Shown: positions 1 through 59,488 of the stretch, one piece after another | Numbering within the stretch: the first letter of the stretch is position 1 | How the letters are laid out: every line of letters begins with the position of its first letter | Source: a virus | Taxonomy: Duplodnaviria > Caudoviricetes | Reading direction: 5' to 3' (one strand) | IMG/VR virus record: IMGVR_UViG_3300032296_001520 | Coordinates: 1-59,488 of that record | DNA length: 59,488 bases | The notes under the pieces: model-generated | The model's database searches: none | Seen by the model: the letters and a program-made list of their open reading frames with translations, nothing else | What the model was told of the DNA's origin: nothing | Made by a program: the position numbers and the translations under genes

Positions 1-123
1 CATTCGTTATTACCATGTCAGAGTCGCTCACGATCTTTCTCCATATTATTTGCCAGCCTCACCCTATGATGTGGAGCCAGCCGCGCGGCGAACGCGGGCT
101 TCTAGGAAAGGCTCCATCCTCTA
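1..123. repeat. Terminal direct repeat, left copy (circular assembly overlap)
   Basis: 1-123 is identical to 59366-59488. Confidence 0.95.
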
Positions 124-154
124 AGGCTATCTGGCTCAAGGTCGCCACCCCTTG
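52..154 (-). ncRNA. Putative structured RNA leader upstream of the ORF starting at 59396/31
   Basis: Nested complementary segments GCCAGCCT(52-59)/AGGCTatcTGGC(124-135), GGAGCC/GGCTCC and CGCG/CGCG, plus a CAAGG/CCTTG hairpin (137-154), all in a non-coding gap. Confidence 0.4.
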
Positions 155-219
155 CTGTCTGGTTAAATATACATGATCGGGCAACCGATGTTTAGTCTAT
201 GTTGCAAAGTCACCTCAAA

Positions 220-423
220 CTATTCACGCGCTGCGGAAGATTCCTTGAGCAGCTTGGCTATGTTGTAGCCTCCAATCACTAGAACTTCATCAAATCGGAG
301 TCCTCCAAGGCATTCACCAACCTTAAACACGCTGACATCATCGAGACCGCGCATCAAGTGCCAAAATTTACTCTTTGCAAATTCGGTTCCCACAACAATA
401 CATGTCTTCTTTGCGGGTTTCAT
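220..423 (-). CDS. Hypothetical protein
   Basis: 67-aa ORF coupled to the upstream ORF by ATGA overlap. Confidence 0.6.
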   Translation of the reverse strand: MKPAKKTCIVVGTEFAKSKFWHLMRGLDDVSVFKVGECLGGLRFDEVLVIGGYNIAKLLKESSAARE

Positions 424-686
424 TTCAAATCCTCTAATAGCTTGAACAGCATTCCAGCTTCGTGCGTATCCAACAGATCGTCAGCATATGGAGACTTTCG
501 AACAACATTCATAAAATCGCGGATCGGATCTCGCACAATTTCGCGAAACTCACGCACCGCATCGGTGGCACCCTCTAAAATCTCTCGCTGCATTGATCTA
601 CAATACCGATTAGCTGCCTCGGTTTCCTGCTCCATGAAAAGAACAGGGCGCATCGCCTTGGCTATTCGCAGTCTGATTTCATTCAT
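420..686 (-). CDS. Hypothetical protein (MNEIRLR...)
   Basis: ATG at 686 preceded by AAGGAAAGAG; overlaps the stop of the previous short ORF. Confidence 0.65.
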   Translation of the reverse strand: MNEIRLRIAKAMRPVLFMEQETEAANRYCRSMQREILEGATDAVREFREIVRDPIRDFMNVVRKSPYADDLLDTHEAGMLFKLLEDLK

Positions 687-784
687 ATAACTCTTTCCTT
701 TACATGCCACGTCGCAACGCCACATTGTTTGCGTCCGTATTTTTTTCCGCAGTCGGAGCATATCCAGTCGGGATAGGGTTTCAT
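683..784 (-). pseudogene. Truncated copy of the CxxC protein at 2202-2384
   Basis: MKPYPDWICSDCGKKYGRKQCGVATWHVKERVI*; first 28 codons nearly identical to 2202-2384 but the second CxxC is missing. Confidence 0.6.
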
Positions 785-785
785 T
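701..785. repeat. 85-bp direct repeat, copy 1 (copy 2 at 2301-2385)
   Basis: TACATGCCACGTCGCAACGCCACATT(g/c)TTTGCG...GGATAGGGTTTCATT, one mismatch. Confidence 0.9.
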
Positions 786-1164
786 TTTCGCCCTGCATCG
801 TCGCCAAGATATTTACGCGCGCCCCTTCCGCCATCGGCAGACGAAGTGACGGATCATATTCGCGCGCCACAGATGCGGTGGGCTTTTGGATTGCGCCTGA
901 AATTGCGTCAGAAATCATCTTGCGTGAATCAAGGATCGCGTCGAGAGTGTGCGGATATTCTTTCAGATAATTCTCCGCCGCTTTTTCATTAACGCTACGG
1001 ATACCGTGCTCACAATCTTCCATCGCGCACATTTGCAGTTTACCTAGAACTTCGGTGATCAACCCCCATAGCCCCTCAATCTCTGCCTGTCGGTCCATCG
1101 CGGTTTTAATGGTTGCCGCGAGTGTTTCCTCAAGGAATTTGATCTTCTCCCATTGCTTAGTCAT
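781..1164 (-). CDS. Hypothetical protein; N-terminus paralogous to 2725-2961
   Basis: MTKQWEKIKFLEETLAAT..KTAMDRQAEIE; GGGAGGG RBS. Confidence 0.7.
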   Translation of the reverse strand: MTKQWEKIKFLEETLAATIKTAMDRQAEIEGLWGLITEVLGKLQMCAMEDCEHGIRSVNEKAAENYLKEYPHTLDAILDSRKMISDAISGAIQKPTASVAREYDPSLRLPMAEGARVNILATMQGEK

Positions 1165-1372
1165 TTTTCCCTCCCGATGCGGCTTGCTTCGCAATTTTCT
1201 GAATATCAGCGAGAGCCTCATCAAACGAGATGCCGCGCCGATCAGCGATGGATTGAATATCTATTGGGCGTAAGACTAGCTTTGTCAGGCGCTTCTTGAA
1301 AGGTGTATCGCCCATGATCTTTTTGAGCTCAAGTATCTCGGCTTCCAAAGTTTGCTCGTTCAGGTCAGTCAT
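1157..1372 (-). CDS. Hypothetical protein
   Basis: MTDLNEQ start after AAGGGG RBS; overlaps neighbours. Confidence 0.65.
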   Translation of the reverse strand: MTDLNEQTLEAEILELKKIMGDTPFKKRLTKLVLRPIDIQSIADRRGISFDEALADIQKIAKQAASGGKND

Positions 1373-1673
1373 ATAATTCCCCTTCAAGTTTCGAAGCAAA
1401 CACGGCGACCGCCGGTCCCCACAAAACATTAGCAGCAATCAATTCATCGGCAAGAACATTAAGGTCGATGTCATCATCGCCGTCAATCCACTGCTCAAAC
1501 CTTGCGATCCAATCGCCGTGCCTCGGATCTCTTTTGCCTATATTCTTCGACACCTCTTTGACAGATGGCATCATCGCGGCAGCCCTCTCACGAAGGCGCT
1601 TTACGTTATCGTTGTCGATCAGGGGTTGAACGCCCCATTTCCCGTTCCATCCAACGGCTTGATTGTCGTTCAT
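1365..1673 (-). CDS. Hypothetical protein
   Basis: 102-aa ORF with GAGGAG RBS. Confidence 0.7.
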   Translation of the reverse strand: MNDNQAVGWNGKWGVQPLIDNDNVKRLRERAAAMMPSVKEVSKNIGKRDPRHGDWIARFEQWIDGDDDIDLNVLADELIAANVLWGPAVAVFASKLEGELYD

Positions 1674-1822
1674 TTGCTCTTCTCCTCATCGGCATCAGCC
1701 ACAAAGCTAAAGCCAAGTTCGCTATTCTCTGGTACCACGTAGGTAGTTTTTGATGGGTCAATCTTAAACGTGTGCAATTCTTTAGCGCCGGATGGCGTCA
1801 GCCTATAGACAATCACCTTCAT
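1670..1822 (-). CDS. Small hypothetical protein (MKVIVYRLTP..., 50 aa; not in the ORF track)
   Basis: Translated by hand; GGGGAG RBS; ATGA overlaps at both ends. Confidence 0.55.
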   Translation of the reverse strand: MKVIVYRLTPSGAKELHTFKIDPSKTTYVVPENSELGFSFVADADEEKSK

Positions 1823-1913
1823 AACTTACTCCCCGGAAAATTGTTGTTTTCGTCGGAAAGAAAAAGGATTGCAGCCGCCCCGATAAGCGCAACGCAAATG
1901 ATGATCACTTCAC

Positions 1914-2153
1914 TCATCCCTGCCTCCCTTTCAAACGCCAGAGTTGAGGAGCCGCTTCCTTGAGGCGTCTTGCTGCCTTTACTGGATCGACTTTGCTCCA
2001 TATGCCCAGATTTAATTCAAGTTCAGGAACCCTCTCCTTAATGAACACCTCTCTAGGCAGTTCCCATATTCGCCCCCAACTGTCCCGGTATAAAACTGAC
2101 ATGGTCGCCGGATCAATTTTGACATAAGGGGCGATTGATGGCCGCTCAGGCAT
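1914..2153 (-). CDS. Hypothetical protein
   Basis: 79-aa ORF with AAGGGAG RBS. Confidence 0.6.
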   Translation of the reverse strand: MPERPSIAPYVKIDPATMSVLYRDSWGRIWELPREVFIKERVPELELNLGIWSKVDPVKAARRLKEAAPQLWRLKGRQG

Positions 2154-2201
2154 TGCTGTCTCCCTTCAACCGTAGGCCTCCGAGATTGAATAAAGCTTCA
2201 C

Positions 2202-2384
2202 TCATTTTCGTTCCCTTTCTTTTTGCCAGCCGTCTTTAAGGTGGCCATAATCTCTTGGCTCAGTGACCAGAGTGTGCGCCCCGCAAACGCAACATTCATC
2301 TACATGCCACGTCGCAACGCCACATTCTTTGCGTCCGTATTTTTTTCCGCAGTCGGAGCATATCCAGTCGGGATAGGGTTTCAT
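2202..2384 (-). CDS. Small zinc-finger-like protein
   Basis: CSDC and CCVC pairs; 60 aa. Confidence 0.65.
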   Translation of the reverse strand: MKPYPDWICSDCGKKYGRKECGVATWHVDECCVCGAHTLVTEPRDYGHLKDGWQKERERK

Positions 2385-2385
2385 T
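2301..2385. repeat. 85-bp direct repeat, copy 2
   Basis: Matches 701-785 with one mismatch. Confidence 0.9.
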
Positions 2386-2728
2386 CCAAGTGCTTCCCTG
2401 TAATGCTGTCTTTGAACTCGCTGAGCGTCGTTGACTCTTGCGGGCCAGCGTCGATCACTTCCTTAACGCCAGCGTCGAATGCGCTTTGGTGGGTCTCCCC
2501 CAATGCTGCGCGGGCCGCTTCAATCATCTGTGGCACGACATTCGGATTGCCACCAACTTGAACCACGAAGCGGCTATCATTCAGGAACCAGCCCAACGCC
2601 TCACGCAACCGCTCAATCTCCGCCGCTTGGGCTTCGATGCGGTCGGCGGCATCGTCTATGTAGTTTGGCAACTTTCCAACAATACTGGATCGCAGCCGAT
2701 CTACCAGCGCCTTGTCGTCGTCAGTCAT
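2381..2728 (-). CDS. Hypothetical protein with the AADRIEAQAAEIERLREAL coiled motif common in phage accessory genes
   Basis: ORF track; likely start MTDDD at 2728. Confidence 0.65.
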   Translation of the reverse strand: MTDDDKALVDRLRSSIVGKLPNYIDDAADRIEAQAAEIERLREALGWFLNDSRFVVQVGGNPNVVPQMIEAARAALGETHQSAFDAGVKEVIDAGPQESTTLSEFKDSITGKHLE

Positions 2729-2961
2729 CTGCGGATTTCCTTGTTGTTCTTTTTGTCCCAAACTGCTTTTAGGGTTGGCATTACAAATTCTTGATCTTCG
2801 GGATCGACATCAAATGGATCGACGTAATTCCAGACGATTTCCCGCAGACGCTCAATCTCTGCCTGCCGATCCATCGCCGTTTTGAGGTGCGTTGCCGCAG
2901 CTTCGGCGGTTGCCGCGAGTGATGCCTCAAGGACCTTGATCCTCTCCCATTGCTTAGTCAT
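2725..2961 (-). CDS. Hypothetical protein, paralog of 781-1164
   Basis: MTKQWERIKVLEASLAAT...KTAMDRQAEIERL. Confidence 0.65.
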   Translation of the reverse strand: MTKQWERIKVLEASLAATAEAAATHLKTAMDRQAEIERLREIVWNYVDPFDVDPEDQEFVMPTLKAVWDKKNNKEIRR

Positions 2962-2963
2962 AC

Positions 2964-3257
2964 TTATCTCCCATGATACTGCCACATAACACCATTGCAA
3001 TATGCGTGAACAGCCCCTTCTGTTAGGCCAGTCTTATGGCAATGCTGCAAATGAATAGGGTGGTCAAGAAAGCCGCCCGGAAAAAGCTGTAAGTCGATCT
3101 TTTTCTCCTGAACCTCCGCAGAGGGCGCGTCCGTCAAAGGATGATGACAGAAATAGCACAACCCGTTTTGCTCATTAACGTATTGCTCTCTAACCTTGCG
3201 CCGTTCGGACCAATGAAGGTTGTCGTAATTCACCGGCAGATTGTATTTTTCCACCAT
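2964..3257 (-). CDS. Endonuclease VII-like HNH protein
   Basis: Q.GLCYFC...HLQHCHKTG...GAVHAYCN resembles the recombination endonuclease VII motif (CxxC...DHCH.TG.VRG.LC..CN). Confidence 0.65.
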   Translation of the reverse strand: MVEKYNLPVNYDNLHWSERRKVREQYVNEQNGLCYFCHHPLTDAPSAEVQEKKIDLQLFPGGFLDHPIHLQHCHKTGLTEGAVHAYCNGVMWQYHGR

Positions 3258-3287
3258 TATGACTCCCCCACAAGCGGCTTGTTGTTG

Positions 3288-3404
3288 TCAGTCATCTGGG
3301 AACCCTTTAATTGCGCCCACAACAACAAACACGCCCGCGATCGCCACCGCCCAAACGAGCACGGCCACCCCGGCCAATACAACGGCTATAATTGTGTCAG
3401 TCAT
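3288..3404 (-). CDS. Small membrane peptide (38 aa)
   Basis: MTDTIIAVVLAGVAVLVWAVAIAGVFVVVG...; one long hydrophobic stretch; AAGGG RBS. Confidence 0.5.
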   Translation of the reverse strand: MTDTIIAVVLAGVAVLVWAVAIAGVFVVVGAIKGFPDD

Positions 3405-3779
3405 CTAAAAATTCCCTTTCATATTCATAATGGCCAGTGCGCGATTTCGTAGAACCGCTTTAACCGTTCGACGTTCACTTGCGGTCATCTCCCCGCAGGC
3501 CAAGAGCATAGCGGGTGAGTCATCCGCCCAAGCAATAACCGGCTCCGCCGCCATCGCCAAGAGGTGCGGCCATACGGCACTAAGGGCAGCGTGGGCAGGG
3601 GCTTTATACTCCTCCCATCGTATGACTTTGGGAAAAATCTCGTCATCCGATACCCCGCCACACATTGTTTGCGTAGCAGCAGCGTTGCGGTCAAACTCCT
3701 CCCAAGTTTCGTCGGGGCTTTTCCCGTCCGCGATACAAAGAGCGCGGGCAACGACTTCGATCAGGTCGTCGCTAGTCAT
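3405..3779 (-). CDS. Hypothetical protein
   Basis: MTSDDLIEVVARALC.ADG..PD start, a common phage accessory motif. Confidence 0.65.
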   Translation of the reverse strand: MTSDDLIEVVARALCIADGKSPDETWEEFDRNAAATQTMCGGVSDDEIFPKVIRWEEYKAPAHAALSAVWPHLLAMAAEPVIAWADDSPAMLLACGEMTASERRTVKAVLRNRALAIMNMKGNF

Positions 3780-3940
3780 CACTTCGCATCCCGTGATTTT
3801 CTGACAGGCTTCTTTCCAAAAAATCGATATGCCAACTCCTCCCACAAAGTGAGGTAGCGAGCACCGTTTGACCCTGTTAATAGGTATCCATCGCACTTCT
3901 TTGTGACCTGCAAAGGTGCTTCGCCTTTAATATCAAGCAT
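3779..3940 (-). CDS. Small hypothetical protein (53 aa), paralog of 9200-9343
   Basis: Translated by hand: MLDIKGEAPLQVTKKCDGYLLTGSNGARYLTLWEELAYRFFGKKP...; GGGAGG RBS. Confidence 0.55.
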   Translation of the reverse strand: MLDIKGEAPLQVTKKCDGYLLTGSNGARYLTLWEELAYRFFGKKPVRKSRDAK

Positions 3941-4257
3941 CACTTCGCCTCCCGTGATTTAAGAGCAGCGTAGGCGGCTTTAACAGACGTGTCGTCGTCA
4001 TCACGCCCGGCGCGAACGTCCTTAGCAGCCATGGGGCAGCCTTTATCCTCCCAACACTTAGCCGCGACCTCACGCGCCTCAATCAGCAACGGGTCTACAG
4101 GCTTCGGTAATAGGGCTTCAAGATTCTTTCTAACATCTGCTAAAGCTTTGTTGTAGAGGCTGCTTGAATAAGGAATGCCGGCTTTGAGCAAAACCTTCGG
4201 CAGCGCAGCAATGCACTCTCTGATCGTGGCTTCGCGGACTGACTGGTCGTTCTTCAT
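3940..4257 (-). CDS. Hypothetical protein
   Basis: Likely start MKNDQ; ATGA coupling. Confidence 0.65.
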   Translation of the reverse strand: MKNDQSVREATIRECIAALPKVLLKAGIPYSSSLYNKALADVRKNLEALLPKPVDPLLIEAREVAAKCWEDKGCPMAAKDVRAGRDDDDTSVKAAYAALKSREAK

Positions 4258-4472
4258 GCCGCACCCCCAACTTCTACAATCGTGGGTGTGTAGTCCACGC
4301 GTGCGATGACGCGGGAGATGCGAATGTCGCGGAAACCCGGAAGTGCCGCAAGCTTGACCGTCCATTTTTCGGCGCTCGAATAATCTGAACACGCATCCAC
4401 AAAACGCACGTCTTTATCTATGTCGTTATATGTCACCAGATACTCCGTCTCAGGCTTGGTTTCGTTCGTCAT
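4254..4472 (-). CDS. Hypothetical protein
   Basis: MTNETKP start; coupled to neighbours. Confidence 0.6.
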   Translation of the reverse strand: MTNETKPETEYLVTYNDIDKDVRFVDACSDYSSAEKWTVKLAALPGFRDIRISRVIARVDYTPTIVEVGGAA

Positions 4473-4639
4473 TGCATGTTTCCTTCTGGCCAAATAACCT
4501 CGCCATCAATCCGCTCTATGCGAAGCGTGCCGGGGTTCAGTTCTGCGTGTTCTGCCGCCTCAATCCGAGCGTCCTTGAGGCCCGAGAGGGTGATCGGGTA
4601 GAACGTGTCTTCCCGAAAAAATATTACGGTTTCTCCCAT
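4469..4639 (-). CDS. Hypothetical protein
   Basis: MGETVIFF start after AAGGA RBS. Confidence 0.55.
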   Translation of the reverse strand: MGETVIFFREDTFYPITLSGLKDARIEAAEHAELNPGTLRIERIDGEVIWPEGNMQ

Positions 4640-4694
4640 TATTTTGCTGTCCTTTCTGAGTGTTTCTTGAGGCAATCTGGGCATGTCTCCCAAT

Positions 4695-4925
4695 CTAAAT
4701 CCCCGTGTTCGCCGCCGCCTTTTTCGCGTCACCGCACTTGTCGATCGCGGTCACGGCGGGTGTGTCTGTGTTCAAGGCTACGGCAAGGGTGCAGACGCCC
4801 CAGCCAAAGCCATCGATCACACCTTTTCTGTGTCCTTCTCGATAGGCGAGGCCAGCTGCGACCACCGCCATCGCAAAGGCAAGCATCAGAGAGAAAATGG
4901 CGGACGTTTTCTTAGGGGCGGTCAT
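4695..4925 (-). CDS. Hypothetical membrane protein
   Basis: N-terminal hydrophobic helix. Confidence 0.6.
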   Translation of the reverse strand: MTAPKKTSAIFSLMLAFAMAVVAAGLAYREGHRKGVIDGFGWGVCTLAVALNTDTPAVTAIDKCGDAKKAAANTGI

Positions 4926-6307
4926 GATGATGCCACTTCCGGGAACTGACGCACCTGCAATCCTAGCGGGAACGCTTCAATGGCGTGGATGGCCTTTGAG
5001 CCGCCGCTGGAGAGTTGTTTGACGAAAACAGCGGTGCCTGTTTCGCGGCATTGATCGACAATGCTTTGCGCCCATTGATTCGCCATCGGGCGCGCGCCGG
5101 GGCCGCTTTCGGCTCCCACGATTACCCAATTGATAGGCTGCTGATCTGGCATGGAACCATCATCACAACAGCCTGTAAGGCTATTCACACAAAATCCCGG
5201 GTAATATTGAATTTCCCTCAAATCCAACGGCCCCAGCAATGGCTCGGCGCTGATGAAGCGGATGGCGGCGGGTGTCTCTAATAGGTTTTGAATGCGCTCG
5301 TCTGCACGTTCTTGATCCTCGACGCTGACGCCAAGCCATACCGCAGCCAGCGGCCACTGGAACGGCAGATCGATCACCCACTGTTTTCCAGTAATGATGT
5401 TCCGAATTTGAGTGTCGGAAACTGGGAAGTCTTTAGCGATGGAATAAGCGGCCTCACCCTTCGATGCACGGTCGCGGATCGCCGCTACCTGATCTCCAGA
5501 AAGCTTCGAATATCGGCGGAAACTCCCATGTCGCTTGCTGTCCTGCCAGTTGTCGGACTGATCACCCCATGCGAGGTTCGCGATGGCATTGTTGCCAGCG
5601 TTCCCGTCAAGGTGCCGCCCTTGACAATCGACGGTCGGCGGCGGACCGTCGAAGGCATTGAGCACGATGCGATGGACTAACATCCGCTCGCCGCGCCTCG
5701 GACCGCCCTCGCGGAACAACGGAACGCGAAGGTGGCCCGCGTCACCGGCGGTCGGGCTAAGACGTTTTCGCTTGCCACGCTTGTCGGAATAGACATGCCC
5801 GTGCGAGGACACGAGATATCCGGGGAACCCATCGACGTTGCGAAGTTCCTCCGGCCCATCTGGTGTGGCGTCGAGCGCTGCCATTGCGCGAGCAATGCGG
5901 AACGGCGTTTCAGGATTCCCAACATAGTCCCGCATCCGCTTTGGTCGCTTGGTCAGGATCATATGCGTGTGCTGTGGCGTGAGCGCGCAGACGGCAAACA
6001 CCTTGTCGATCCATTCATTTGGCACCGCGTCATGGAACAGGTCACCATGCGCGTTCCAGAATATCTTGCGCGGTTCCCGCCATTTGAGCGGCTGCATCAA
6101 TTGCGCTTCATTCAGGCGCACAGTGCCATTCCAGACAGGCCCGGCCTTGCTCTGTTGTGTCAGCCCGGCGCGGCTTGGGTGATTGCGCAGGCGCGTTCCT
6201 GCCAAGCGCATGGCATAGCAGTTGGTGCAGCCCGGTGAGATAACAGTGCAGCCGTTGACGGCATTGACCGTTGCGTCGGCCCATTCGATTTTGGTTTTAT
6301 CGGACAT
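4922..6307 (-). CDS. DUF5131 (phage Gp37/Gp68-like) protein with an internal NUMOD4-HNH-HTH insertion
   Basis: T.IEW.D.T.N...GCT.ISPGC.NCYA, DLFH..VP, LTKRP.RM, VWLGVSVEDQ, F.S.EPLLGP, WVIVG.ESG..ARPM and FVKQ motifs. Confidence 0.85.
   Translation of the reverse strand: MSDKTKIEWADATVNAVNGCTVISPGCTNCYAMRLAGTRLRNHPSRAGLTQQSKAGPVWNGTVRLNEAQLMQPLKWREPRKIFWNAHGDLFHDAVPNEWIDKVFAVCALTPQHTHMILTKRPKRMRDYVGNPETPFRIARAMAALDATPDGPEELRNVDGFPGYLVSSHGHVYSDKRGKRKRLSPTAGDAGHLRVPLFREGGPRRGERMLVHRIVLNAFDGPPPTVDCQGRHLDGNAGNNAIANLAWGDQSDNWQDSKRHGSFRRYSKLSGDQVAAIRDRASKGEAAYSIAKDFPVSDTQIRNIITGKQWVIDLPFQWPLAAVWLGVSVEDQERADERIQNLLETPAAIRFISAEPLLGPLDLREIQYYPGFCVNSLTGCCDDGSMPDQQPINWVIVGAESGPGARPMANQWAQSIVDQCRETGTAVFVKQLSSGGSKAIHAIEAFPLGLQVRQFPEVASS
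5378..5850 (-). mobile_element. In-frame HNH homing-endonuclease-like module
   Basis: VDGFPGYLVSSHGHVYS (NUMOD4-like), VHRIV..AFDG...RHLDGN..NN...NL.W....N..D (HNH), KLS..QV..IR...IA..F.VS...I.NI..GK.W (HTH). Confidence 0.75.
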
Positions 6308-6488
6308 TTTGGGTTCCTTCCTCTGCCAGCGCCTTGACCTGATCGGGATAGTCACGGGCCACGCTTGCTGGCGTGTGATCGGTAAATGGGTCGCTTATTG
6401 TGAGATCAGCGCACAGAGCCTCGGCAGCGCGGCGGTGGGCTTGGGCGAATTTCTGTGACCAGCTAATGTGTTTGGCGCGGGCGGTCAT
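6297..6488 (-). CDS. Hypothetical protein
   Basis: 63-aa ORF; AAGGGA RBS. Confidence 0.55.
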   Translation of the reverse strand: MTARAKHISWSQKFAQAHRRAAEALCADLTISDPFTDHTPASVARDYPDQVKALAEEGTQNVR

Positions 6489-6512
6489 TTTTACATCCCT
6501 TCATAATAACCC

Positions 6513-6866
6513 TTAATCACGGGCACGTTCCCAGCCTTGCGGCGTGTAAGCGGCTTGTCGCTGAATAAGCCACGCACCCGGCGCAATTACCTGCGGCGCA
6601 TGGGTGTGATGGTCACGCAAGTGAACAAGCTCTGTCGGCTCACCAGAGACCTCAAGAAAGCCCCGGAAAACATCCATGCCAGAATACTGCCGAATATCAG
6701 GACGCTCCATCACAACGTGGTGGTGGCCCGTTTCGCTGTGCGTGATGATATACGTGCCGTTCTCAGCTGCGACGGCCTTAGCGTCAGAGGGAACGACCTT
6801 GATCGGCACAAGGTAAACGTCGCCTTGGCAAATTGATTTACGGCTAGTGTCAAATTCAAAGTTCAT
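6513..6866 (-). CDS. His-rich beta protein typically paired with DUF6745 proteins
   Basis: QGDV, SETGHHHVV, H.RD.HTH.P and RQ..YTP.G motifs. Confidence 0.75.
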   Translation of the reverse strand: MNFEFDTSRKSICQGDVYLVPIKVVPSDAKAVAAENGTYIITHSETGHHHVVMERPDIRQYSGMDVFRGFLEVSGEPTELVHLRDHHTHAPQVIAPGAWLIQRQAAYTPQGWERARD

Positions 6867-6868
6867 GA

Positions 6869-8119
6869 TTATGTCCTCACATCAAAGTTTTTAAGAATTT
6901 CCACGGGTAATCCGCCGTGGAGAACGGACTGTGCTTCATCCACAGATTTCGTTTTGGGCGGCACGGGCAGAGAAAATCTTCGGCCAGTCCCGCAGAGAGC
7001 ATCAAGAAAACGCTCCTTGCCGCTGCCCGGAAGGTTCACCTCCACCAATCGGCCCCAGATTGGATCGCCGCTGTCGTCTATCACCTTGCCCTTCCCTAAG
7101 CCGACAAGCTCATCAACAACATTGTGCCATCCAATAATTTCGGAAGCCGCCGCCCGCTGGTCCATGTTGGGCCAGTGCATAGCATCATAAGCCGATGGCG
7201 GGCTGCCTGTTACCCATTCATTTGGAATGGCCTGACCGTGCCAAGAGGAGAGCGAGAAGCCGTCTGCATACTGAACCGCTGGGCCGCTCTCACAATGAAG
7301 GCGGCGCTCGTCATCCCATTTCACCACAGTCGGTTTCTGACTGACCACGACAATGTTTTCGTAAGGCCACCACCATTCGCACTGCGTTGAAATGGCCTCA
7401 ATTATATCCAGCTTCGTGCCCGCGTCGCCGTAGTTGCCGCCGATGTTTTGGCAGAACCGATAAAATGCAATCCAGTAAAGATCTTGTGACCCCCACAGAA
7501 AATTGGAGTTCCAGATTTTTTGATTCCCAAGCTGGTCGGTAAGCTGGTCCCAAAGCTGTAACCAAAGCTGATCCCTAAGCTGGCCGCTAAGCTGATTCCA
7601 AAGCTGGTCCCTAATCTGCGACCCAAGCTGCGACCCAAGCTGGTCCCAAAGCTGACCCCTAATCTGCGACCCAAGCTGCGACCCAAGCTGGTCCCAAAGC
7701 TGATCCCCAAGCTGCGACCAAAGCTGACCCCCAAGTTGGTCCCTAAGCTGCGACCCAAGCTGGTCGCTAAGCTGCGACTGAAGCTGATCCCCAAGCTGGT
7801 CGTTAAGCTGGTCCCAAAGCTGGTCCCTAAGCTGCGACCCAAGATGCGACCCAAGCTGCGACCAAAGCTGCGACCAAAGCTGCGACTGAAGCTGGCCGCG
7901 CTTAGGCATATCAAATATCTTCAGCGCCAACATACATGCTGCCGGGCTGTCGAAAATAAATAGCTGCGGAGCAGATTTCCCGATCAGGGCGTAAGCGTCA
8001 TTCAAAGCAGATTGCAGTGCGGTTCGGTCAATTCGTTGCCCGCCGCAAGCCAAGTCCAAGTATCTCTGCCGAAAGAACGGGAGTTCAGCCTCCTGCTCAG
8101 GTGTTAGATTGGTAATCAT
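6869..8119 (-). CDS. DUF6745-like protein with xxQL tetrapeptide repeat tract
   Basis: LWDQL/LGSQL repeats followed by WWWPYENIVVVS.KP...D...RLHCE.GPA..Y.DG. Confidence 0.8.
   Translation of the reverse strand: MITNLTPEQEAELPFFRQRYLDLACGGQRIDRTALQSALNDAYALIGKSAPQLFIFDSPAACMLALKIFDMPKRGQLQSQLWSQLWSQLGSHLGSQLRDQLWDQLNDQLGDQLQSQLSDQLGSQLRDQLGGQLWSQLGDQLWDQLGSQLGSQIRGQLWDQLGSQLGSQIRDQLWNQLSGQLRDQLWLQLWDQLTDQLGNQKIWNSNFLWGSQDLYWIAFYRFCQNIGGNYGDAGTKLDIIEAISTQCEWWWPYENIVVVSQKPTVVKWDDERRLHCESGPAVQYADGFSLSSWHGQAIPNEWVTGSPPSAYDAMHWPNMDQRAAASEIIGWHNVVDELVGLGKGKVIDDSGDPIWGRLVEVNLPGSGKERFLDALCGTGRRFSLPVPPKTKSVDEAQSVLHGGLPVEILKNFDVRT
7525..7895. repeat. 12-bp-period coding tandem repeat (AAGCTG core)
   Basis: About 30 units such as CGACCCAAGCTG and GTCCCAAAGCTG. 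Confidence 0.9.
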
Positions 8120-8301
8120 AGCGCCCTCCCGATGCGAATACCCTGCCGGACGCCCCTTTCAACGAGACGCATCCAAACTGTGTCATCCAAATCTCCAGAG
8201 AGATATTTCAAAAAATCTTCATCGTTATGCTGATCTGCGGCCTCTATAGCGCAGAGGCTCCTAGCTGCCCTGCGGATCATCATATCATCATCGTTCGTCA
8301 T
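8116..8301 (-). CDS. Hypothetical protein
   Basis: ORF track; coupled overlaps. Confidence 0.6.
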   Translation of the reverse strand: MTNDDDMMIRRAARSLCAIEAADQHNDEDFLKYLSGDLDDTVWMRLVERGVRQGIRIGRAL

Positions 8302-8528
8302 GCCTTCCTCCTTACACTGTCTATCCTTGCAATCGTTACTGGTGCGAGGCTGTATTTCTCGGCAACGTCTGCCACGCTCACGCCTGCGGACAGGTCCGCA
8401 TCAATTGCGTCTCGCATCCTTGCGTTCACATTATGCTTGCGCACGCGCTTCATGGGGCGGCAGTCGCACCATGATCGTATGTCCCCGTATCGGGTGACTG
8501 CGCAGTTCGGATCGTGCTTCGCTATCAT
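8298..8528 (-). CDS. Small HTH protein with N-terminal H..C...WCDC motif
   Basis: GVSVADVAEKYSLAPVTIARI HTH-like segment. Confidence 0.6.
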   Translation of the reverse strand: MIAKHDPNCAVTRYGDIRSWCDCRPMKRVRKHNVNARMRDAIDADLSAGVSVADVAEKYSLAPVTIARIDSVRRKA

Positions 8529-8710
8529 ACCAGATCTACCGCCTTAAACTTACCTTGCGTTGCCATCTCAATCGCAATCGCGTGTTCCGCTGGCAACTTG
8601 CCGCGCCGAATCCATTGCGACACTGCGCTAGGTGATAGGCCAAGGGCGTTCGCCATCTTGGCTTGCGTTTCAAAATGCTTGATCAGCTCGGCGAGAATAA
8701 GAGGGTTCAT
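8525..8710 (-). CDS. Cro-like HTH transcriptional regulator
   Basis: TQAKMANALGLSPSAVSQW...LPAEHAIAIE.AT.G (Cro/YdaS-like). Confidence 0.8.
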   Translation of the reverse strand: MNPLILAELIKHFETQAKMANALGLSPSAVSQWIRRGKLPAEHAIAIEMATQGKFKAVDLV

Positions 8711-8901
8711 GCTGGCAACCCCAGTCGCTCATGCACCACCCGCTTTAGCATCAATGGAGTGAACCCCCATAGCCTTACCGTCATACTGTAATCCTTCACG
8801 AGACCTTTGATTTCATTGTCTATTTCTTGCAGCGCCTTCGCCGCCGCATCGCGCCGCTCGAATGCGTCGCGTGCTTTCAGAATTATTTCTTGCTCAGTCA
8901 T
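8707..8901 (-). CDS. Hypothetical protein
   Basis: ORF track; coupled. Confidence 0.6.
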   Translation of the reverse strand: MTEQEIILKARDAFERRDAAAKALQEIDNEIKGLVKDYSMTVRLWGFTPLMLKRVVHERLGLPA

Positions 8902-9116
8902 TTCGGCAACGCTCCTTCCACAGTCACCCTAGGGCAATCCTTGCTGGTGTTGATTATAACCACGATGCTTTCGATGGAGTAAAAGTTAGGACCACTTTCC
9001 ACAATGTCTTGGAGCTCATAAAGTTCGTCGAAGGTGAACAGGCGATCATGCGGGCCATTGTCGTGCATGTAGGTGATCTTGGCTGTCCAGCGGGGCTTCT
9101 TGTTATTGTCGTTCAT
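8898..9116 (-). CDS. Hypothetical protein
   Basis: ELYELQDIVESGPNF.SIESI motif; GAGGAAG RBS. Confidence 0.65.
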   Translation of the reverse strand: MNDNNKKPRWTAKITYMHDNGPHDRLFTFDELYELQDIVESGPNFYSIESIVVIINTSKDCPRVTVEGALPK

Positions 9117-9203
9117 TTGCTCTTCCTCTCTTTTGCAGTCTCACCATGCGCGGATGTCACCCATGCGGACGATGGCGCAGTTAGGGTTGTGTCGGTCGGT
9201 CAT
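9117..9203 (-). pseudogene. Interrupted paralog of the N-terminus of 8298-8528
   Basis: MTDRHNPNCAIVRMGDIRAW*DCKR versus MIAKHDPNCAVTRYGDIRSWCDCR; TGA at 9141-9143. Confidence 0.55.
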
Positions 9204-9343
9204 CGCTTAGGAATCCTTCCAAACAAACGGTAAACAAGCGTCTCGCGCCAAGTCAGATAGCGCACCGTTGCTCCGTCGACAAACAACAAGCCGTCGATCT
9301 TTTTAACCACTTCCCGACGCGGCGAACCTTCATATTCAGTCAT
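9200..9343 (-). CDS. Small hypothetical protein (47 aa)
   Basis: Translated by hand: MTEYEGSPRREVVKKIDGLLFVDGATVRYLTWRETLVYRLFGRIPKR. Confidence 0.55.
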   Translation of the reverse strand: MTEYEGSPRREVVKKIDGLLFVDGATVRYLTWRETLVYRLFGRIPKR

Positions 9344-9638
9344 TTCCAAATCCCTCTTCCCAAAGTTCAATTGCGCGGAGGCCGATCCATTCCCTCGATT
9401 GAGTGTTTGCCGAGAAGCTCACCATAGTGTGCTCCCACTCCCATATTGCCCGTTTAACGCAAGCAGCCCTCCGATCCACGGGCGGCTGCTCATATTTCAC
9501 GATCATGTCGCACAGGGCGCGGTATGCGCCGGACGATAGCTCATAGCAACTGCGTAGATTGTCGATGGTGGTATCCCATTCGCACCGCTTCGCAGCTTCA
9601 ATCAGCACCCAATCTGGTGGTGTTTGTTGCTCAGTCAT
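9336..9638 (-). CDS. Hypothetical protein
   Basis: 100-aa ORF; GGGAG RBS. Confidence 0.7.
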   Translation of the reverse strand: MTEQQTPPDWVLIEAAKRCEWDTTIDNLRSCYELSSGAYRALCDMIVKYEQPPVDRRAACVKRAIWEWEHTMVSFSANTQSREWIGLRAIELWEEGFGND

Positions 9639-9876
9639 TGCTTAAATCTCCCAATGCTTGTATGCGCATGTTGTGCATGACCACATCAACGCCGCCTCCT
9701 ATTTCTTTGTTGGACATCTGCACAGCCCGAATGGTGCATGGGAGAAGTTGTCCTCTCTCAGCAATTACCAATAAAGCTGCCCCAAGAGCCTCCTCTTTGG
9801 ATTCGCGAATTGACGTGACCTGATAATCATGCTCGTATTTAACAAAATCAATCGTCGCCGCCCAAACTGTAGTCAT
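9631..9876 (-). CDS. Hypothetical protein
   Basis: ORF track; coupled. Confidence 0.6.
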   Translation of the reverse strand: MTTVWAATIDFVKYEHDYQVTSIRESKEEALGAALLVIAERGQLLPCTIRAVQMSNKEIGGGVDVVMHNMRIQALGDLSND

Positions 9877-10154
9877 CCCACGATCTCCCGTATCTCAACC
9901 TTGTCCGTGTAGTCGCTGACGACCTCTCCGGCATCATTGCCGTAGGCCAACGCTATCGTGCCGATCTTCTGCATCGCAAGGTTCTCTACATACAGCCATT
10001 CTATGTCGCAGTATCCCAGCTCGGCCATCACCTCTTCGGGATCGTCGCTATGCAGCAGGGGAAACTCCTCGCCGTCAAAGACGGAAAGCAGAAAACCCTT
10101 ATCAAGTGCGCGGTTCACAATCCCAGCCACCACGGAACGCTCATCGCCTGTCAT
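9873..10154 (-). CDS. Hypothetical protein
   Basis: SV.DGEE and YGN...EVVSDY motif of a common early phage protein. Confidence 0.7.
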   Translation of the reverse strand: MTGDERSVVAGIVNRALDKGFLLSVFDGEEFPLLHSDDPEEVMAELGYCDIEWLYVENLAMQKIGTIALAYGNDAGEVVSDYTDKVEIREIVG

Positions 10155-10351
10155 GATGCCACTCCCGCCTCATAAACAATCGCGGTCACCACCACGTCGT
10201 CAGGCCAGCGCTTGTCCAGCACGCGATAAACGCCGCCGTCCGCCTCACTGAGCGCGCGCGCCGATTCCATAGCGTGAGTGCCCGTCTCAAACTTTGCCAC
10301 AGGCCACCACTTATGGGAGGCCGTGTCCTTCTGTTCGATTTCAACCTTCAT
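10151..10351 (-). CDS. Hypothetical protein
   Basis: AAAGGGA RBS. Confidence 0.65.
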   Translation of the reverse strand: MKVEIEQKDTASHKWWPVAKFETGTHAMESARALSEADGGVYRVLDKRWPDDVVVTAIVYEAGVAS

Positions 10352-10387
10352 GTTAGTCCCTTTCTCATGCCGTCACAGCATGGCCTT

Positions 10388-10416
10388 AATCAATCACATT
10401 GTTTACGCGGTGTCAA
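10388..10416 (-). promoter_or_regulatory. Putative sigma70 promoter
   Basis: TTGACA-17 bp-TTGATT on the minus strand in an intergenic gap. Confidence 0.5.
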
Positions 10417-10727
10417 CCCGCATAATGCTTTTCAATTGCTGGAATTATATCATCCACCATGTCCAACGCCAATTGATGCTGCGCTCGGACCTGCTTCTCT
10501 GTGGTTTTAGTCGTCCATTCGATCATGCGACGGCCATAATCGGTGCGGGCGCGGTGCCTCTCGGCGCGATAGCCAAGTTCTTCCACCACATGATAGACCA
10601 GCGCGGTCGTGGATAGCGAACCATCCATTGCCTTGCTTGTCGTGATACGCAGGATGCGGTCGCCACCCAGATCAATCCGCGTGTTGCCCTGCCATCCTGT
10701 CTTAGTCTTTGCGATGCTTGTGTTCAT
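10413..10727 (-). CDS. Hypothetical protein
   Basis: 104-aa ORF. Confidence 0.65.
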   Translation of the reverse strand: MNTSIAKTKTGWQGNTRIDLGGDRILRITTSKAMDGSLSTTALVYHVVEELGYRAERHRARTDYGRRMIEWTTKTTEKQVRAQHQLALDMVDDIIPAIEKHYAG

Positions 10728-10855
10728 GCGCCTGTCTCATCAATAAAAAGATCGCCTTCGCAAATGTGAATGTCTGGTTAAACCATGCCGCGTATTCATC
10801 TACGCCAGTTGGCGCTCCGCTCTCACCAGGTGTTGGTTTGGCGTAAGTGATAACT

Positions 10856-11716
10856 TTATTTCTCTCCATTGATCTTATCCACTTCGTTAATTCTGCGGCC
10901 AATCCAGTTCATCACGGGAACAGCCATTGAGTTTCCTAATGCCTTATAGCGTGGGCCATCTGGGCAATCACCTTCTAATTTGTTGCGCCAGGGAATGCGG
11001 GTAAAGTTATCAGAAAAGCCTTGAAGGCGTTCACATTCAATTGGAGTTAAATGCCTGACGCCACATTGTTCAATGACATAACCTTCCTCTTCTCTGAGGC
11101 ATCCCGGCCCTCTTCGCGTAAGGCAAGGAAATACCCAGCCAGCCCCCTTTCTTTTTTGGATGATCTCCGGAGTATTCCAAGACAGGCTGTGGCGCTCAAA
11201 AAGAACCGCTGCGGCACTGGCTGCGTCTCCAAGACATCCGATAACGAACACACGGCGGCGTCTTTGGGCCACTCCGAAATACTGAGCGTCAAGCACTCTG
11301 TAGGCGAACCCATACCCGCATTCGACCATCGCCCCAAGGATGGAACCAAAATCCCTTCCTCCGTTCGATGACAAGACGCCGGGGACGTTCTCCCAAACCA
11401 ACCATCTGGGCCGTGTTCTCTGAGCAAGTCTAAGAAACTCAAGCGCCAAGTTGCCACGATCATCATCCAATCCGCCTCTAAGGCCAGCGATTGAGAACGA
11501 CTGACAGGGTGTTCCTCCGACAAGAAGGTCAATTGCTCCATATTCATCTCCCTGAATTGTGGTAAAATCTCCATGCAAGGGAACGTCTGGATAGTGGTGA
11601 GCCAAGACTGCGCGTGGAAACGGCTCAATCTCACTAAAGAAAGCTGGCTCCCAGCCCAGGGGATGCCAAGCAGCAGTCGCCGCCTCAATCCCAGAGCATA
11701 CGCTTCCATATCTCAT
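10856..11716 (-). CDS. DNA (cytosine-5) methyltransferase
   Basis: SVCSGIEA (I), GGTPCQSFS (IV), ENVPG (VI), Q.RRRVF (VIII), R.LTP.ECERLQGF (IX), YKALGNSM.VPV (X). Confidence 0.95.
   Translation of the reverse strand: MRYGSVCSGIEAATAAWHPLGWEPAFFSEIEPFPRAVLAHHYPDVPLHGDFTTIQGDEYGAIDLLVGGTPCQSFSIAGLRGGLDDDRGNLALEFLRLAQRTRPRWLVWENVPGVLSSNGGRDFGSILGAMVECGYGFAYRVLDAQYFGVAQRRRRVFVIGCLGDAASAAAVLFERHSLSWNTPEIIQKRKGAGWVFPCLTRRGPGCLREEEGYVIEQCGVRHLTPIECERLQGFSDNFTRIPWRNKLEGDCPDGPRYKALGNSMAVPVMNWIGRRINEVDKINGEK
11047..11541 (-). CDS. Overprinted alternative-frame polypeptide within the C5-MTase gene
   Basis: Own GGGAG RBS 6 nt before ATG 11541; 164 aa with CSLSDVLE...PQRFFLSATAC.GILRR motif. Confidence 0.65.
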   Translation of the reverse strand: MEQLTFLSEEHPVSRSQSLALEADWMMIVATWRLSFLDLLREHGPDGWFGRTSPASCHRTEEGILVPSLGRWSNAGMGSPTECLTLSISEWPKDAAVCSLSDVLETQPVPQRFFLSATACLGILRRSSKKERGLAGYFLALREEGRDASEKRKVMSLNNVASGI

Positions 11717-11919
11717 TTGTTGTATGCCCCTTCTAACAGCTTAACAAAGCTCTTCGGCTGGAGAAGAAAGTCAAAGTCCGCCTTCCATCCCCTGTCGTTT
11801 TCGCGGCACAGGAACTTTGAATTGTAAATGGCTGCCATCGCAGTTGACCAATCCTCTAGCAATGAGAGGTGGCGTGTGTGGCTGGCGTAGTCACCGATAT
11901 TGAATTGGAAATAGTGCAT
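11713..11919 (-). pseudogene. Internally deleted remnant of a DUF1376/YdaU-type replication protein
   Basis: MHYFQFNIGDY..HT.HLSLLE (DUF1376-like N-terminus) joined directly to SKFL..ENDRGWKADFDFLL...F.KLLEG.Y (replication-protein C-terminus). Confidence 0.6.
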
Positions 11920-11937
11920 CGGAGTCCCTTTTGGATT

Positions 11938-12612
11938 TTAAGCTATGAACAAATCGCCTTGCCGCTGCGCTTGTTCAATGCGCTTACAGGCTATATCGAA
12001 ATATTTTGGTTCCCGTTCAATGCCGATAAATTTGCGGCCCATCTGAACGGCCGCAACGCCTGTTGTTCCGCTGCCCATGAAGGGGTCTAGGATGGTTTCG
12101 CCTTTAACGAAGCTAAGGCACCACCTCATTAAACCAATGGGCTTTTGTGTGGGGTGTGCGCTCGGGCCCTGGGGGTCTAAACCAGCCTCTACGGCCTTTT
12201 TGCTGCCAGCCATGACCTCTCTATATGCAAAGACACCCCTTCTCCCTTTGATAAAGGCAATTTCTGCGTCTGACAAAAATGAATTAAACGCAACGTCATT
12301 GCGCTTTATCCAAAGCAACGCCCCGCCATCCTCAAGGCGCGACCAAAAATGATTGGCCCCAAACAAAATGCACTCGCCATAAACCAGCCACGGGGCAGGG
12401 TCGAACGGTTCATCATCGCCATAAATAGGCAAGTGAACCCTGCCATGGCCACGTCTACCATTACCACCTGTGAACCTTGTAAAGTCCGTATTTAGGCTCA
12501 TCCCATAAGGCGGATCCGTCACAACCGCGTCCACCTTGCCCAATGTCGGCAATATGTCCCGGCAATCACCAAGATACAGCGTTGCTTTGCCGATGGTAAC
12601 GGGATCAATCAT
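11938..12612 (-). CDS. DNA amino-methyltransferase (N6A/N4C, beta class)
   Basis: VVTDPPYG, HPTQKP and ILDPFMGSGTTG motifs. Confidence 0.92.
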   Translation of the reverse strand: MIDPVTIGKATLYLGDCRDILPTLGKVDAVVTDPPYGMSLNTDFTRFTGGNGRRGHGRVHLPIYGDDEPFDPAPWLVYGECILFGANHFWSRLEDGGALLWIKRNDVAFNSFLSDAEIAFIKGRRGVFAYREVMAGSKKAVEAGLDPQGPSAHPTQKPIGLMRWCLSFVKGETILDPFMGSGTTGVAAVQMGRKFIGIEREPKYFDIACKRIEQAQRQGDLFIA

Positions 12613-12839
12613 GCTGCCGTCTCATCACGATAATAACCACGCGCCCATTCTAGCCTCCTCTCGAAGTTTCCAATCCGATTCCCGCGCCTATCGCATAGGT
12701 GCATCAGGCCGCACAGCAGGTCAGCCAGCGCCTCCTCGTGTTCTGTGCGTGCGGCCTCCCCGAAGGCCTCGAGTGCTATCAATGCCCACTCGGCGCGTTT
12801 ATTATTCATCCTCTCGGGATCGGGTGGTATCGTCATCAT
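12609..12839 (-). CDS. Hypothetical protein
   Basis: N..RAEWA..AL..F...ALADLLC.LMH motif; AGGAG RBS. Confidence 0.7.
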   Translation of the reverse strand: MMTIPPDPERMNNKRAEWALIALEAFGEAARTEHEEALADLLCGLMHLCDRRGNRIGNFERRLEWARGYYRDETAA

Positions 12840-12893
12840 GATAATTTAACTCCTGTTCTGGTTTCAAAATCGCGGATCGCTTCGTGAACCTTC

Positions 12894-13595
12894 TCAATCT
12901 CCTTCAATCCAATCAGCGATGTTACAAGGCCGGGCGCTAGCGGGGATTTGGTTAAGATCACCAGAGGTGCCAGTCGCATTCCCGCTAATACCCGTCACAT
13001 CACCCCGAAGGCCCGTCGCGTCACCCCGGAGGCCCGACACGTCGCCCCGAAGGCCCGTCGCGTCGCCCCGAAGGTTCGTCACATCACCCCGAAGGTATGT
13101 TGCGTCACCCCGGAGGCCCGTCACGTTGCCCCGAAGGTCCGACACGTCGCCCTGAAGGTTCGTCGCGTCGCCCCAAAGGTCCGTCACGTCGCCCCGAAGG
13201 TTCGTCGCGTCGCCCCAAAGGTCCGTCACGTCGCCCCGAAGGCTCGAAACGTCGCCCCGAAGGCCCGTCACGTCGCCCCGAAGGTTCGTCGCGTCGCCCT
13301 GAACACCCGTCACGTTGCCGCGAAGGCCCGACACGTTGCCCCGAAGGCCCGACACATCACCCTGAACACCCGTCACGTTGCCCCGAAGGTCCGACACGTC
13401 GCCCTGAATACCCGACACTTCCCCCCAAAGGCCCGAAACGCTGCCCCGGAGGCCCGTTACGTTGCCCCAAATGTTCGTCACATCGCCTCGAAGGCCCGAC
13501 ACGTGGCCTGTGAGGCGGTCGTGCAACCCTTCAACCCAGCATCCGTCCTTGTAATGATAAATCGCGCTTTGAATACGCTTCAATGGTTTTTTCAT
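12894..13595 (-). CDS. Heptapeptide repeat protein (GDVTGLR)n
   Basis: About 26 repeats of G[DN][VA][TS][GDN]L[RWQ]; start MKKPLK after GGGAG RBS. Confidence 0.8.
   Translation of the reverse strand: MKKPLKRIQSAIYHYKDGCWVEGLHDRLTGHVSGLRGDVTNIWGNVTGLRGSVSGLWGEVSGIQGDVSDLRGNVTGVQGDVSGLRGNVSGLRGNVTGVQGDATNLRGDVTGLRGDVSSLRGDVTDLWGDATNLRGDVTDLWGDATNLQGDVSDLRGNVTGLRGDATYLRGDVTNLRGDATGLRGDVSGLRGDATGLRGDVTGISGNATGTSGDLNQIPASARPCNIADWIEGD
12960..13515. repeat. 21-bp tandem repeat array (coding)
   Basis: Units like GTCACGTCGCCCCGAAGGCCC. Confidence 0.9.
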
Positions 13596-13605
13596 GTTAC
13601 TCTCC

Positions 13606-13923
13606 CTAAGCAAGTCTATATGCGTCTTTAAGACGGTCGCGCGCGGCCCGGCGCTCAGAGCCTTTTAACCGCGGGTCAAGCCGCTCGTTTATCCAGGCGG
13701 TGCGCGCCTCTAGTCGCGCAAAATGCGCCGCCCTAATGGCCGTCACCCGTTGCGTTTCCGCATCCTGCGCCGCTCTGTGCGTTGGGCAGAGAGAATACGG
13801 AAATATAACGCCCGCATATTCGTGCCCCGGAATATGGGAGTAAGGCTCCCAGCCGACACAGCCGCATGGCGAAACATCTTTGGTTGCCTCTAAAATTTGA
13901 GAAGAGGGCGGTGCGTGTGTCAT
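13606..13923 (-). CDS. Hypothetical protein
   Basis: Likely start MTHAPP after AGGAG RBS. Confidence 0.6.
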   Translation of the reverse strand: MTHAPPSSQILEATKDVSPCGCVGWEPYSHIPGHEYAGVIFPYSLCPTHRAAQDAETQRVTAIRAAHFARLEARTAWINERLDPRLKGSERRAARDRLKDAYRLA

Positions 13924-13988
13924 TGTCTTATTCTCCTGTAATGACGATGCGTCCCGCACCTCGTCGGTGTCGCTATCTCGTGTCAGTC

Positions 13989-14342
13989 TCATTGATCTGA
14001 TCCCCTTGCTTGTTCATATTGAGGGCAGTCATCGCTGCATGGCTCGTTTTCAAAGCCCTCATTATCGCGGCCACAATAGCGGCATTGTCCATTTTCATCG
14101 TTGCTGGATTGTGATGCTTCCCCTCGTGCTTTCATAGTCAGCTTTGCGCATTGAAGGACGAAATCATCCGTTACCCGGCCAAATTGAGCATAATTCACAA
14201 TCATGCTTTCAAGGGCTGTCAGCAATTCAGGACCAACCCGCTCCCATCTGCCCAGTGTCTCAATCTCACCTGCTGGCGAAAGCGGAATTAACACCTCTTC
14301 CATCGCGGTAATTATTCTGTCATCCATGTCATTCACTCCCAA
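13989..14342 (-). CDS. Hypothetical protein with C-terminal Cys cluster
   Basis: CRYCGR...PCSDDCP. Confidence 0.65.
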   Translation of the reverse strand: MGVNDMDDRIITAMEEVLIPLSPAGEIETLGRWERVGPELLTALESMIVNYAQFGRVTDDFVLQCAKLTMKARGEASQSSNDENGQCRYCGRDNEGFENEPCSDDCPQYEQARGSDQ

Positions 14343-14549
14343 TTAATCAGGCCATTTGTAGCCAAAGTCTTCAATTAAAATGTCGCGGACCGCCTCCCTA
14401 TCCACGCTGTCACCGCAAAAGTCAGCAGACGCGCGCGAGAGATAGATAGCTGTGGCTTTCTGGATGTGAGCAAATGCAACCCCCATCGGATAGAGACCGC
14501 CCGGCCCGTAGAAGCTATGAACATAACTATAGAATTTATGCATCAGCAA
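14343..14549 (-). CDS. Hypothetical protein
   Basis: F..YV.SFYG.GGLYPM...F.GDSVDRE.VRD motif. Confidence 0.65.
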   Translation of the reverse strand: MLMHKFYSYVHSFYGPGGLYPMGVAFAHIQKATAIYLSRASADFCGDSVDREAVRDILIEDFGYKWPD

Positions 14550-14562
14550 TTCCTCATCGCTC

Positions 14563-14835
14563 CTATCGTGAGAGAAGTGGCGGGCATTCGCCAGTTTGAA
14601 TAAAAAACGCCCGCTGCAAAAATGCTAGGGTATGATCTCCAGATCCCGACAAGCTATCAGAAATACACCTCTCCCGCCAAGCGATATAGCCATCCAAGTC
14701 ATTGACGGGTGTAGCCCCGCTCTGCGCGTCCGCAATGCAATCGAGGCTTAACTGCGCAAAAAATTCACGGGTGGCGTATACAGTCTCCGGGGTGATCTCC
14801 ACCCCGTTGACGATTGTCTTTCGCGGTTCAGTCAT
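14563..14835 (-). CDS. Hypothetical protein
   Basis: AAGGGAG RBS; 90 aa. Confidence 0.7.
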   Translation of the reverse strand: MTEPRKTIVNGVEITPETVYATREFFAQLSLDCIADAQSGATPVNDLDGYIAWRERCISDSLSGSGDHTLAFLQRAFFIQTGECPPLLSR

Positions 14836-15090
14836 TTATCTAAACTCCCTTTTCTCGACTTCATAGCGCGGGTAAGCCCCCACGACCTCAGATCGGCGGC
14901 ACTCCCAAGCGCGCATCACAAAATCGCGCGCCTCGCCAGCCGTCACGCCAATGCCCCGAACATCATAGATATATCGCTTGCTATCGTGCAGCACTTGAAA
15001 GTGTCCGCGCGGCAGCGGCGTGTAATAACCCGGCGAACCTGCGCGGTGCGTTCCCGCATGGTATAACGCAAAATCCAAATTCCTTCCCAT
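14836..15090 (-). CDS. Hypothetical protein
   Basis: Start MGRNLD after GGAGGGG RBS. Confidence 0.65.
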   Translation of the reverse strand: MGRNLDFALYHAGTHRAGSPGYYTPLPRGHFQVLHDSKRYIYDVRGIGVTAGEARDFVMRAWECRRSEVVGAYPRYEVEKREFR

Positions 15091-15091
15091 C

Positions 15092-15355
15092 TCAATTCCC
15101 CTCCTTCGTTTTAACAAAAACATAACCATCGCCCTTGGCATTTGAGCCCTGAACCCAATCGCCGCGCCAGCCACCATAGGGTTGATCCATCTTATCGATT
15201 AAAGCCATTGCAGCTTCCCTGTGCGCTTTGGCGAGATTAAATTCGTGCGGATAGGGGATCGTCATGCTCCCGCCCCAGCATTTCGCCTTAATGCGCGCGC
15301 CCTGGAAGTTAGTCGGGCCAAGAAACCTAGTCTCGATTGCTTTATAGATTGCCAT
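15092..15355 (-). CDS. Conserved early phage protein (AI.T.FLGPTN..GARIKA)
   Basis: Recognisable early-gene motif; directly downstream of hammerhead 1. Confidence 0.75.
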   Translation of the reverse strand: MAIYKAIETRFLGPTNFQGARIKAKCWGGSMTIPYPHEFNLAKAHREAAMALIDKMDQPYGGWRGDWVQGSNAKGDGYVFVKTKEGN

Positions 15356-15369
15356 GTCATTCGCTCCGT

Positions 15370-15429
15370 TGGCCTATCTCATCAGCGATAGTGGGCCATG
15401 CTATCGGACGGGCTTGCGCCCGTTTCGAA
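15370..15429 (-). ncRNA. Hammerhead ribozyme, type II with pseudoknot (copy 1)
   Basis: Minus strand: UC-GAAA-CGGGC-GCAA-GCCCG-UC^-CGAUAG-cAUGGCCca-CUAUCG-CUGAUGA-GA-UA-GGCCA; complete catalytic core; loop UGGCC complementary to 3' GGCCA; predicted cleavage between 15407 and 15406. Confidence 0.9.
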
Positions 15430-15442
15430 TTGCTAATCAGCC

Positions 15443-15646
15443 TCAGTCGATCCAAACAAGCCGCCACGAATAGCAATTGATCGTCACTCGCTTATGTCGC
15501 TTATCCGGCTTGCTTTCGAAGTGCCAAGGGAACCGCGCAAACAGTTTGGTACGCGCCTCATCCTTGTATATCACAACGTCAAATTTAACTGTATCAGGAC
15601 AATCTAGTGCGCGCTCTTTCCGCGCGTAGACGGGGATTAATTCCAT
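15443..15646 (-). CDS. Hypothetical early protein between the two hammerheads
   Basis: 67 aa; AAGGGAG RBS immediately after hammerhead 2. Confidence 0.7.
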   Translation of the reverse strand: MELIPVYARKERALDCPDTVKFDVVIYKDEARTKLFARFPWHFESKPDKRHKRVTINCYSWRLVWID

Positions 15647-15664
15647 TTTCTAAACTCCCTTTTA

Positions 15665-15726
15665 TGGCCTATCTCGTCAGTGGCGGGCAGCCAGCCCCTA
15701 CCAGACGGGCTTGCGCCCGTTTCGAT
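15665..15726 (-). ncRNA. Hammerhead ribozyme, type II with pseudoknot (copy 2)
   Basis: Minus strand: AUC-GAAA-CGGGC-GCAA-GCCCG-UC^-UGGUaGGG-gcUGGCUg-CCCGCCA-CUGACGA-GAU-A-GGCCA; stem I differs in sequence from copy 1 but still pairs; predicted cleavage between 15704 and 15703. Confidence 0.9.
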
Positions 15727-15728
15727 TG

Positions 15729-15938
15729 TTAACTTACGAAAGCGCCGCCCTTGTTCAAAATGCGTTCAATGGCGGGCCATGAATATTCAACGTCACCGCC
15801 CTTGCCGCTTAACAGGCGCACAACGCCAAACGTGTTGCGCGCGCCCGCCATAGCGGCTGGCTGGCCGTCAAGGGTGATGCCCATTGTGTTGGCCTTGTCG
15901 ATCAATTCGAAACGATAATCGCGCGCTGTCTGTGCCAT
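15729..15938 (-). CDS. Hypothetical protein, first gene of the early arm
   Basis: AAGGAG RBS; directly downstream of the promoter region. Confidence 0.7.
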   Translation of the reverse strand: MAQTARDYRFELIDKANTMGITLDGQPAAMAGARNTFGVVRLLSGKGGDVEYSWPAIERILNKGGAFVS

Positions 15939-15974
15939 GTCATTCGCTCCTTATTTTGCGCTTCAAAAAACCAT

Positions 15975-16036
15975 GTTGACGAACGCTTAACATGCGTTGA
16001 CGTTCTGTCAATAGGAAAAATTCACCAAATGTCAAC
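15975..16036 (-). promoter_or_regulatory. Early promoter region (two TTGACA boxes)
   Basis: TGTCAA at about 16006 and 16030 on + (TTGACA on -); repeated GTTGACG heptamers at about 15975 and 15996. Confidence 0.55.
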
Positions 16037-16044
16037 TCCGACAA

Positions 16045-16370
16045 AAATGTAACAAAAATCGCCAATTTGTAACCGAATGTAACATTAATTGTTACGCTCT
16101 CAGCCGCAGTTTTCCGCCGTTGTAACAAATGTAACAGGATTTCAGAATGTATAGCCCTATACCCTTAAAAACACCCATAGGTGTGTTACCAATATAATAC
16201 ACCTCTATATATATAACTATATATCTATATATATTGTTACATTAGTGAATAAACGGCGGATTTCTGGGACTGAGGGTGTAACATCGGAATGATACATTTG
16301 TTACATCCGTTACATTTTCGGTAAGAAACGGCGGATTTACGTTGTTGCGGCGGATCGTGTTTGTTACACT
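16045..16370. repeat. TGTAAC/GTTAC(A) iteron-like array around an AT-rich core; putative replication origin
   Basis: About 12 copies, mainly TGTAAC to the left and GTTACA to the right of TATATATATAACTATATATCTATATATAT; AAACGGCGGATTT twice. Confidence 0.7.
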
Positions 16371-17009
16371 GGCGCTTGATGTGCGCTAAAACGCACTGGG
16401 AGGCCTCTGGAGCGCGATCTGGAAGCAGCGCATCATCGGCGCGCGCGCGCATCCGGCCTGCGTTCATGCGCTGGCCGTCGCGCCGGATCTGACAGCGTTG
16501 TCATACTCAGTGCCGCCCAGCGATTTTCCCCCGGAGATTTCCCGCGCGAGATGATCCGCTATGATCGACCGTCATCGTCCCGGACAATCACGCCACCTCA
16601 ACAAGCCGAACGCATGCGCGCCCGGCAATGCCAGCCGTCAAGGTCACGGCAAAATAACGCCAGCCGACCGCGACGTGCGACAGTGCCCCTGTGACCGCGC
16701 GCCACCCCCCACGGAGGCACAAATGCAGGGACGGGCGCGATTTCATATCGTATATACCCCTCTCAATCCGTGTTTACGCAGAAAAAATTATGGCTGGAGG
16801 GGCGGCCCCCCACCCCCTGAAAATTGAGTTGAGGCGGGGGGTGTTTGATTTTGGGTTGTTAAATTTGGGATTTTGAAAATTTGGGGTTCGCATAGCCCCC
16901 CTCTTTACATTTGGGTTGGAAGTGTCTTATGTTGTTCTGGAGCGGCGCTGTGGTCGATGTGATGTTCCCTTCCGTCTATTGGAGCGGTGCCGCTCAACCG
17001 GAGAAAAGA

Positions 17010-17594
17010 ATGGCTGACGACGAAGAGGCCGCTTTAGATTTGTGGGATCGCACTGTGATGGACGGTGTGAACGGCGACACGAAGATGACGCCGGACGCTA
17101 TTTTTGTGCGTGAGTATGTTCGCACGGGCGATGAGGTTTTGGCTGTGAGTCGTGCTGGATTGAATGACAGTCGCTATGCGTTGAGTGTGGTGGCGGAGTA
17201 TCATTTGGCGCGTCCTGAGATACAGGCTGCTATATTGATTCAGCGGGAGTTATTTAAGGAATTGGAGACATCGCGTCTTCGGTTGATGGGGGGATATTCG
17301 CGAGAGTTGATTTTGGATGATTTGGAGAAGTTGCATCAGAAGGCGAGTGATGACGGGGCGTATGCGCCGGCGATAAGTGCGAAGAAGGTACAGGCTCAGT
17401 TGCTGGGATTTTTGGATCAGACGGTGAATATTCGGCATTCGTTGGAGCCGCGAGAGATGACGACGGACGAGCTTCGTCGTCGGATTGCGGATTTGAGTGG
17501 GGTGGCGGGCGAGCTGCCGCCGCCGGAGGTTGATAGGCCGGCGATAATCGAGGCTGAGTATGTTGAGGTGAAGGGGAATGACGATGCGGTATAG
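17010..17594 (+). CDS. terS: Terminase small subunit (putative)
   Basis: FVREY...A..RAG......A...L..PEIQAAI HTH pattern; upstream of TerL; GGAG RBS before ATG 17010. Confidence 0.7.
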   Translation: MADDEEAALDLWDRTVMDGVNGDTKMTPDAIFVREYVRTGDEVLAVSRAGLNDSRYALSVVAEYHLARPEIQAAILIQRELFKELETSRLRLMGGYSRELILDDLEKLHQKASDDGAYAPAISAKKVQAQLLGFLDQTVNIRHSLEPREMTTDELRRRIADLSGVAGELPPPEVDRPAIIEAEYVEVKGNDDAV

Positions 17595-17832
17595 TATTGG
17601 GTTTATGGGCGGGTTTTCGGATGGCGATTTTTCGGCGGCTCTGGCGGCGGATGGCGATGAGACGACGCTGACACTGACGAAGGGTGCTGTTTTTAATGCG
17701 TGGCTGACGGAAGATTGGCGGATTAAGCTGCTTGAGGGTCCGGTTGGCGAGGTTCCTGCGTGTGTTATGAACCGGAAGAAGGTGCATGAGCTGGTGGATG
17801 CGTGGCTGGACGGCGTGGAGTTTGACGTGTGA
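17578..17832 (+). CDS. Hypothetical protein
   Basis: ORF track; coupled overlaps. Confidence 0.55.
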   Translation: MTMRYSIGFMGGFSDGDFSAALAADGDETTLTLTKGAVFNAWLTEDWRIKLLEGPVGEVPACVMNRKKVHELVDAWLDGVEFDV

Positions 17833-18089
17833 GTAAGCCGGATCTGAAGGTTGTCGGGGAGATTAGCCCACCGGATTACCGTGATGCGGTGAAGATGCTG
17901 CGTAATTTGGCGGATGACATTGAGGCGGGGGAATTTGGTGCGGTGAATTCGCTTGTGCTGGTTCGTTTTGGAGATAATGGCTTGCAGGTTCATGTAGGTG
18001 GGCGCGATTCGGACTTCGGGACTGCGATGTTGCTGTTGACGGCGGGTGTTAACAAGCTGACTGGGCCGCTGTTAGAGCACGGCGAGTGA
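17829..18089 (+). CDS. Hypothetical protein
   Basis: LRNLADDIEAGEFG motif; coupled to TerL. Confidence 0.65.
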   Translation: MSKPDLKVVGEISPPDYRDAVKMLRNLADDIEAGEFGAVNSLVLVRFGDNGLQVHVGGRDSDFGTAMLLLTAGVNKLTGPLLEHGE

Positions 18090-20614
18090 GCGACGACGCT
18101 GGCACACTGAAGGCGCTGATGGAGGAGCTGCTGCTGCGGGAGGAGGCGCAGCAGTCTCTAGCGAAGTACATTGAATATGTGAGCGGGCTGAAGCCGCCGA
18201 AGCACATCGAATTGCTGTGTGAGAAGCTGGAAGCCGTAGCGGAAGGTAAGATTAAGCGCCTGATGATCAGTATGCCACCGGGGCATGCGAAGGCTCTGGC
18301 GCTCGATACACCGATACCGACGCCAGATGGCTGGCGCGTGATGGGCGAACTGCGTGTTGGTGATTATGTGTTTGATGAGAAGGGTGCGCCGACGCGGGTT
18401 GTTGGCGTCTCTGAGGTTTGGCGAGACCGTCCGGTGTATCGCGTGACGACGGCTGAGGGTGATGAGATTATTGCGGATGAGGCTCATGAGTGGACTGTGC
18501 GCCGCTGTCGCAAGCGCGATGTTTGGAAGACGTATGAAACAGGCGAATTGTATCGCAAGCAGGAGGAAGGGCAGCGGCCAGCGAAGGTCATGACTGCGGG
18601 AGCCCTTCAGCTGCAGCCGAAAGAATTTTTGATTCATCCGTATGTTTTGGGTTGCTGGCTTGGTGATGGAACATCGACGACGGCTCAATTTACGTCGATG
18701 GACGAAGAGATTATTGAACGCCTGCACGCGATTGAAGGTGGCGATTTAAGGATTGCGACGCAGCGCAGGGGCCGGGCGATTGCGTTTAGGATTGGTCCGA
18801 ACGGATTGATGGATCGGGAGGCGTGTCTGGCGACGCGGCTGCGTAAAATCGGCGTTATGGGTAATAAGCACATACCAGATACGTATTTCTGGGGGTCAGA
18901 AGAGCAGAGATGGGATTTGCTGCATGGCCTGATGGACACGGACGGGACGGTGAGCAAAGCGGGGCAGGCGACGTTTTATGCATCGAATGAGCGTCTAGCG
19001 CGCGATTTTCAGCAGTTAGCGTTTTCACTGGGGTTGAAACCTAAGCTGTCGTCGGGGCAGTCGAAGCTATATGGAGTTCAGCATAAAACGTGCTGGCGGG
19101 TTTCGTTTTACTCGGCGAATGCGGCTTGGTTGCCAAGGAAACGGAAGCGCGCGCGTGACGCCGATTACTATAAATATCGTCATCTGAAGTTTGAGCCCGC
19201 TGGATTTGCCGATACGGTGTGTATTGAGGTTGAGGCGGAGTCTCACCTGTTTTTGTGTGGGCGGTCGATGGTGCCGACGCATAACAGTTTCACGGCGTCG
19301 CAGCACTTTCCGGCGTGGTATTTGAGTAAATACGGGAAGAAGAACCTGATCTGCGCGACGCACACGCAGGAGCTGTCGGATAGCTTTGGTTTGAAGGTGC
19401 GTAATCTGATGAAATCGGACGAGCACAGGAAGGTTTTCCCGGAGGCTGGGATCAGTGCGGATAAGACGGCGGCTGGCGAGTGGATGACGCTGGATGATGG
19501 GTCGTATAAGGCGACCGCTGTGGGCGCGTCGGTAACGGGTCGTCGCGGTCACATGCTGATCGGGGATGATTTGCTGTCGGGGATTGAGGCGGCGGAGAGT
19601 GAGAGTCACCGCAAGAAACTCTGGGCATGGTATAACAGCGATTTCTATACGCGGCGTGTGGACGATGACACGGCGATCATCCTGATTGGGACGCGCTGGC
19701 ACTTGGGCGATCACTTCGGGATGCTGGATCAGGAAGAGCGGGACGGCACGGGCGAGAAGTGGGAGCGTGTAATCCTGCCAGCGCTGGCTTTGGAGAACGA
19801 TCCTCTGGGAAGAGAGCCGGGCGAGGCGTTGTGGGAGTCGCAGTTTAGCCGAGAGAACCTTGAGAAGATCCGGCAGCGCTCATCGACGACGGCGCGGATG
19901 TGGTCGTCGTTGTATCAGCAGAACCCGGTGGTGGATTCGGGCGGCATTATTGACGGAACGTGGTTTAAGTGGTGGCGGCAGCCTGAGCCGCCGAAAATCC
20001 AGTATGTCATTCAGGCATGGGATACGGCGCTGACGGCGAATAAAACTTCCGCATATAGCGCGAGCACGACGTGGGGCGTGTTTGAGGACGATAACGGAAT
20101 TCCGAATATCATATTGCTATCGGCATGGCGGGATCGGGCTGAATGGCCAGTGCTGCGGCGGATGGTGCAGCGAATGGCGAATGATTACCGAGACGATAAC
20201 TATAAGCTGCCGATTAAGCCGAAGTCTGGGCGCAAGCCGGATACGATTTTGGTAGAGGCTAAGGCGAACGGGCAGATGCTGATCTTGGATCTCGCGAGGG
20301 CGGGGATTGTGGCGACGCCGTTTAACCCAGATAAGCACGGCGATAAGATTGCGCGCGTTCGGTTAGTCACGGATTTGATTGAGAACGGGCGGGTATGGCT
20401 TCCGGCAGTAGGCCCGACGTATCAGCAGTTGCGGAAATGGGCTGAGGAATTTTTGCAGCAGTGCGTGCAGTTCCCGGCTGCGGATTCGCGTGACTGGGTG
20501 GACACGATGACGATGGCGCTGTTGAGGATTAAACAGTCGGGCTGGGTCTCGAATACGGAAAACCCGTATGAGGAGGTTTATGATACGCCAAGAGAGGCTG
20601 TCGCGTTTTATTGA
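18086..20614 (+). CDS. terL: Terminase large subunit with intein
   Basis: RLMISMPPGHAK|S Walker A, TGRRG..LIGDD Walker B, IGTRWH.GD, LYQQNP, QAWDTA nuclease and D.VDT.TMAL motifs. Confidence 0.95.
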   Translation: MSDDAGTLKALMEELLLREEAQQSLAKYIEYVSGLKPPKHIELLCEKLEAVAEGKIKRLMISMPPGHAKALALDTPIPTPDGWRVMGELRVGDYVFDEKGAPTRVVGVSEVWRDRPVYRVTTAEGDEIIADEAHEWTVRRCRKRDVWKTYETGELYRKQEEGQRPAKVMTAGALQLQPKEFLIHPYVLGCWLGDGTSTTAQFTSMDEEIIERLHAIEGGDLRIATQRRGRAIAFRIGPNGLMDREACLATRLRKIGVMGNKHIPDTYFWGSEEQRWDLLHGLMDTDGTVSKAGQATFYASNERLARDFQQLAFSLGLKPKLSSGQSKLYGVQHKTCWRVSFYSANAAWLPRKRKRARDADYYKYRHLKFEPAGFADTVCIEVEAESHLFLCGRSMVPTHNSFTASQHFPAWYLSKYGKKNLICATHTQELSDSFGLKVRNLMKSDEHRKVFPEAGISADKTAAGEWMTLDDGSYKATAVGASVTGRRGHMLIGDDLLSGIEAAESESHRKKLWAWYNSDFYTRRVDDDTAIILIGTRWHLGDHFGMLDQEERDGTGEKWERVILPALALENDPLGREPGEALWESQFSRENLEKIRQRSSTTARMWSSLYQQNPVVDSGGIIDGTWFKWWRQPEPPKIQYVIQAWDTALTANKTSAYSASTTWGVFEDDNGIPNIILLSAWRDRAEWPVLRRMVQRMANDYRDDNYKLPIKPKSGRKPDTILVEAKANGQMLILDLARAGIVATPFNPDKHGDKIARVRLVTDLIENGRVWLPAVGPTYQQLRKWAEEFLQQCVQFPAADSRDWVDTMTMALLRIKQSGWVSNTENPYEEVYDTPREAVAFY
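18293..19285 (+). mobile_element. Class 3 intein (331 aa) with LAGLIDADG homing endonuclease
   Basis: Starts ALALDTPIPTPDGW, block B ADEAHEW, block F TVCIEV, ends PTHN|S; PYVLGCWLGDG and LLHGLMDTDG endonuclease motifs. Confidence 0.92.
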
Positions 20615-20645
20615 CGCCTTAAATGACACGTGATAGGAAGACGAA

Positions 20646-23027
20646 ATGGCTAGAAAACCAACCACGCTTGAAGACACGCTTCGACCAGCCTTTGAAGGCA
20701 TTGGCGGCGTTGATGTTGACATGCCAAGCGAGGGTATTGAGTTTGAACTGGACGAGGCAGAGCCGCAGATGGTGGACGGCGCTGAGGTTGTGGAGACCGA
20801 AGACGGCGGCGTTGAAATTAATTTCGATCCAGACACCGACCTGCCAGAAGAACCGGAGTTCTGTGCGAATCTGGCGCTCTACATGGACGATATGGACTTG
20901 AATTCGCTGGCCGAGATGTTGCTCAGTGGCGTTGAAGAGGATCGCCAGTCGCGTAGTGACTGGGAAGCAACGATGTCTGAAGGCATTAAGTTAATGGGCC
21001 TGAAGATGGAGGATCGGCAGACGCCGTTTAAGGGCGCTTGCGGTGTATTTGACCCACTCTTGGCGGAGGCTGTGGTGCGCTGGCAGGCGGTGGCTTGTGG
21101 GGAGCTATTGCCAGCCGGCGGCCCGGTTAAAACGCAGATTGTTGGGGTTGCGAATGAGCAGTTGGAGGCTCAGGCGTCGCGCGTTCAGCAGTTTATGAAC
21201 CTCTATTTGACGGATCTCGCCCCAGAATTCTATGAAGAATTCGACCAGATGCTATTATGGCTGCCTCTGGTGGGTTCGACGTTCAAGAAGACGTATCAGG
21301 ATCGCCTACTGGGCCGCCCGGTGAGTCGGTTTGTGCTCTCGGATAACTTTATCGTGGCCTATAACACGACGGATTTAACGACTTCGCCGCGCTTCTGCCA
21401 CATTACGCCAATGACGCGCCGCAATTTCAGGCTTGCTCAGCTGGCTGGCGTGTATCGCGACATTGATATTGGTGACCCGCAGGGGGATGATGGCAGCCAG
21501 ACTCCGATACAGGCGGAAATTGATGGGGTGCAGGGTGTTGAACCGGGCGCAGAGGGAACTGAAGAGTATCGCATTTACGAAGTCTATGCGGATTTAAATT
21601 TAGTTGGCTTTGAGAATGAAAATGGCATTCCTCTGCCGTATATTGTTTCGATTGAAGAGGGCAGCCGGAAGGTTCTGTCGATTTACCGGAACTATCAAGA
21701 GGACGATATCACGTTTCAGCGTGAGGATTGCTTCACCCACTATAAGTTTATTCCCGGCTTGGGCTTCTATGGTCTTGGCTATGCTCACTTGCTGGGCAAT
21801 TCAGCAAAAACCGCGACGGCAATTCGTCGCCAGCTGATTGATGCTGGCACACTGAATAACTTTCCGGGCGGCTTGCGCGTCAAAGGCATGAAGATCGAGG
21901 ACAATAATATTGGGATTGGCCCGACTGAGTTCCGCGAGATTGATACGGGCGGCCTGCCGATTCAGAACGCGATCATGACGATGCCCTATAAAGAGCCGTC
22001 TGGTGTAGCTCTTTCATTGCTGAAGGAAACTTATGAGAGTGCGCGCAATCTTGCTAACACGGCAGAGATTGCCGTGGGTGAAGGCCGACAGGATGCGCCA
22101 GTCGGAACGACTGTTGCTCTTATAGAAGCGGCGACCAGACTGCAATCTGCCACGCTTAAGAGGGTTCGCAAGGCGTTTAGCCGCGAGCTAAAAAAGATTG
22201 CCAATCTGTTTGGCAGATATCTCCCTAATGAGCCATATCCGTTTCCGGTTCGCGGCGGAATGTCCGCTATCATGCGGCAGGACTTCGAGAATAACATCGA
22301 TGTTATCCCGGTCAGCGATCCTAATGTTTCGTCTTCGGCTCAGCGCATGATGCGGGCGGAAGCCCTTCTTCGCTTCGCCACGCAGCAGCCTGACCAGCAT
22401 AATATCCGCGAAGCATATAAGCAGATGTATGTTGAGATGGGTATTCCGCAGGAAAAGATTGAACTCCTCATTCGGCCTGAAGAGCGGCGCGCACAGCCGC
22501 TGGACCCTCTAACGGAGAACCAGAACGCGATCATGGGAATGCCTTTGGTGGCTGGCGCATATCAGGATCACGACGCGCATATCGCCTCACACGCCCCGAT
22601 TGCAGCTGAAAACCCATCCCTTCAGGCGCATATCAATGAGCACTTGGCGTTAAAAATGCGAGCTCAGGTAGAGCAGATTATTGGGCAGCCTCTTCCGCCT
22701 CCGGGCCAGCCATTGCCACCGCAGATTGAAAATCAGATTGCGGTCATGGTTGCACAGGCGATGCAGCAGCTTGCTCCGCTGTATAAGCCGCAGGAGCAGC
22801 CAGATCCATATCTTGAGATCGAGCAAGCGAAGATAGCTCAGAAGCAGGAGAAGGCTCAGACCGACGCAGAGTCGAGAGAGCGCGTTGCTGAAATCACAGC
22901 GGCGGCTGACATGGCTGATACTGCAGCTCGAGAACGGACGGCAACGCTTCGAGTATTTGCCGATCTGGCAGATAATCCTGCACCACCTGAACCATACTCA
23001 ATTGAATTTATTGGAGGTCAACAATGA
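20646..23027 (+). CDS. Portal protein
   Basis: 793 aa directly after TerL; PF.GA.GV..PLL.EA, LPL.GS.FKK.Y and GFYGLG motifs; Gln/Pro-rich C-terminal helical tail. Confidence 0.88.
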   Translation: MARKPTTLEDTLRPAFEGIGGVDVDMPSEGIEFELDEAEPQMVDGAEVVETEDGGVEINFDPDTDLPEEPEFCANLALYMDDMDLNSLAEMLLSGVEEDRQSRSDWEATMSEGIKLMGLKMEDRQTPFKGACGVFDPLLAEAVVRWQAVACGELLPAGGPVKTQIVGVANEQLEAQASRVQQFMNLYLTDLAPEFYEEFDQMLLWLPLVGSTFKKTYQDRLLGRPVSRFVLSDNFIVAYNTTDLTTSPRFCHITPMTRRNFRLAQLAGVYRDIDIGDPQGDDGSQTPIQAEIDGVQGVEPGAEGTEEYRIYEVYADLNLVGFENENGIPLPYIVSIEEGSRKVLSIYRNYQEDDITFQREDCFTHYKFIPGLGFYGLGYAHLLGNSAKTATAIRRQLIDAGTLNNFPGGLRVKGMKIEDNNIGIGPTEFREIDTGGLPIQNAIMTMPYKEPSGVALSLLKETYESARNLANTAEIAVGEGRQDAPVGTTVALIEAATRLQSATLKRVRKAFSRELKKIANLFGRYLPNEPYPFPVRGGMSAIMRQDFENNIDVIPVSDPNVSSSAQRMMRAEALLRFATQQPDQHNIREAYKQMYVEMGIPQEKIELLIRPEERRAQPLDPLTENQNAIMGMPLVAGAYQDHDAHIASHAPIAAENPSLQAHINEHLALKMRAQVEQIIGQPLPPPGQPLPPQIENQIAVMVAQAMQQLAPLYKPQEQPDPYLEIEQAKIAQKQEKAQTDAESRERVAEITAAADMADTAARERTATLRVFADLADNPAPPEPYSIEFIGGQQ

Positions 23028-23476
23028 AGATGACTGATTTGCGGGCAAAGGCTCGCGCTATTTTTGGGTCTGCGATTGCCGAGCCCATGCCAAAACAGCC
23101 GAACGGCGCAAAGGCGCTGCAGGAGCGAGCGAACGCGCGCCCAATCCCGACCTACAAGGTTGGTGGCGCTGTGAAAAAGCCGACGCCTCCGGGGCCGACC
23201 GCTGCTGAGCGCGAGGCTGCGAGGCGGCAGAATGAAAGCCTCAAGAAGGCTAAGGTCACGAAGAAGGAGGGCGAGGTTATTAATAGCGCCAATCGTTCCG
23301 AGGGTGGCATGAAGAAGGGTGGCAAAGTCGGCGCGTATGCTGACGGCGGCAAGGTAATGGATGAGCGCATCGCGGCGCGCATGGCTGCTGGAAATTATAA
23401 GAGTGGTGGCGAGCCGAAAAAACCCGTCAAGCGGGCCGCCGGTGGCGCTGGCAAGACTCGCAAGGGGATGTGCTGA
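23024..23476 (+). CDS. Basic virion-associated protein with xxGG motifs
   Basis: YKVGG, MKKGGKV, YADGGKV, YKSGG, RAAGG. Confidence 0.7.
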   Translation: MKMTDLRAKARAIFGSAIAEPMPKQPNGAKALQERANARPIPTYKVGGAVKKPTPPGPTAAEREAARRQNESLKKAKVTKKEGEVINSANRSEGGMKKGGKVGAYADGGKVMDERIAARMAAGNYKSGGEPKKPVKRAAGGAGKTRKGMC

Positions 23477-23724
23477 TGAACAAACGCGGCTGCTCAGTCA
23501 AAGCTTATGGCGACGTGATTAAGAAGGCTGCTGGCGGTAAGGTTCAAACCTCTGCCGATACGGCCCGCAAGCTGGCCACTGAAATGGGAGGCATGAGGGC
23601 GGGGGGCAAGCCTGTGAAGAAAGCCAAGGGTGGGGCAGGTAAGGTTCGTAAGGGCATGATGTCCCCATCTGGTAAGATGCTCCAGCCTGTGAAGCCGAAG
23701 TCTGGTCTGGGGTCTTCTTTCTAA
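23470..23724 (+). CDS. Basic protein with xxGG motifs
   Basis: KAAGGKV, MRAGG, KAKGGAGK. Confidence 0.65.
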   Translation: MLMNKRGCSVKAYGDVIKKAAGGKVQTSADTARKLATEMGGMRAGGKPVKKAKGGAGKVRKGMMSPSGKMLQPVKPKSGLGSSF

Positions 23725-23912
23725 TGCCAAGTCGGTCGAAGCGGCAGTTCAGGATGATGGCCGCCGCTTCGGCCAGCCCCGCCTTTGCCAAGAAGGTTGG
23801 TGTATCGACGAAAGTCGCAAAAGAATTCCACGCGAAAGATCGCGGGCAATCATATAAAAAACTACCGGAGACAAAAAATGAGCGCACAGGAACTAAGTCG
23901 CAGAGCGGTTGA
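23724..23912 (+). CDS. Small basic protein
   Basis: MPS.SK.Q.R.MAAA...P.FAKKVGV..KVAKEF motif typical of podovirus head modules. Confidence 0.7.
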   Translation: MPSRSKRQFRMMAAASASPAFAKKVGVSTKVAKEFHAKDRGQSYKKLPETKNERTGTKSQSG

Positions 23913-24159
23913 GCGCATAGTTGAACTGCGGGACCGCGCCACAGAATACAGTTTAAATGCACGTTTTAGGCCGTCAACCTACGGGGATAGCTACATCCCT
24001 GCCGTGTCGGCGGAGGAGATTGCTCTTCAGGTTTTGGAGGGGAATGCGTTGGTACGCGGATATACGGCTGCAATAGCTGCGATCAACGATGAATATAAGC
24101 GTATGATGCAGCCAGATGAAGACAAGAAACCGGAGCAAGAAAGAGGGAGTCATTACTAA
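23878..24159 (+). CDS. Hypothetical protein
   Basis: Start MSAQEL after GGAG RBS; TAATG coupling to the GroES-like gene. Confidence 0.65.
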   Translation: MSAQELSRRAVERIVELRDRATEYSLNARFRPSTYGDSYIPAVSAEEIALQVLEGNALVRGYTAAIAAINDEYKRMMQPDEDKKPEQERGSHY

Positions 24160-24617
24160 TGAGCATGAGTAATATTGAGCCGCACGAAGAAGAGCTTGCT
24201 AAGCAGCTTATCGATGAGCAATTCGTGGACATTACTGGCCAGCCGTTTGATATGCGGCCAGCTGGCTATCTGGTGGCTGTTAAGATCTATGTGCGGCCAG
24301 AAGAGCTGAAAACGATTACGCAGGATGACGGCACGGAAGTGACTCTGTACCTGCCTGACGCGGTGCGCGCCGAGGATAAATACTCTTCGGTTTCTGCGTT
24401 GGTTTGTGCCGTTGGGCCTGAGGCCTATCAAGGAGAGAAGTTTGAACGATCTGGACCTTGGTGCAAAGTTGGCGACTGGATCTTAATTCCACGCTACGAA
24501 TCAACGATGGTTTCTTATCGCGGAGTCGCAATGGCGCTTCTACCTGATGATCGCGTCATGGCGGTTATTTCTGGTCCAGAAGATGTCACGTCAGGCAAGT
24601 ACGCTGGCAATTTTTAA
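24159..24617 (+). CDS. GroES-like co-chaperonin
   Basis: V.AVGPEAY...GPWCKVGDW....RY........LL.DD.V.AVI (Cpn10-like). Confidence 0.8.
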   Translation: MSMSNIEPHEEELAKQLIDEQFVDITGQPFDMRPAGYLVAVKIYVRPEELKTITQDDGTEVTLYLPDAVRAEDKYSSVSALVCAVGPEAYQGEKFERSGPWCKVGDWILIPRYESTMVSYRGVAMALLPDDRVMAVISGPEDVTSGKYAGNF

Positions 24618-24627
24618 GGAGTAGAGC

Positions 24628-25671
24628 ATGTCAGAAGACACAGAAATTTCAGAACTTCCGTTGACCGAAGATGGTCCAACTGAAGATGTGGACATTGAAA
24701 TCACCGAAGAGGATCTTGGTGAAAGCTTGGCCGATTATCAGGAAAGCGAACCTGAAGAACAGGAGCCTGAACAGGAGCCTGAAGAAGCGGTCGTCGAAGA
24801 GGAGTCTGAAGAGGAGGAGGCTCCGAAACGTAAACGCTCACCTGAAAAGCGTATAGCCGAACTGGCGCGTAAGGCGGCTGACGCCGAACGACGAGCGCAG
24901 GAGGCTGAGGCAAAAATTCAGCAGGTCGAGCAGCAACGCCATCAATCTGATCTGGCGATGATGACGCACTATGAGCAGCGCCTTCACGGTCGTGCAGAAG
25001 AGGTGAAGCGTCAGCTTATTGACGCTCACTCCATTGGGGATAGTGAACGAATCGTTGAGCTCCAAGGTGAGTTTTTCAAGCTTCAATCTGATCTTAATCA
25101 GATCGACTCATGGAAGGCGCAGCAGGAGCTTAACGCGCCTCAGCCCAAGCAGGCAGCCGAGGCTCAGGCGCGTCAAGTAGAGGGGCAGCCTCAGCCAACT
25201 CTGGAGCCTCGCACGGCCAACTGGATACAAAAGAACCCTTGGTTTCAGCCAAACTCAAGCGACTTTGATCCTGAAATGCACGAGGAAGCTACGATTTATG
25301 CCCGCCGAATTGAACGGCGTTATCGCTCTGAGGGAAGAGAGGATGAAATTGGCGGAGTTGATTATTTCACGGAGATTGATCGTCACATGCAAATTGAGTT
25401 TCCTGACGCATTTAGCGAGCGATCAACTCCATCGAAAAAGGTTCCTCCAATGAGTCGTCAATCGAATGTCGCCCCCGTTGGGCGAAGTGCAAATCCGGGG
25501 CAGCCGGCAAAGAATACCAAGTCGATCCGGCTGACGGCTGACCAACGGCGCATGGCGCATCAGTTGGCGCAATCAGGGGCTATTAAAAACGCAAAGGGTG
25601 GCCGGATGACTGAGGTGGAGGCGGAAAAATATTACGCCGTTCACATGATGAAACAAAATAAAGGAGCATAA
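24628..25671 (+). CDS. Scaffolding protein (putative)
   Basis: Acidic N-terminus, coiled coil, W...NPWF, C-terminal IRLT..QR..A motif; upstream of capsid genes. Confidence 0.7.
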   Translation: MSEDTEISELPLTEDGPTEDVDIEITEEDLGESLADYQESEPEEQEPEQEPEEAVVEEESEEEEAPKRKRSPEKRIAELARKAADAERRAQEAEAKIQQVEQQRHQSDLAMMTHYEQRLHGRAEEVKRQLIDAHSIGDSERIVELQGEFFKLQSDLNQIDSWKAQQELNAPQPKQAAEAQARQVEGQPQPTLEPRTANWIQKNPWFQPNSSDFDPEMHEEATIYARRIERRYRSEGREDEIGGVDYFTEIDRHMQIEFPDAFSERSTPSKKVPPMSRQSNVAPVGRSANPGQPAKNTKSIRLTADQRRMAHQLAQSGAIKNAKGGRMTEVEAEKYYAVHMMKQNKGA

Positions 25672-25673
25672 TA

Positions 25674-26153
25674 ATGGCACGAGCATCAAGAGTCTCGCAG
25701 AGCCGAGCAGCAGAATCACGCGAGTCGGGGATGCGCAAGCGCCCTGAAACTCACTTCCAGTCCAAGCTTTACGTTCCCAAGGACAAGATCCCCTCAGGGA
25801 TGACGTACGCTTGGGTTCGCGAGTCAACCCTCAATGAGCCCGATCCAGACAACATGACAGATCGCATGATCAGGGGGTGGTCTCCCGTCCCTGCATCTCG
25901 TCACCCTGAGATGGTGCCCCCTCCCCTTCCGGGCTACGAAGGCTTGGAGGTTCAGGTTATTCGTCGCGGAGGCCTAATGCTGTGCGAATGCCCTGAGCAT
26001 GAAGTTCGAGAGCGCAATGAAGATCGCGATCTGGAAAACATTGAAACACTGCAAGACGTGGCATGGACTGGTCAGAGCGACCCGAACCTACCTCGTTTTG
26101 AAGATAAGGATAGCGGTGTCGGGTTTGAGCGTGTCACATCGTTTAAGGACTAA
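25674..26153 (+). CDS. Conserved head-module protein
   Basis: G..Y.WVRES.....D..N......GW.PV.A..HPE and GGL.LC motifs. Confidence 0.75.
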   Translation: MARASRVSQSRAAESRESGMRKRPETHFQSKLYVPKDKIPSGMTYAWVRESTLNEPDPDNMTDRMIRGWSPVPASRHPEMVPPPLPGYEGLEVQVIRRGGLMLCECPEHEVRERNEDRDLENIETLQDVAWTGQSDPNLPRFEDKDSGVGFERVTSFKD

Positions 26154-26162
26154 GCTCCGGTC

Positions 26163-26229
26163 GCGGCGGGGGCTTGCTCCCGCCGTGCCCAACTGCCCCG
26201 CTCTGGTGACGGGGAGGGGTCTTTTTATT
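26163..26229 (+). terminator. GC-rich hairpins and T-tract; probable terminator
   Basis: GCGGCGGG..CCCGCCGT hairpin, then CCCCG..CGGGG followed by TCTTTTTATT. Confidence 0.45.
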
Positions 26230-26234
26230 CTGAG

Positions 26235-26263
26235 TTGACATTAATTTAATAATTAGATAGCAT
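26235..26263 (+). promoter_or_regulatory. Sigma70-like promoter for the capsid operon
   Basis: TTGACA-17 bp-TAGCAT. Confidence 0.7.
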
Positions 26264-26272
26264 TTTGAAATT

Positions 26273-26356
26273 CGATGGCCGTAACGTATCGCGCCAACAC
26301 GATTGTGGTCACGTACCCACAGAAAATTGTCGATTGCCGTAACGTACCGGCAGAAA
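26273..26356 (+). ncRNA. Three tandem hairpins with conserved U(A/C)ACGUA(C/U) loop in the capsid-operon leader
   Basis: CGAT-GGCCG-TAACGTAT-CGCGCC; CGAT-TGTGG-TCACGTAC-CCACA-GAAA; CGAT-TGCCG-TAACGTAC-CGGCA-GAAA. Confidence 0.7.
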
Positions 26357-26386
26357 CCACCATTAACTTTAGCATGGAGAAACCGT

Positions 26387-26983
26387 ATGTCTATCGGAAC
26401 GAATGCGCCCAATGGTTTTCAGCCGGTCAGGAAACTTGACGGCTCTGCTTGGACTGGCGCGACAAATTCTTATCAAATTGCCAATGCTTATGCGACAGCG
26501 CTGTATCGTGGAGATCCTGTCACGATTCTTGCGGATGGTACGCTTGGCGTTGGCGTTGCTGGCGCGGCTTGCGTTGGCGTGTTCTGGGGTGTTAAGTTTA
26601 TCGACAACACAGGCCGTGTCCGCTTCGAGAATTTCTGGCCTGGCAATCCGGGCGTGCTCACTGGCTCGACTGTGGAGGCTCTTGTAATTGACGACCCGGA
26701 CACCGTGTTCTCAGTTCAGGAAACCAACAACCTCGGCGCTGCGGGCACGAACCTGACTCTCGCGGATGTTGGCCTCAACATCAACTTCTTGTACACTGCT
26801 GGAACGCCAGCAACTGGCAACTCGGCTGTTTCTATCGACAACACCACAGATGCGGTTACAAGCACGTTGAACTGCAAGATCCTTTCGCTTGATCCAACAC
26901 CGGGCAACGCCGTCGGGGCTTTTGCCAACTGGCTCGTTATCTTTAACAACCACCGTTACCGCTCCGGCATTGCTGGCGTCTAA
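26387..26983 (+). CDS. Capsid decoration/cement-like protein
   Basis: MSIGTNAP.G..PV.......T..Y.IA......Y.GD.V; directly before the major capsid gene; GGAG RBS. Confidence 0.7.
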   Translation: MSIGTNAPNGFQPVRKLDGSAWTGATNSYQIANAYATALYRGDPVTILADGTLGVGVAGAACVGVFWGVKFIDNTGRVRFENFWPGNPGVLTGSTVEALVIDDPDTVFSVQETNNLGAAGTNLTLADVGLNINFLYTAGTPATGNSAVSIDNTTDAVTSTLNCKILSLDPTPGNAVGAFANWLVIFNNHRYRSGIAGV

Positions 26984-27006
26984 TATCGGGATCATGGAGA
27001 CATATT

Positions 27007-27912
27007 ATGGCTATTAATACAACCGCAATCCGCGATCTACTCCGGCCCGGTTTGGCCGCCGTCTTCGGCGACTATCCGATGTATCCGGGGCAGTGGTCGG
27101 AAATCTTCGAGAAGCACACGTCCGATAAGGCTGTTGAAATCGAAGTCGAAGTCAAGCTGCTCGGCTTGGCTCAGATCAAGGCAGAAGGCGCTTCGACCGC
27201 TTACGGCGAAATGGGCCAGCGCTATGTGACGAACTACGTGAACCGTTACACCAGCATTGGTTTCATCATCACCCGTCAGGCGATCAAGGACAACCTGTAT
27301 CAGTCTTCGTTCCCGCTTCAGGCGAAAGCTCTTCGCCAGTCGATGGAGCAGACCAAGGAAGTGCTCGGCGCATCTGTGCTGAACAACGGCTTCTCGGCCA
27401 GCTTCCCGATTGGTGATGGTCAACCCCTGTTCTCGACGGCTCACCCCATCGACGGCGGTACGGTTGCCAACACCTTTACGGTGCAGGCTGATCTGAACGA
27501 AACGTCGCTTCAGGACGCCATCGTTGGCGTTCAGCGCTTCCGTGACGCTGCGGGCCTCCGCATCATGACGAAGCCGACGAAGCTCATCGTTCCGGCTGAA
27601 CTGCAGTGGACGGCAACTCGCCTGCTCCAGTCGCAGTTCCGTGTCGATACGGCGAACAATGACATCAGCGCGATTTACAACAACTCGGCGGTTCCGCAGG
27701 GTCATCGCGTCAACATGTTCTTGACGGACACCAGCTCTTGGTTCCTCATGACGGACGCCCCGAACGGCTTTAAATATTACGAGCGTGAAGCTCTTGAAAC
27801 CGATGTCTACACGGATTTCGACACCGATAACCTCAAGGCGAAAGCTATTGAGCGTTACTCCTTCGGCTGCTCGAACTTCCGTGCGGGCTGGGGTTCGCAG
27901 GGCGCTTCCTAA
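27007..27912 (+). CDS. Major capsid protein
   Basis: L.PGL..VFG, K.EG, GF.IT..AI.DNLY, GDG.PLFST.HP, P.KLIVP and K..ERYSFG motifs; strongly biased codon usage. Confidence 0.9.
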   Translation: MAINTTAIRDLLRPGLAAVFGDYPMYPGQWSEIFEKHTSDKAVEIEVEVKLLGLAQIKAEGASTAYGEMGQRYVTNYVNRYTSIGFIITRQAIKDNLYQSSFPLQAKALRQSMEQTKEVLGASVLNNGFSASFPIGDGQPLFSTAHPIDGGTVANTFTVQADLNETSLQDAIVGVQRFRDAAGLRIMTKPTKLIVPAELQWTATRLLQSQFRVDTANNDISAIYNNSAVPQGHRVNMFLTDTSSWFLMTDAPNGFKYYEREALETDVYTDFDTDNLKAKAIERYSFGCSNFRAGWGSQGAS

Positions 27913-27920
27913 TCGGACTC

Positions 27921-27944
27921 AGGGGGTGGCATCTGTCACCCCCT
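27921..27944 (+). other. Stable hairpin after the capsid gene (no U-tract)
   Basis: AGGGGGTGGCA-TC-TGTCACCCCCT. Confidence 0.55.
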
Positions 27945-27961
27945 AACTATGGAGAAAATTA

Positions 27962-28633
27962 ATGACTCACTTCTCTGATGGCGTCCGGGTAGGTAAAAGC
28001 TTTGCTAACAACGGCACGGCCAATCTTCCGGGTGTCCCTACCTCGCCTATCTTTGTCTACGACGTGGTTCCCGCAACTTTGTCTGCGACGGCTGTGGCCG
28101 CCGCTCAGGCCGTTGCGGCTGCGGGCAACCTTATTATTAACGGCGCTTCGGCAGCAGGTGGTGTTGCCACTCTCGACGTGCCGCGTTGCGTGTCTATAGT
28201 TTCTTCAGGGGCTGGTGATACGACGCAGGTTGCAACAGTCACGGGTACGGACGCTTACGGACTTCCAATGTCTGAGGCGATTACATTCAACGGCGTGACA
28301 ACGGTTTCTGGTCAAAAGGCGTTTAGGACTGTGACTCGCGTTGCAATCTCTGCCGCGCTTGCCGGCAACGCTAGTGTTGGCTCGACGGATGCGTTCGGCC
28401 TTCCGTTTCGCGCAAATAGTCGGAACTACGTCATGACCAATTGGAACGGCGCATTTGTCACGACCGGCACATTCACCGCCGCTGACGCAACCGCTGCAAC
28501 TACGACGACCGATGATGTTCGTGGGACATTTCTTGTTCCTGACGCGGCTAACGGCGCGAAGCGCTTGACCCTATGGATCAACATTTCAGATGATGATACT
28601 CAGGCTGGCGTTTATGGAGTTCCGCAAGCCTAA
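27962..28633 (+). CDS. Virion structural protein
   Basis: MTHFSDG start; TVTGTD.YG..MSE.I...G.KAF.TVT.V; Ala/Thr-rich. Confidence 0.75.
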   Translation: MTHFSDGVRVGKSFANNGTANLPGVPTSPIFVYDVVPATLSATAVAAAQAVAAAGNLIINGASAAGGVATLDVPRCVSIVSSGAGDTTQVATVTGTDAYGLPMSEAITFNGVTTVSGQKAFRTVTRVAISAALAGNASVGSTDAFGLPFRANSRNYVMTNWNGAFVTTGTFTAADATAATTTTDDVRGTFLVPDAANGAKRLTLWINISDDDTQAGVYGVPQA

Positions 28634-28637
28634 TGTT

Positions 28638-28662
28638 TGGGGCGGCTTCGGTCGCCCCATTC
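28638..28662 (+). terminator. UUCG-tetraloop hairpin, possible terminator
   Basis: TGGGGCGGC-TTCG-GTCGCCCCA with only a weak T-tract. Confidence 0.45.
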
Positions 28663-28676
28663 ATCTGGAGGTTATG

Positions 28677-28922
28677 ATGCGCGCTAAGAAAGACTTTCAG
28701 TTCAAGGCCAAGCACAAAAACCCCAAGGGCGGCCTCAATGAAGCCGGTCGGAAGGCGTACAATGCAGCCACTGGAAGTAACCTTAAACGCCCGCAGCCCG
28801 AAGGCGGGGCTCGTCGTGATAGCTTTTGCGCCCGATCCGCCGGACAAATGAAGATGTTTCCTGAGGCAGCTAAAGATCCGAAGTCTCGGCTTAGGCTGGC
28901 CCGCAAAGCGTGGAACTGCTGA
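28677..28922 (+). CDS. Small basic protein (DUF6321-like)
   Basis: KNPKGGLN..GR..YN..TG.NLK.P...RR.SFCAR..G...DP.SR.....W.C. Confidence 0.75.
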   Translation: MRAKKDFQFKAKHKNPKGGLNEAGRKAYNAATGSNLKRPQPEGGARRDSFCARSAGQMKMFPEAAKDPKSRLRLARKAWNC

Positions 28923-28923
28923 T

Positions 28924-29103
28924 ATGCGCTCAAAGAAAAAATGGATTTCTGATGCAATTCGAAAACCGGGGTCGCTTCGCTCGGCGCTTGGTGCTAAAAA
29001 GGGTGAGCCGATCCCTGCTGGTAGGCTAGCGGCTGCAGCTAAGAAGCCCGGCTCAATTGGTAAAAAGGCCCGTCTTGCTGAAACGCTGAAGGGGTTTAAA
29101 TAA
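28924..29103 (+). CDS. Small basic protein (59 aa; not in the ORF track)
   Basis: WI..AI.KPG.LR..LG.K.GE.IP...L..AAK.PG..G.KARLA.TL. Confidence 0.7.
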   Translation: MRSKKKWISDAIRKPGSLRSALGAKKGEPIPAGRLAAAAKKPGSIGKKARLAETLKGFK

Positions 29104-29150
29104 TACGATCTCGCTTATGGGCCTGATCACTATAGAGAAAGAGTTGTAAT

Positions 29151-31778
29151 ATGTCTGGCCAGTCTCCTCTTGTCGATCCTGAAACCAACGGTAACATCCC
29201 GGCCTCCGGCGTGCCCGGCTCAGGAACTCCGGGCGCTCAGTATTTTGCTCCAGCCCCTGTTGCTCAAGACCCAGTGGGTAAACTGCGCATCTCCACGCCG
29301 CAGGCACTTATTGACACTGACTTCGAATACGGACAGCAGCCCACCAAGTGGGAAACCATTAGCCTCCAGAATAATCGGCAGAGCGTATACTTTATTCCGC
29401 AGTCACCCCTGACAATCAGCTCGATCACTGGTTCTGGTACGACAATGACAATTGCCGGGACTTTTACGGTTGCGGCAAACACGCCTATTTTTATCCAGAA
29501 CGCAGCCAACCCTAACGCCAATGGCTGGTGGTGGACTGTTTCCGGTGGCACAAACACAATGACGGTAACGACTGCCGCCGCTGTAGGTGCCAGCAATTGC
29601 TTCAATGCGGCCCTAACATATGTTTATACCGGCCTCTTCTACAGCGGCTGCGGAATCGGACTGTCCTCGACTGGCGCGTTTACGAACGCGGGGAATACGA
29701 TCACCTGCACTACGACGTCTGCTCACGGCTTGAATCCGGGGTCTTTTATTTATGTCCGTGGCACGACTTCGAGCGCTGGCGGCATCATTAACGGGGCATG
29801 GGTTGTATCCACCGTCCCGACCAACAACACTTTTACATTTGTTGTTCCCATACCCCCCACGGGCACGCTAACCAACGTAGCCGATAACCTCACGCTTTAC
29901 GCCCGTCCTGCGGGCTATACAGAGATGCGCTCATTTGATGGCGGCATAGCATTTTCGGCTGGGTCGGGAGCTTCAAATTCGCAGCTTATTCGCCAAACTC
30001 GTCGATACTTTCGCTATCAATCAGGCAAGGGCATTCAGTTTTCAACGGGCACGTCTCTGAAGCCCGCATTATTTGTTACAAACGTGACATCATCTGGAAA
30101 GACCGTAACGGTCAACACCCGGTTTGCTCATAATATAGCAGTCGGGACCACGATCATTGTCGCGAATTGTGACCAGATCGCATACAATGGGACATGGAGG
30201 GTTCTCTCCGTTCCGACAGCAACGTCGTTGACATATACTGCAGATGACACGCCTAGCGCATCCCCCGCCACAGGATTTCCAATCCGGGTCAGCCCGGATA
30301 CGTGGTATGGATCATCTAATCGCATAGGTATGTTTGATACTCAGAATGGCCTATTCTTTGAATATAATGGTCAAACCTTATACGCGGTGTGGCGTCAGAG
30401 CGTTAACCAGATTAAAGGCCTTTCTACGGTTACGAATGGATCAGCTATAGTAAACGGCTCGGGCACCACATATAGCAGTGAACTGAAGCCGGGTAATTTT
30501 ATTGTTATTCGCGGCCAATCCTACCGTGTTCTTAATATTATCAGTGATACGCAAATGCTTATCACGCCGGAATATCGCGGCACCACGATCAATGTTACGG
30601 GCTCTGGCGTCATCATTTCAAAGACGGTTGACACGCGCATTCCGCAATCTGAGTGGGACGATAGGCTTGATGGCACGGGCCCATCAAGATATAAGATCGA
30701 CCTTACCCGCATGCAGATGTTCTACATCGATTACTCTTGGTATGGTGCAGGCTTTGTTCGCTGGGGACTTCGCACCAAAACCGGGCAAATCGCTTACGTT
30801 TATCAGCAAACCAATAACAATTCTCAGTACGAAGCCTACATGCGCTCCGGTAATATGGCTTCTCGCTATGAGTCAAATGGCACATCGGCGGTTACTCATT
30901 TGACCTCTAGCCTTGACACTGGCGCGGCGGGCACGATTATTAACGTCGCAAGCACAGCTGGCTTTGCCCCTGCAGGCACGATGAGGGTGTCGGAAGCTGG
31001 TGCAACTGGGGTTGTCGAATTCATATCATATACGATAACCAGCCCAACCAGCTTTACGGTCGTTGCTCGTGCGCAGGCTGGGGGGCAGGCCACAGCCAAG
31101 TCCTTCACCTACTCCGCCACGGCCCCGGTGGCTGTTGAATTTGCTTCTCCAGACACGCTTGCTTCGTTATCTCACTGGGGCTCATCAGTTATCATGGACG
31201 GCCAGTTTAACGATGATAAATCGCTGGTGTTCAACTATGGAACGCCGGCCCCTATCACAATTCCCAATGGCTCCACCGTGCCTATTTTGGCTATTCGCGT
31301 GGCTCCATCGGTTGATAATGGCACTACGGGACTGCTGGGGGCAAAAGAAATTATCAATCGCATGCAGCTTCAGCTTTCAGACATGGCTGCAGTCTCGTCC
31401 GGTGCATTGCTTGTTAACTTAGTTCTTAACGGATTCTGCACGGGGTTTAGCGGCTCGTTCGGCTCTGTAGCTACCGGGTCTCAGATTTCATCCTCCCTCG
31501 CGCAGATCGCAGTTAATACAAATAACGCTGCAACCATCACTGGAGGCGAGTCTGTCACGGCACTATATTCCAGCGGCGTCAACTCCATCGACCTTGGAAA
31601 CGTCCGGGATCTTGGCACCTCGATCCTTGGCGGAGGGACGACGAACGCGGTCCCAAATTCGCAAGCTGGATTTTATCCTGACGGTCCCGATATTCTTTAT
31701 GTTGTGGTTAATAATAATAGCGGTGGACCCGTCACCCTCAACGGCGTTCGGTTGAATTGGAAAGAGGCGCAGGCGTAA
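29151..31778 (+). CDS. Large beta-rich virion/tail protein
   Basis: 875 aa, Thr/Ser/Gly-rich; KLR.S.PQ.LIDTDFEYG.Q.TKWE and RQTRRYFRYQSGKG; repeated T...HG/N modules. Confidence 0.75.
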   Translation: MSGQSPLVDPETNGNIPASGVPGSGTPGAQYFAPAPVAQDPVGKLRISTPQALIDTDFEYGQQPTKWETISLQNNRQSVYFIPQSPLTISSITGSGTTMTIAGTFTVAANTPIFIQNAANPNANGWWWTVSGGTNTMTVTTAAAVGASNCFNAALTYVYTGLFYSGCGIGLSSTGAFTNAGNTITCTTTSAHGLNPGSFIYVRGTTSSAGGIINGAWVVSTVPTNNTFTFVVPIPPTGTLTNVADNLTLYARPAGYTEMRSFDGGIAFSAGSGASNSQLIRQTRRYFRYQSGKGIQFSTGTSLKPALFVTNVTSSGKTVTVNTRFAHNIAVGTTIIVANCDQIAYNGTWRVLSVPTATSLTYTADDTPSASPATGFPIRVSPDTWYGSSNRIGMFDTQNGLFFEYNGQTLYAVWRQSVNQIKGLSTVTNGSAIVNGSGTTYSSELKPGNFIVIRGQSYRVLNIISDTQMLITPEYRGTTINVTGSGVIISKTVDTRIPQSEWDDRLDGTGPSRYKIDLTRMQMFYIDYSWYGAGFVRWGLRTKTGQIAYVYQQTNNNSQYEAYMRSGNMASRYESNGTSAVTHLTSSLDTGAAGTIINVASTAGFAPAGTMRVSEAGATGVVEFISYTITSPTSFTVVARAQAGGQATAKSFTYSATAPVAVEFASPDTLASLSHWGSSVIMDGQFNDDKSLVFNYGTPAPITIPNGSTVPILAIRVAPSVDNGTTGLLGAKEIINRMQLQLSDMAAVSSGALLVNLVLNGFCTGFSGSFGSVATGSQISSSLAQIAVNTNNAATITGGESVTALYSSGVNSIDLGNVRDLGTSILGGGTTNAVPNSQAGFYPDGPDILYVVVNNNSGGPVTLNGVRLNWKEAQA

Positions 31779-31811
31779 GCCAACGCAACATTGTCATGAA
31801 AGGAATAAAAT

Positions 31812-31982
31812 ATGATTACTCGAGCATACACAAACGCAGCCGATGAACGCCAAGAAATTTCCTTGAGCCCTGCGGAGTGGGAGGACTACACTGATGAAAA
31901 GCTACAGAAAATGCTGGGCTTCGACGTTGACGTTCCCGCTAAGCCCGACAAGCCCGCTAAGTCCGCTAAGGCATCTGGTTAA
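31812..31982 (+). CDS. Small hypothetical protein (56 aa)
   Basis: Translated by hand; AAGGA RBS; TAATG coupling. Confidence 0.55.
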   Translation: MITRAYTNAADERQEISLSPAEWEDYTDEKLQKMLGFDVDVPAKPDKPAKSAKASG

Positions 31983-32146
31983 TGCGCGGAAAGAAAGAGG
32001 TTTGGGAAAAACCACGCCCCAAAGGCTTAGGTGATCCCAAGCCTCTCTCGCCAGCTCAAAAACAAAAAGCTAAATCTATTGCTCAAAAGTCAGGAAGCAA
32101 GTATCCTTCATTGGTGGCCAACATGCAGGCGGCGAGGAAGATATGA
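31982..32146 (+). CDS. Small basic protein (54 aa)
   Basis: VWEK.RPK.LG.PK.LSPAQK..AK..A...G..YP.LV.NM.AA. Confidence 0.65.
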   Translation: MRGKKEVWEKPRPKGLGDPKPLSPAQKQKAKSIAQKSGSKYPSLVANMQAARKI

Positions 32147-32826
32147 CCACGAGCGGAACCTATACGTTTGGAACGAGCGAGCAGATCGACATCATCACCG
32201 AAGCGTATGAGCGCATCGGACGACCTCCCTCGACCCTATCATCTAACGACATAGATAGCGCGCGCCGCTCGATCAATTACCTGTTCTCGGATTGGGCTAA
32301 TAACGGACCTAATCTCTGGGCCGTAGATCTTCAGAGCATCCCCCTGACCCCCGGAACGCTCTATTACGACCTCCCGGTTAACACCGTTTATATCCTTCAG
32401 GCGTACACTCGCATCACCACTGGCGGTGTAGCCAACGACCTGATGATGCAGGCAATCAGTCGCGCTGAGTATGATGCCATTCCAAATAAGTCACAGGCCG
32501 GTCAGCGGCCCTTTCAATTCTATTTGCAGCGGACGAGCACGCCGCGCATTTACCTATGGCAAGTCCCGCAAGGCGCGGGCGTCACCCTGTACTACCATCG
32601 AATGAAAGTGCAGGAAGACGCTGGAGCATTCACTGACAGTATGGACGCGCCGAACCGATGGATGGAGGCAATCGCCTCTGGCCTTGCGGCAAAGCTATCT
32701 GTGAAGTTTGCACCCGATAGGTTTGAGCCCCTTCAGGGCCTTGCAGATAAAGCCTACGCCGCCGCTGCCGCCGAGGATCGCGAGCGCGTTCCTCTTCGCA
32801 TCACAATAGATATGCAGGGGTATTAA
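32143..32826 (+). CDS. Head-tail adaptor/connector protein
   Basis: M.TSGT..F...II.EAYER.G...ARRS.N.L..DWAN.G.NLW; IS..EY..IPNK...G.P.Q. Confidence 0.75.
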   Translation: MTTSGTYTFGTSEQIDIITEAYERIGRPPSTLSSNDIDSARRSINYLFSDWANNGPNLWAVDLQSIPLTPGTLYYDLPVNTVYILQAYTRITTGGVANDLMMQAISRAEYDAIPNKSQAGQRPFQFYLQRTSTPRIYLWQVPQGAGVTLYYHRMKVQEDAGAFTDSMDAPNRWMEAIASGLAAKLSVKFAPDRFEPLQGLADKAYAAAAAEDRERVPLRITIDMQGY

Positions 32827-33177
32827 ATGCAGTACGGATTCGGACGTGGGCGCAAGCGCAGGACTCAACCGAAGTTTGACGCCAAAAGCCCCCAAGGGAT
32901 TGCCATCTGTGACGGATGCGGATTCCTCGTTCAGCACGCGCACCTGCGTGAGAAGAAAGACTATCGTGGTGGCACGGCCCCGGTTGGGCTTAGCCTTTAC
33001 GTTTGCGCTTCTTGTGATGATGCTCCTCAGCCATATTACAAACGTCTCCTTCTGAGGCCGGACCCCGTTCCTCTGCGGAATCCAAGGCCCGACTCTCAGG
33101 ATGCTCAGACCAATGAGCAAGAAGATATTGCTAATGCTTACTCGATCTCCCTCAATGAACTTTACGGGCTCAGATAA
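32827..33177 (+). CDS. CxxC-containing protein
   Basis: AICDGCG...VC.SC.D..QP...DP.P..NPRPD. Confidence 0.7.
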   Translation: MQYGFGRGRKRRTQPKFDAKSPQGIAICDGCGFLVQHAHLREKKDYRGGTAPVGLSLYVCASCDDAPQPYYKRLLLRPDPVPLRNPRPDSQDAQTNEQEDIANAYSISLNELYGLR

Positions 33178-33872
33178 TGGCAAACAAAAAGATCACAGAC
33201 CTTACAGCTGCTACACTGCCGCTATCCGGTAACGAGCTTCTTGAGATTGTTCAGTCCGGTGCTAGCGCAAAGGCGACTGCGGCCTCTATTGCAGACACGT
33301 TCAGCGGCACACTGGGTGTAGCTAATGGCGGAACAGGGGCAGCTACACTTACAGGCTACGTGAAGGGTAGTGGAACATCGCCGATGACAGCCGCTGCGAC
33401 AATCCCCTTTGCGGACTTAGCTGGGCGGGCTTTTGGAGAGCCATTAAGTACGGTCGATCAGACTGGAAGCATCTCTGCCGCAACAGCTGTTACATTCAAC
33501 ACTGATTTAACAGGCACTGGTATCAATGTGGTTTCCAACACTCAAATTACGATTACTGCCGCTGGCACGTACATGTTTGCGCCAAGTATTCAGTTTGTAA
33601 ACTCTTCCGGTGCTGACCACGACGCAACTGTCTGGTTCCGCAAGAATGGAACCAATATTCCCAACTCAGCCACGATTATCACAGTTCCAAAGTTATCGGA
33701 TGGTGGCGCTACCGTGTTTAGCTTGACGTTTTTTGACACTGTTACGGCAGGCCAGTACATTGAAATTATGTGGCTGCCTGAAAACGTAGCTGTAACAATT
33801 GAAGCCACAGCAGCCGGCGCAATCCCCCCAGCTATTCCATCAATTATCTGTCCTGTGATGCGGATCGCGTAA
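33177..33872 (+). CDS. Short tail fibre/virion protein with C1q-like C-terminus
   Basis: MANKKITDL.AA; VANGGTGA repeat; G.Y....SIQF.N...WFRKNG. Confidence 0.7.
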   Translation: MANKKITDLTAATLPLSGNELLEIVQSGASAKATAASIADTFSGTLGVANGGTGAATLTGYVKGSGTSPMTAAATIPFADLAGRAFGEPLSTVDQTGSISAATAVTFNTDLTGTGINVVSNTQITITAAGTYMFAPSIQFVNSSGADHDATVWFRKNGTNIPNSATIITVPKLSDGGATVFSLTFFDTVTAGQYIEIMWLPENVAVTIEATAAGAIPPAIPSIICPVMRIA

Positions 33873-34234
33873 TGATCGAGCAACTCATCTCTCGCGTCTT
33901 TTATGCACGCAACCTCGCTCACTTTTCGCACTGGCGCGCCAAGGGTGAAGGTAGCTTTTCTAAGCACATGGCACTGGGAGAGTTTTATGATGCTGTCATT
34001 GATGCAATTGACCCTCTGGTTGAAGCGTATCAAGGGGCCTATGATCTAATCGGCAACATCCCAGCCTTAGAGGAAATGCAGAAAGATCCACTAAAATGCT
34101 TCGAGGCTGACGCTGAGTGGATCGAAAAGAATCATGAGCGGATATGCAAGGGGAATAGGGCGGTCGCAAATCTGATCGACACGCTGACGAGTGTGTATCT
34201 TTCTGCAATTTATAAGCTGAGAAACTTAAGGTAG
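33872..34234 (+). CDS. Ferritin/Dps-like small protein (DUF5856-like)
   Basis: H..HW...G.GSF..H.AL.EFYD.....D.LVE.YQG; YKL..L C-terminus. Confidence 0.7.
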   Translation: MIEQLISRVFYARNLAHFSHWRAKGEGSFSKHMALGEFYDAVIDAIDPLVEAYQGAYDLIGNIPALEEMQKDPLKCFEADAEWIEKNHERICKGNRAVANLIDTLTSVYLSAIYKLRNLR

Positions 34235-34310
34235 GGTTAGCAACCGTACGAGGGTTGTTGACCTATTATGGATGTGTTATTAACGAAGCGTTATAAGGAA
34301 AGGAATTTTT

Positions 34311-34469
34311 ATGGTTCTTGGAAAGCCCCCCGGAAAAGCAGCTTTAACAGCTAAGGTGATGGTGCCTGAGATGGACTTAGCCCGGCTGATTGATCAGATC
34401 GAGACAGAGGCCCAGATCATGTTGCAGTTGGCAAATCAGGCCCGCAAGTTGTTACCTAAAAAAGTGTGA
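34311..34469 (+). CDS. Small hypothetical protein (52 aa)
   Basis: Translated by hand; AGGAAAGGA RBS. Confidence 0.5.
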   Translation: MVLGKPPGKAALTAKVMVPEMDLARLIDQIETEAQIMLQLANQARKLLPKKV

Positions 34470-34472
34470 TCC

Positions 34473-34970
34473 ATGTTGACGATATCCGCCACCTATAACT
34501 TATTCTTTTGGCCCATCGCTATACTTTGCCTTTTAAAAGGTGCGTATACTTACGATTGGGCATTAACTAGATTAAGTTTGGTGGCAGTTATCGGAGAATT
34601 AGTTATGCGCGCCTATGATTTCTTCGTTGACGAGAAGATAATAGCCGCATTTTCTTTTGGAGTTATCTATCTTAGCGTTTACGTAGGACAATGCGTCCTT
34701 GTGACAGTGAAGCCCCCATCTAAATACTGCGCCGTTGGCGGCGGTATCTTTTTAGCAGGTGCGACTACCTCTGTGGTGTATATTTTTTTCCGCAAAGGTT
34801 ATGATGCGGATGTATTGTTTTGGTATAATAACGTCATATTGGGGTGGATTTTGATTTTACTCTTGGCGTGGGGATTGTTGGGGGATGGTATGCAGCGTGC
34901 TATCTATGGCTTTGGGGGTCGCGCTGCTTCGCTGGCTATTAAGCCGCGTCGTAACAAGTTGGCTGAATGA
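34473..34970 (+). CDS. Multi-pass membrane protein
   Basis: About 5 hydrophobic segments; visibly AT-richer DNA. Confidence 0.7.
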   Translation: MLTISATYNLFFWPIAILCLLKGAYTYDWALTRLSLVAVIGELVMRAYDFFVDEKIIAAFSFGVIYLSVYVGQCVLVTVKPPSKYCAVGGGIFLAGATTSVVYIFFRKGYDADVLFWYNNVILGWILILLLAWGLLGDGMQRAIYGFGGRAASLAIKPRRNKLAE

Positions 34971-35197
34971 TGAGCCGCGAAAGCGAAGACGATCTGAAGA
35001 TCTCGACTAACGCAGTCACGATCACAGTCGCGGTGGCGTCCTTGGTATTATCTATAGTTATGGCCGCCAGTGGATTTGCAAAAGACGATGACGCGCATGA
35101 GCGAGAGCAGGATGATCGTATATGCGCAATGGAGGCCCAGCTTCGCATAGGTGGGAAGTGCTTTTCAGGACAGCACGGCAACTCCAAAGGGGATTAA
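34967..35197 (+). CDS. Single-pass membrane protein
   Basis: One TM segment; ATGA coupling. Confidence 0.55.
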   Translation: MMSRESEDDLKISTNAVTITVAVASLVLSIVMAASGFAKDDDAHEREQDDRICAMEAQLRIGGKCFSGQHGNSKGD

Positions 35198-35214
35198 TTC
35201 AAAGGGGTAGATAA

Positions 35215-35622
35215 ATGGAAGATCAGCTTATTACGGCGCGCATCAAGGCCCTCATGGTGGCGGCTTATACAATGGCGTTTGTTATTGGCGTGATCACCCT
35301 CGCGATGGTTGCTGGGATGTTCAATGCAAATGTGGATAACGAGAAAGTCTTTAGCCTTCTCGGCTACGTCATGACATCTGTTGTGAGTGCTGTGGCTGGC
35401 TCCTATGCTACCTTGATGGGCATGAAGGGTGAGCTTCAGATCACTGAAGTTGACGATGACCCCGAACCCGCTCCTCGTCCAGCCGGCACTCCATCCGACA
35501 ACGACGATGATGACGACATGGAGCCTTGGGAAAAGTACCGCCACGATCTACGCTGGGACGCTAATGGCGATGGGCAAGTTACGGAAGAAGATTTTCCTGA
35601 CTGGCGAGGTGCTGGCAAATGA
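35215..35622 (+). CDS. Putative holin with C-terminal EF-hand-like loop
   Basis: Two TM helices directly upstream of the endolysin; DANGDGQVTEED. Confidence 0.6.
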   Translation: MEDQLITARIKALMVAAYTMAFVIGVITLAMVAGMFNANVDNEKVFSLLGYVMTSVVSAVAGSYATLMGMKGELQITEVDDDPEPAPRPAGTPSDNDDDDDMEPWEKYRHDLRWDANGDGQVTEEDFPDWRGAGK

Positions 35623-36239
35623 GCCTGATTGAACTGCAAAAGAAAATCGGAGTAACGGCAGATGGTGCGTTTGGGCCGGGAACACTCAAGGCGGCGGCGG
35701 CCTATTACAAACTATCGCCCAACCGGGCTGCGCATTTCTTTGCTCAAACAGCGCACGAAAGCGGCAACTTCAAGACGTTCAAAGAAAACCTGAACTACGG
35801 CTGGAAGGGGTTGCGGACGATCTTCGGTAAGTATTTCCCGACTGAAGGCATGGCTAAAAATTATGAGCGTCAGCCAGAGCGGATTGCTAACCGCGTCTAT
35901 GCCAACCGCATGGGCAACGGTGATGAGGCGTCTGGGGATGGCTGGAAGTTCCGTGGACGTGGATCGTTGCAACTCACCGGAAAATCTAACTACCAAGCCT
36001 TTGCCGACTATATCGGTCGCCCAGACGTGATGAAGAACCCTGATCTGGTTGCGACGGAACTCTGTTTTGAAAGCGCCTTATGGTTCTTTGACACGAACAG
36101 GTTGTGGTCGATCTGCGATAAGGGCGTGAACGACGCTGCGATCCATGAACTAAGCTCCCGGATTAATGGCAGCAAGAACCCGCACGGCCTCGATGACCGC
36201 CGCATGAAAACCAAGAGATTCGCGTCATGGCTCTCCTGA
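35619..36239 (+). CDS. Endolysin, glycoside hydrolase family 19, with short N-terminal PG-binding-like segment
   Basis: LQ..IGV.ADG.FGPGT; AHFFAQ.AHESG; ENLNY; IANRVY.NRMGNG; DGWKFRGRG.LQLTGK.NY. Confidence 0.92.
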   Translation: MSLIELQKKIGVTADGAFGPGTLKAAAAYYKLSPNRAAHFFAQTAHESGNFKTFKENLNYGWKGLRTIFGKYFPTEGMAKNYERQPERIANRVYANRMGNGDEASGDGWKFRGRGSLQLTGKSNYQAFADYIGRPDVMKNPDLVATELCFESALWFFDTNRLWSICDKGVNDAAIHELSSRINGSKNPHGLDDRRMKTKRFASWLS

Positions 36240-36254
36240 AAGGATGCTTCGAAA

Positions 36255-36614
36255 ATGCTACCGTTTAATCCGATCATGGGCTATGTGGCGGTGGGCGCGC
36301 TTGTTGTTGGCGCTGCCGCTGGCTGGACAATTAAAGATTGGCAATGCGATTCCGCCTATTCCAAGGCTCTGGAAAAAGCTGAAAAGCAGCGCCAGCAAAT
36401 GCAAGGAAAGATAGATGAAGCTTCCTTTATTTACCAAGCCGCACGAGATCAAGCCGATGTGGTGGTCGCCGGAGAGCGAGAAACGATCCGCGAGATATAC
36501 AAGACTTTGCCTGCTGTCCCTACTGACTGCACTCCTGATCCTCGTATTGTCGGGCTGCTCGAAAGCGGTATCAATCGCGCCAATGCCGCTGCCTCCAGCG
36601 AATCTGGCAAGTAA
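36255..36614 (+). CDS. Inner-membrane spanin (Rz-like)
   Basis: N-terminal TM, coiled coil and C-terminal Cys; follows the endolysin. Confidence 0.75.
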   Translation: MLPFNPIMGYVAVGALVVGAAAGWTIKDWQCDSAYSKALEKAEKQRQQMQGKIDEASFIYQAARDQADVVVAGERETIREIYKTLPAVPTDCTPDPRIVGLLESGINRANAAASSESGK

Positions 36615-36762
36615 CTGCCCGCCCCTCCCTGCACCACCTGCCGTACTAACTGATCCTGATCGGGCTATTTGGGAGGTGGATATAATTGCCAAGTATGGCG
36701 ATTGCGCCCTTCGCCATAGGCTGACAGTTGAAGCTTGGAGGCAGGCGGTCAAGTCCAAGTGA
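36457..36762 (+). CDS. Outer-membrane spanin lipoprotein (Rz1-like)
   Basis: Lipobox LSGC; Pro-rich; overlaps the Rz-like gene in another frame; start uncertain. Confidence 0.75.
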   Translation: MWWSPESEKRSARYTRLCLLSLLTALLILVLSGCSKAVSIAPMPLPPANLASNCPPLPAPPAVLTDPDRAIWEVDIIAKYGDCALRHRLTVEAWRQAVKSK

Positions 36763-36812
36763 CATGTAAAGTATATCTATTCAAAACAAAAAAAATGCGA
36801 TAAGGTCGGCTC

Positions 36813-37466
36813 ATGCCAACTGCGATGACGTATAACAGCCTACTCGATGACCTCAGGGCCTACCTTGAGCGCGGGGCGACGTTGGCAACAGACCCCACTG
36901 TTTATGATATGCTTCCGACGCTTATTGGCATGGCCGAGCGCCGACTTGCTCGTGAGCTTAAAATTCAAGGGACGGTTAATGTCGTCACCATGTCACTCAC
37001 TGCTAACCAATCAGTCTATGAAAAGCCTGACCGTTGGCGTGAGACCGTCAGCATGTCTATTGGAACTGGGGTTGGGAACAATACGCGATCTGAGGTTTTC
37101 CCTCGCGCCTATGAATATATTAGAAGCTACTGGCCAAACCCAGACTTAACTGGAACGCCAAGATTTTATGCGGATTATGACTATTCACATTGGTTGATCG
37201 CCCCCACCCCGGCCAGCGAACTGCCAATGGAGATTTTGTATAACGAGCTTCCTCCAATGCTCGATGATGCGAATCAGACAAACTGGTTCACTGAGTACGC
37301 GCCGAACGCGCTGCTTTACGCAACTCTTCTTGAGACGGCTCCGTTCCTTAAAAACGACGAGCGCATTGCAACTTGGGAGGGGTTCTATAATCGTTGCGTC
37401 GCGGCCCTTAACGGTGAGGACATTCGGCAGATTTCTGATCGTGGCATAATTCGCAGGGAAGACTAA
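36813..37466 (+). CDS. Tail adaptor/tubular protein A-like
   Basis: MTY..L...L..YLER; I..AE.R..R.L; G.P.FYA; APTP; TNW.....P..LLYA.L.E..PFLKNDER. Confidence 0.75.
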   Translation: MPTAMTYNSLLDDLRAYLERGATLATDPTVYDMLPTLIGMAERRLARELKIQGTVNVVTMSLTANQSVYEKPDRWRETVSMSIGTGVGNNTRSEVFPRAYEYIRSYWPNPDLTGTPRFYADYDYSHWLIAPTPASELPMEILYNELPPMLDDANQTNWFTEYAPNALLYATLLETAPFLKNDERIATWEGFYNRCVAALNGEDIRQISDRGIIRRED

Positions 37467-37467
37467 T

Positions 37468-39579
37468 ATGGCGTTTACAGAAACCTTTGGTGGAACCACC
37501 ATCTATCCATCGTCCGTCAGCTACCGGGCAATCAGCCTGTCTGCGAACGTAACGCTTTCATGGCCTTTGGAAACCGCGACAAACCAGAACATTGTCGCAC
37601 AGATTATGGATGTCACGCCGAGCGGATCTGGCTTCACAATCAGAATGCCCCCCGCGAATGAGGCAGGCCCCGGAGAGACCGCCCTCTTCTTTAACGCTGG
37701 CTCGTTTAACTTCACGGTTGCGGATAATGCTGGCAACACGATTGTCTCCATTGCTCCCGGTCTTGCATATCAGGTGTATCTGCGCACGAATACGACGGTT
37801 GCCGGCCTGTGGCGCACGACGCAGTTTGGTGCAGGAACATCGTCGGCAACGGCTGGCTCTCTGGTGGGCGCTGGCATTAAAGCGATCAACACAACGCTTA
37901 ATCAGTCTATGGCTGTGAGTAGCCTTTCTGTTAACTACACCGCTGGTCCATCTGATCGGTCATCTGCAATTCTATGGACCGGCGGCGCTGGAACAATCAC
38001 TCTTCCGGCGGCATCGACCGTTGGCAATGACTGGTTTTTCCATGTCCGTAACGGCGGGACTGGAGCTATTTCATTGGCGACAACCGGCGGTGAGTTTATC
38101 AACGGCACGACTTCAGCCGCATTCAACCCCGGCGATAGCGCAATTATTGTTTGCGACGGATCAAAGTATTTTACGATTGGGTTCGGTCAAGCCCCTGAGT
38201 TCTTGTTTGATTATGTGTCGATTGACCTTACCGGGCAAGCGTCTCCCTATACTCTAGTTGGCGCAAACCTTAACCGAATCTCGTATCAGTTCAGCGGCGT
38301 ACTCACGACGAATATGGTGGTCATCGTCCCGGCGACAATCCAACAATACTGGGTAGGAAACTCTACAACGGGAGGGTCTTACACCCTGACGGTTAAGACT
38401 GCCGCCGGAACCGGCGTTGCGGTAGCTCGGGATTCTCGCTCCATTCTTTATTGTAATGGCACCGATGTCGTTATCGCTGACACGGGCGGCATTGGACTTC
38501 CGATCCTTGTCTCTCAGGGCGGCACGGGGGCTACGACGCCTTCCGGCGCACGTACCAATCTTGGCGCAACATCTGTTGGTAATGCGGTCTTCATAGCTGT
38601 TGATGATGTTGCGGCTCGCAATGCAATCACTGCGGCTAAGAGCGGCGCGAACAGTGATATTACCAGCCTAACCGGCCTGACAACTCCTTTAAGCGTCGCT
38701 CAGGGTGGCACGGGCGTTACCACGTCAACTGGTAGTGGTAGCGTTGTGCGAGCGACATCACCGACTCTCGTTACTCCGATCCTTGGCGCTGCAAGTGCGA
38801 CCAGTATTGCGATGTCGCTCGGCTCTGCTGCGGCCCCGTCTATCACGTTCACGGGTGATACGAATACGGGCATTTTTTCCCCCGCCGCTGACACCATTGC
38901 ATTTACCAAAGGTGGCGTGGAGGCTGCGCGCATCGACCCTAGTGGAAACTTCGGGATCGGGACGAGTTCGCCGGGCTACCGCCTCGACATCGCATCCGCT
39001 GACACAACTGCGGGCCTTGGATACGCCATGCGTATTCGTGGAAATTTGACCGCTGCTGCTGGGACGATTCAGTTTACTGACAGCACCTCTTCCGCGCAAT
39101 GGGGCTTTTTGGCTGTAACGTCCACAACTGTAACACTGGAATGTTCAAGCGCGGGGTCTATAATTTTTCGCACTAATGCCGTCGAGCGCGCTCGCATCGG
39201 TAGCACGGGGATTATGCATGTTAACACGACCGCAACTCCATCAGCTGGAACACCAAGGTTGGTTGTTAATGGCGGAATCTCCGGTGTGGGGACGGTCACA
39301 ATTAACAGCAGCACGGCCACGACGATTGCTGAGGGGTCAGGGCTGCTTTTGCTTATTCGCAATAACACCTATGGTGGAACGGCGGTGGTTCAATACGAAA
39401 ACACCGCAACGCCAATCATCATTGCCACTTCAGGCGGCACAACATTTCAAACGGGAACGCCATCTGGTGGCTCCCAAATCCAATTGACCAATCGGTCTGG
39501 AAACCTTGGTGTCGCCGCGCTGGCATCTGGTGACCGGAACAATAGCGTATTAAGTGTTACTATTCTGCAGACTTTCTAA
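37468..39579 (+). CDS. Tail fibre protein
   Basis: V.QGGTG repeats; G.AAAPSI.F.GD.NTG.F.P.AD; RID.SGN.GIGT.SP. Confidence 0.8.
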   Translation: MAFTETFGGTTIYPSSVSYRAISLSANVTLSWPLETATNQNIVAQIMDVTPSGSGFTIRMPPANEAGPGETALFFNAGSFNFTVADNAGNTIVSIAPGLAYQVYLRTNTTVAGLWRTTQFGAGTSSATAGSLVGAGIKAINTTLNQSMAVSSLSVNYTAGPSDRSSAILWTGGAGTITLPAASTVGNDWFFHVRNGGTGAISLATTGGEFINGTTSAAFNPGDSAIIVCDGSKYFTIGFGQAPEFLFDYVSIDLTGQASPYTLVGANLNRISYQFSGVLTTNMVVIVPATIQQYWVGNSTTGGSYTLTVKTAAGTGVAVARDSRSILYCNGTDVVIADTGGIGLPILVSQGGTGATTPSGARTNLGATSVGNAVFIAVDDVAARNAITAAKSGANSDITSLTGLTTPLSVAQGGTGVTTSTGSGSVVRATSPTLVTPILGAASATSIAMSLGSAAAPSITFTGDTNTGIFSPAADTIAFTKGGVEAARIDPSGNFGIGTSSPGYRLDIASADTTAGLGYAMRIRGNLTAAAGTIQFTDSTSSAQWGFLAVTSTTVTLECSSAGSIIFRTNAVERARIGSTGIMHVNTTATPSAGTPRLVVNGGISGVGTVTINSSTATTIAEGSGLLLLIRNNTYGGTAVVQYENTATPIIIATSGGTTFQTGTPSGGSQIQLTNRSGNLGVAALASGDRNNSVLSVTILQTF

Positions 39580-39591
39580 TAGGGGCAATAA

Positions 39592-39924
39592 ATGGCAATC
39601 ACGTACGCATGGGACATCGCCCAAATGGAAGTTTATCCAACGCAAGCCGGGCGGACGAATGTTGTCTTTAACATCCATTGGAAGTTAAGGGGTGTTAGCG
39701 GCATAGCGTCTGGGAGCGCCTATGGTATGCAAGAGATTGCCTTGAATTTGGGCCTGCCGCATATTCCATATACGTCCATTACAAAAGCTCAGGCCTTGGG
39801 CTGGATTCACGCCGCTATGGGTTCGGCTCAGGTCGCGGCCCACGAGGCGAATGTGGCAAAACAGATTGCCGATAAACTTAACCCGCCCGTCGTCACGCCA
39901 GCCCTTCCGTGGGCTGCTAGCTAA
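39592..39924 (+). CDS. Small tail-fibre-associated protein
   Basis: YPT......VV..IHW...YG.Q...PY..IT.....GW...PP......PW. Confidence 0.7.
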   Translation: MAITYAWDIAQMEVYPTQAGRTNVVFNIHWKLRGVSGIASGSAYGMQEIALNLGLPHIPYTSITKAQALGWIHAAMGSAQVAAHEANVAKQIADKLNPPVVTPALPWAAS

Positions 39925-39935
39925 GGCGAACGTGA

Positions 39936-41543
39936 ATGTTGCAGCCTGTCATCATAAAATCGAAACCCGGCATTAAGCGTGACGGAACGAAGCTCGAAGG
40001 TGATTATTACGTTGACGGGCAGTGGGTTCGTTTTCAGCGCGGACTGCCTCGTAAGATCGGCGGGTATCGTCAGGTAAGCAATTACATGAACGGAATCGTC
40101 CGGCAAATCCACACACAGGCTCTGAACAACTTTGTTTACACCCACGTTGGCAGCGAGAATGGCGTCCAGCAATTTACGATTGACACCACTGGCAATACGA
40201 GCGCTCCAATAGATCGCAGCCCAATTGGGTATGTCGCGAACGGAAACTTCAATTGGATGCTTGATGCCATGAATGATGGGGCTGGCGGCGGAAGCGTGGT
40301 AATCGCTCACGCCGCAGAGACACTTCTCGACATTTCTAACGGCACAGACTATCCGGCATATATTGGAAATATATATGGATCTGCTCCACTAACTGAGATC
40401 CCAACGACTGGGGTTTCTGGTGGCGTCGTCGTCCTCCATCCGTATCTGTTTATGTATTCCAGCAACGGATTTATTAAGTGGTCGGACGCGAATGATCCAA
40501 CGAACTTCACGACGGGCGATGCGGGTGATGCGTTCATTGCCTCCTCGAAGATCGTCAAGGGCCTCCCGCTTCGTGGCGGTGGTCAGAACCCGGCAGGGCT
40601 GTTCTGGGCGCTAGACAGCGTGATCCGCGCTTATTATACTGGCGGGGACGACGTATTTAAGTTTGACACGATCACATCGGCAAGCTCGGTTCTGGCGGCA
40701 AATGGGATCATCGAATTCGACGGTATTTATTATTGGGCCGGGATTGACCGCTTCCTGATGTATAACGGCGTCGTCCGTGAAGTTCCGAACGACCTGAACA
40801 TTAACTTCTTCTACGACAATTTGAACTTCGCCTATGCCAACAAAGTGTTTGCCTACAAGGTTCCGCGCTTTGGCGAGATCTGGTGGTGCTTCCCGAAGGG
40901 TGAAAGCACCGAGCCAAATCATGCGGTTATCTACAACGTCCGGGAAGGTACGTGGTATGACACAGCCCTTCCTAACTATGGTCGATCAGCGGGGGTTTAC
41001 GCTCAGGTTTTCCAGTCCCCATTTCTTGCCGGGGTTGAGCCTATTGTTCCCGGCGAGGGAGAGTTGCGCATCACTGAGGCAAGCGATAGCCGCATCACAG
41101 AAGTCGATAGTGATTTCCGCATTACGGACACGGGGTTTACGCGCTATAAGATTTGGCGTCATGAGACTGGCGTAGACCAGGTTGATGGGGCAACGATCAA
41201 TGCAATTCAAAGTTACTTTGAAACTGGCGACATAACGCTAATGACATCCGATCCGCCACGATCTCGCGCGATCCACGTCAGTATGATTGAGCCAGATTTC
41301 GTGCAGTCCGGTGACATGACGGTTCAAATCACAGGGCGTATCAATGCTCGTTCGCCGGAGGTGAGGGGCCCTATCATGACGTTCCCAGATCAGCCTACAA
41401 CGCCAGAGAAGGAGCAAGTGTTCTTTAAGGAGCAGCGGAGAGAGATGCGCTTTAGATTTGAGAGCAACACGATTGGCGGGGATTACCAGATGGGGCAGGT
41501 TATAGGCCACATTCAACCGGCTGATGGAAGGTATCAGAGTTAA
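39936..41543 (+). CDS. Tail nozzle/stabilisation protein (tubular protein B-like)
   Basis: PGI.RDGT...W.RF..G.P.KIGG; F.EIWW.FP....E.N..VIYN..E..WY. Confidence 0.8.
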   Translation: MLQPVIIKSKPGIKRDGTKLEGDYYVDGQWVRFQRGLPRKIGGYRQVSNYMNGIVRQIHTQALNNFVYTHVGSENGVQQFTIDTTGNTSAPIDRSPIGYVANGNFNWMLDAMNDGAGGGSVVIAHAAETLLDISNGTDYPAYIGNIYGSAPLTEIPTTGVSGGVVVLHPYLFMYSSNGFIKWSDANDPTNFTTGDAGDAFIASSKIVKGLPLRGGGQNPAGLFWALDSVIRAYYTGGDDVFKFDTITSASSVLAANGIIEFDGIYYWAGIDRFLMYNGVVREVPNDLNINFFYDNLNFAYANKVFAYKVPRFGEIWWCFPKGESTEPNHAVIYNVREGTWYDTALPNYGRSAGVYAQVFQSPFLAGVEPIVPGEGELRITEASDSRITEVDSDFRITDTGFTRYKIWRHETGVDQVDGATINAIQSYFETGDITLMTSDPPRSRAIHVSMIEPDFVQSGDMTVQITGRINARSPEVRGPIMTFPDQPTTPEKEQVFFKEQRREMRFRFESNTIGGDYQMGQVIGHIQPADGRYQS

Positions 41544-41796
41544 AATGATCGGCGTTGATCCTCGCGGCATTGATCGGTTCATCGACTGGGCTGATTATAT
41601 GTACACTGAGATTCAGGAGTTTGGCGTCGTTTCGCAGATGATGCCCGGTGCCAACTGGCAGGACTGGGCGGCTGGATTGTTGGCCATAAATAAGATAGCT
41701 GAAATCGGCGCTCCTAATCCATATCAGTTTGATGACTGGAAAATCTGGGCAATGCGGTTTATACAGATGCTGAATAGCAGTGATGGTGGCTCCTGA
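41524..41796 (+). CDS. Trp-rich hypothetical protein
   Basis: WQDWA...P.PY.F.DW..WA; start may be 41545. Confidence 0.65.
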   Translation: MEGIRVKMIGVDPRGIDRFIDWADYMYTEIQEFGVVSQMMPGANWQDWAAGLLAINKIAEIGAPNPYQFDDWKIWAMRFIQMLNSSDGGS

Positions 41797-43484
41797 TGGC
41801 AATAGATATTGAAGCACTTCGTAATCTGGGAATGTCCGATGAAGAGATCGCGCAGATTGCCAACTTTAGTCCGTCACAGCTTAACATGGGCATTTTAGCC
41901 CCTAATGTTGGCGGTTATGGCGGTGAATACAGGACATTTGACGCGCCTCTTTCCAACAAAGGCAATCCAACTTCTAAGATGGGCAATAACCAGATTTTTA
42001 TTGCTCCGCAGACACAGGTTCGCTTGGTAAATAGAGCGACTGGCGAAGTTGTAGTGCAAGGCGTGGGTTATGACGCGGCGCAACAGGCGATTGACGCGGC
42101 CAAGGCGCTAACGGCAAGCGGTGGCAATAAGGCAAATTGGCAAATTCAGACAGCCGCTCCGGGTGAGGGGGCGTTCTCCGTTGCCGCAAACGAAAAAAGA
42201 AACAAGAGTGTTCTTGGCAAGATTGCTGATATTGCCCTTCCCGTTGTTGGAGGCCTTTTAGGGGGGCCATTAGGTGCTGCCGCCGGGTCCACTGCGTCCA
42301 GCGCTGCACAGGGCCGTGGTTTAGGGGCAACACTTCTCCGCGCTGGCATCGCTGGCGGCACAGCCGCGCTAATGCCCGGTGGTCCGTCGCCATCCGGTGC
42401 GGCAACGCAAACAATCGGGCAGACTACTGGCCAAGCGGCAACGCAAGCGGCTAGCCAAGCGGCTACACAGGCGGCAACGCAAGCGGCGGACGATATTGTC
42501 GTAAATGCAATCATGTCGTCCCTTTTAAACCAAGCCGCTGGCGGGGCTGTTGGTGGCCTTGCGTCATCAATCGTTCCCTCATTTTTTGACAGCGCGCAAC
42601 TATCCAACACCGCTCCGACGCAAACGCAATCGGCTCCAGCTTCCGCCGCATCACCCGCAACGGCATTTCCAGACGAAATTATTGTGAAAGCCAAAGACGC
42701 CGCCCCGATAACTTTTGGCGATGTGTCCCCCTTGTTATTGCCGGGCGTTGGTGCTGCATTAGGCTCATCCATCGCGTCAACTGCAACTCCTGATTTGGCA
42801 CAGGTAACTCCTGAAGATAAGAGTTTGCTTGATCGCATCGCATCAAACATGGGAGCATCTGAGTATCTGACAGCTGCTTCGCTCTTGGGTGGCGCGGTCG
42901 CTGGTGGAGGGGGCGGGGGCGGCGCTCGCCGGCCTGACACGAGTGGTATAAACTTTACGAAAACCACGCTGAGGCCGACCGTCTCGGCTGTTGGGATTGG
43001 CGGAAATTATCCTTACACGCCGACAACCTATGGCCGTTCGGGCGGGGATCAGGAGGCTGAGTATTTGTTCTTCACGAAAGACCCGTTGACCGCAAAGGAG
43101 TCGAGCCAGACCGGAGAGCCTGCTTCAATGGTAAATCCTGCCAGCATTCCCGTTAAAAAAGAAGGCGGTGAAATCCACGAAGATATGGTAAAGCATCTCG
43201 TGGAGTATCAAAAAGGTAGCGGTCATCGCGGCCCCGGCAAGGTCACAGGGATTGGCAGCGGTCAGGAAGATCTTATCCCTGCTTGGCTCTCGGACGGTGA
43301 ATATGTCTGGAGCGCGCAGGATGTTGCCGATCTTGGGGATGGCTCGACTGATGAGGGCGTGCGGCGTCTTGACAAAATGCGCCAAATGGTGCGTCAACAG
43401 GCTGGACGTAAGGAAGTTAAAAAGATTGCAAAACCCCAAAAGGGGATAGATACAATACTCAAAGCCGTTGGAGGGCTGGTGTAA
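41796..43484 (+). CDS. Ejection/internal virion protein
   Basis: Gly/Ala-rich hydrophobic segments; C-terminal KEGG and G.G.G..D.IPA.LSDGEYV..A..VA.LG.GS...G...L motif. Confidence 0.7.
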   Translation: MAIDIEALRNLGMSDEEIAQIANFSPSQLNMGILAPNVGGYGGEYRTFDAPLSNKGNPTSKMGNNQIFIAPQTQVRLVNRATGEVVVQGVGYDAAQQAIDAAKALTASGGNKANWQIQTAAPGEGAFSVAANEKRNKSVLGKIADIALPVVGGLLGGPLGAAAGSTASSAAQGRGLGATLLRAGIAGGTAALMPGGPSPSGAATQTIGQTTGQAATQAASQAATQAATQAADDIVVNAIMSSLLNQAAGGAVGGLASSIVPSFFDSAQLSNTAPTQTQSAPASAASPATAFPDEIIVKAKDAAPITFGDVSPLLLPGVGAALGSSIASTATPDLAQVTPEDKSLLDRIASNMGASEYLTAASLLGGAVAGGGGGGGARRPDTSGINFTKTTLRPTVSAVGIGGNYPYTPTTYGRSGGDQEAEYLFFTKDPLTAKESSQTGEPASMVNPASIPVKKEGGEIHEDMVKHLVEYQKGSGHRGPGKVTGIGSGQEDLIPAWLSDGEYVWSAQDVADLGDGSTDEGVRRLDKMRQMVRQQAGRKEVKKIAKPQKGIDTILKAVGGLV

Positions 43485-44422
43485 TGGCCGTAACAGAAAC
43501 CGTCACAGAGACTAGGCTGCCTCAATGGCTTGTCGATGCTTATACTCAAAGCATTCAAAGGGCGGGCACTGCCACGAGCGCGGACTATCAGCCCTATACT
43601 GCTGGGCCGCGTATTGCCGCTTTTTCTCCGCAGGAGACTCAGGCCTATCGGATGACATCCGAAAACGTCGGGGCGTACAAGCCGTACACAAATGCTGCGG
43701 GCAACTACATTTCAGGGGCGACGAGATCTTTCACAAGCCCCGGCATCGCTTCGCAGTACATGAACCCATACACCCAAAGCGTTGTTGCGGGCATTGGCGA
43801 TGCGGCTGGCCGGAACCTGTACGAGAATCTTTTACCACAGGTGAACCGCACGTTCATTGGCGGCGGCACGTTTGGCGGCAGCCGGAGCGCTGAGTTTACC
43901 GCCCGCGCAGTTCGTGATGCGAATGCTGCGGCTCTGTCGGCTCAGAATGAGGCTCTTCAAAAGGGCTATGAGAGCGGGATGGGTCAGTTTAACACTGAGG
44001 CTAATCGTTATCTCACGGCAGCAGAGCGGGCGGCAGGGCTTGGCCGAGACATTCAGGAGATGGCTGGTACAGATACGGCGGCGCTTGAGGTGGCTGGCGC
44101 TGCGCAGCGCGGCTTAGATCAGAGGTCGCTGGATCTCATGCGCGAGGATTGGGAGGGTCAGCGCGATTACGATTATTTGCAGGCCAAGCGCTTCGGAGAT
44201 ATTGTCGGTACGCCAAGCGCAAGTGGGGCTGGCACGCGATATGAAACCGCTCCGGGGCCAAACAGAACGGCGTCTACAATCGGCGCAATCGCCACTGGCA
44301 TTGGGGCTCTTGGAAGTCTATTCGGCAGGAAGAGGAAGGAAGGCGGCCCGATCACCGCTGATGGCAAGCGCAATATCAAGCATCCGATGCACGGGCTTGG
44401 TTGGTTAAAGGATGTTAAGTAA
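43484..44422 (+). CDS. Ejection/DNA transfer protein
   Basis: YMNPY...V, G.FGGSR; C-terminal hydrophobic GxxxG helix then RKEGG. Confidence 0.75.
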   Translation: MAVTETVTETRLPQWLVDAYTQSIQRAGTATSADYQPYTAGPRIAAFSPQETQAYRMTSENVGAYKPYTNAAGNYISGATRSFTSPGIASQYMNPYTQSVVAGIGDAAGRNLYENLLPQVNRTFIGGGTFGGSRSAEFTARAVRDANAAALSAQNEALQKGYESGMGQFNTEANRYLTAAERAAGLGRDIQEMAGTDTAALEVAGAAQRGLDQRSLDLMREDWEGQRDYDYLQAKRFGDIVGTPSASGAGTRYETAPGPNRTASTIGAIATGIGALGSLFGRKRKEGGPITADGKRNIKHPMHGLGWLKDVK

Positions 44423-45543
44423 TGGCCTTTATATCTGAAGAAGATCGCAGGCGCGCCCTCGCCCTTATGGCTCAGCAGCAGGGCTTAAGCGGAATCTTCA
44501 TGCGCCCACCCCCTCCAGTTCAAGCGACGCCATCCACGCCCCTTCCGGGGATTCCTCTGGATAGCCCTGTGGTGGCTCCTCAGATGTCTCAGTATGACGA
44601 GTTCGCACCCGCCCGTATGTTAATGCAGAGGGCTCCTCAGCGGTTTGCCCCAACTGGGGTTAAGGGTATCGACGATGAATTGACACGTCGCTCTGAAAGT
44701 CAGCGGACTGGCGCTGAGAACTTCATGGGCATCATTGAGGGCGCTCAGGCCGACCCTCGTGTGATGGCCATTCTTCAGGCTCAGCGCGAGCGCTCTCAAA
44801 GAGAAATGGCTGAACTTGATAAAGATAAGAAGCGGTCTGGATGGGATGCTCTGGCACGCGCCGGCATTGCAATGGCAAAGAGCAATAGCCCGTATTTTGT
44901 GCAAGCTCTGGCGTCTGGCATGGAGGCCGGCCTTGAAGGGCTTGATGAAGCCAAACTGAAGCGCGACGAGAAGCGCTCACGACTTCAGGCGGCTGAGGAA
45001 AATACGATCCTCGCCGAGATTAAGGCGAAGCAAGAAGCGCAGGATCGTTCTGTCAGCATTTACAACGCGGCTATTGCTGCTGGCAAGACCGAGAGCCAAG
45101 CCCGCGATGAAGCTATTAAGAGTGCGGTCGCGGTGAATACACTGCCTCAGCAGCTTCGCTTGGCCGATCTTGAAGTTGAGACTGCTGAAGCCACTCTCGC
45201 GAATAAAAAGGCTGATACCTTCCGTACGCTGAATCCTGTTCGCAGTGGTGGCGGCGGTGGCGGCGGTGGTGGCAGTGGTGGCAGAGGTGGCCGGAAGCCT
45301 ATGACTGAAAATCAGCGCCTGACAAAAATTGCGCAGCTTAATAGGGAGCGCCGTGCCGCGATAGTTGATCTTAACACACCGGGCGTATTTGCCAGTCAGA
45401 AAAAGGCTCTTGAGGACGCGATTAGAGCTATCGATACTGAGCTTGAGTCGTTGAATAGGGCCAGTCCGTTACCGGCAAAACCAGCTTCACCAAAGGCTGC
45501 TTTCGTGTATATTCCCGGCAAGGGCCTACAGCCAGTTAAATAA
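44422..45543 (+). CDS. Ejection protein (coiled coil)
   Basis: Helical Ala/Glu-rich protein with poly-Gly linker; position in module. Confidence 0.65.
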   Translation: MAFISEEDRRRALALMAQQQGLSGIFMRPPPPVQATPSTPLPGIPLDSPVVAPQMSQYDEFAPARMLMQRAPQRFAPTGVKGIDDELTRRSESQRTGAENFMGIIEGAQADPRVMAILQAQRERSQREMAELDKDKKRSGWDALARAGIAMAKSNSPYFVQALASGMEAGLEGLDEAKLKRDEKRSRLQAAEENTILAEIKAKQEAQDRSVSIYNAAIAAGKTESQARDEAIKSAVAVNTLPQQLRLADLEVETAEATLANKKADTFRTLNPVRSGGGGGGGGGSGGRGGRKPMTENQRLTKIAQLNRERRAAIVDLNTPGVFASQKKALEDAIRAIDTELESLNRASPLPAKPASPKAAFVYIPGKGLQPVK

Positions 45544-45554
45544 AGGGGTCGTCG

Positions 45555-48284
45555 ATGCCTGTCGTTTTTGTTCCGGGTAGGGGGAATATCCAATTCCCGG
45601 ACAACATGACTTCATATCAGATTCAGCTTGCTATTGAGCGAGAGATCGTTCCCGGTCGTAAACCGGAAACCATTAGCGCGCCTAAAAAGCCTGAGGCTTC
45701 GATCTCCAGCGTATTAAAGGGTGCTGGGCAAAATCTCATGCTTGGCCTTAAGAATGTTAGAGAGGCAGTAAAGCAGATTACTCCGGGAGATGTTATTGAA
45801 AGCGGCCTTGTTACGGCTGGTAAGGTATTAACGGCCCCTCGGATTTTGCAGGACAGCCTACTTGATACGATTGGTATTGGCGGAAAGACACCGCCACCGC
45901 CATCACCGAGTGGTCCGCGTGTCAGTGAGATTATTAATCAGGCGATTGGCCTCGGTAGTCCTGAGCAGCGTGCGCGCCAAGCCGCTGAAAAAGCGCGGCG
46001 CGCTGAAATTTATGGTGCCGTTGCCGCGCGCTCACCCGGGGAACAGCGCAGGTTATCGCAGCAATCTAAGGCAGCCGCCGCGAAACCTGAGTTTGATTCC
46101 ATCATTGGTGAGGGCATTTACAGCGGGGTGTCGTCACTTGCGCAGATGGCTCCGGGTGTTGCAGCGTCTGTACTGACTCGCAGCGCCACGCCAGCTCTGG
46201 CTTCCGCTGGTATGCTATCTGCCTCCGATCAATACTTTAATGTTTTGGATCGTGGTGGAACGAAGGAGGAGGCATTACTGGCTGCGCAGTTAACTGGAGC
46301 TACCGAAGTCGCCACTGAAATCTTGCCAATGGGGGCGGTCGTTAAAAACCTTGGTAAAGTAGGTGTTACTAAGTTTCTAAGGAACTATCTGGGCAAAGAC
46401 TTGCCGACCGAACTGGTCGCAACGATCACGCAGAACGCCATCGACACTGCGATTGCAAATCCTGATAAGACATGGGCAGATTACTTTAATGAACTACCCT
46501 CCGACCTTGGCGTCACGGCAATATCTACACTTGTTCCGGGCGCTGCGTTGGGTGCAGTCAACAAGGGCCTTCAAGTTGCATCAAAGTTTTCTGGGGAGTC
46601 TCAGGCTGAAGAGGAGGCCGCAGCTCCAAGCACGCCGCCTCCGGCTGACATGGAGGCTCTTAACAAAGCGCTTGGCCCAGTCGGCGGAAAAATCACGCTA
46701 CAAGAGCCGTCAGGCCCGCAGGAATACACGTTTGAAGGCTTCGACGAGGATGGCGGCATCGTCCTGTCAGATGTAGATGGCTTAACATTCTCTGAAGACC
46801 CAGATCAGATCCAAGCCGCAATGAAGGTTGGCGTCGCAGACTCCGAAGAAGGAGTGGGCGGCATGGCTTTTGGTATGGATATTACTGAAGGCTTGCCTGA
46901 TGTGGTTGCGCCTCTGCCACCTTCGCCTGTCGCCGCGCCTGAGCCGACCGCTGCGCCAGTCATCACTGAGCCTGTACGGGAGCCTGAACTTCCACCTCCA
47001 CCACAAGAGAATGTTCGCACAGTTACAACTCCCGGTGGATCAAAGGTAAATACCGCATTTGAAGTTGTCGATGCTGCCGATCTTGCCACCGCTACGGGTG
47101 ATCTGCAAAACCGCGACCGCAGCCGCGCTGCCACTGATATGCAGGTTCAGGACATCTTTTCTAACTTTGACCCCGAGCGCCTTGGGGAAAGCCTTGAGAG
47201 TGATCGCGGTTCTCCCATAATTGGCCCTGATAACACCGTCGAGAGCGGCAATGGTCGCGTCATGGCAATCAATAAGGTGTATGCTGAGTCCCCTGAGAGG
47301 GCTGAGGTGTATCGTAAATTCATTGAAAGTCAGGGCTTTGACACATCCGGGTATGAGCGCCCAGTTTTAGTTCGTCGCCGCACTGATCCGATGACACCTG
47401 AGGAGCGCTCGAAGTTTGTCCGAGAAAGCAATATGGATACGAAGTTGCGCCTCAGCACCAGTGAGCAGGCTGGTACAGACGCAGCTGCCCTGACGGCTGA
47501 TGTCATGGGCCTTATGGCATCACCGGATGTTAATCAGGCGGTTAACCGTGATTTTGTTCGTGGCTTCTTGTCTAAACTGCCAGCGCAGGAGCAGGCTGGA
47601 TTTTTGGACAAGACAGGCAATCTGTCTGCTGAAGGTTCTCGCCGCCTGCGCACCGCGATCAAGGCGTCCGCTTATGGCGACGCTGACCTTATCAACGCGC
47701 TCGATGAATCTCAGGACAACAACATTAAGAGTATTGGCGGCGCGATTGAAGATGTAGCTCCGACATGGCGCACGATGCGCGATGGCGTCGCTGAGGGCCG
47801 AATACGGCCAGAAATGGATGTAACGGAGCAGCTTGTTGAGGCTGCAAAGATTGTGCGTGATGTTCGCAATCGCGGCCAGAAGATCAATGACTTCCTCACA
47901 CAGCAGGATGCGTTCAACCCGCTTGACCCCATTACCGAGCGGTTCATTCGTTCATTCTATAACCAGAAAAACGGGAAGGCCGCAGGACGAGATGCTATTG
48001 CCGACGTTCTTAGTAAGTATGCCCGCAGGGCGGCTGAACAGACGACTGAAGAAAAGCTGTTTGCAAACGAACCCTTTACCCCTGAGCAGGTTTTGGATAG
48101 CAGCATGGATGGCGACGGTGCTCGGCAGCCTGATATGTATGAAATCAACAAACAGGCAATGGAAGCCATCCTCAACGGCACGCCTGATCAGATGCGGAAT
48201 GCGGTTGCAAAGGCGCAAGAACCCTACGATAAGATCATCGCCGAGGGCGCTGACCTACAGAAAAAAAATCGAGGATGTGACTAA
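45555..48284 (+). CDS. Large internal virion protein with ddrB-like ParB domain
   Basis: LQNRDRSR....QV..I...FDPERLG.S..SD.G.PI.G.DN.VESGNGR.MA motif. Confidence 0.75.
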   Translation: MPVVFVPGRGNIQFPDNMTSYQIQLAIEREIVPGRKPETISAPKKPEASISSVLKGAGQNLMLGLKNVREAVKQITPGDVIESGLVTAGKVLTAPRILQDSLLDTIGIGGKTPPPPSPSGPRVSEIINQAIGLGSPEQRARQAAEKARRAEIYGAVAARSPGEQRRLSQQSKAAAAKPEFDSIIGEGIYSGVSSLAQMAPGVAASVLTRSATPALASAGMLSASDQYFNVLDRGGTKEEALLAAQLTGATEVATEILPMGAVVKNLGKVGVTKFLRNYLGKDLPTELVATITQNAIDTAIANPDKTWADYFNELPSDLGVTAISTLVPGAALGAVNKGLQVASKFSGESQAEEEAAAPSTPPPADMEALNKALGPVGGKITLQEPSGPQEYTFEGFDEDGGIVLSDVDGLTFSEDPDQIQAAMKVGVADSEEGVGGMAFGMDITEGLPDVVAPLPPSPVAAPEPTAAPVITEPVREPELPPPPQENVRTVTTPGGSKVNTAFEVVDAADLATATGDLQNRDRSRAATDMQVQDIFSNFDPERLGESLESDRGSPIIGPDNTVESGNGRVMAINKVYAESPERAEVYRKFIESQGFDTSGYERPVLVRRRTDPMTPEERSKFVRESNMDTKLRLSTSEQAGTDAAALTADVMGLMASPDVNQAVNRDFVRGFLSKLPAQEQAGFLDKTGNLSAEGSRRLRTAIKASAYGDADLINALDESQDNNIKSIGGAIEDVAPTWRTMRDGVAEGRIRPEMDVTEQLVEAAKIVRDVRNRGQKINDFLTQQDAFNPLDPITERFIRSFYNQKNGKAAGRDAIADVLSKYARRAAEQTTEEKLFANEPFTPEQVLDSSMDGDGARQPDMYEINKQAMEAILNGTPDQMRNAVAKAQEPYDKIIAEGADLQKKNRGCD

Positions 48285-51200
48285 TGATAGGTGCAAACTG
48301 CTCCCTTGATATAGATGATGTTGCGCTGAAAAATCCGCCAGAGCCGCCAGTATTTTTAGATCCAGTGCAAAATATTTCATTTAAGTCATCATGGGCTCGC
48401 CCAGCGACAGCCGTTGCCCGGCGTAGCAAGTTCTTTGCGCGAATGCACAAAGCGACGAATGACAAAACTAAAATGCGTAATCTCCTTATGGCTGACTATA
48501 AGGACATGCTGCATGAATTGAACAATATGCCGCAGGAATCCAAGGATCGGATTAATGCGGTTGTTGAATATCTTCGTTTGTCCAAAACGGCTGTTCGTGA
48601 CACTGGTCGCAACTTTGCTATTAAGACCCGTGAGATTCGGCGTGAAGGCGCTGACGGCATTGAGCGTCGCGTTATTCCTGAGCTGTCAAAGCCGGGCCAG
48701 ACTCTGAAACTGAACACCAATGAAACCCGTATGCTTCATGAAGTTCGGGAATATCTGGACACGCGCTATACTCTAAATGCCAAGTCACAGATGGCCGCTC
48801 TTGGCTACAATGGCGAATATAGTCGTCAGGGCATAGAGCGAGAAGTGGCGGATGGAGATTTCCGCGACGAACTTCTGCGCCTATTTGACGCCATTGAGTC
48901 GCAGCGCCTGACCTCATACATCCCATTTATGCGCTCAGGTGACACCCGCATCATGGTCTATGGGCCCGATGGCACAATCGATAGTGGGGCTTTCTTCATG
49001 CTGGATAGTATGCAGTGGCTAAAGGAATTGGTTGGCCCTAAGATCGCGAAGGCGATTCCTGATCCCGGCATTGATAAAAAGATTGCAGAAATTCAGAAAA
49101 AATATCCTGCCAGCGAAGGCTACAAAGTTATCGTAAGCCGTCGCGCTGCTGACATAAATGAGCGTCTTTCTATTGATGATCTTTCCAGCTTGGACAAGTT
49201 GATGAATCTTATGGACGCCAATGCCGGTAAGATTGTTAAGGATTATTTCGACCGAACGATGGGGGGTATGTTTTCTCAAGAAACCATTGGAGGTCTGAGC
49301 GCGGCGAACGCGGCGCAGGTTGCGCGTGGCGTGATTACCGACCTTCCCAAAAGCGTGCGCTCGGTGCTTATGGAAGACCTTATCTCAGGTTTCATGAGGC
49401 AATCTCGCGACATTCCGGGTTATGATACCAACTTCACGGATCGGCTTTTAGATTACAATCGCATCGTGGCATCGACGGTTTCGCACCGGATGTATCGTCA
49501 AGAATACTCTACAGCGTTTGAAGATTTGAAGCGCAATGTGAACAAGGCGGAGCGTGAGTATGCTGAGAAGTGGGACGAGTATGTCGATACCCCTGAGCAT
49601 GTCATGTTGCGCGCTCTTAGGACGATTGGTTTTTTTGGTTCCATGTGGGGGAGTGTCTCTTCTTCAGCTGTGAACGCCATGTCGGTATGGACGATCACGG
49701 CTCCGCAGATGACGATTATGAAGAGATCAGCAGGTCTTGATATTTACAAAATGGTGCCTCAAGTCATGGCCGGCTTCCGTGGTGAGGTTGGATATGGGCT
49801 GCATGTAAATCCATATGCGATCCCCGGTTTAACTGAAGAAGAGCGCGACGCTCTTGTTCTTGCAAACAAGCGCGGAACAATTCAGGCTCAAATAAATCCT
49901 GAGCTTATGGGAATTGAAAGCGGCGTTATGGCAAGCCCCGGTGGCGCACTTAAGCAAAAGTTTAATCGCTATTTTCAATACGGCTCCAGCGTCATTTCGG
50001 TAACTGAAGAGATGAACAAGGCAGCTGCATTTATTGTGGCATATCGTTACGCCCAAGATCCGAAGGCTTTGAAAAACTGGAAGGAAGCCTACAAGGAAAA
50101 CGAGCGCGCCAAGATCATTATTGAGAAGGGTTCAAATCCTTTTGATGTTGCTGAATTCATGGTGGAAACAGCGACGTTCATGGGCGGCCAGATTGAGAAG
50201 CCTCCAATCATGCGCGGCCCCGGCGGGGTTGTTCTACAGTTTTCTCAATACCCTCTACAGGTCATGTTCTTACTGTCTGAAAATCTACGCAAACAGGGTC
50301 CGCGAGGCAAAGTAGCGGGCATGTTCACGATCATGACGATGTGGACTGTGGCCGGCTTGTTGTTTGCGATTCCATTTGGCGATGACGCAATCAATATCTT
50401 CCAGTATATTTATAACAAGTTGAACGGAAGCAAGCTGGATATGCGCACTGAAGCGCAGAGAATGCTGGCTGAGATGTTTGGTGGCGACCCGGAATCTCGT
50501 CGTGATGCTGAAGCAATTCTTCGGGGGCCGTCCCGTGCATTGCTTGGCCTTAACATCAGTGAGCGCGTCGGCTTCACATCGATCATTCCTGAGTTTGAAG
50601 ACGGCCTTAGCATTGTCCCGGCAATCTCCACCAGCGTCCTGAAGGTCCAAGAATATCTTGATCGTCGTAATTCCGGGGTGCAGCCAATTGGTGCTTATGT
50701 GGCCGCTGTATCGCCATTCATTGGTAAGGCACCAACTGACATTCTTAAGGGCTTCGTGCAGTACCCGCAGGAGGGCGTCAGGACGCGCTACGGCACGCTC
50801 GTCAAACCAGCTGAGGAAATGGACTTCTCAGAGCAGTTTAAGCGCGCAGCGGGCTTCCAGTCGGCTGATATTGCCCGTCAGATGCAAGCGAGGCAGGCTG
50901 GAAAAGAAATCAAAGATTCAACGCGAACAGCGGAGCGCAACAATACGCTACGCTTGGGTAAGATGCTTGCGGATATTGTTAAGGCTCAAGAGGCCGGGAG
51001 TGCTGCAAAAGCTGCGGAGCTGGAAAAGAAATTAGAAGCAGAGATGGAGGAAATCGCTCTGAAGTTTGAGGCTGACATCAACGCTGGGAAAATGGAAAAG
51101 GCGGTCAAGCCGCCGTCTTCACAGGTCTTGAGAGATGCCATGATGGCAGAGCTTTATCCACAGATGAGGCTAAATCAAGTCGGGAAGCTGAAGCGGCAAG

Positions 51201-51298
51201 CGTATATTGATACCGTGCGTGACATTATGGTTGAAGAACAGGAGGGGAATCCGTTCTTAGAAGAGGAAGGCGACACTGAGGCCGCCTTCCCCGAATAA
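48284..51298 (+). CDS. Large internal virion/polyvalent-type protein
   Basis: 1004 aa; Y.P..R.G and R..IPGY motifs; hydrophobic C-terminal segments; last gene of the late arm. Confidence 0.7.
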   Translation: MIGANCSLDIDDVALKNPPEPPVFLDPVQNISFKSSWARPATAVARRSKFFARMHKATNDKTKMRNLLMADYKDMLHELNNMPQESKDRINAVVEYLRLSKTAVRDTGRNFAIKTREIRREGADGIERRVIPELSKPGQTLKLNTNETRMLHEVREYLDTRYTLNAKSQMAALGYNGEYSRQGIEREVADGDFRDELLRLFDAIESQRLTSYIPFMRSGDTRIMVYGPDGTIDSGAFFMLDSMQWLKELVGPKIAKAIPDPGIDKKIAEIQKKYPASEGYKVIVSRRAADINERLSIDDLSSLDKLMNLMDANAGKIVKDYFDRTMGGMFSQETIGGLSAANAAQVARGVITDLPKSVRSVLMEDLISGFMRQSRDIPGYDTNFTDRLLDYNRIVASTVSHRMYRQEYSTAFEDLKRNVNKAEREYAEKWDEYVDTPEHVMLRALRTIGFFGSMWGSVSSSAVNAMSVWTITAPQMTIMKRSAGLDIYKMVPQVMAGFRGEVGYGLHVNPYAIPGLTEEERDALVLANKRGTIQAQINPELMGIESGVMASPGGALKQKFNRYFQYGSSVISVTEEMNKAAAFIVAYRYAQDPKALKNWKEAYKENERAKIIIEKGSNPFDVAEFMVETATFMGGQIEKPPIMRGPGGVVLQFSQYPLQVMFLLSENLRKQGPRGKVAGMFTIMTMWTVAGLLFAIPFGDDAINIFQYIYNKLNGSKLDMRTEAQRMLAEMFGGDPESRRDAEAILRGPSRALLGLNISERVGFTSIIPEFEDGLSIVPAISTSVLKVQEYLDRRNSGVQPIGAYVAAVSPFIGKAPTDILKGFVQYPQEGVRTRYGTLVKPAEEMDFSEQFKRAAGFQSADIARQMQARQAGKEIKDSTRTAERNNTLRLGKMLADIVKAQEAGSAAKAAELEKKLEAEMEEIALKFEADINAGKMEKAVKPPSSQVLRDAMMAELYPQMRLNQVGKLKRQAYIDTVRDIMVEEQEGNPFLEEEGDTEAAFPE

Positions 51299-51598
51299 TC
51301 AAAAAGGAATCGAATCGTCGACTTCGCTAGGCTGCGGCTGATAAGTGCTAGCCTTAGGCTGTGCAGGCGACGGCTGCTGCTGGTTATCCTGCCTTGGCTC
51401 GTAGAGCGACACGATAATGTTCTCACGCCCATCGTTGCCGCCGACGCCAGCTGGATTAAACGTGCGGTCGAGCAGGATGTACGGGCCGTTCTGACCCTCC
51501 ATCATAACGCCGATGTTCTTGAACCGGCCCTTGGGCTGACCTTGCCCATCTGTGTATTCGCCGGTCTTGACGACGAGATCATAAAGCTTTTTATTCAT
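51299..51598 (-). CDS. Single-stranded DNA-binding protein (putative)
   Basis: KTGEYTD..G..K.R..NIG; Q/P-rich tail ending DDSIPF. Confidence 0.7.
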   Translation of the reverse strand: MNKKLYDLVVKTGEYTDGQGQPKGRFKNIGVMMEGQNGPYILLDRTFNPAGVGGNDGRENIIVSLYEPRQDNQQQPSPAQPKASTYQPQPSEVDDSIPF

Positions 51599-51609
51599 TT
51601 ACTTTATCC

Positions 51610-52674
51610 TTAGTTAAACAGGTCTTTGAGTGGCTTGATAGCGCGAGGCGCAAGCATCTCCGCCTCAGCAATCAGATCGATGTGCATGTCCTGCCATGCT
51701 TCACGATCATCGGGGGGCAGCGGTGATACCGCTTCATAGGCGGCATACGCCCATGTGTCCCAGTCTGTGATGCCATCGGCATCGACAACGGGGTGCAGCA
51801 TAGTCACCTCAGGATCTGGCTCAGGAGCCGCTACAGGGGCACGTTCAGACTTCTTAGCCACCTTCTGCTCTAAGCCTGCGATCTGACGCTGTGCGCGCTC
51901 TGTGGTGGGCTCAGGCACTGGCTGTGTGATGTCGCTCACGAAACCTGAGAAGCCGTCTGCATCGACGATACCGTCAGCTTCGTTGTCAGCCTGCACTGCA
52001 CGCTGCGCCTCGGTCGATAGCGGCATGTACTTGCTGGCCCGACGCACCACAGTCTTGCGCCACATCTCAGCCTCGTCAGTCTTCCAAGGGCCGACGACGT
52101 TACCGTCCTTGGTCTTGGCAGAAGAGCGATCACGGACGGCAAGAATCTCATCCTTGTTCATGATCTCGAACTGGGTCTCGCCGTTCTTCAGCTTCCACAC
52201 ACAGTACGCGCCGACCATGCCGCCACGATCAGACAGGCCGTGCTTGTGGGTGATGCGTGGTTCGATACCTTCTTCGACCTCGAACACGTCATTGGCGTAC
52301 ACCAGACGGCTTTCGATCTTCAAGACTTCGCCTGCTTGCAAGGCAAGCTTCATCAATCCCTTATAGCGGGGGCGGAACTGCGCCTCGCTGCTCCTAGTTT
52401 TGCCATTCCAGACCTTCAGGATGTCAGCTTCAGCCATGCTCTTGTTAAGCGACAAGCCGAGCTCAGCGGCGCTCAGGCACGCCTTGAGCAGGGAGCCTCG
52501 GTCACATTCAAGCAGTTCCATGTTGTCAGCAACAGCGGCTACAACAATCGCTTGGAACTTATCTACAGACATGGTGTTAGGCAGCAGCTTACGGAGATGA
52601 TCTTCGCGAGCACTCAACTCCTGCTTAAACCGCTGCATCGGCTTAACCGGCGCAACTGCGTCACTTGTTTCCAT
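51610..52674 (-). CDS. recT: RecT-family recombinase
   Basis: L.C...SL...C..AA.LGL; QF...YKGL..LA; VY.ND.F; PW.TD..EM.RKTV.RR..KY.P.S. Confidence 0.9.
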   Translation of the reverse strand: METSDAVAPVKPMQRFKQELSAREDHLRKLLPNTMSVDKFQAIVVAAVADNMELLECDRGSLLKACLSAAELGLSLNKSMAEADILKVWNGKTRSSEAQFRPRYKGLMKLALQAGEVLKIESRLVYANDVFEVEEGIEPRITHKHGLSDRGGMVGAYCVWKLKNGETQFEIMNKDEILAVRDRSSAKTKDGNVVGPWKTDEAEMWRKTVVRRASKYMPLSTEAQRAVQADNEADGIVDADGFSGFVSDITQPVPEPTTERAQRQIAGLEQKVAKKSERAPVAAPEPDPEVTMLHPVVDADGITDWDTWAYAAYEAVSPLPPDDREAWQDMHIDLIAEAEMLAPRAIKPLKDLFN

Positions 52675-52825
52675 TCTTAATTTCCTCTTCTAAATCTTCA
52701 ATCATCAGTTCAATAGCGCGCTCGACTGCGGAACGCAGGCTTGGCTTTAATGGGTGGCGGGCGGCAACACTGCGCATCCTCGCCAGCAACTCGCGGTTCA
52801 ACCGCATCATGACAACATCTTTCAT
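52661..52825 (-). CDS. Ribbon-helix-helix-like small protein (54 aa)
   Basis: Translated by hand: MKDVVMMRLNRELLARMRSVAARHPLKPSLRSAVERAIELMIE. Confidence 0.6.
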   Translation of the reverse strand: MKDVVMMRLNRELLARMRSVAARHPLKPSLRSAVERAIELMIEDLEEEIKNGNK

Positions 52826-53760
52826 CAACTGATACTCACCCTTGTGTAACCCGAACGCTTTCCAGTGTAGGTTCCGACCATATCGGGCGTGATGATCTTA
52901 CCGGGGTTGTCTTCAATTACACTGACAGACAGCTTATAGTCGCCGCACTTAGCGATAGCTTTATCTTTCGACGTGTTCATCGTCTCTAGCTTGGCGCGCA
53001 CCTTGATGAGCAGCTCACCCTTGGCCTCGTCCGCGCGCTGGGCAGCTTTTTTCTCATCCTCCTTGGCAGCCTTATACTTTTGGAATAGCAGCGCATCAGC
53101 CGAGTCTAGCTCGATCTCACTCATTGGCAGTGTGCCCATGAGCTTGGTTAGAGCGTCCATGTCCTTCTCAAAATCAATCGGTGGCTCCTCACCTTCATGG
53201 ATAGAACTCCAGAACGTGGAAATCTCCGACTTGATCCCATCAATAATGTTCTCATTGCGCGGGATCTTCATGCGGCGAGGCTCATCATTAATCAGAGCGA
53301 CCAACCAAGCATGATCAGATGTCGTAAAGGCCAGCTGGTGCTGCACTTGAAGGAGATAACTCTCCGGTGCTTCAAGGATTTCGTCACCCGAATAGTGCCA
53401 TCCATGCCCACGAGCGGACCACTTGATTTCCATCGGAGCCCCATCAACGGTGATGTAATCGAAGGATGCGCCCATGCCGGGGCAGTCATCGACTGTGTAA
53501 TATTCGTTGACCTTCGATATATCCATCGCCCACCGATGCGCTGCCCAATTAGCGATGCCGCTTTCAAGGAACGTGCCGGCTTGGACAGCTTTGTTATCAG
53601 ACAGATCTTCAGGCGAAATCTTGCCCGCCTTCTCCATCCACAACTGCCAGCGGCTAGTGAATGGGGAAAGCCCGAACAATGCAGCTACGTCGCTGCCGCC
53701 AATGTGTTTCGCGCGCAACTCATGCCAGTGCGCTTCTCCCATAACGGGAATGATAGCCAT
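52825..53760 (-). CDS. YqaJ-like viral recombination exonuclease
   Basis: W...R...IGGSDVAAL.G.SPF.S...LW.EK; G..LE; AS.D...EIK; Y..QVQHQ. Confidence 0.9.
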   Translation of the reverse strand: MAIIPVMGEAHWHELRAKHIGGSDVAALFGLSPFTSRWQLWMEKAGKISPEDLSDNKAVQAGTFLESGIANWAAHRWAMDISKVNEYYTVDDCPGMGASFDYITVDGAPMEIKWSARGHGWHYSGDEILEAPESYLLQVQHQLAFTTSDHAWLVALINDEPRRMKIPRNENIIDGIKSEISTFWSSIHEGEEPPIDFEKDMDALTKLMGTLPMSEIELDSADALLFQKYKAAKEDEKKAAQRADEAKGELLIKVRAKLETMNTSKDKAIAKCGDYKLSVSVIEDNPGKIITPDMVGTYTGKRSGYTRVSIS

Positions 53761-53793
53761 GTTGTATGCCTCCGGTCTTTATGTTGTATTCTT

Positions 53794-53821
53794 AATGTAT
53801 ACGCTTATGGTTCAATGTCAA
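53794..53821 (-). promoter_or_regulatory. Putative sigma70 promoter for the exonuclease-recT-ssb genes
   Basis: TTGACA-16 bp-TACATT on the minus strand. Confidence 0.5.
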
Positions 53822-54125
53822 GCCCGCGATAAACATCCTCAAGGGATCGGGCCAAAACATACAGGCCGCCGCGTTTTTCCCACGCATTCTGCCATGCGAC
53901 TTGAGCGATGCCCTGCTTACCGCTGCCTGTCTTCACCTCGATGGCGAAGGCTCGGCCCGGTGACATAACCCCTAACAGATCGGGCGTTCCCTCTGGCGCT
54001 GACTGAATGACACGCGGGCCACCATCAAGCGGGCGGAACTTCCCCACGTTAATGCGAAAGAGCATGATGTCATCCCGCTGCCCAAGGGCAAGCCTGATCT
54101 CCTGCTGAATAACCGCCTCTTTCAT
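53805..54125 (-). CDS. VRR-NUC domain nuclease
   Basis: E..IQ..I; FR.NVG; G.PDL; IEVK...GK....Q..W; GG.Y.LARS. Confidence 0.88.
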   Translation of the reverse strand: MKEAVIQQEIRLALGQRDDIMLFRINVGKFRPLDGGPRVIQSAPEGTPDLLGVMSPGRAFAIEVKTGSGKQGIAQVAWQNAWEKRGGLYVLARSLEDVYRGLDIEP

Positions 54126-54349
54126 TGCATTGTCTCCCCCGGAATCTTCTCCATGCAGTCGTCAATGAAGCGAACCGCCAAGTGAGCCGCGCTTCTGCCG
54201 ATGAGTGCGTTGAACTCCTCGCCGTCCTCGCGCCGCTCCAGCTCCCACTCCCGCATCACGGCGCTAATTGCATTAACCACCCGCTTGACAAGCTCAGTGG
54301 GGATTGCAACCTCTACGAACTCGTCGCCATCCCAATCGTCGCGTTCCAT
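54122..54349 (-). CDS. Hypothetical protein
   Basis: 75-aa ORF; GAGGAAAGG RBS. Confidence 0.6.
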   Translation of the reverse strand: MERDDWDGDEFVEVAIPTELVKRVVNAISAVMREWELERREDGEEFNALIGRSAAHLAVRFIDDCMEKIPGETMQ

Positions 54350-55794
54350 ATCTTCGACCTTTCCTCAACTGTCAGACCATTGGTCGTGACGCCTCCGTTG
54401 GCAGACCGTATCTTCGCGAGACGGGCTGACTCCTGACCGCAGATTACATTAAACGCCCACTTGTCAGGATGCGAGTAACCCCTGTTTCTTCCGATATTTC
54501 TTAAAATAGTAAAGCGCCTGCTTAGATCTGATACGGCTGCCGCCTGCTTTGCGTCCTCAGCCCGGCTGATCTGTACTAGCTCACCCTCCACCTGCTGCAC
54601 CTTGCGGGACTTCAACTGATAGACATGGCCACACTTCGGGCAGGCCGGGGATGGGCGGTGCATAGCAAAACATGCAGGGCAGCTTCGGACAGACGGAACG
54701 GACTCGTCACTCTGCTTCTTCCGCGCCCTTTCGGATGTGAGCACCCACTCTCGATGTTCATCAATGAAGCCGTGCATCTTCGTATTACCGGCATGGTCAA
54801 GAACGATTGTCTTGTGCTTACCGGGAGATGTCCTGATGGCCCTGCCCACCTGCTGCAAATACATCGACAAGCTCTTCGTCGGCCTGAGTAAGATGGCAAC
54901 TTCGATGGCGGGAAGGTCGAAGCCCTCGCTGATCAAGTCGCAGCTCGTCAGAATCTGGATCTCGCCGGCCTCGAATTTCGCAAGGATGCCGTCGCGCTCT
55001 TTATCGTCCATGCCCCCATCGACATGACTTGCATGATAGCCCGCGTTACGAAAGTCCTCAGCGACATCCTTAGCGTGTTTGATACTGACGCAGAAGGCCA
55101 CAGCTCTGCGACCGGGAGCAAGCTTAGTGTAGTGAGCGACGGCGCTGCCAGTGATCGACGGCTTATCCATCGTCTCTTCTAAGTCCTTTGTAACGTAGTC
55201 ACCCATTCTGGTGCGCGTGCTCGTCAAGTCGGGTTTGCTTGGCGCATAGACTTCGGCAGGTGATAAAAACCCCTGCTCGGTCAACTCAGCGACCGTGGGG
55301 CCAATGACCATATCATCAAACAAAAGGCCCAGCCCCTTACCGTCAAGGCGCTCAGGCGTGGCCGTAACCCCTAGTACGCGGGCATTGGGAAACGCATTAA
55401 CCACCTTGCCCCATGTTGAGTCCGGCGTGAAGTGATGCGCCTCATCCCCGATGATCAGGTCGGGTTCTGGAAATCTTTTTAACCTACGCGCCAACGTGAA
55501 CACAGATGCAACGACGACATTCGCGCGCGGCACTCCCATTGTTCCCGCTACGAGAATGGCGTGACGAACCCCCACGTTCTTCAGCGCCTTACTGATCTGC
55601 GTGAGAAGTTCGCGCCTGTGCGCGATAATGACGACGCGCTTATCGTTGCGCGCCATGCCTGCGGCTATATAGCTGAAGGCTAGCGTCTTGCCGCTGCCGG
55701 TAGGACTCACCAATAGCGTGCGTTTATTCCCTTGCCTGAAGCTATCTCGGACAGCCTCAATAGCGCGCTCTTGATAATCTCTAAGCTGCACCAT
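54313..55794 (-). CDS. Superfamily 2 DEAH helicase with C-terminal Zn finger
   Basis: LRDYQ, PTGSGKT, DEAHH, TATP.R.DG, EGFDLP, QQVGR..R; CPAC/CPKC. Confidence 0.93.
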   Translation of the reverse strand: MVQLRDYQERAIEAVRDSFRQGNKRTLLVSPTGSGKTLAFSYIAAGMARNDKRVVIIAHRRELLTQISKALKNVGVRHAILVAGTMGVPRANVVVASVFTLARRLKRFPEPDLIIGDEAHHFTPDSTWGKVVNAFPNARVLGVTATPERLDGKGLGLLFDDMVIGPTVAELTEQGFLSPAEVYAPSKPDLTSTRTRMGDYVTKDLEETMDKPSITGSAVAHYTKLAPGRRAVAFCVSIKHAKDVAEDFRNAGYHASHVDGGMDDKERDGILAKFEAGEIQILTSCDLISEGFDLPAIEVAILLRPTKSLSMYLQQVGRAIRTSPGKHKTIVLDHAGNTKMHGFIDEHREWVLTSERARKKQSDESVPSVRSCPACFAMHRPSPACPKCGHVYQLKSRKVQQVEGELVQISRAEDAKQAAAVSDLSRRFTILRNIGRNRGYSHPDKWAFNVICGQESARLAKIRSANGGVTTNGLTVEERSKIWNATIGMATSS

Positions 55795-55800
55795 GTGCCA

Positions 55801-55989
55801 TCACTTCCACTTTCTTTTACGCAGCTCACGGTCAAGGATTCCTTCAGCTTCTGACGGATTGATGCCATATGCCCTGATCAGCTCTATTGCCTGAGCCTTC
55901 TTCAGCCTGTCATCCGTCCATTGGCTGACCATGATCTCCGCCATCTGGACGTTCTGGCTTGGCATGTTCTTAAACTTACGATTTGCCAT
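55801..55989 (-). CDS. Hypothetical protein
   Basis: Likely start MANRKFK after AGGGAG RBS. Confidence 0.55.
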   Translation of the reverse strand: MANRKFKNMPSQNVQMAEIMVSQWTDDRLKKAQAIELIRAYGINPSEAEGILDRELRKRKWK

Positions 55990-58408
55990 TGTCTTCTCCC
56001 TTGTCATGAATGGGCCATTGGGCGATTGGCAAATAGATCGCCCTGCTAACCTCCCCACCAAAGCGTAAGCTCTTCTCACTTTTCCTACAGGACGGATTGC
56101 GCTGTAAAACCTTTTGCCAGCCGTGCGCGTAAACAGATGTTTGCATCAATTTATTCAATGGCATCACGTTGGTAGCTACCCAGATGCCGAGATTTCCATC
56201 TTCAATTTTCAACCCATAACGCCCCAAAGTCGCGGCAGCCTTTGCCGGTGTTATATCGGCATCGTAGTAAGGATTGATCAACTCATGAATGATCTCGCCA
56301 ATAGCGCGATCCTGCGTGCCGTTGCGAGTCTCTACCCTGATCATGCTACCACAAATGTGATGGAGTAAGGCGATGTCTTCACGCACAGATTGTACGGACG
56401 TGAAGTCGGACCAGTCATACGCATCCAGATATTTCTCGCACGCCCTGCGGCTAATGAGCAAACGTGAACTTAAGGAATATGCTCCGGCCAACAAGGTTCC
56501 GAGCTGATCACCAATGCGTCGGTTCGCCATTGATGTTGCGATAACCTCTTTGAAAGTCTCGATGTTTTTTCTCAATGTCCAAATGTTATTGAGCTGCCGA
56601 GCCAAAAGACGTTGTGGCATGTCGCGCGGGATTTCGAATGTGAGTTGCTGTAGCTTTTTGAACTGGGCCTCGTTCTTCTTCATCTCCTCTAAGTTATACG
56701 CCTCATTTGGCAGTAAGGTAACAACGGCTGTGCGCGTGAGGTCGGCGGCCTCGGTCAAACCGACACCGATGGACGCCAGCAAAAACGATGATCGCACAGA
56801 GAAAGAACGGCTCTCGTGATTAGCGCTCCCTTTTAAGATTAATCCGCGTGTGTCTGATGATGACTGACGCATTAGCTGGATGATGGCATGACGACGGTCG
56901 GCATCGGCCTTGTCGTCCTCGACCTCATCAAAGACAATGGGCCGCGCGTCATTACCAATTGCTTGTCTTAAACCAGCTTCGGTCGTCGCCCCGATGGGGT
57001 ATAGCGCAATATGCCCGAATAACGATCCGACCAGTTTATCCACCACAAATGATTTACCAGAGCCTTGGTTGCCCGTGACCCAGCAGTGCGTCCGCCAAGG
57101 CAGCCCTCCACCGATAGGGGCTGTCGCTACAAACCCGGCCAACAAGTCAGCATGAACGGGGGATTGCCAGCGCAACATCTTTATTATTTCGCGTATGTGC
57201 AATCCCTCCTCATCTGTGGCCGGCGTAATATAATCTACGCCATCGCCTTCGTCTGCGATGATCGGGCGCGTGGCGCGATATATCCAGCGGGACCGAATGC
57301 GGGAGCATGGTATTTCACGGACATCTTTATCGGGGCGTCCAAGATAGAGCGTGTTACCCGCATGAAGAACAACCCGTTCCTTGCCGTGCATATCCTTATC
57401 AATCCACACGCCACGACCGCGCTCCATATCGGGGTTGTAAACGCCAGCCGCAAAACACTTGTCCATGACATCAGCGCCTGCCTTCAACCAAAAAGCCTTG
57501 CCTGACGCGGGGTCTACTTGATCTCTCCAATAGTACTCGTCGTTCACGATCTCTCGCAGTGATGTTTCGGTCATGAGCTTGGCCGCTGTGTATTCGTTAA
57601 TCTGCTTGGCGCTCTCCGGCATGACGAAATAGATCTGGTTGTCGTAACCCAATGGCCGATAGCGTCTGGTGACGGACATGTCAGGATCGTCTCCTTCGAT
57701 GTCCATTGCAATCGATGCGGCCTGAGCCAATGGGGGTGCGTCCTCAAGCACAACGGCGTCACGCAATCCAATGCGAAGCATCTGGTTAATCATGGATGTC
57801 GTGACCTTGGGCGGCAACTGATCCGCTAGATCCCAACCTTCAGGGAATGATGGTGGAACGCCAACCATATATGACGGTACGCCATAGGACGATAGATACT
57901 TACGAATCGCGTCCCCTACTTCGATTCCGGGCTTGTCATTGTCTGGCCAGATCACACATGTGTGACCCTTCAGCGCGGACCAATCGGTTTTCTCAGCGGC
58001 ATTCGCGCCCCCTTGCCATGTGGTCACGACCCAGCCTTCAGGAACGAAACCCTGCGCCGCATTGGCTGCCTTCTCTCCCTCGACAATGAGCACGGGGGCG
58101 ATAGGTGACGCCGCCAGCATGTCGCTGTTATAGAGTGGGCGATTATCGCCGAACCCAGATGTGATGAAGCTCTTTCCATTCCACACAATCGGGCGGATTT
58201 CTTTGCGCTTACCCTCTGGGTTCCACCGCGCAACAGCCCCGAATGCAGAGCCGTCACTCATCCGATAGATCCACAGTGCGGCGGGCTCTCCTCCCATTGC
58301 GTCCATTAACTTCTTCGGAACCACGACAGGCTCCGGCATGGGTGTGACGATAGGGTCCACCTTCGTCACGTCGATTGCCTCGACGTTCGTCAAGTCAACC
58401 TTAAGCAT
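55976..58408 (-). CDS. Primase-helicase (Toprim plus P-loop ATPase)
   Basis: RPLY, IVEGEKAA, TW.GG, IWPDND.PG and GWDLAD (Toprim); GNQGSGKS Walker A, IVFDE Walker B. Confidence 0.88.
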   Translation of the reverse strand: MLKVDLTNVEAIDVTKVDPIVTPMPEPVVVPKKLMDAMGGEPAALWIYRMSDGSAFGAVARWNPEGKRKEIRPIVWNGKSFITSGFGDNRPLYNSDMLAASPIAPVLIVEGEKAANAAQGFVPEGWVVTTWQGGANAAEKTDWSALKGHTCVIWPDNDKPGIEVGDAIRKYLSSYGVPSYMVGVPPSFPEGWDLADQLPPKVTTSMINQMLRIGLRDAVVLEDAPPLAQAASIAMDIEGDDPDMSVTRRYRPLGYDNQIYFVMPESAKQINEYTAAKLMTETSLREIVNDEYYWRDQVDPASGKAFWLKAGADVMDKCFAAGVYNPDMERGRGVWIDKDMHGKERVVLHAGNTLYLGRPDKDVREIPCSRIRSRWIYRATRPIIADEGDGVDYITPATDEEGLHIREIIKMLRWQSPVHADLLAGFVATAPIGGGLPWRTHCWVTGNQGSGKSFVVDKLVGSLFGHIALYPIGATTEAGLRQAIGNDARPIVFDEVEDDKADADRRHAIIQLMRQSSSDTRGLILKGSANHESRSFSVRSSFLLASIGVGLTEAADLTRTAVVTLLPNEAYNLEEMKKNEAQFKKLQQLTFEIPRDMPQRLLARQLNNIWTLRKNIETFKEVIATSMANRRIGDQLGTLLAGAYSLSSRLLISRRACEKYLDAYDWSDFTSVQSVREDIALLHHICGSMIRVETRNGTQDRAIGEIIHELINPYYDADITPAKAAATLGRYGLKIEDGNLGIWVATNVMPLNKLMQTSVYAHGWQKVLQRNPSCRKSEKSLRFGGEVSRAIYLPIAQWPIHDKGEDNGKS

Positions 58409-58793
58409 GGTCCAACCCAAGCATCTCGGCAAAACCTTTCACTGTGTCGGCGATTGTCCCGCCAAATAATTTCATTGAAAGATCGAGCATGTCACCCTGC
58501 TCGCCAGTGGTGAACTCCTTCCACCTGCCGGTGCTCATAGACACACCGAGCGATGGGCTTCTGTCCTCACGCCACGGGGTGCAGGCTAACCACCACCCGC
58601 CCTGACGCTTGCCTTTGGGGAGCCAACGGCGGCACAGCGCTTCATAATGAGAAGGGCCAAGTCGATCTTTGATGTCCTGAATAGAGTGGGACCGGGAGTG
58701 TGACGGCTTGGAAGGGCGCGGAAAGGTGTCGCGGCTGCTCGAAGCTCCGTGGTTTTTAGGCGCGCCTTGGACATTCCCACGGTTCCCGGTCAT
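58401..58793 (-). CDS. Primase N-terminal zinc-binding-like domain as a separate ORF
   Basis: LP.GKR.G.WW....PWR.DR.PSL.V...TG.W..F.TGE.GD..DL. Confidence 0.7.
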   Translation of the reverse strand: MTGNRGNVQGAPKNHGASSSRDTFPRPSKPSHSRSHSIQDIKDRLGPSHYEALCRRWLPKGKRQGGWWLACTPWREDRSPSLGVSMSTGRWKEFTTGEQGDMLDLSMKLFGGTIADTVKGFAEMLGLDHA

Positions 58794-58973
58794 GTCTTTC
58801 TACCTTTGCAGGAAGAAGGGGTCAAATAAATTAGTGTCATGCTTATCCTTTCAAGCCCAGCCGTCACAGCGGGGAGTCGATCATGGGGTAACTGGTAGCC
58901 CTATGTCAACGGGTGGAAAAAATTTATCTTGCTTTGGTGATGTTTTTTGCCAGCTTAGCTGGGTCGCTTCTGT

Positions 58974-59396
58974 TTACAACAACCCCAATGCGGAGAGACG
59001 TGCATTTATCAAATTAACCGCGTCTTCTCTAGCCATCTCATATCCGATGCACCTTGGGTCTGTGCAGCTTTCGTCATCGAAGTCGATAAGCATGTCCTCG
59101 ATTTCTGCGCGAATACTGATCAGCGCATTACCCATCTCCACAGTCTCAGCTTTTTGCAATTTGCAATCGGGACAGATGGCAGCCTTATTCTTAATATCGC
59201 TAATAAAGCTACGCCCATAAATACAATAGCACTGCCCATCGGATAATAGGGGTGGCGTCCAAAATGCAACTACGCCATTGCCGATATTGGACCGCTCAAC
59301 GATGCGTGCCAGCTCGGCTGCTACGTCCTTATTGCTAGATGAGTCATTCATCATCACAACATATCCATTCGTTATTACCATGTCAGAGTCGCTCAC
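58974..59396 (-). CDS. Hypothetical Cys-containing protein
   Basis: 140 aa; GGAG RBS before GTG; CPDC. Confidence 0.6.
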   Translation of the reverse strand: MSDSDMVITNGYVVMMNDSSSNKDVAAELARIVERSNIGNGVVAFWTPPLLSDGQCYCIYGRSFISDIKNKAAICPDCKLQKAETVEMGNALISIRAEIEDMLIDFDDESCTDPRCIGYEMAREDAVNLINARLSALGLL

Positions 59397-59488
59397 GATC
59401 TTTCTCCATATTATTTGCCAGCCTCACCCTATGATGTGGAGCCAGCCGCGCGGCGAACGCGGGCTTCTAGGAAAGGCTCCATCCTCTA
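59366..59488. repeat. Terminal direct repeat, right copy
   Basis: Identical to 1-123. Confidence 0.95.

Follow-up and report, generated by a model that had tools for sequence, protein, structure and literature searches.

The complete 59,488-bp genome of an uncultured tailed phage (the window, that is, the whole stretch of DNA analysed here) carries, in consecutive gaps between genes, two hammerhead ribozymes which probably cut a polycistronic phage RNA into single-gene mRNAs, a reading to which we give about two chances in three. Judged by sequence, both of them, here termed copies A and B, are genuine type II hammerheads with a pseudoknot and are predicted to be self-cleaving. In the window and in other phage loci alike, such ribozymes fill the space that separates the stop codon of one gene from the ribosome binding site of the following one. 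The layout has been described in phages since 2011 and the locus adds little that is new on the ribozymes themselves; the one new point is a previously undescribed bipartite hairpin that alternates with hammerheads within operons.

Genomic setting of the locus

The genome has direct terminal repeats. Its plus strand encodes, from about 16.9 kb, the large terminase, the portal and further structural proteins, while the minus strand, read leftwards from about 15.9 kb, carries small ORFs together with genes for two DNA methyltransferases and an HNH endonuclease, and goes on across the genome ends with those for a RecE-like exonuclease, a helicase and a primase. The minus-strand arm starts in a divergent control region at about 16000-16900, and the hammerheads occupy the first two intergenic gaps of this non-structural arm; early expression of the leftward operon is plausible. 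A search for sequencing runs that contain this phage returned one DNA run, which may be the source of the assembly, and no RNA run, a blank that has no bearing on expression. A consensus scan of positions 13500-17200 for promoters and terminators gave sites that were not above the level found in shuffled sequence. Megablast of positions 14000-18000 against the phage collection found no near-identical phage; by the portal, the nearest cultured relatives, at most 41% identical, are phages of Pelagibacter, Roseobacter and Caulobacter along with freshwater phages.

The three ORFs between which the ribozymes lie, with the Shine-Dalgarno elements of the second and third, are:

15729..15938, minus strand: first ORF of the leftward operon, 69 aa (ORF list)
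15655..15659, minus strand: Shine-Dalgarno GGGAG of ORF67 (sequence)
15443..15646, minus strand: ORF67, 67 aa, uncharacterised small protein (HMMER relatives, alignment A3)
15364..15367, minus strand: Shine-Dalgarno GGAG of the 87-aa ORF (sequence)
15092..15355, minus strand: third ORF, 87 aa, PHROG 3199, uncharacterised (PHROG match, 1.7e-16)

The 69-aa ORF ends with a TAA at 15731-15729, 2 nt ahead of hammerhead A; it has twelve relatives in IMG/VR at 83-90% amino-acid identity and matched no Pfam family. Relatives of the 87-aa ORF are present in loci L042-L047 and L057. The Shine-Dalgarno of the latter ORF is contained in an 18-mer, GGAGCGAATGACATGGCA, a second copy of which lies ahead of the 69-aa ORF (15950-15933).

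ORF67, judged by its sequence, is a real gene: a full HMMER scan of the representative library recovered 286 relatives at E<=0.001, and it is therefore not an orphan. The family pattern in alignment A3 reads YARxEPTxD...DVVxYRD...ARFPW...NCxxWxLxW. No PHROG or Pfam family was matched, a peptide-pattern scan of IMG/VR yielded no relatives, a word-index search returned nothing besides the ORF67 protein itself, and the only match that tblastn gave in the phage collection was to Caulobacter phage CcrPW (37.5% identity).

Anatomy of the two hammerheads

The two ribozymes and their elements, listed in the 5' to 3' order of the RNA, are:

15661..15729, minus strand: hammerhead A, type II with pseudoknot (Rfam RF02276, the R1 model described below, sequence reading)
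15726-15724, minus strand: copy A, 5' strand of stem II, AUC (sequence)
15723-15721, minus strand: copy A, GAA (sequence)
15720-15705, minus strand: copy A, stem III, ACGGGC-GCAA-GCCCGU (sequence)
15704, minus strand: copy A, C17, with predicted cleavage between 15704 and 15703
15703-15681, minus strand: copy A, stem I (sequence)
15680-15674, minus strand: copy A, core CUGACGA (sequence)
15673-15671, minus strand: copy A, 3' strand of stem II, GAU (sequence)
15670-15665, minus strand: copy A, tail AGGCCA (sequence)
15366..15432, minus strand: hammerhead B, type II with pseudoknot (R1 model, sequence reading)
15429-15427, minus strand: copy B, 5' strand of stem II, UUC (sequence)
15426-15424, minus strand: copy B, GAA (sequence)
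15423-15408, minus strand: copy B, stem III, the same as that of copy A (sequence)
15407, minus strand: copy B, C17, with predicted cleavage between 15407 and 15406
15406-15386, minus strand: copy B, stem I, CGAUAG/CUAUCG with loop CAUGGCCCA (sequence)
15385-15379, minus strand: copy B, core CUGAUGA (sequence)
15378-15376, minus strand: copy B, 3' strand of stem II, GAU (sequence)
15375-15370, minus strand: copy B, tail AGGCCA (sequence)

Each copy has three helices about its core, of which I and III end in loops and II is open, and agrees throughout with the hammerhead consensus (C3-U4-G5-A6-N7-G8-A9, G12-A13-A14, A15.1-U16.1 and a nucleotide other than G at position 17). Stem II is GAU/AUC in copy A and GA/UC with a U.U mismatch in copy B, the core-adjacent pair G10.1-C11.1 being intact in both. 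The stem I sequences of the two copies are wholly different, yet paired in each, and the loop of stem I, UGGCU in copy A and UGGCC in copy B, is predicted to form a pseudoknot of 5 pairs with the GGCCA of the tail. Between the tail and the next Shine-Dalgarno there are 3-5 nt: that of ORF67 follows the tail of copy A by 5 nt and precedes the ATG by 8 nt, and the start codon of the 87-aa ORF lies 8 nt beyond its GGAG.

These features had been described in a first-pass annotation, which claimed two full minus-strand hammerheads with divergent but paired stems I, loops complementary to a 3' GGCCA, and ends a few nucleotides short of the next ribosome binding site; our reading of the sequence agrees with it in every element listed. 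Its assignment of both copies to the pseudoknotted type II class is likewise borne out by the complete cores, together with the model scores and the covariation among relatives given below.

The exact 21-mer common to the two copies has 2 matches in the window as against 0 expected from 100 shuffles, and the 16-nt pattern of core plus tail has 2 as against 0.04 expected.

Detection by covariance models

The Rfam type II search proposed in the first-pass annotation upheld one copy: RF02276 scored copy A at 39.1 bits, above its cut-off of 37, and did not report copy B even at E<=10. Over the whole window at E<=5 the Rfam models returned only hammerhead A and one chance microRNA-like match. A Twister-P5 match of 15.3 bits inside the 69-aa ORF we take to be chance.

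We built a covariance model, R1, from 15 hammerheads of other phages, the window copies being left out; these 15 were picked by eye, for the pseudoknot form with a long stem I and a 3' tail, from 31 distinct sequences. With filters off, R1 scored copy A at 66.2 bits (E 3.3e-15) and copy B at 63.9 bits (E 1.4e-14), as against 11.3 bits for the next best match in the window, although these scores are partly circular in that the source sequences were chosen for sharing the 21-mer of the window. Loci that have the 21-mer and lack the core score at most 33.6 bits with R1, so that about 30 bits come from the remainder of the ribozyme. In 11 other loci the Rfam model passed 4 sites, whereas R1 found 15, in seven of those loci; hence the Rfam type II model is insensitive for this group of hammerheads. 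Relative to the RF02276 group, the present ribozymes have a fixed stem III variant, and copy B falls below threshold. The failure of Rfam to report copy B, together with the U.U mismatch in its stem II, is an observation that runs against a role in RNA processing.

Hammerheads of the same group in other phages

The 21-mer occurs in 40 IMG/VR loci, in all of which the stem III variant is exactly the same, while stems I and II differ among them. The 41 matches comprise 31 distinct sequences with a core downstream, 5 duplicates, 1 cut by the end of its locus and 4 without a core (L005, L011, L037 and L038). In an alignment of 15 sequences, 92.4% of the cells pair, compared with 75.8% in shuffles, none of 500 of which reached the observed value; stem III is invariant here by construction and the covariation covers stems I and II and the pseudoknot. 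In these 15 relatives 12 of the 21 pairs, including 4 of the 6 pseudoknot pairs, change on both sides. Such compensatory changes keep the core, the helices and the pseudoknot, which shows selection on the structure of the ribozyme and not on sequence identity alone.

Tandem arrangements recur: 10 of the 40 loci have two to four hammerheads on the same strand a few hundred nucleotides apart, with four in a row in L026 (at 8470, 8810, 9093 and 9641). For their position relative to genes we counted 45 non-duplicate hammerheads, namely 43 of the 52 R1 matches and the two window copies, with six duplicates and three low-scoring sites that have only the 21-mer left out. A start codon with a Shine-Dalgarno, opening an ORF of at least 40 aa, lies within 200 nt of 42 of the 45. 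The distance from the end of the core to that start codon has a median of 27.5 nt and falls at 15-44 nt in 37 of the 42; it is 27 nt for copy A and 23 nt for copy B. In the other loci stem II often touches or overlaps the stop codon of the gene upstream. This fixed spacing between ribozyme and start codon points to a role in RNA.

Cleavage of a polycistronic RNA as the probable role

Our favoured reading runs as follows. As the polycistronic RNA emerges, each ribozyme would fold and cut after the GUC, and the cleavage products would separate at once, because only the 2-3 bp of stem II would join them. The upstream product would then end in the GNRA-capped hairpin of stem III with a 2',3'-cyclic phosphate, while the 5'-OH end of the downstream product would be formed by the hairpin of stem I, with the ribosome binding site a few nucleotides further on. 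Single-gene mRNAs for the 69-aa ORF, for ORF67 and for the 87-aa ORF onward would thereby be produced, and the stability and translation of each would be uncoupled from those of its neighbours, an effect equivalent to that of the host RNase III cuts between the early genes of T7.

RNase III cuts the T7 early mRNA between cistrons, and the upstream message is left with a 3'-terminal hairpin; the ends that this enzyme leaves are a 5'-phosphate and a 3'-OH. The likeness to the present locus would lie in the functional slot, with a polycistronic mRNA cut between cistrons and an upstream 3' hairpin. The hammerhead reaction, in contrast, would be catalysed by the RNA without a host enzyme and is predicted to leave a 5'-OH and a 2',3'-cyclic phosphate. 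A second parallel is RiboJ, an engineered insulator derived from a satellite RNA hammerhead and used in synthetic biology. There too a ribozyme placed just ahead of the ribosome binding site removes the upstream RNA context and leaves a 5' hairpin, whereas the elements described here are natural and lie between cistrons.

Several lines in the earlier literature bear directly on this role. [quoted passage not shown] The same source reports cleavage in vivo for a triple hammerhead arrangement cloned from Agrobacterium, and describes for most type II members a pseudoknot in which loop I pairs with the 3' tail over 4 pairs or more. It also gives a rate above 1.2 per min for a pseudoknotted ribozyme of type II whose stem II is a single pair, so that a short stem II does not stand in the way of fast cleavage (PMC3088659). 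The clusters described in these passages resemble the present one in being of type II with a loop I-tail pseudoknot, in having several ribozymes that flank varying genes, and in the proposed processing role and the speculation on circular RNA; they differ in belonging to prophages, while the genome here is that of an uncultured free phage with terminal repeats. A review (Weinberg 2019, PMC6765202) repeats the processing idea and, where it turns to phage hammerheads, calls their purpose unresolved.

The first-pass annotation had proposed that the phage cuts its early polycistron in this manner. That proposal is still the best reading, with support from the motifs, their position and the tandem copies. 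Structure and covariation are observed as well, and from these observations we infer cleavage in vivo and an effect on expression. It is not new: the earlier interpretation, its boldest part included, is a rediscovery of published ideas, because both processing and the formation of spliced or circular RNAs by cleavage and subsequent ligation had already been proposed in Perreault 2011 (PMC3088659).

Possible exchange of small genes at the ribozyme junctions

The hammerhead with its adjoining translation start might alternatively persist as a recombination site for swaps of small genes, with cleavage tolerated or secondary. We consider this unlikely as the principal explanation, though the junctions do have the look of boundaries between modules and several comparisons agree with it. 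Copy B and the start region that follows (15428-15350) are 94.9% identical over 79 nt to locus L004, none of whose five ORFs matches the window. In 11 of the 12 relatives of the 69-aa gene, nucleotide homology to the window ends at 15727/15728, the start of hammerhead A, and in the remaining one (L052) it ends at 15730. The gap between the homologues of the 69-aa and 87-aa genes is 63 nt in L047 as against 371 nt here, the 371-nt stretch in the window consisting of hammerhead A, ORF67 and hammerhead B, and L046 and L048 have other small ORFs in this slot. The distribution of the exact 21-mer over 40 loci with differing stems I and II is also of the kind expected on this account. Mere junctions, on the other hand, do not explain why the core nucleotides are kept and why compensatory changes preserve the helices and the pseudoknot, and the fixed distance to the start codons, too, suggests a role in RNA. 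The two roles are compatible with each other, and neither excludes the other.

Exchange had been invoked in the first-pass annotation in a more specific form, as a mobile cassette of ribozymes and gene. The comparison gives no support to a conserved cassette: an HMM made from alignment A3, run over 19,108 stop-to-stop ORFs of 177 loci, recovered only the window's own ORF67. The ORF67 family thus adjoins no other hammerhead in these 177 loci, and there is no conserved hammerhead-ORF67 unit.

Cleavage as a possible conditional switch

It is less probable still that cleavage is tied to upstream translation or to the conditions of the cell and so lowers or times the expression of a neighbouring gene. 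The geometry would allow for such coupling. A distance of 2 nt in copy A and of 13 nt in copy B separates the ribozyme from the stop codon of the gene before it, so that a terminating ribosome would cover the 5' half of the ribozyme; the Shine-Dalgarno follows the pseudoknot tail by 3-5 nt, and folding and ribosome binding may therefore compete. Regulated hammerheads are discussed in parts of Perreault 2011 (PMC3088659). However, an aptamer-like extra domain is absent from both copies, and the motif is minimal, like the constitutively fast pseudoknotted forms that the same source describes (PMC3088659).

A proposed circular coding RNA

The boldest part of the first-pass annotation held that double cleavage frees a circularisable mRNA:

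15407..15703, minus strand: predicted 297-nt RNA after double cleavage (sequence geometry)

Its geometry was correct. The predicted 297-nt RNA contains the whole of the 67-aa ORF and its ribosome binding site, would end on one side in the stem I hairpin with a 5'-OH and on the other in that of stem III with a 2',3'-cyclic phosphate, and on ligation of these ends would rebuild a complete chimeric hammerhead. The joining, by the chimeric hammerhead itself or by a host ligase of the RtcB type, would produce an exonuclease-resistant circular mRNA for ORF67. RtcB is common in bacteria (10 of 14 reference genomes had it in a control search), and tandem ribozymes yield circles in retrozymes (de la Pena 2020, PMC7761336). 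As in the retrozymes and viroid-like RNAs treated in passages of that paper, the two hammerheads here share one polarity, are spaced by a few hundred nucleotides and would produce ligatable ends (PMC7761336).

The resemblance does not extend further. The ribozymes in those passages are of types I and III, set in repeated units and producing stable, rod-like and mostly non-coding circles (PMC7761336), whereas the present ones are of type II with a stem II of 2-3 bp, enclose a unique protein gene and delimit an RNA that is not unusually structured; the two copies share only the 21-mer and the 16-nt core plus tail, and no repeated unit is found. The fold of the 297-nt RNA has a predicted energy of -94.2 kcal/mol, compared with -89.5 +/- 5.5 in shuffles (z -0.85), and is not rod-like, with the ends placed in separate hairpins. 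As type II ends are bridged by stem II alone, a stem of only 2-3 bp would not hold the cleaved ends together, and a rebuilt active hammerhead would recut the circle. A phage-encoded RtcB was looked for and none was found. Perreault 2011 states, with data not shown, that neither circular nor spliced products of clustered prophage hammerheads were detected (in the relevant passage of PMC3088659), and literature searches found no paper reporting a hammerhead circle from a phage. A circular ORF67 mRNA, which none of our results either supports or refutes, ranks as very improbable. The related idea of an endless ORF on the circle was dropped: 297 is divisible by 3, yet stop codons number 6, 5 and 7 in the three frames, which makes endless translation impossible.

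A bipartite hairpin at the same junction

Hammerheads are absent from all twelve relatives of the 69-aa gene and also from L042-L045, four loci that carry a relative of the 87-aa gene. In 8 of the twelve, a conserved bipartite hairpin, about 52 nt long, makes up the spacer that follows the 69-aa gene instead, and in L046 and L057 this hairpin sits after one extra ORF. The junction is a plain spacer in L049 and forms a different simple hairpin in L052; a hammerhead is thus dispensable at this place, a point against the reading as RNA processing.

The lower stem of the bipartite hairpin contains the upstream stop codon and two conserved A.C mismatches; it is followed by an internal loop (3x3) and by an upper stem of 7-9 bp that covaries, with UGCCAAU and then the ribosome binding site on the 3' side. 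No Rfam family matched it at E<=1. A model of the hairpin, R2, found 52 sites in 53 other loci and no site in the window or in L002-L041. In the 52 sites 89.2% of the cells pair, as against 77.8% in shuffles, and 11 of the 18 pairs change on both sides, figures that favour R2 because the alignment was fitted to it.

With its internal loop the hairpin recalls in shape the RNase III sites of the T7 early genes. By our analysis it is most likely a protein-dependent processing site able to replace a hammerhead, with a slight chance of its being a new ribozyme. What follows the one conserved 69-aa gene thus varies between a hammerhead, the bipartite hairpin, a different hairpin and no element at all, which constitutes a natural comparison. 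If it can be expressed, such a series of junctions could show what a phage gains from self-cleavage between cistrons, the role of many phage hammerheads being one that reviews, in their passages on the subject, still call unresolved (PMC6765202); it could also decide whether in the hairpin we have a counterpart that depends on protein or a ribozyme of a new kind.

That hairpins and hammerheads alternate at these junctions suggests that the junction needs an element for RNA processing or stability. A stronger version, in which the two are interchangeable punctuation modules and the hairpin is a new self-cleaving RNA or a dedicated processing signal as opposed to a passive RNase III site, is a tentative proposal that we think improbable. 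Should the hairpin cleave itself, it would have been found as twister, pistol and hatchet were, through association with hammerheads. Both elements occur together in four loci: two bipartite hairpins are followed by three hammerheads in L134, one by a hammerhead in each of L089 and L133, and three are accompanied by one hammerhead in L146.

A bipartite hairpin at operon junctions

A hairpin element of approximately 52 nucleotides, bipartite and previously undescribed, lies after a stop codon and ahead of the following ribosome-binding site in relatives of this phage. There it occupies the same junction as the type II ribozyme hammerhead A in the window, and in some operons it alternates with hammerheads. 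Its occurrences include the following, in the coordinates of the respective phage loci:

L046, 1343-1403: bipartite hairpin
L047, 2705-2765: bipartite hairpin
L048, 2705-2765: bipartite hairpin
L134, 9304-9361 and 9559-9623: two bipartite hairpins
L146, 1872-1935, 2837-2900 and 3293-3357: three bipartite hairpins

Both stems are backed by covariation, and a comparison with Rfam recovered no match at E<=1. The element is a candidate for a site of the RNase III type, or else for a processing RNA of a new sort.

Variant hammerheads and coreless sites

Among the hammerheads with the same stem III, certain versions have a variant core that reads CCGAUGA, with C in position 4, or CUGACAA, with A in position 8:

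L006, 2189-2257: core-variant hammerhead
L008, 6297-6366: core-variant hammerhead
L022, 3503-3573: core-variant hammerhead
L026, 8470-8533: core-variant hammerhead
L014, 13096-13164: core-variant hammerhead

Many of these same-stem-III hammerheads also have an additional U between A9 and stem II. The two core types may be natural variants of the kind discussed in Perreault 2011 (PMC3088659).

The exact 21-mer common to both window hammerheads comprises GAAAC, stem III and GUC. In 4 of the 40 loci with this 21-mer there is no CUGAYGA core within 60 nucleotides downstream:

L005, 1259-1324: coreless site
L011, 2094-2142: coreless site
L037, 471-491: coreless site
L038, 98-151: coreless site

Possible explanations are decay of a hammerhead, a split ribozyme or some other role for the hairpin.

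Other features of the genome

The 18-mer GGAGCGAATGACATGGCA, which comprises a Shine-Dalgarno sequence, a spacer, ATG and one further codon, is found upstream of both the 69-aa and 87-aa ORFs:

15950-15933, minus strand: 18-mer, first copy
15367-15350, minus strand: 18-mer, second copy

Close variants of it precede several genes of locus L004.

GTAACA/TGTTAC hexamers, several forming close inverted pairs, crowd the divergent control region (16040-16360), where T and A also alternate in an AT-rich stretch near 16200-16232. The hexamers and the TA run look like operator or iteron sites.

The protein encoded at 18086-20614 is a large terminase at its C-terminal end, and its N-terminal region matches primase, helicase-loader and P-loop families; at 842 residues it is unusually long for a terminase.

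What the first reader, a model, noticed from the sequence alone, without database searches (positions are those of the whole stretch)
26235..26387. Three hairpins with a conserved 8-nt loop at the start of the capsid operon transcript
Seen: immediately after a TTGACA-17-TAGCAT promoter come three units of CGAT + stem + T(A/C)ACGTA(C/T) + stem, two of them followed by GAAA. The stems differ (TGTGG/CCACA, TGCCG/CGGCA, bulged GGCCG/CGCGCC) but each pairs, while loop and flanks are conserved. This is the signature of a repeated protein-binding RNA or ssDNA hairpin, and I do not recognise a named family. Inference: possible roles are antitermination or loading sites, autogenous control of capsid synthesis, or a sponge for a host RNA-binding protein.
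Basis: partly seen in the sequence, partly recalled or inferred. Interest (0 to 1): 0.72.

Follow-up and report, generated by a model that had tools for sequence, protein, structure and literature searches.

The report
Fixed-loop RNA hairpins before capsid genes
Just before its two most abundant shell-protein genes, an uncultured freshwater phage carries three small RNA hairpins with free-changing stems and a fixed eight-base tip, an uncatalogued control signal whose reader is unknown.

Summary
Three units (YCGA, a 5-7 bp stem, the loop U-N-A-C-G-U-A-Y, the return stem) start at 26273, 26300 and 26331. They lie between a terminator plus TTGACA-17-TAGCAT promoter and the ribosome site of a decoration-like protein gene (26387-26983), which is followed by the major capsid gene (27007-27912).

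The window is a complete 59.5-kb HTVC023P-like podophage genome, and the motif occurs nowhere else in it. In 74 distinct homologous leaders from related viral contigs, 72 carry 2-3 such hairpins. They show 37 different stem variants, strong compensatory change, an invariant G-C closing pair and a fixed loop. No Rfam family matches.

A sister lineage (capsid protein 47% identical) has hairpins in the same leader with a different fixed 8-nt loop (C-Y-C-G-G-Y-G-N). Neither loop occurs in the other lineage.

Best reading, at about 0.5: these are docking sites on the capsid-operon mRNA for a lineage-specific reader, probably a protein, that sets the message's stability or translation. No reader was found. 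Rivals are loop-loop kissing (both loops hold a self-complementary CG-centred core), nut-like antitermination, a decoy, and a DNA-level role. It is a real, undescribed RNA motif; its function is inferred.

The parts
26159..26190 (+). First GC-rich hairpin after the stop codon of the 159-aa upstream gene (25674-26153)
   Evidence: Fold of 26150-26234; inverted repeat I1
26195..26229 (+). Intrinsic terminator: stem 26195-26220 followed by a U-run at 26221-26229. It closes the upstream head-assembly operon.
   Evidence: A GC hairpin plus T-run precedes the promoter in the relatives' upstream regions printed (read by eye).
26235..26263 (+). Sigma-70-like promoter: -35 TTGACA (26235-26240), 17-nt spacer, -10 TAGCAT (26258-26263). 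Predicted start is near 26269-26271 (inferred).
   Evidence: TTGACN at -39 to -44 from the A of the first CGA in 65 of 67 distinct upstream regions; -10 end to that A is 11-13 nt in 62 of 65.
26273..26296 (+). Hairpin unit 1: CGA, bulged 6-bp stem, loop UAACGUAU (26282-26289)
   Evidence: model R1 16 bits, E 0.021
26300..26322 (+). Hairpin unit 2: CGA, 6-bp stem (outer U.G), loop UCACGUAC (26309-26316)
   Evidence: R1 33 bits; closing-pair probability 0.95
26331..26353 (+). Hairpin unit 3: CGA, 6-bp stem (outer U.G), loop UAACGUAC (26340-26347)
   Evidence: R1 34 bits
26354..26386 (+). Unstructured A/C-rich spacer and ribosome site (GGAG 26376-26379) before the ATG at 26387
   Evidence: The last hairpin ends 30-54 nt before the ATG in the 74 distinct leaders.
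26387..26983 (+). 198-aa decoration/cement-like capsid protein, first gene of the regulated operon
   Evidence: phrog_37556, unknown function. AlphaFold model mean pLDDT 94.3. The best Foldseek rows are capsid decoration chains of Sf11, HFTV1, TW1, T1 and Pam3, all weak (E 0.012-0.4).
27007..27912 (+). Major capsid protein (301 aa), second gene of the operon
   Evidence: phrog_371; Pfam Mu-like_gpT and Phage_capsid_4; annotated capsid proteins in 22 phage records

Best explanation
The three units are RNA hairpins at the 5' end of the messenger for the decoration-like protein and the major capsid protein, the two proteins a virion needs in the largest numbers.

Each unit shows the same single-stranded YCGA and the same eight-base loop (U-N-A-C-G-U-A-Y on a G-C closing pair) on a stem whose sequence is free to change. 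I read them as two to three docking sites for one sequence-specific reader. Binding would set how long the capsid message lives or how well it is translated.

Shown here: the hairpins, their conservation, their position between promoter and ribosome site, and the lineage-private loop. Inferred: that the strand read is RNA, that a reader exists, that it is a protein, and what binding does.
For: (1) Structure under selection.
- 192 of 198 occurrences of G-T.ACGTA.-C in 80 related loci plus the window have at least 4 flanking complementary pairs.
- On 45 distinct units, 95.6% of cells pair against 56.0 +/- 2.8 in shuffles and 32-52% for slid partners. Four of 5 pairs change on both sides, one column shows UA 12, AU 11, CG 11 and GC 9, and the closing pair is G-C in 45 of 45.
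- There are 37 distinct stem variants in 74 distinct leaders.

(2) Fixed loop and flank.
- All 202 canonical loops read T[C/T/A]ACGTA[T/C, G twice].
- In a search blind to the loop sequence, 170 of 193 hairpins preceded by CGA have 8-nt loops, nearly all of this motif.
- C4, G5 and A6 of the flank are at least 90% conserved.

(3) Copy number: 56 of 74 leaders have 3 hairpins, 16 have 2 and 2 have 1.

(4) One place per genome. The model finds the motif only in this leader in the window and in five other 81-100% complete genomes (14 hits, one cluster each).

(5) Transcript context.
- The terminator, promoter and hairpins keep a fixed distance (65 of 67 upstream regions).
- The region is not coding. 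Leader lengths fall in all three residues modulo 3 (37, 21, 16), and in-frame stops lie at 26 different distances in 71 of 74 leaders.

(6) Private loops. In the sister lineage the same leader holds hairpins with the loop C-Y-C-G-G-Y-G-N.
- 40 stem variants occur in 50 distinct leaders.
- 96.7% of cells pair against 66.4 +/- 1.9 in shuffles, and 5 of 5 pairs change on both sides.
- The window's loop occurs in 0 of 50 of those leaders, and theirs in 0 of 74 of the window's lineage.
- More distant relatives have neither the motif nor room for it.
Against: - No reader was identified. 30 small ORFs gave no RNA-binding Pfam family. The downstream protein has a decoration-like beta fold. The upstream 159-aa protein has an arginine-rich N-terminus, but its family is also present in relatives without hairpins.
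- The distance from CGA to the loop varies by 5-7 nt, which is awkward for one rigid protein touching both.
- The hairpins do not cover the ribosome site (30-54 nt upstream of the ATG), so simple occlusion is unlikely.
- Thermodynamics alone do not favour the three-hairpin fold.
- RNA versus single-stranded DNA rests on context and a weak 14:7 excess of internal G.U over A.C.
- The units in both alignments (A1, A3) were picked for having at least 4 flanking pairs, so the percentage paired is inflated by construction. The sequences are also related by descent, so counts are not independent events.
Confidence: 0.5

Rival explanations
1. Self-contained RNA device without a protein reader. The loops pair with each other (kissing) through their self-complementary core, within one leader or between messages. 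This compacts the 5' end and protects it from 5'-end-dependent decay.
For: - The fixed loop holds the self-complementary ACGU, which extends to UACGUA in the 42 of 202 loops with U at position 2.
- The sister lineage's different loop also holds a self-complementary CG-centred core: CCGG, or UCGG if G.U is allowed.
- There are nearly always two or more hairpins per leader (72 of 74).
- The first hairpin lies within about 6-8 nt of the predicted 5' end.
Against: - Four base pairs make a weak kiss.
- Kissing does not explain the invariant U1, A7, Y8, the G-C closing pair or the conserved YCGA flank.
- By my estimate, not a tool result, an 8-nt loop holds a Watson-Crick palindromic tetramer about one time in four by chance.
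- Two leaders have a single canonical hairpin.
- No tool here can score kissing complexes.
Confidence: 0.18
2. Processive antitermination site, working like a nut or put element. The promoter-proximal hairpins, alone or with a bound factor, modify RNA polymerase so that it reads through pause and termination signals of the roughly 25-kb late operon that follows (26.3-51.3 kb, all + strand).
For: - The position is immediately downstream of a promoter and fixed relative to it.
- A long co-oriented gene array follows.
- A stable 8-bp hairpin sits right after the capsid gene (27917-27944).
- A short conserved single-stranded element 5' of each hairpin recalls the two-part layout of nut sites (recalled).
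Against: - The loop has 8 nt rather than 5.
- There are three tandem copies rather than one.
- The operon is late or structural, not early.
- No N-like or Q-like gene was recognised.
- The hairpin after the capsid gene has no U-run, so a need for antitermination is not evident.
Confidence: 0.12
3. Decoy or sponge. The abundant late leader titrates a host factor, for example a defence ribonuclease or an enzyme that reads loops, rather than regulating its own message.
For: - Several copies sit on what should be one of the most abundant late transcripts.
- Loops are private to lineages that may infect different hosts.
- Both loops carry an N-C-G triplet, as arginine anticodons do (my reading; speculative).
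Against: - The loop is 8 nt, not the 7 of an anticodon loop.
- The position that would be the universal U before the anticodon is mostly C (148 of 202).
- The fixed placement between promoter and ribosome site of one operon, in every genome, fits cis control better than a free decoy.
- No host is known, so no target can be named.
Confidence: 0.07
4. DNA-level element. The hairpins would be extruded in single-stranded DNA, or the palindromes would be read as double-stranded operators, for replication, recombination or repression.
For: - Each unit is an interrupted palindrome around ACGT.
- The leader is a mosaic of shuffled units (29 architectures in 74 leaders).
- Homing endonuclease genes are inserted nearby in some relatives.
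- The phage encodes two DNA methyltransferases and an endonuclease VII-like protein.
Against: - The arms differ between the three sites of one genome while staying complementary. A dimeric DNA binder would do the opposite: keep the arm sequence and vary the centre.
- 105 of 1088 stem pairs are G.U on the sense strand.
- The unit is asymmetric (5' CGA, U1 against Y8) and always in the sense orientation (3 forward, 0 reverse).
- The cumulative GC-skew extremes lie near 15 kb and 51 kb, not here.
- Stems of 5-7 bp with 8-nt loops make poor cruciforms (established knowledge).
Confidence: 0.05

Closest known systems
Lambdoid nut sites (boxA plus boxB hairpin, read by N protein); recalled knowledge
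   Same: A promoter-proximal RNA hairpin with a free stem sequence and a fixed loop, preceded by a short conserved single-stranded element. The loop sequence is private to each phage group.
   Different: The loop here has 8 nt, not 5. There are three tandem copies rather than one per operon. The operon is late and structural. No N-like protein was recognised, and no need for antitermination was shown.
Translational operators of phage proteins (MS2, Qbeta and PP7 coat protein hairpins; T4 RegA, gp32 and gp43 operators); recalled knowledge
   Same: A small hairpin whose loop and a few flanking bases are read by a phage protein to set the synthesis of a structural or replication protein.
   Different: Those operators overlap or abut the start codon and occur once. 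Here 2-3 copies lie 30-54 nt or more upstream of the ATG, and no binding protein is known.
5'UTR-derived small RNAs of Pseudomonas phages, including one in the 5'UTR of the YuA major head gene (PMC10914365; passages read with 'find'; supplementary tables not seen)
   Same: A conserved non-coding RNA segment at the 5' end of the major head gene message of a virulent phage, conserved within the genus.
   Different: Those RNAs are defined by premature termination and have no reported repeated fixed-loop hairpins. Here no terminator follows the hairpins.
CsrA/RsmA target leaders (several GGA-loop hairpins in a 5' leader); recalled knowledge
   Same: Several hairpins with the same loop motif in one leader, read by one small dimeric protein that controls translation and stability.
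   Different: None of the 7 loop sequences listed contains GGA. The last site does not overlap the ribosome site. No CsrA-like gene was found among the ORFs scanned.
Fixed-loop hairpin arrays in capsid-gene leaders noted earlier in this scan (e1-6103936, e1-5948690, e1-6059891, e1-6011672); unchecked AI notes
   Same: The same architecture: free stems, a fixed loop, 2-5 copies, in leaders of scaffold or capsid genes.
   Different: The loops differ (AYGG, GNGAU, GCGAY, A-rich) and the phage groups are unrelated. None of those claims was tested here.

Membership tests
Any Rfam 15 family | Match to a curated covariance model | tested here: not met
   cmscan of 25500-27200 at E up to 10 gave 8 weak matches. 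The best was 19.2 bits against a gathering score of 46, and none overlaps the three hairpin units at 26273-26353. The whole window at gathering scores gave only Hammerhead_II at 15663-15727.
Lambdoid nut site | boxB: 5-bp stem with a 5-nt GNRA-like loop | tested here: not met
   The loop has 8 nt in 170 of 193 CGA-preceded hairpins and 9 nt in 9. Stems are 5-7 bp.
Lambdoid nut site | boxA consensus 5' of the hairpin | not tested
   I know the consensus only from memory, so I did not search for it. The only conserved 5' element seen is YCGA.
Lambdoid nut site | Phage-encoded arginine-rich reader (N) and early-operon location | tested here: inconclusive
   The operon is structural. The upstream 159-aa protein has a periodic arginine-rich N-terminus, but homologues with basic N-termini exist in relatives without the hairpins.
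RNA-phage coat protein operator | Single hairpin that contains or abuts the start codon of the repressed gene | tested here: not met
   The last hairpin ends 30-54 nt before the ATG in 74 of 74 distinct leaders; 72 of 74 have 2-3 copies.
CsrA/RsmA binding site | GGA in the hairpin loop, with one site overlapping the Shine-Dalgarno sequence | tested here: not met
   None of the 7 loop sequences listed contains GGA. The GGAG ribosome site lies 23 nt or more downstream of the last hairpin in the window.
ANTAR-type dual-hairpin antiterminator target | Two hairpins with 6-nt loops, the second competing with a terminator | tested here: not met
   The loops have 8 nt. No U-run or terminator follows the hairpins.
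5'-terminal stabiliser hairpin (ompA type) | Stem-loop within a few nucleotides of the 5' end of the message | tested here: inconclusive
   The predicted start is 2-4 nt before the C of the first CGA. This is inferred from the -10 position (11-13 nt from the end of the -10 to the A of CGA in 62 of 65). No 5' end was mapped.
Kissing-loop dimerisation hairpin | Self-complementary loop core that forms loop-loop pairs | tested here: inconclusive
   The self-complementary ACGU is present in 202 of 202 canonical loops, and CCGG or UCGG in the sister lineage. Formation of a kissing complex cannot be tested with these tools.

The most novel reading that the evidence does not exclude
Related phage lineages each carry a private eight-base RNA 'address' (U-N-A-C-G-U-A-Y in one, C-Y-C-G-G-Y-G-N in the other) on the message for their shell proteins. 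It is read by a co-evolving, still unrecognised phage-encoded RNA-binding protein, possibly one of the head-module proteins.

Together with the other fixed-loop arrays noted in this scan, this would define a widespread, undescribed class of post-transcriptional regulators that set head-protein supply in tailed phages.
Probability: 0.3. Interest if true: 0.8.

Novelty: new variant of a known kind. Interest (0 to 1): 0.62.

Why it matters
How tailed phages set the very high and balanced output of capsid and decoration proteins after transcription is largely unknown outside a few model phages.

This element offers a clean, testable handle. It is a short RNA signal with strong comparative support. 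It is confined to one message per genome and abundant in freshwater viromes: 97 of 113 pattern hits in the viral contig collection are this locus. A sister lineage has kept the architecture while swapping the loop.

Comparative genomics plus a simple binding screen could therefore find a new family of phage RNA-binding regulators. If loop-loop pairing turns out to be the mechanism, it would be an unusual case of a kissing-loop device on a bacterial virus mRNA.

Tried and rejected
- **Rfam:** no family matches.
- **Literature:** a six-term search on phage capsid leaders with stem-loops found 0 papers. 'UACGUA' plus 'hairpin loop' found 6 papers, all unrelated by title and abstract. These two searches are the only basis for saying the motif is not in print.
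- **Earlier notes of this scan:** nothing by place or by sequence.
- **Coding explanation:** the TTG-started ORF 26303-26983 is rejected. Leader lengths are not multiples of three and carry in-frame stops. The homologues' N-termini align to the ATG at 26387 (M1 invariant).
- **Pattern hits outside the lineage:** 16 of 106 newly fetched viral loci are coding or other tandem repeats with no homologue of the three flanking proteins and, by eye, no hairpin array of this type. In prokaryote genome contigs only 3 of 119 stretches are this phage, on short contigs binned into MAGs, so they give no reliable host. Three others (L194, L211, L289) are identical tandem DNA repeats.
- **Distant relatives:** MW202675, HTVC027P, DSL-LC04 and HTVC023P gave no model hit in the leader. 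The three hits found lie elsewhere (13.9 bits at best).
- **Intermediate relatives via P0122:** only 33-35% identical matches, in the viral collection and the metagenome collection. Not informative.
- **Reader hunt:** Pfam on 30 small ORFs and PHROGs on 30 larger ones gave no RNA-binding family. The ESM Atlas names only hypothetical viral clusters for the 159-aa protein.
- **Reads:** all runs are kept as contigs.
  - One metatranscriptome run (X20) holds a 313-nt contig in which 108 nt lying before 26361 run on into the decoration-gene start. The 30 letters shown next to that join resemble the 3' part of relatives' leaders printed.
  - The same run also shows a 92-nt loose end before 26374.
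  - By my arithmetic both stop inside the first hairpin of those relatives, while a DNA-run contig goes on 156 nt.
  - This comes from one run, contigs cannot show RNA ends, and an RNA library may hold DNA. I do not count it as evidence.
  - Bins without cover and depth differences between genes are not interpretable.
- **Resemblance between the loop and the bases before the ATG** (a shared CGUAU): judged chance by my own rough estimate, and the sister lineage does not repeat it.
- **Thermodynamic support:** sought but not found.
- **Complex prediction:** not used, because it takes no RNA.
Full report
**What is there.** The window is a complete viral genome of 59,488 bp with direct terminal repeats.

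The flagged stretch is the 233-nt gap between a 159-aa gene (25674-26153) and a 198-aa gene (26387-26983), which is followed by the major capsid gene (27007-27912). Reading 5' to 3', it holds:
- two GC-rich hairpins, the second a canonical terminator (26195-26220 plus a U-run);
- a TTGACA-17-TAGCAT promoter-like site (26235-26263);
- three units starting at 26273, 26300 and 26331;
- an A/C-rich spacer, GGAG (26376-26379) and the ATG.

Each unit is CGA, then a stem of 6 pairs (unit 1 with a bulged C, units 2 and 3 with an outer U.G), an 8-nt loop T(A/C)ACGTA(C/T), and the return strand.

**Is it more than chance?**
- The full pattern occurs three times in the genome, all here and all on the + strand. 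It occurs zero times on the reverse strand and zero times for the reversed control.
- The loop octamer alone is not rare (5 found, 3.0 +/- 1.8 expected). The two other copies have no stems.
- Folding energy gives no support. The leader folds no better than shuffles (z +0.86). The three-hairpin fold (-18.9 kcal/mol) is less stable than an alternative long-range fold (-24.2). Closing-pair probabilities are 0.48, 0.95 and 0.48.
- The case therefore rests on comparison.

**Genome context.**
- PHROGs and Pfam name a large terminase with a homing-endonuclease insert, an SU10-like portal, a GroES-like protein, a scaffold-like protein and the capsid protein. They also name tail and ejection proteins, an endolysin, a primase, a helicase, a RecET-like pair and two DNA methyltransferases.
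- No phage RNA polymerase and no tRNA was found.
- The capsid protein is 44-47% identical to those of an uncultured freshwater phage record (MW202675), Pelagibacter phages HTVC027P and HTVC023P, and phage DSL-LC04. Those records share the gene order GroES-like, about 330 aa, about 160 aa, about 190 aa, capsid. HTVC023P-type phages are described as widespread podoviruses (PMC9599517, abstract seen in the listing).
- The 198-aa protein has no Pfam family. Its model is confident (mean pLDDT 94.3). Its best structural neighbours are capsid decoration or cement chains of Sf11, HFTV1, TW1, T1 and Pam3, all with weak scores (E 0.012-0.4). I call it decoration-like.
- Among the same contigs it is 72-84% identical where the capsid protein is 96-98%.

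**Relatives keep the hairpins and change the stems.**
- A capsid-protein search of the viral contig collection found 158 relatives; the best 80 were kept.
- With the loci from a later pattern scan, 143 locus records (many contigs fetched twice) gave 74 distinct intergenic regions.
- 56 of these have three canonical hairpins, 16 have two and 2 have one.
- The stems come in 37 variants, arranged in 29 architectures.
- The loops are TCACGTAT 97, TCACGTAC 51, TTACGTAC 23, TTACGTAT 19, TAACGTAC 6, TAACGTAT 4 and TCACGTAG 2.
- Across all 80 loci and the window, 192 of 198 occurrences of the loop with its G-C closing pair have at least four flanking complementary pairs.
- On an alignment of 45 distinct units, 95.6% of cells pair, against 56.0 +/- 2.8 in shuffles and 32-52% with slid partners. 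Four of five pairs change on both sides. One column carries all four Watson-Crick pairs in near-equal numbers. The closing pair is G-C in all 45.
- A search for hairpins that ignored the loop sequence found 193 preceded by CGA. Of these, 170 have 8-nt loops, nearly all of this motif, and 9 have one-base-longer variants.
- Caveats: the aligned units were chosen for having stems, so the percentage paired is partly built in. The sequences also share descent.

**Where else?**
- The covariance model finds only the three units in the window. In five other 81-100% complete genomes of the lineage it finds one cluster of 2-3 hits each.
- A three-loop pattern scan of the whole viral collection gave 113 stretches. 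Of 106 newly fetched loci, 90 carry the flanking genes and 16 are unrelated repeats, mostly coding. The lowest full-length capsid identity among the 90 is 92%.
- In 596 Gb of prokaryote contigs, only 3 of 119 hits are this phage.
- The motif is therefore private to one abundant freshwater lineage and to one place in its genome.

**A transcript leader.**
- In 65 of 67 distinct upstream regions, TTGACN lies 39-44 nt before the A of the first CGA, after a terminator.
- The best -10 hexamer (TAATTT in 22) ends 11-13 nt before that A in 62 of 65.
- This places the predicted start 2-4 nt before the first CGA. That step is inferred; no 5' end was mapped.
- The region is non-coding.
- Some relatives have a reverse-strand HNH endonuclease gene inserted between the terminator and the promoter, which leaves the leader intact.
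- Sense-strand G.U pairs make up 105 of 1088 stem pairs. At internal positions G.U outnumbers A.C by 14 to 7. This is weak support for RNA over DNA.

**The sister lineage.**
- Relatives of MW202675 gave at least 600 pattern hits, of which 80 loci were kept. They have the same layout (terminator, promoter, leader, decoration-like gene, capsid gene), seen for MW202675.
- Their leader hairpins carry a different fixed 8-nt loop, C-Y-C-G-G-Y-G-N, on a C-G closing pair.
- There are 40 stem variants in 50 distinct leaders: 37 leaders with two hairpins, 12 with one and 1 with none.
- 96.7% of cells pair against 66.4 +/- 1.9 in shuffles, and five of five pairs change on both sides.
- The window's loop is in 0 of 50 of those leaders, and theirs is in 0 of 74 of the window's lineage.
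- The marine relatives and DSL-LC04 have gaps of only 17-78 nt and no motif.

**How it most likely works.**
- A free stem, a fixed loop, a fixed closing pair and a fixed single-stranded flank, repeated 2-3 times on one message, is the classic look of a docking site for a sequence-specific reader.
This fits a phage-encoded protein, although a host factor of different hosts would do as well.
- The sites do not cover the ribosome site. I therefore favour control of message stability or of ribosome loading from a distance over simple occlusion.
- None of this is shown. No RNA-binding family was found in 30 small ORFs. The arginine-rich N-terminus of the upstream 159-aa protein is shared by relatives without hairpins.
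- The variable distance between CGA and the loop is a difficulty for a single rigid reader.

**Rivals.**
- Loop-loop kissing. Both private loops hold a self-complementary, CG-centred tetranucleotide (ACGU; CCGG or UCGG), which keeps this rival alive.
- Nut-like antitermination. Promoter-proximal placement before a 25-kb co-oriented operon keeps this alive.
- A decoy role and a DNA-level role are less likely, for the reasons given under the rivals.

**Compared with what is known.** The element works like a phage RNA operator (nut boxB, coat-protein and T4 operators, CsrA targets). It fails the defining features of each that could be tested: loop length, copy number, position relative to the start codon, and GGA. 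It matches no Rfam model.
- Earlier unchecked notes of this scan describe similar arrays with other loops in unrelated phages.
- I found no description of this motif in two literature searches.

**Verdict.** This is a real, strongly conserved, uncatalogued RNA motif: a new variant of a known kind. Its reader and function are still open.

Noticed in passing
window 15663-15727 (- strand): Match to the type II hammerhead ribozyme family (RF02276), 39.1 bits against a gathering score of 37, E 0.00018. It lies in the early, minus-strand gene block.
   Followed up: no
L320-L399 (sister lineage), about 170 nt before the decoration-like gene; L084 2280-2406: The same leader position holds two hairpins with another fixed 8-nt loop (C-Y-C-G-G-Y-G-N) and 40 stem variants. 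By eye, a short anti-Shine-Dalgarno hairpin (CUCCU, 4-nt loop, AGGAG) follows the second one in many of these leaders. That hairpin was not counted.
   Followed up: partly
L084 2150-2230 (MW202675): By eye, a tRNA-like sequence sits in the gap before the capsid-operon promoter of the sister-lineage reference, followed by a terminator and a TTGACA promoter. No tRNA finder was run on it.
   Followed up: no
L039 1737-2249 (-) and L009 1120-1668 (-): In relatives with a 730-890-nt gap, a reverse-strand HNH homing-endonuclease-like ORF (170-182 aa) is inserted between the upstream gene's terminator and the capsid promoter.
   Followed up: partly
window 18086-20614: The large terminase carries LAGLIDADG and Hom_end domains at residues 273-341, between its N-terminal part and the ATPase-nuclease part. 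This is probably an intein.
   Followed up: no
window 26387-26983 compared with 27007-27912, in loci L004-L083: The decoration-like protein is only 72-84% identical among contigs whose capsid protein is 96-98% identical, so this surface protein evolves much faster.
   Followed up: partly
leaders of relatives, e.g. L013-L075 (printed): Many leaders of the window's lineage carry extra small hairpins, with 3-5 bp stems and loops containing (A/G)GGU, after the second and third fixed-loop units. The window's own leader lacks them. This was seen by eye; covariation was not counted.
   Followed up: no
window 27917-27944: A stable 8-bp hairpin without a U-run lies directly after the capsid gene stop codon, before the next gene's ribosome site.
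   Followed up: no
window 4922-6355 (-): A 477-aa protein of an unknown-function PHROG family (phrog_2045) has an HNH endonuclease domain inserted at about residues 130-327.
   Followed up: no
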